14,827 bases of DNA from Octopus sinensis. Lineage: Eukaryota. Of this stretch, positions 1 through 14,827 are shown piece by piece. Made by a program: the position numbers and the translations under genes. The stretch lies in NCBI RefSeq assembly GCF_006345805.1, contig NW_021825712.1, positions 1-14,827 on the forward strand, read 5' to 3'. Within the stretch, counting starts at the first letter, position 1. The number at the start of each line of letters is the position of its first letter. The notes below the pieces were generated by a model. It was not told the DNA's origin, made no database searches, and worked only from the letters and a program-made list of their open reading frames with translations.

Positions 1-235
1 CAAGACAGCAGCAGGTTTTGGGTTTTAGCAAAAAAAACTTATCGAAAAACCTTTTGTCATTACGAGAAAGTCTTGTCGAAGTATGTCCAACACAACCGGA
101 AACGGAACATACATTGAGTAGTGGTGGTGGTGGTGGTGGAGCTGGTGTAGGTGGGGAACAGGCGAGCAGGGTTGGTTGGGGTGTTTGAGAGACGCGTACG
201 TTGATCGGGGGAGTAGAGTGAGGGAAGGAGGGATT

Positions 236-920
236 GGGAGAGAATGGGAGGGGACTAGAGGTGAGGAGAGAGCAATAGAGCGAGCGAGAGGGAAATAGAG
301 AAAAATGAGTGAGGGTCGGAGGATATGATGGAAGAAGAGAGACGATGAGAGAGTATGAGAGTGATTGAGAGGAGAAGAGAGAGATTAAGAGATTGAGAGA
401 GAATGGGAGGGGACTAGAGATGAGGAGAGGGTAATAGGGCGAGCGGGAGGGAAATAGAGAAAATGAGTGAGGGAGGGAGGGAGGATATGATGGAAGAAGG
501 GAGACGATGAGAGATTATGGGAGTGATGAAGAGGAGAAGAGAGAGATTAAGAGATTGAGAGAGAATGGGAGGAGACTAGAGATGAGGAGAGGGTAATAGG
601 GCGAGCGAGAGGGAAATAGAGAAAATGAGTGAGGGAAGGAGGATATGAGGGAAGAAGAGAGACGATAGAGATTATGAGAGTGATTGAAGAGGAGAGAGAG
701 ATTAAGAGATTGAGAGAGAATGGGAGGGGACTAGAGATGAGGAGAGGTATAGGGCGAGCGAGGCGGGAGGGAATGGGAGAGGATGATGAGAAAATGAGTG
801 AGGGGCGGATGAATGAGAAGAAGAGACGATGAGAGAATGAAGTGATTGAGAGGAGAAGAGAGATTTATAGATTGAGAGAGAGATTAATAGATTGAGAGAG
901 AGAGAGGAGAGAGAGAGAGA
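236..920. repeat. GA-rich (polypurine) minisatellite, ~4 copies of a ~155-162 bp unit
   Basis: The anchor GAATGGGAGG(G/A)GACTAGAG starts at 242, 401, 563 and 718, each followed by conserved GCGAGCG, GAAAATGAGTGAGGG and GAGACGAT blocks. The plus strand has very few C. Confidence 0.9.
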
Positions 921-1671
921 GAATAGATACAGAAGTAGGCGGAGGACTTGGAAAGTGGAGCTGTAGCATTAGAAGACTGGAGGTGACATACGCAACTGAG
1001 AGAGAGAGAGAAGGGGGAATGGAGAGAATAGAGATGAAGAAGACGTGAAAGGAGGAATGGGAAGAGTGGAAATATAGTGGGGGAAATTTTGGAGGTAATG
1101 TGACTGAGAGAAAGATAGAAAGATCGAAAGACAGAATTAGAGAATTAGAGAAACTGGGTGGTGGGGGAGGAAAGGTAAATGTGAGATAGGTGTAGTAGGC
1201 TTATGTATATATGACAATGTATGTATAAGTGTGTGTGTGTGTAGAGAGGGAGATTATGTATAGAGAGAAAGGATCGTATAACTCTAGATGCATCTGTGTG
1301 TGCTAATGGATTTATGTATGTATGGATGGATGGTTGTTTTTAAGCCGAGTGGAGCAAATGATAAAGTTCGCTTTGTAATCACAAGATGCCGATTGAATAC
1401 ATGGCACTTCAGTGACATCTTGCAAAAAATTTTATTCTCTTCAGCCTCTGTTGGTTCCGTAATTCCTGAGTCAAATTGTAAAAACGGAAACTGTACAGAA
1501 GCTCACCCATTGAATTCTCCTTGAAATTAGAAGCAAAAAATACAGCATAGTCCGTGTGTGTATGAATGTGTGTGTCTCTGTCCTTTTATCCCTCTCTCAA
1601 ACACATACATTTTTACTCTCTCTGTCTCTCTTTCTCTCTCTCTTCACACACACACACACGTTCTCACGAAG

Positions 1672-1680
1672 ATTCTGCAA
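1672..1680 (+). CDS. Possible 9-nt microexon (phase 1-1) of the astacin-like gene
   Basis: A long CT tract (about 1575-1645) is followed by ...CACGAAG|ATTCTGCAA|GTAAGT, a perfect donor at 1681. It is frame-compatible with 2159-2227 but cannot be verified without transcripts. Confidence 0.2.
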
Positions 1681-1724
1681 GTAAGTTTACGTTCAAATCC
1701 CACGCGTCTGTTGTAGAATGCATC

Positions 1725-2135
1725 CTCTTTTAATTGTTTCAGTCATTTCACTGTGGCCATGCTAGAGCACCGCATTTAGTCGAGCACATCGAACGCAGGA
1801 CATATTCTTTGTAAGCCAAGTACTTATTCGATCGCTCTCTTTTGCGGAACCACTAAGTTACGAGGAGGTAAAATCACCACCATCGGTTGTCAAGCGATGT
1901 TGGGCGGACAAACATATACACACAAACACACACACACACGCACACACACATACATATACAGATACATATATACGACGGGCTTCTTTCAGTTTCCGTCAAC
2001 CAATTCTACTTACAAGGCTTCGGTTGGGCCGAGGCTATAGTAGAAGACACTTGCCCAAGGTGGTATGCAGTGGGACTGAACCCGAAACCATGTAGTTCGT
2101 AAGCAAGCTACTTACCACACCGCCACTCCTACGCA
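1725..2135 (-). mobile_element. Near full-length tRNA-derived SINE with CORE-like block and internal (CA/TA) microsatellite (octopus-type)
   Basis: Minus strand: A-box-like TGGCGGTGTGG (2115-2125), B-box-like GGTTCAGTCCC (2072-2082), CORE-like CCTTGGGCAAGT (2049-2060), and tail GCGGTGCTCTAGCATGGCCACAGTGAAATGACTGAAACAATTAAAAGAG. Related pieces occur at 4405-4492, 10797-10968 and 11722-11850. Confidence 0.85.
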
Positions 2136-2158
2136 CCGTAGATTATGGGTTTATGCAG

Positions 2159-2227
2159 GAGCAAGTAATTCATTTGACCTTAATTCTGAATCCTCATCGC
2201 CAAGCGATAAATACAGCATGTGTTTAG
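2159..2227 (+). CDS. Candidate coding exon (phase 1-1; ASNSFDLNSESSSPSDKYSMCL) upstream of the astacin-like exons
   Basis: TTTATGCAG| acceptor and TAG|GTATAT donor; 69 nt; open only in the frame that joins 5091-5155. No recognisable motif. Confidence 0.3.
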   Translation, partial: EQVIHLTLILNPHRQAINTACV

Positions 2228-2228
2228 G

Positions 2229-2271
<43 letters not shown>

Positions 2272-2429
2272 AGTATAAAATTAACGTGGGTAGCTGGAGG
2301 CAATGGTAATCGTATAGTCAAAAGTTCGTCGTCGCTAATTGTAACTGAATGTACCAAAAGAACCGATATTACTAGAAATAAGAGTTAAACTACTTGTAGC
2401 ACCTCAAAAACTCATTGATATATGCTGAC

Positions 2430-2760
2430 AGGCAAACTTGGGTACCAAACCGTTAATCCGTTAATCGTTAATTAACGAAATTAATATTTTCATTAAGGAT
2501 TTAACTTTTAAATTTTCTTTGGAAAACATTATCGGACTAACGTCCGCCATGTTTAGCTTACGTTACACTTATTAGTAAACTTCCGTTACATTTATCAGTA
2601 AAGTTTTTTTAGTTTGATACTAATGTTGTATCACATTTTAATATTCTTACTCTTTTCTGGATTTAAAATCTTTTAATAAACGTAAATAAGGGCCCAAACT
2701 ATGAAATCAGCCATTTTTCTATGTCGTTCAAAAGTTAAAACTATAAAATCAACCATTTTT
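2430..2760. mobile_element. Possible end of a non-autonomous DNA transposon (subterminal CGTTAAT repeats)
   Basis: CCGTTAATCCGTTAATCGTTAATTAACGAA cluster at 2450-2479, further (C)GTTAC motifs, and a 23-bp direct repeat (2696-2718 / 2738-2760, 2 mismatches). No second TIR found. Confidence 0.35.
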
Positions 2761-2764
2761 AAAA

Positions 2765-3075
2765 CTCTATGAGCCAGGCGTGACTCGAGAAGGAACAATC
2801 AATTCCAAATTGGATCATTCACGAACAGAGCGGAATGAATGATGTGATTACAGAATTCTGAAAGCACAACTTCCGCTGTGCCAGACATATCGCGAGGCTA
2901 ACAGACATCAGAAGGACTTGTACAGTTCCCGAGCGGTATGTAACAGATCGGAGAAAATGTCATTCGGAAGACATCCACGACAGATGAGCAGACTAATTAG
3001 TTAAGCAATTTGAGTGGAAATGGAAAATAGCACATTCAAGATAGAATTAGAAGCGCATCGTGACCAACGGTGTGA
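2765..3075 (+). mobile_element. Decayed RTE-clade LINE, ORF C-terminal fragment
   Basis: The frame from 2811 reads WIIHEQSGMNDVITEF*KHNFRCARHIARLTDIRRTCTVPERYVTDRRK, then frameshifts to GRHPR. This matches the RTE C-terminal pattern K-x-R-W-A-G-H-I-A-R...D-x-R-W-T...W-x-P...GRP-x-x-RW. Confidence 0.8.
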
Positions 3076-3298
3076 TAATATATCAAATGAGCTGGTCCAT
3101 TCTGTGATTCTGTGAATTTCATGTATGATATCGGTGATATCGAAACTGTCATTTTAGTGGGTTATATCAGTGAAAAATTGCCCCTTTTACGCTATATCAT
3201 ATAGTCTTCATTTTATTATATTTTGATCTCAAAGATAGATTTTTAGATATGTTTTACAGTCTAATTGATTACGTCTGTGCCATTAAACTTATACTTGA

Positions 3299-3372
3299 TT
3301 TTTATTATTATTATTGATTATCATTATTATCATTATTATCATTATCAGTTATTATCATTAATATTATTATTA

Positions 3373-3409
<37 letters not shown>

Positions 3410-3822
3410 CATTATTAATATTATTAATATCATTATTATTATTATTATTATTATTACCATTATATTATTATTATTATTATTAATATCATTATTATTATTA
3501 TTATTAATATCATTATTATTATTATTAATATCATTATTATTATCCTTATTATTATTATTATCATTATTATTTTTATTATTATTAATATCATTATCATAAT
3601 CATCATCATTGTAATCATTATTATTATTATCATTGTTATCATTATTATCATTATTATTATTATTATCATTATTATTATTATTATTATTATTATCATTATT
3701 ATAATTATTATTATTATTATTATTGTAGTTGTTGTTATGCTTATTTTTATCATTATTATTATTATTGTAGTTGTTGTTATTGTTATTATTATCATTATTA
3801 TTATCATTATCATTATTACTAC

Positions 3823-3873
<51 letters not shown>

Positions 3874-3916
3874 CATTAATAATATTATTATTATCATTAT
3901 TATCATTATTATTATT
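3299..3916. repeat. (ATT)n microsatellite with ATC/GTT interruptions, ~620 bp
   Basis: Directly visible; the source of the poly-I/L/N ORFs. Confidence 0.97.
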
Positions 3917-4404
3917 GCGGAGGCAGATGGGGGAGGTCCTGAGATATTCTTTATGATTGTAGAACATACTGTTGTTCGATGTAGTCTAACGTAGGAAGAA
4001 AAAAAAAAGATGGGAAAAAATTAACAATAGATTTATTACAACGTGTTCTGATAGATTTCACTTTGTTTAAAAAATATGGCAAATGTAAAGTAATATCAAT
4101 TGTTGAACTTTCTTATACATCACGCTCATAAATGTCATATCAGAATCTCGACATGTTGTATTTTTATGAATTTTCAAACAAATTAACGTCCCTCTCTCTA
4201 CGGATATTAGCGACTATTGAATAATAGATTTAGATGAAAGAAAGAGCTAAAATGCAGATATACAAGAATCATCGATCATAAGTGCAGATGTACGAATGTA
4301 TGAAATGACACACACATTTACATACATATGAATTTACATATATATACATATACATACACGCACACACAAGTATATATATATACACACACACACACATATA
4401 AGTT

Positions 4405-4492
4405 ATGGGGTCGATTTACTCGACTATAGGCGGTGCTCCAGCATGGCTATAGCCAAATACCTAAAAGACGTAAAAGCGATAAAGAATAAATG
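4405..4492 (+). mobile_element. 3' fragment of the same SINE type as 1725-2135
   Basis: TGGGGTCGATTTACTCGACTATAGGCGGTGCTCCAGCATGGC... matches the reverse complement of about 1725-1800. Confidence 0.75.
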
Positions 4493-4541
<49 letters not shown>

Positions 4542-4554
4542 TAGATATATATAT

Positions 4555-4614
<60 letters not shown>

Positions 4615-4615
4615 G

Positions 4616-4697
<82 letters not shown>

Positions 4698-4703
4698 TGA
4701 TAG
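4493..4703. repeat. Compound (TA)n(GA)n(GATA)n microsatellite
   Basis: Directly visible; the (GATA)n run spans about 4557-4696. Confidence 0.97.
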
Positions 4704-4721
4704 ATCGCTAGACAATACATA

Positions 4722-4888
4722 TTCTTTATTTTCTTTCCTTTCTTCTGTTCTTTCTGTGTCCCTTTCTGTAGAAGAGCGTAGGCTCGAAACGTAAAATACT
4801 TTTTCAATTCCTGAGCGTTATACTAATACTTCTGTTTGTTTTGTACACCACCTGTCTTCGTCTTTGTTGTTCTTTTGTGAATTCTCCC
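4722..4888 (+). mobile_element. Interspersed repeat, probable Penelope-like terminal repeat with hammerhead-like motif (copy 1)
   Basis: Shares TCTGTnGAAGAGCGTAGGCTCGAAACGTnAAA, GCGTTAnACTAATAC and CACCTGTCTTC with 14633-14795. Flanked by microsatellites. Confidence 0.65.
4762..4797 (+). ncRNA. Atypical minimal type I hammerhead ribozyme-like motif
   Basis: CUUU-CUGUAGA-A-GAGC(GUAG)GCUC-GAAAC-GUA-AAAU, with a palindromic ACGU helix III. The core has U in place of A6. Confidence 0.45.
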
Positions 4889-4895
4889 TATATAC

Positions 4896-4961
<66 letters not shown>

Positions 4962-4995
4962 CATATATATATATAATATATATAATATATATAAT

Positions 4996-5026
<31 letters not shown>

Positions 5027-5035
5027 ATATATATA

Positions 5036-5078
<43 letters not shown>
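4889..5078. repeat. (TA)n microsatellite
   Basis: Directly visible. Confidence 0.97.
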
Positions 5079-5090
5079 TTAAATATGTAG

Positions 5091-5155
5091 CAAATACAAT
5101 GAACAATTACAAGGACGATACAGAGGCTGCAATCCGACAAGCTTTAGCAAATATG
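5091..5155 (+). CDS. Candidate exon of a divergent astacin-like (M12A) metalloprotease-domain protein (NTMNNYKDDTEAAIRQALANM)
   Basis: TATGTAG| acceptor and ATG|GTGTGT donor; a complex-sequence island between microsatellites. The phase-0 end joins 10374 to give AAIRQALANMSKKICL, with the same spacing as astacin SAILSGMQELEEKTCI (recalled). Confidence 0.55.
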
Positions 5156-5546
5156 GTGTGTAAATATGTGTGAGTGAGTGTGTGTGTGTGTGTGCGTGAC
5201 TGTTTGTGTGTGTGTGTGTGCGATTATGTGTTTCTGTATGAGTGCGTGCAGGTAATCGTAAAGACAATACAGAGAGAGAAATATAAAATCCTGAAACACC
5301 ATTATAAGCACGATGTGAAGAGTTTAAATGAGATCAGTATATTGACTCATGGGGTAGAAGCCAATTTAGGTAATGAAAAATTCTAACAAAATGTAAGTTT
5401 CCCCGGATACGGTGCAGATGCAATACGAAATCATAAAGATAATCTGTACACACGATAAAGAGATAGTCAAACACAGGCACACAATTTACCTACCCGTGTC
5501 CGTCTCTCCATAACTACACTTCCCTCCCTATCTCTGTTACTCTCTC

Positions 5547-5697
5547 TATATATATATATATATGCGTGTATATATATATATACTTAGATAAATTATATGC
5601 GTATATATGTACACATATATATGTATATATATCTTCTCATATTATATGTATATATATATGTATATATATGTATATATATGCATATATATATACATAT

Positions 5698-5759
<62 letters not shown>

Positions 5760-5847
5760 GCATGTATGTATATATATGTACAGATATATATGTATGTATG
5801 TATATATATAAACATGTTTATACGTACACGTATATACATATATGTAT
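5547..5847. repeat. Degenerate (TA)n/(TATG) microsatellite
   Basis: Directly visible. Confidence 0.95.
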
Positions 5848-6075
5848 AAACAACCAGTTCGTTATCTTAGATATGATATCAATACAACTATTGAGTACAT
5901 GTAAAAGACTGCCCGTGTATTTGTATATACCGTAACCCATGTATACAAAACTCAGTTCGAGGTAATCGTGATTTCAGTAAGGGGCCTTTGAAAATGAGTC
6001 TGTACTATAATTCCTGCATTGAGTACGATTTTCTCATATTTATTATGCATATGTGTCATGATGTTTGTAGGTATG

Positions 6076-6078
<3 letters not shown>

Positions 6079-6147
<69 letters not shown>
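6079..6147. repeat. (TATC)n microsatellite, 5' flank of the LINE
   Basis: About 17 perfect TATC units abut the LINE sequence directly. Confidence 0.97.
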
Positions 6148-6875
6148 GTCCAGAGGCCGAAGAAGGGCGAATGGCACCGCGAGTGTCGCGTTGCTCTCAA
6201 GCAACTCTGCCGTCCTGGGTCGACCTTGAGTGACTTCAACACAACCAAAGCATTCTATAGGGGTTTAGTGGAGGGGAAGTACGACGACGAGCTCGGGGCG
6301 AACCTGGACGTCGACGAGGAGTACTTGACCCGCCTGTTCAGGACGACTTTCGGGCCAAGGCCCATGGACAACTTCCAGAGATCCCTGGCCTGGCAGTGCT
6401 ACCGAGAAGCGCTACCCGTTCGGGATAAGCCCTACAGACACGGCTCGAGAAACACGGGGCCGACCTGCCCGAGATGCGGTCAGAGCGACGAAACCGTTCT
6501 GCACGCACTCCAACAATTTCCGACCTGTGGGCTTATGTCGAACAACTGCTGTCACGTGTGGGACGAGTCGGTTTATCAGCTGAGTCTATCGTCAATATTG
6601 TCACGCCTCCCTCCTTCAAACGGTAAGGAAGAGCTATTTTCATCATCCTTGTGGCTATGGCGAAAGAATGTATCTGGTGGACGCGTCTGAAAGGATTGGA
6701 GACAAACACTTTCCTCTCTGGTCAATCTCTCATCAACTTCTTCAAGTACCACTTGAAAAGGAAAGTGAGAGTAGAGAGGCAAGTTTTGTCTAGCGAATGT
6801 TTTAAAAAAAGATGGGTGAATGTAGCAAGAATGGCACGTATGAATGACGAAGCCACCTTGAGCATGATCCTATGA
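6148..6875 (+). pseudogene. Disrupted LINE ORF2 C-terminus
   Basis: A frameshifting deletion near 6510 removes the last Cys of the CCHC motif, and there is an in-frame TAA at 6624-6626. Confidence 0.85.
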
Positions 6876-7236
6876 ACCCAGAAATTGAAAACAGAGAGTT
6901 GCTTATTCGCAAAAAAAAGAAAGAAATATAACATGTGAATCCATTGACCGAGGTTACCGTGGTCTTTTCCGTAGGCTTTTCTTTCCACGGGTAAACCTCA
7001 CCTGTCCTCCCCTTTACACTTCATATTGACATTTCTGTGATAACGATCCCTATTGATCAATTTTTTTTTCTCTCCCCCTTTTTTTTAACCCCCCTTTTTT
7101 TTGTCCTCTTTCTCTCCTTTTACGATCCCTTTTGATCGAAACTCCCCCTTCCTTTTTTTTTTAAACCTTCAAATGAAAAGCTCTACCTTGTAATTTGTTC
7201 TATCTGTGTGCAGCCCTGTGTGGCTAATAAAGAAAC
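6148..7236 (+). mobile_element. 5'-truncated L1/Tx1-clade non-LTR retrotransposon, copy 1 (ORF2 C-terminus with zf-RVT, plus 3' UTR)
   Basis: TKAFYRGL...LAWQCYREALPVRDKPYRHG...CPRCGQSDETVLHAL fits the zf-RVT / CCHC-knuckle pattern of L1/Tx1 ORF2. It continues in another frame as PTISDLWAYVEQLL...AMAKECIWWTR...FKKRW, with a stop at 6873-6875. The pyrimidine-rich 3' UTR ends AATAAAGAAAC. Confidence 0.88.
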
Positions 7237-7241
7237 ATATC

Positions 7242-7272
<31 letters not shown>

Positions 7273-7309
7273 CTATATATATATATATATATATATATAT
7301 AGATATATA
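7237..7309. repeat. (ATCT)n-(TA)n spacer between the two LINE copies
   Basis: Directly visible. Confidence 0.95.
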
Positions 7310-7785
7310 TTGAAGAGGAAAGTAAGAGGAGAAAGGCAAGTTTTGTCTAGTGAATGTTTTAAAAAAAGATGGGTGAATGTAGCAAGGATGGCACGTATGA
7401 ATGACGAAGCCACCTTGACTATGATTCTATGAACCATAAAAATTAATACAGAGAGTTGCTTATTTGCAAAAAAAAAGAAATATAACATGTGACTTCATTG
7501 ACCGAGGTTACCGTGGTCTTTTTCGTAGGCTTTTCTTTCCACGGGTAAACCTCACCTGTCCTCCCCTTTACACTCCATATTGACATTTCTGTGATAACGA
7601 TCCCTATTATTCATTTTTTTGTCCCCCCCTTTTTTTAACCCCTCCCTTTTTTTGTCCTTTTTCTTTCCTTTTACGATCCTTTTTGATCGAAAACCACCAC
7701 TCTTTTTTTTTTTACCCATAAAAGAAAAGCTCTACCTTGTAATTTGTTCTATCTGTGTGCAGCCCTGTGTGGCTAATAAAGAAAC
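7310..7785 (+). mobile_element. More strongly 5'-truncated copy 2 of the same L1/Tx1-type LINE
   Basis: Aligns to 6753-7236: last 40 codons (LKRKVR...MIL*) plus the full 3' UTR, with the identical end GCAGCCCTGTGTGGCTAATAAAGAAAC|ATATCT. Confidence 0.9.
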
Positions 7786-7788
7786 ATA

Positions 7789-7837
<49 letters not shown>

Positions 7838-7843
7838 ATCTAC

Positions 7844-7874
<31 letters not shown>

Positions 7875-7955
7875 ACTAACTATCTATCTATCTAACTATC
7901 TATCTATCTATCTATCTATCTATTTAACTATCTATTAACCTATCCGTCTATCTGT
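7786..7955. repeat. (TA)n then degenerate (TATC)n microsatellite, 3' flank of the LINE pair
   Basis: Directly visible. Confidence 0.95.
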
Positions 7956-8794
7956 ATTTCTACCCATAAGAATATATGTCTATATATGTAGAGAGTGAAA
8001 CAAAGAGAAATACAGAGATACGGGTGCGGTAGTGCTACAAGTCTATGAAAGAAAATCACCCATACAGAAAATAGAAGAACAGAAAATACACAAGAAAAAA
8101 ACACGATATAAAAATTGTAACAATGGAAGTTAACGGGAAAGAGGTAAGTGGGGAGGGTGGGAGACTCTACGGGATAAAAAATAGGAGAAAGAAAGATGGT
8201 GATCAAATATATAGTGTCGGAAGTGAGAGATTACTGGAGAAGGAAAGAAATAGGAAATAAAGTTGTCCACCATTTTGAGAGTACGTGCGTTAAGACCGAA
8301 GATAAGAAGCAGACATTTTACTTTCATCCTTATTCCGTTGTCTTTATTTTAATAAGAAATAAGCCGTCAATAGTTATTCAAAAAGAATCATGAAAACAGT
8401 TCGTTAAAGTGTTCTTATAATAGTGGTAGTGAGGGAGATGCTGCAGGTGTTTGTGTCGGCGTTGGCGCTGGTGTTTGTTGGTAGTGTTGGCGTTAAGTAT
8501 TCCGAAATCGGTGCACTGACGAATGTAAAATAAATAGGAGTCGGGTTCAAGAAGTGTTTCTAACTCCTTTTGATGTTCTCGCAGGGAATTATTTCAATAA
8601 AGCTTTCCTACTAAACTAATGCTTCCTCTTTTTTCTTTCATCTGAAACGAAATACGTAGTCATACGTATACATGCACATACTTAAGTATAAACACATATA
8701 AACCCACAGCTCAGACACTCACCTACACTTACACAAACACAATTACCCAGACACGTAACTACGCAAACATACACACATATCGCACACAATTGAA

Positions 8795-8808
8795 TAAATA
8801 TATATAGT

Positions 8809-8868
<60 letters not shown>

Positions 8869-8956
8869 CATACATATAAGCATCTACATGTATACATATA
8901 TATGTGTGTGTATATATATATATATATATGCGTGTATATATATATGTATTTATACG

Positions 8957-8987
<31 letters not shown>

Positions 8988-9069
8988 TTATATGTCTATG
9001 AATATTATTTGTTCATGTATATGTATATATACATATATGTGCATATATATGTCTGCATATATATGTATA

Positions 9070-9136
<67 letters not shown>

Positions 9137-9289
9137 CATTTATACATATATTCATATAAATATACTTCTACATACATATATGTACAGCATATGTATATAC
9201 ATATATATTATGTATATATATATATATATATCTATATATAATATATGTAAATGTGTATATATATATATCTATATATATATATATGTAAA

Positions 9290-9321
<32 letters not shown>

Positions 9322-9352
9322 AATATATATATATATATATATATACATATGC
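8795..9352. repeat. Degenerate (TA)n microsatellite tract
   Basis: Directly visible. Confidence 0.95.
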
Positions 9353-9594
9353 ATCTAGACATAAATATGTGTGTTCGGCTGTGGATGCGTGAGTCTATTG
9401 ACTTATACACGAAAACAATATAGTCATGTAAGAATTCGCGAATGTGGTGTGTGTTTATAAGTTTCGGTGTTAGTATGATAGTTCGCGCGCGCGCCTGTGT
9501 ATAACTACGTTATTTATTTCTTTTGTGCAAATACAAACACCGCTGTAACAGACATACGCATGAAAGGAACATAGCTCCATTTTGAGCCCGATTG

Positions 9595-9922
<328 letters not shown>

Positions 9923-10373
9923 GCAAACGTTTACGTCTGATAAACTGACAAATAAAGTAGGAGGAAAGATTATGGCGTATACCATATTGGTTTGGAAAAC
10001 AATGTACTTTATTAGCACCTGTCTTTCTCTATCGAGTGTTTGCAAGACTAATAGACATAGATATACCGAATATAAAGCGTATTAATTCTTCCCTGCAGCG
10101 GTTCATCAGACTCTCCGACGCGGCACTGAAGTGAAGATTTATTGTTAGCTGGGTGTTTTAAGGCTTCGTACAAAACATACTGGAATTACACATATAAAAG
10201 TAAAGTAGGTTACTTAGTAGTGTGTCAGCCTAATTTATAACTGCTTTGTAAGTAGTGAGTCTTTGTTATTGGTTGGTGAAGTGAGCCTTGTAAGACGTTT
10301 TTGAACATCAGTCTGCAAACCGTAAAATGGTCCGTCAGAAGACGCCCGTTCTTTGTTATTTTCATATCGGTAG

Positions 10374-10420
10374 TCGAAGAAAATATGTTTACATTCTTAT
10401 CTAACTTCCAGCGAGGCATT
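10374..10420 (+). CDS. Candidate exon of the astacin-like gene (SKKICLHSYLTSSEAL; phase 0-2)
   Basis: Pyrimidine-rich acceptor CTTTGTTATTTTCATATCGGTAG| and donor |GTAAGA. Supplies the K-x-C-(I/L) motif. Confidence 0.55.
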
Positions 10421-10475
10421 GTAAGATTTAATATTTTTTTCACATCATATTTATGCTTCATTTTACATGAAATAG

Positions 10476-10610
10476 ACATCGATCAATCAATGATGTACCA
10501 CACCCTCAAAATACATATATTCAAATTTCTCAATCCACTAATGAGGCTAGTCTAAGTTATGCCTGGTTAATAGGACCTAATGTACGCTATTTGTTGGGGA
10601 AGAAAGCTCG
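10476..10610 (+). CDS. Candidate exon of the astacin-like gene (HRSINDVPHPQNTYIQISQSTNEASLSYAWLIGPNVRYLLGKKAR; phase 2-2)
   Basis: TTTTACATGAAATAG| acceptor and CG|GTATGT donor; 135 nt, fully open. YIQI...SLSYAWLIG aligns with astacin YVEI...CWSYVGRIS (recalled). Confidence 0.6.
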
Positions 10611-10796
10611 GTATGTCTTCTCAGTCCGGAGATTCAATCAACGATAAGCGAAAATATCATGGCCTCCATAGTTTTTGCACATCAAAATTACAAAAAGAAT
10701 GTGAAAATAGTGGGCAAAATTCCATTGATATACAATATACAAATCAGTAAAGATGTGCCTGTTTAGATACAGAAACATGTGTATAATATCGTTTTA

Positions 10797-10968
10797 CATT
10801 TTTCACTCATTGCCATACGGTCATCTTGAGGCAGGGCCTTGATGAGATTTATTCGAACGAATCGACTGCAGTATTTACGTATTAAAGCACGGTATGCATT
10901 CTATCGGTCTGACATGGCAAGCCTGGCAAACCGCTACCTTACGGAAAATAAAACAACCAACATCGGTT
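10797..10968 (-). mobile_element. Diverged 3' half of a SINE of the 1725-2135 family
   Basis: Colinear similarity to 1735-1888, e.g. CCAACATCGGTT (10957-10968) vs CCACCATCGGTT (1877-1888). Confidence 0.6.
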
Positions 10969-11085
10969 CTTTATTGGGTGGAAAGACGAATATAAGCATA
11001 AAAACACGCCCCCTATATATATATATATAAATATATATAGACAGACACAAAGAGACAAATACACGCACACAGAGGCATATATATA

Positions 11086-11610
11086 TTTTCTTCTCTCCCT
11101 TTCTCTTGCTCCTCCTCCCTCCTCCCGTCGTTGACCCGCGACGAGACTTCCGCTACTGTCTTTTCTAGCTTGACCTTCTCAAGGTGTGGACGGCAATTCT
11201 TTTTGCTCCGTTCGTCGTTCACAGAAATCAGCGTTCGTAATACTTTTTTTCGTTCGGTGTTAACAGCCCTTCTTATCTTGTTTTTCCTTGTGTCTTTTAC
11301 TGCTTATATTTTGTACTGTCGTTACTGTCCTGTTTTTGTTACCATTTTTACCCCTCTGCGAAAAGATCTCAAATTTTAATTGATTTGCTTTTAGCAGGAA
11401 GGAAAGTTTCTTATCGAAGATACGTCTCGCCTTCACCTTCGGAACGTAGAGTAGATGAAACCATGGCGACTGAAGAAGGGTTTTTTTTCTTTGTGTTAAT
11501 TGTCTTGTACTCTATTTTTTTGTTGTTTAAAAAAATGTCCAGTTCCTTGGGTTTGTGTCTATGTTTTCGTTTCTCATTGTGTTCGACGTTTTTTTTGGTG
11601 TCCTGTACTC
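11086..11610. mobile_element. Unclassified T/C-rich, CpG-containing insertion inside the SINE's internal microsatellite
   Basis: A non-repetitive block bounded by (TA) runs separates two colinear halves of one SINE. Confidence 0.5.
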
Positions 11611-11688
11611 ATATATGTGTGTATATATACATGTAGAGGTTGGTACGTACATATATGTATATATATATATATGCATATGTTTTATTTA

Positions 11689-11721
<33 letters not shown>

Positions 11722-11725
<4 letters not shown>

Positions 11726-11850
11726 GATGGGCTTCGCTTCTTTCATGTTCCATCTACCGAATACATCCACAAATGTTTGGAAGGCCGGAGGCTATAGTAG
11801 AAGACTCGGTGCCACACTATGCAATTAAGTTGAGAAGACATCTACGCCTC
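11722..11850 (-). mobile_element. Diverged, internally deleted 5' half of the same SINE
   Basis: GAGGCTATAGTAGAAGAC (11788-11805) is identical to 2031-2048; ACGATGGGCTTC...CTTTCA matches 1972-1988. Confidence 0.7.
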
Positions 11851-12429
11851 TTATAAGACAGTTATGCCACTCTGTATATGTGTTTGTGTGGTTTTCTGTA
11901 AATACAAACACACACACACTCATAAATTATATTGTAAAAGTATTACTAAATTAAACTGCTGGCCTCCTCGTCTCCATTGATTTTACAATAAATTTTACAA
12001 TAAATTTAACTCTGCTCTCAGTATTATAACCGCCATTAGTAAATTGCATCGTTGTTATTTTGCAACTTCCTTGAAATAATAAGCTAAGTATAACACAGAC
12101 GCACTCACTCAGTCGGACAGGGCGACACACGTGTGTATATATATATCATATAAATGTACAGAGACTGAGGTGGTGAGAAGGGAAAGAGGAAGTTCACTCT
12201 TTAATCTAACTAGCTATTGTTGTGTGCAAGATAGAGCTAAAATATATCAAACTAAAATAGAAAACAATCGTTTAGTATATGTTATGGCCTAACATACCAA
12301 ATTGTCTATTTGGAGAAATTCTTAAATAGTATTTCCGAACTTCAATAAATAGAAATTTGATTACATGCAGTTGCAGTTTGCTAAACGTATCCATAAATAT
12401 ATCAGATTTTTAAATAAATGTATATATAT

Positions 12430-12640
12430 TGCTGTTGTTTAGCCACGGGTCAGCTATGATCGTAAAGATTTATTAACAATAGCGTTTGAACGGTGACCAG
12501 TCCATACGATTTTTCTCTTTTTTGTCAGACATGTTGAATCGAGCATTCTACTGTCCCGTAACGTCTTGCTTTATCCATAGATGGAAAGTTGTGGATTGAA
12601 GGAAATTTATCTGCTATTTTTAGCGTCTCATGCAATCACT
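12430..12640. mobile_element. Possible old interspersed repeat remnant
   Basis: GTTGTTTAGCCACGGGTCAGCTATGATCG and GAAATTTATCTGCTATTTTTAGC resemble a common octopus repeat as I recall it. No second copy in the window. Confidence 0.3.
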
Positions 12641-12764
12641 TAGAAGTTCCGCTATTGCTTTGAAACGTCCACCGGGTGCATGTATGTAAATTTTAGATTG
12701 TGTCAACTGCCATTTACCAACCAAAAATAGACACGTGACATCCAAACTGAATTCAAAGAAAAGT

Positions 12765-12966
12765 ATAATAATAATAATCTTTTCTACTATAGTCACAATG
12801 TCTGAAATTTGGGCATAAGGGGTTAATTGTTTTCCCCGACTGCAGTGCTAAACTGGTACTTAATTTATCGACACCAAAAGGATAAAAAAAGATAAACGAC
12901 CGCACTGGAATATGAACTCTGAGAGGAAAGACGGACGAAATGTCGCGAAGCACTTTGTCCGCCGCC
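12765..12966 (-). mobile_element. 5'-truncated tRNA-derived SINE (second family) with (ATT)n-ending tail
   Basis: GGTACTTAATTTATCGA is shared with 13808-14012 and 14013-14244. The tail CCCAAATTTCAGACATTGTGACTATAGTAGAAAAGATTATTATT matches the tail of 13808-14012. Confidence 0.8.
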
Positions 12967-13253
12967 ATTTAGAATAATATAATAGAATATGAGCTAGTCA
13001 TGACTGTCTGGTTTTTACCTACTAAGATTGAATTGGCCAATAAATGCTCTTCTTGTTTCAAAACAATCTTAGTAGGTAAAAACCAGACAGTCGTGATTAG
13101 CTGTATTCTATCATAGTATTCTAAATTACGCCGGACAAGGTGCTTCACGACATTTCGTCCGTCTTTAGTCTCAGAGTTCATATTCCGGTGCGGTCTATTT
13201 TTTTTTATCCTTTTGGTGTTGATAAATTAAGTACCAATTTACCACTGCAGTCG
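12837..13253. repeat. Long inverted repeat (arms 12837-13030 and 13064-13253, 33-nt loop)
   Basis: The innermost 29 bp are perfectly complementary (GACTGTCTGGTTTTTACCTACTAAGATTG / CAATCTTAGTAGGTAAAAACCAGACAGTC). Complementarity continues with scattered mismatches out to CGACTGCAGTG / CACTGCAGTCG. Confidence 0.95.
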
Positions 13254-13807
13254 ATGAACTGGCATGAGAAAATATGGTTGCTATTTCTAGCATATTACAG
13301 GATTAAATGGTGGATTCATAGATTCCGTAGAGGTACAGACAGTATCGTTTGTTTATATTAAAATTACAATTGATAAATCATTATTTATTCATAATATCCA
13401 TCTTTTGATTATGGTCTGTAGACCGAAGCAAATTTTGATATTTTCCTGTCTATGACATTAGTGAAATAGATTGAAACGTGTAAATCTTGAATATAGGAAA
13501 AAAGAAACTGCTATACGTGTAATAACTGATCGTTTATCTGCTATTAAACAACAGATTGGTTGTTTCAGATGCTGTTAGTTTGTTGCCAGCCCACTGCTTT
13601 TCCTGTGTGCATGACATTAGAGGAATTTATTGTAATGTTTAATTCTGTAGTATGGTTAAAAACAGACTGCTATGGGTAGAAATGTTTCACATCCATCAAT
13701 TATTAAACAAAATATGCAGGTTTCCATTGCTGGTCACTTGAGTTTAATGCTAACACGATAAAAAGAATTGGGAAAAGTTAAATTGCAGTTTATAGCTGTA
13801 TGATGTT

Positions 13808-14012
13808 TAATCATCCTTCCTACTCTAGGCTCAAGGCCTGAAATTTGGGTGGGAATGGATAAGTCGATTTCATCGACCCCAGTAGTAAATTGGTACTTAA
13901 TTTATCGATCACGAAAAGATGAAAAGTAAAGTCGACCTCAACAGAGATTGCACTCAGAGCGTAAAGACAAACGAAATACTGCCAAGCATTTCACCCGGCG
14001 TGCTGATGTTTC
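13808..14012 (-). mobile_element. SINE monomer (second family) lacking its first ~15 nt; tail of the ...CAGGCCTTGAGCCTAGAGTAGGAAGGATGATT type
   Basis: Head and body are colinear with 14077-14228; the 3' tail differs. Confidence 0.85.
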
Positions 14013-14244
14013 TTATTTCTTTATTGCCCACAGGGGGTTAAACATAGAGGGGACAAACAAGAACAGACAAATAGATTAAGTCGATTACATCGACCCCAGT
14101 GTGTAACTGGTACTTAATTTATCGACCCCGAACGGATGAAAGGCAAAGTCGACCTCGGTGGAATTTGAACTCAGAATGTAAAGACAAGCGAAATACTGCT
14201 AAGCATTTCACCCGGCGTGCTCACGTTTCCGCCAGGTCGTCGCC
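14013..14244 (-). mobile_element. Full-length tRNA-derived SINE (second family) with Meta/MESC-like central domain and Tx1-like 3' tail
   Basis: 5' GGCGACGACCTGGCGGAAACG, B-box-like GAGTTCAAATTCC (14160-14172), central GCCTTTCATCCGTTCGGGGTCGATAAATTAAGTACC, and tail ...CCCCTGTGGGCAATAAAGAAATAA. Confidence 0.88.
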
Positions 14245-14504
14245 TAATGTATCATGTTTAATAATGGTTATATAGAAGCTGTGTCTAAGTAAATGTATTG
14301 TCAAGGAGGTTCCATTCCTAAATATGCTTTTTGCACTAACGGGTACAGTTCCAGATAACAGCTGTAGCGGCTCGTCGTTATGCAGGCATGCCTTGGATAT
14401 TTTCAAACAGGCAGTAGTTTGAATACCTGGGTTGAATAAAACCGATTGATGCCACGAACAGCATTACAGAGAGAGAGGGGTAGAGGAAAGAAGAAGAACG
14501 GCAT

Positions 14505-14630
14505 GCATCTCTCTATATGTCTATCTATCTATGAATTTATTTGACAATCTATCTTACCTATTTACCTATCTCTCTGTCTATATATCTATATATCTGTCTA
14601 TCTATCTATATCTCTATATATAATATCTAC
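14505..14630. repeat. Degenerate (TATC)n/(TA)n microsatellite
   Basis: Directly visible. Confidence 0.85.
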
Positions 14631-14632
14631 AC

Positions 14633-14795
14633 ATTTTTTCTCTCTGTTTATTTTCGTTCTCTCCTCGTCATTTTCCCCCTCTCAATCTTCTCTGTCGAAG
14701 AGCGTAGGCTCGAAACGTCAAAGACATTTCCATTCTTCCCGGGCGTTAAACTAATACACCTGCTTGTTGTTCATAATTCACCTGTCTTCCTCTTA
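14633..14795 (+). mobile_element. Probable Penelope-like terminal repeat with hammerhead-like motif (copy 2)
   Basis: Homologous to 4722-4888; motif CTGTCGAAGAGCGTAGGCTCGAAACGTCAAAG at 14692-14723. Confidence 0.65.
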
Positions 14796-14827
14796 TGGCA
14801 AACTTCCACAGAGATTTTATCTACCAT

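Follow-up and report, generated by a model that had tools for sequence, protein, structure and literature searches.

Independent L1-group retrotransposon insertions from two subfamilies stacked in one (ATCT)n microsatellite of Octopus sinensis

A compound microsatellite of Octopus sinensis carries two 5′-truncated copies of a non-LTR retrotransposon at positions 6,079–7,955 of contig NW_021825712.1 (14,827 nt; this whole stretch, here called the window, was analysed). Two questions follow: is the repeat the target into which the element inserts or only the tail that it leaves behind, and do the two copies stem from one insertion event or from two? The reading that we favour, with a probability of roughly 85%, is that they are independent 5′-truncated insertions into (ATCT)n, drawn from two subfamilies of a ~6.1-kb non-LTR retrotransposon with two ORFs, and that they were made in one fixed orientation, likely by way of APE nicking of (AGAT)n and AUCU pairing. 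It builds on features that could be observed directly: the anatomy and copy number of the element, the 5′ and 3′ junctions and orientation of its copies, purifying selection between the masters, a common target and head-to-tail stacking.

At the locus (all features on the forward strand), the upstream part of the target microsatellite is a (TATC)17 array (6079–6147; 17.2 copies, 100% matches). It is followed by GTCC (6148–6151), four junction bases absent from the element, either an array variant or untemplated. Copy 1, a 5′-truncated insertion of subfamily A, comprises the last ~1.1 kb of the 6.1-kb element (6152–7238) and ends in AATAAAGAAACAT; 710 of its 721 coding bases (98.5%) are those of the dispersed copy L103. 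An earlier note on this DNA had placed its start at 6148: the copy is real, but the family match begins at 6152 and GTCC does not belong to the element. The C-terminal remnant of ORF2 (6152–6875) includes a zf-RVT CCHC finger at about 6382–6513 (PF13966; E 0.0027, below cut-off), suffers from a frameshifting 10-bp deletion between 6508 and 6509, and is closed by a TGA at 6873–6875; the 3′ UTR (6876–7238) has pyrimidine tracts and AATAAA shortly upstream of its end. The spacer (7239–7309; 74-bp gap), consisting of (ATCT)n and then (AT)n, is at once the 3′ flank of copy 1 and the 5′ flank of copy 2.

Copy 2, a 5′-truncated insertion of subfamily B (7310–7787), retains the final 40 ORF2 codons, with the TGA at 7430–7432, and the 3′ UTR; 117 of its 120 coding bases are identical to L168 (97.5% over the shared coding part). 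Downstream, a single ATCT unit, (AT)n and degenerate (TATC)n form the remaining part of the compound microsatellite (7788–7955), and the right flank (7956–8400) is single-copy in the genome. The two copies align on the same strand with 445 of 477 matched columns identical. What had been described as a same-strand, 5′-truncated pair lacking poly(A), both members ending in AATAAAGAAAC and then ATATCT, is indeed present in the sequence. The (TATC)n/(TA)n said to lie on both sides of each copy needs a qualification: repeats flank both, but the immediate neighbours of copy 2 are (AT)n, the (ATCT)n upstream of it starting about 35 bp further away. Elsewhere in the window, there is a GA-rich tandem repeat (232–762; 162-bp unit, 3.4 copies, 90% matches), and two similar stretches about 370 bp apart with near-identical translations (12753–12968 and 13125–13361) probably represent a short interspersed repeat in tandem.

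A search of the element's own genome (2.72 Gb) with copy 1 yielded 1,137 candidates, of which the best 40 were scored, nearly all being 98–100% identical. By extending 35 copy 1 matches and 20 of 40 ORF1-region matches, we obtained natural full-length copies that define a ~6.1-kb two-ORF LINE. Its 5′ UTR of ~220 bp precedes an ORF1 of 667 aa (665–667 aa across L067, L069 and L087) with one CCHC knuckle. The underlying motif, CX2CX4HX4C, is present in subfamilies A and B; Pfam zf-CCHC matches ORF1 of B at E 0.01, below cut-off, and there is no Pfam match in A, while the Atlas neighbours of ORF1 carry zf-CCHC (score 0.91). ORF2 (1,145 aa) specifies an APE endonuclease (Exo_endo_phos, PF03372), a reverse transcriptase (RVT_1, PF00078) and zf-RVT (PF13966), all above cut-off, and its best PDB match is human L1 ORF2p (E 6.6e-57). 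Of the 150 best endonuclease matches, 13 fall within open frames of 1,146–1,185 codons; among 20 full-length A copies that were fetched, not one has both ORFs open. The element shows the hallmarks of the L1 group: a separate upstream ORF1, a fixed 3′ end, variable 5′ truncation (80 of 108 copies are truncated, at scattered positions) and no LTRs. The 27-bp A/B 3′ terminus occurs 4,555 times in exact form in the genome (control: 0), continuing into ATATCT in 3,950 cases. Twenty of 24 sequencing runs (10 studies, five organism labels) contain 0.80–0.91 of the words; contigs from four runs, of which three were presumed RNA and one presumed DNA, cover 29 of 30 bins, the 3′-end bin being without depth.

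Random 5′ flanks genome-wide, with ATCT as the element's own tail only, had been named beforehand as the outcome that would count against targeting. For 108 copies of at least 300 bp with a visible 5′ end (80 truncated, 28 full-length), picked by similarity, the 30 bases preceding the 5′ junction were scored, as were 79,760 background windows from 20 fixed-position 10-kb stretches. Once tabulated, the flanks are not random: they are ATCT-rich in 69 of the 80 truncated and 25 of the 28 full-length copies, as against 140 of the 79,760 background windows (0.18%), and GATA-rich, the opposite orientation, in none of the 108. AT-rich windows are 11 times commoner in the background (1,588/79,760), yet they flank just one of the 80 truncated copies. 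Of the 11 truncated exceptions, four are internal rearrangement junctions and one is copy 2 of the window; two more have short ATCT runs, two lack a repeat, and the flanks of the other two are (ACAT)n and (CT)n. As similarity had guided the choice of these copies, a position-ordered sample was also taken, i.e., the first 30 termini along contig C1. An N gap hides one 5′ end; of the 29 resolved, 25 are ATCT-rich, two have no repeat, and (TTTC)n and (AT)n account for one each. About 86% of copies sit inside ATCT/GATA microsatellites; the 5′ flanks of the other 14% or so are rearrangement junctions, lack a repeat, or consist of (AT)n, (CT)n, (ACAT)n or (TTTC)n. The (ATCT)n targeting proposed for this family is borne out by the 5′ junctions of truncated copies and by the position-ordered sample; both proportions (69/80 and 25/29) lie far above the 20% of flanks with one sequence type beyond which an element counts as target-specific (PMC4494074). 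The pattern of tail-only microsatellite seeding, with a repeat on the 3′ side only and random 5′ flanks, was not found. In two copies with no upstream ATCT array (L036, L159), TATGGACCT lies no more than about 20 bp from the junction and may be the end of another element. The window itself includes two more GATA/ATCT arrays with no element copy (4492–4705 and 14507–14621), so suitable targets are not saturated.

On the 3′ side, no poly(A) was seen at any of 131 ends: ATATCT follows 103 of them and TTATCT 12, and the AT of the terminal ATATCT is element sequence. At least ATATCT or TTATCT at the 3′ end of nearly all copies would also suit the explanation that the element makes its own flanks: with little insertion preference, the reverse transcriptase would add ATCT at both ends, by slippage on the 3′ tail and by template jumping or an ATCT-headed RNA on the 5′ side, after which the arrays expand. 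We consider this unlikely, but it has points in its favour. Some 5′ runs are just 8–17 nt long. At insertions, the arrays have a median length of 136 bp, somewhat above the size-biased mean of 102 bp from only nine background arrays, and the element may therefore add repeats. Moreover, one full-length copy with a twin-priming-type inversion (L112; G000:C1:134304748-134314747) shows an 11-nt stretch of ATCT at the internal junction, beside the element's 5′ end, which suggests, in this single case, that the full-length RNA begins within the upstream array; in full-length copies, part of the 5′ array may thus arrive with the RNA.

Truncated copies, however, lack the 5′ end of the RNA, so that target is the best reading of their upstream arrays (median 72 bp of ATCT in this class, where 69 of 80 have it). 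The length of the upstream array does not correlate with that of the downstream one (rho 0.04, 92 copies), and either side may be as short as 6–8 nt: a long array on one side and 6–8 nt on the other occur in either order (L096 and L029 versus L108 and L099), as for a cut anywhere in an existing array. Degenerate tetramer runs, found in 22 of 89 5′ flanks versus 32 of 1,560 background windows, likewise argue against self-made flanks, and the flanks look like older compound arrays; a variant repeat type common to both flanks gives a weak signal (10 versus 5.9 expected, p = 0.045). Finally, the off-target copies L339 and L337 are flanked on either side by (AT)n or (TTTC)n and have gained no ATCT array. 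(ATCT)n is a target, not just a tail. A long target-site duplication was not detected: the first 3′ variant was found in the 5′ flank in four of 46 informative copies, with 1.4 expected; the (AT)n on both sides of copy 2 could be a duplication. Among the matches listed for empty paralogous pre-insertion sites, there were only self and stack matches.

Passive accumulation, i.e., random insertion with survival only in ATCT arrays, as proposed for Drosophila Waldo-A/B near CA repeats (PMC3812793), is very improbable here: the enrichment is several hundred-fold and strand-specific, singles out ATCT despite the commoner (AT)n, and is already present in copies 98–99% identical to each other.

The earlier note had counted six synonymous and two amino-acid changes in the 40 codons shared by the two neighbours, and our recount gave exactly these figures; with 23.7 synonymous versus 96.3 non-synonymous sites, such a bias has P = 0.001 under neutrality. 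Each copy has dispersed, near-identical relatives closer to it than the two are to each other: the search with copy 2 gave its own dispersed set (527 candidates, best 40 scored, 96–98% for the 39 others). In L168, subfamily B retains an intact ORF2; the 5′ UTR and ORF1 of the subfamily are only about 70% like those of A. Over 1,144 ORF2 codons, A and B differ by a dS of 0.15–0.17 and a dN of 0.027–0.032, while two A copies differ by a dS of 0.005. The dN/dS of 0.18 indicates that the copies derive from separate functional masters, and since copy 1 is of subfamily A and copy 2 of subfamily B, the same site was hit twice by independent insertions; both had been proposed in the earlier note, against the local duplication of a dead copy. 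That copy 2 arose by local tandem duplication of copy 1, or is its echo in the assembly, is barely credible and already refuted by the subfamily assignment: same orientation, 74 bp of distance and a short contig equal to the window may invite it, but 32 mismatches in 477 columns with a synonymous bias, the closer kinship of each copy to dispersed copies than to its neighbour, and the divergent 5′ UTR and ORF1 of subfamily B all speak against it.

The nearest relatives of copy 1 are 99–100% identical and those of copy 2 96–98%, so that copy 2 probably inserted earlier and copy 1 later. At a substitution rate of 0.0036 per My (PMC13282606), the A/B split would date, as a rough estimate, to about 20 My ago and divergence within A to under 1 My. 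One further locus (L332:3848-9000 as oriented; G000:C1:14089366-14099365) is a chimera of a B-type ORF1 part (98%) and an A-type remainder (97%), which suggests recombination or template switching between the subfamilies.

Other families, about 80% identical in protein, also insert into (ATCT)n and form head-to-tail stacks in the same arrays. A repeat recurring downstream of A copies proved to be the 5′ end of one of them, family D (548 candidates, best 40 scored). Family D measures about 5.9 kb, its ORF2 is about 80% identical to that of A, and its copies are 97–98% identical mutually; at 30 of 30 loci, the query included, they begin directly after (ATCT)n, and 17 of 20 fetched copies end in AATAAAAAGTTATCT or a close variant. 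Family E, with an ORF2 about 79% identical to that of A, ends in AAAGAAAGTTATCT, and the C type in GGCCAATAAAGAAACTTATCT. A supposed 54%-identical family in L223 and L236 was a frameshift artefact, the true figure being about 79%. Families D and E (L216–L235, L236) have 5′ UTRs of their own and the same (ATCT)n target; they too end in TTATCT, to be compared with the AT of ATATCT that we counted as element. At least 606 ends are followed by the repeat, mainly of the D/E type, as the pattern missed A/B-type ends. Among 131 copies, 26 same-orientation pairs and one opposite pair are stacked less than 500 bp apart. The double insertion noted in the window is therefore real but no rarity: stacking is routine in this LINE family. 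In A, B, D and E alike, the predicted β-B6/B5 loop region of the endonuclease reads [ST]NR[ISV]GSSRSY and differs from that of Tx1 and of the sister clade described below; this loop affects the choice of nicking site in L1 and Tx1L chimeras and is tied to target choice (PMC1950540).

Insertion would likely proceed as follows. A nick by the APE endonuclease in the (AGAT)n strand would free a primer with which the AUCU end of the RNA pairs; target-primed reverse transcription would thus begin on the nicked (AGAT)n strand with at least one AUCU unit transcribed past AATAAA. If these AUCU units serve as the start, poly(A) would not be copied. Synthesis would often stop early and leave a 5′-truncated copy. 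The second strand is presumably cleaved at the first nick or a few bases away, given that no long target-site duplication was seen. ATCT would be left on both sides of the insertion, and the site could thus be hit again, which would yield stacks. (AT)n and (TTTC)n beside ATCT may be tolerated as minor targets, and copy 2 would be such a case. A much wider reading, which we regard as tentative and rather doubtful, is that microsatellite targeting in APE-type LINEs arose here independently: a deep cephalopod lineage apart from Kibi and Koshi, with AUCU at both RNA ends and no duplication, in which at least four or five co-active families would share, re-use and lengthen (ATCT)n and so drive the structure of GATA microsatellites in octopods.

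The element had been taken for a cephalopod family of Tx1 type. Its nearest named protein, about 65% identical (GAB1597330.1), is indeed from a cephalopod, Argonauta hians, in keeping with a host among the octopods. Together with unnamed proteins at 43–46% identity, the octopod element forms a 100/100 clade. In phmmer searches, ORF2 scored 328 bits with Xenopus Tx1, 282 with the Ciona pol-like protein BAC82626 and 196 with human L1 ORF2p. An EN+RT tree of 23 selected proteins, with a plant L1-like root, a single named Tx1 and no vertebrate L1, placed the clade on the Tx1 side (84/79), apart from the Ciona pol-like proteins (95/93). The earlier assignment stands in so far as the element is nearer to Xenopus Tx1 than to human L1; it is weakened by the alternative grouping with the Ciona proteins, which was not rejected (p-AU 0.28 for EN+RT, 0.42 for RT only). 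An N-terminal APE, a reverse transcriptase and a C-terminal CCHC finger in ORF2 are those of the L1 group. Tx1-clade ORF1 is gag-like with a CCHC knuckle, unlike vertebrate L1 ORF1, and the octopod ORF1 is of this kind. The element behaves in the manner of a target-specific Tx1 LINE and, as judged from these protein sequences, membership of the Tx1 clade is likely. The only named Tx1/L1 anchors recovered were Xenopus Tx1 and the Ciona/Phallusia pol-like proteins, and no named Kibi or Koshi protein was among the protein matches; the trees joined P0189, an unnamed protein from a turtle, to Xenopus Tx1, with which it shares 54% identity. We also noted a large, unnamed sister clade (P0002–P0057; 39–54% identity, some clusters with 350–730 members) with a different endonuclease loop. 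A metagenome scan for the flanks of the sister clade at 43–46% identity gave 57 loci, mostly about 28% identical, none of them informative.

As far as the literature was searched, (ATCT)n is a new target for a known kind of LINE, microsatellite-targeting Tx1 elements and octopus L1-Tx1 being already known; our surprise is moderate for that reason. A tetranucleotide target of mixed purines and pyrimidines and a mollusc host join the short list of microsatellite-targeting APE retrotransposons. The mechanism of such targeting is called not well understood in one review (PMC3812793), and with its thousands of young copies, its intact ORF2s and its several families directed at a single target, the octopod lineage offers material to map the endonuclease residues that read a short repeat. 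At many GATA microsatellite loci of these animals, a LINE is to be expected on one side, with likely consequences for the design of markers; anchored PCR could serve to score insertion polymorphisms. We found no ATCT/GATA-targeting LINE in the open literature, a scope that leaves aside subscription journals (including Kojima and Fujiwara 2004), Repbase, Dfam and the Zenodo library of PMC13282606. The catalogue of microsatellite targets in the available text of PMC3812793 lists ACAY, AC, TC, TTC and TAA, with ATCT/GATA absent from that list, and (TG)n was added by PMC4640811. Octopus L1-Tx1 elements appear with no targets in the accessible parts of PMC13282606 and PMC8967140, as do Tx1 elements across molluscs in those of PMC10294476; the portions of PMC9115989 at hand do not mention Tx1. 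In Octopus vulgaris, 13 recently active L1-Tx1 families with 421 insertions and 80 consensus sequences covering 56 Mb were reported (PMC13282606), with no target site in that paper or its supplement as searched; the octopod (ATCT)n lineage is probably among them.

The window also holds an (ATT)n array of about 206 units (3298–3916), with no long ORF adjoining, of the repeat class targeted by Dong. Dong is an R4 element with a restriction-like nuclease, and Waldo/Mino belong to R1. Like Dong ((TAA)n), Waldo/Mino (AC-type) and the NeSL-related Togen ((TG)n), the octopod element is a microsatellite-targeting non-LTR retrotransposon (PMC3812793, PMC4640811), but those are of other clades and have other targets. 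RTE-type microsatellite-seeding LINEs such as RTE-2_OV share with it a microsatellite at the 3′ end (PMC9115989); the octopod element differs in having the repeat on both sides of truncated copies and two L1-group ORFs. With Xenopus Tx1 ORF2 (YTX2_XENLA, P0269), the top-scoring reference element that bears a family name, it shares the same domain order, although the two are 29% identical and differ in length (1,145 aa versus 1,308 aa in Tx1). The predicted hairpin loop of the octopod element would be two residues shorter than that of Xenopus Tx1 and unrelated to it, and the target of the latter is the Tx1D transposon (PMC4494074), as against (ATCT)n here. Among the targets of the Tx1 clade are (TC)n, (TTC)n, (TTCC)n and (TTTC)n; for SINEU-3, successive insertions in tandem at a single target have been described (PMC4494074). 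The closest parallels are Kibi ((TC)n), Koshi ((TTC)n) and the crocodilian Tx1 families ((TTCC)n/(TTTC)n), Tx1-clade APE-type LINEs that likewise insert into microsatellites (PMC4494074, PMC3812793). Compared by published target, the octopod element is set apart from them by (ATCT)n, which is no polypyrimidine repeat (one (CT)n and one (TTTC)n flank occur among its exceptions), and by its mollusc host.
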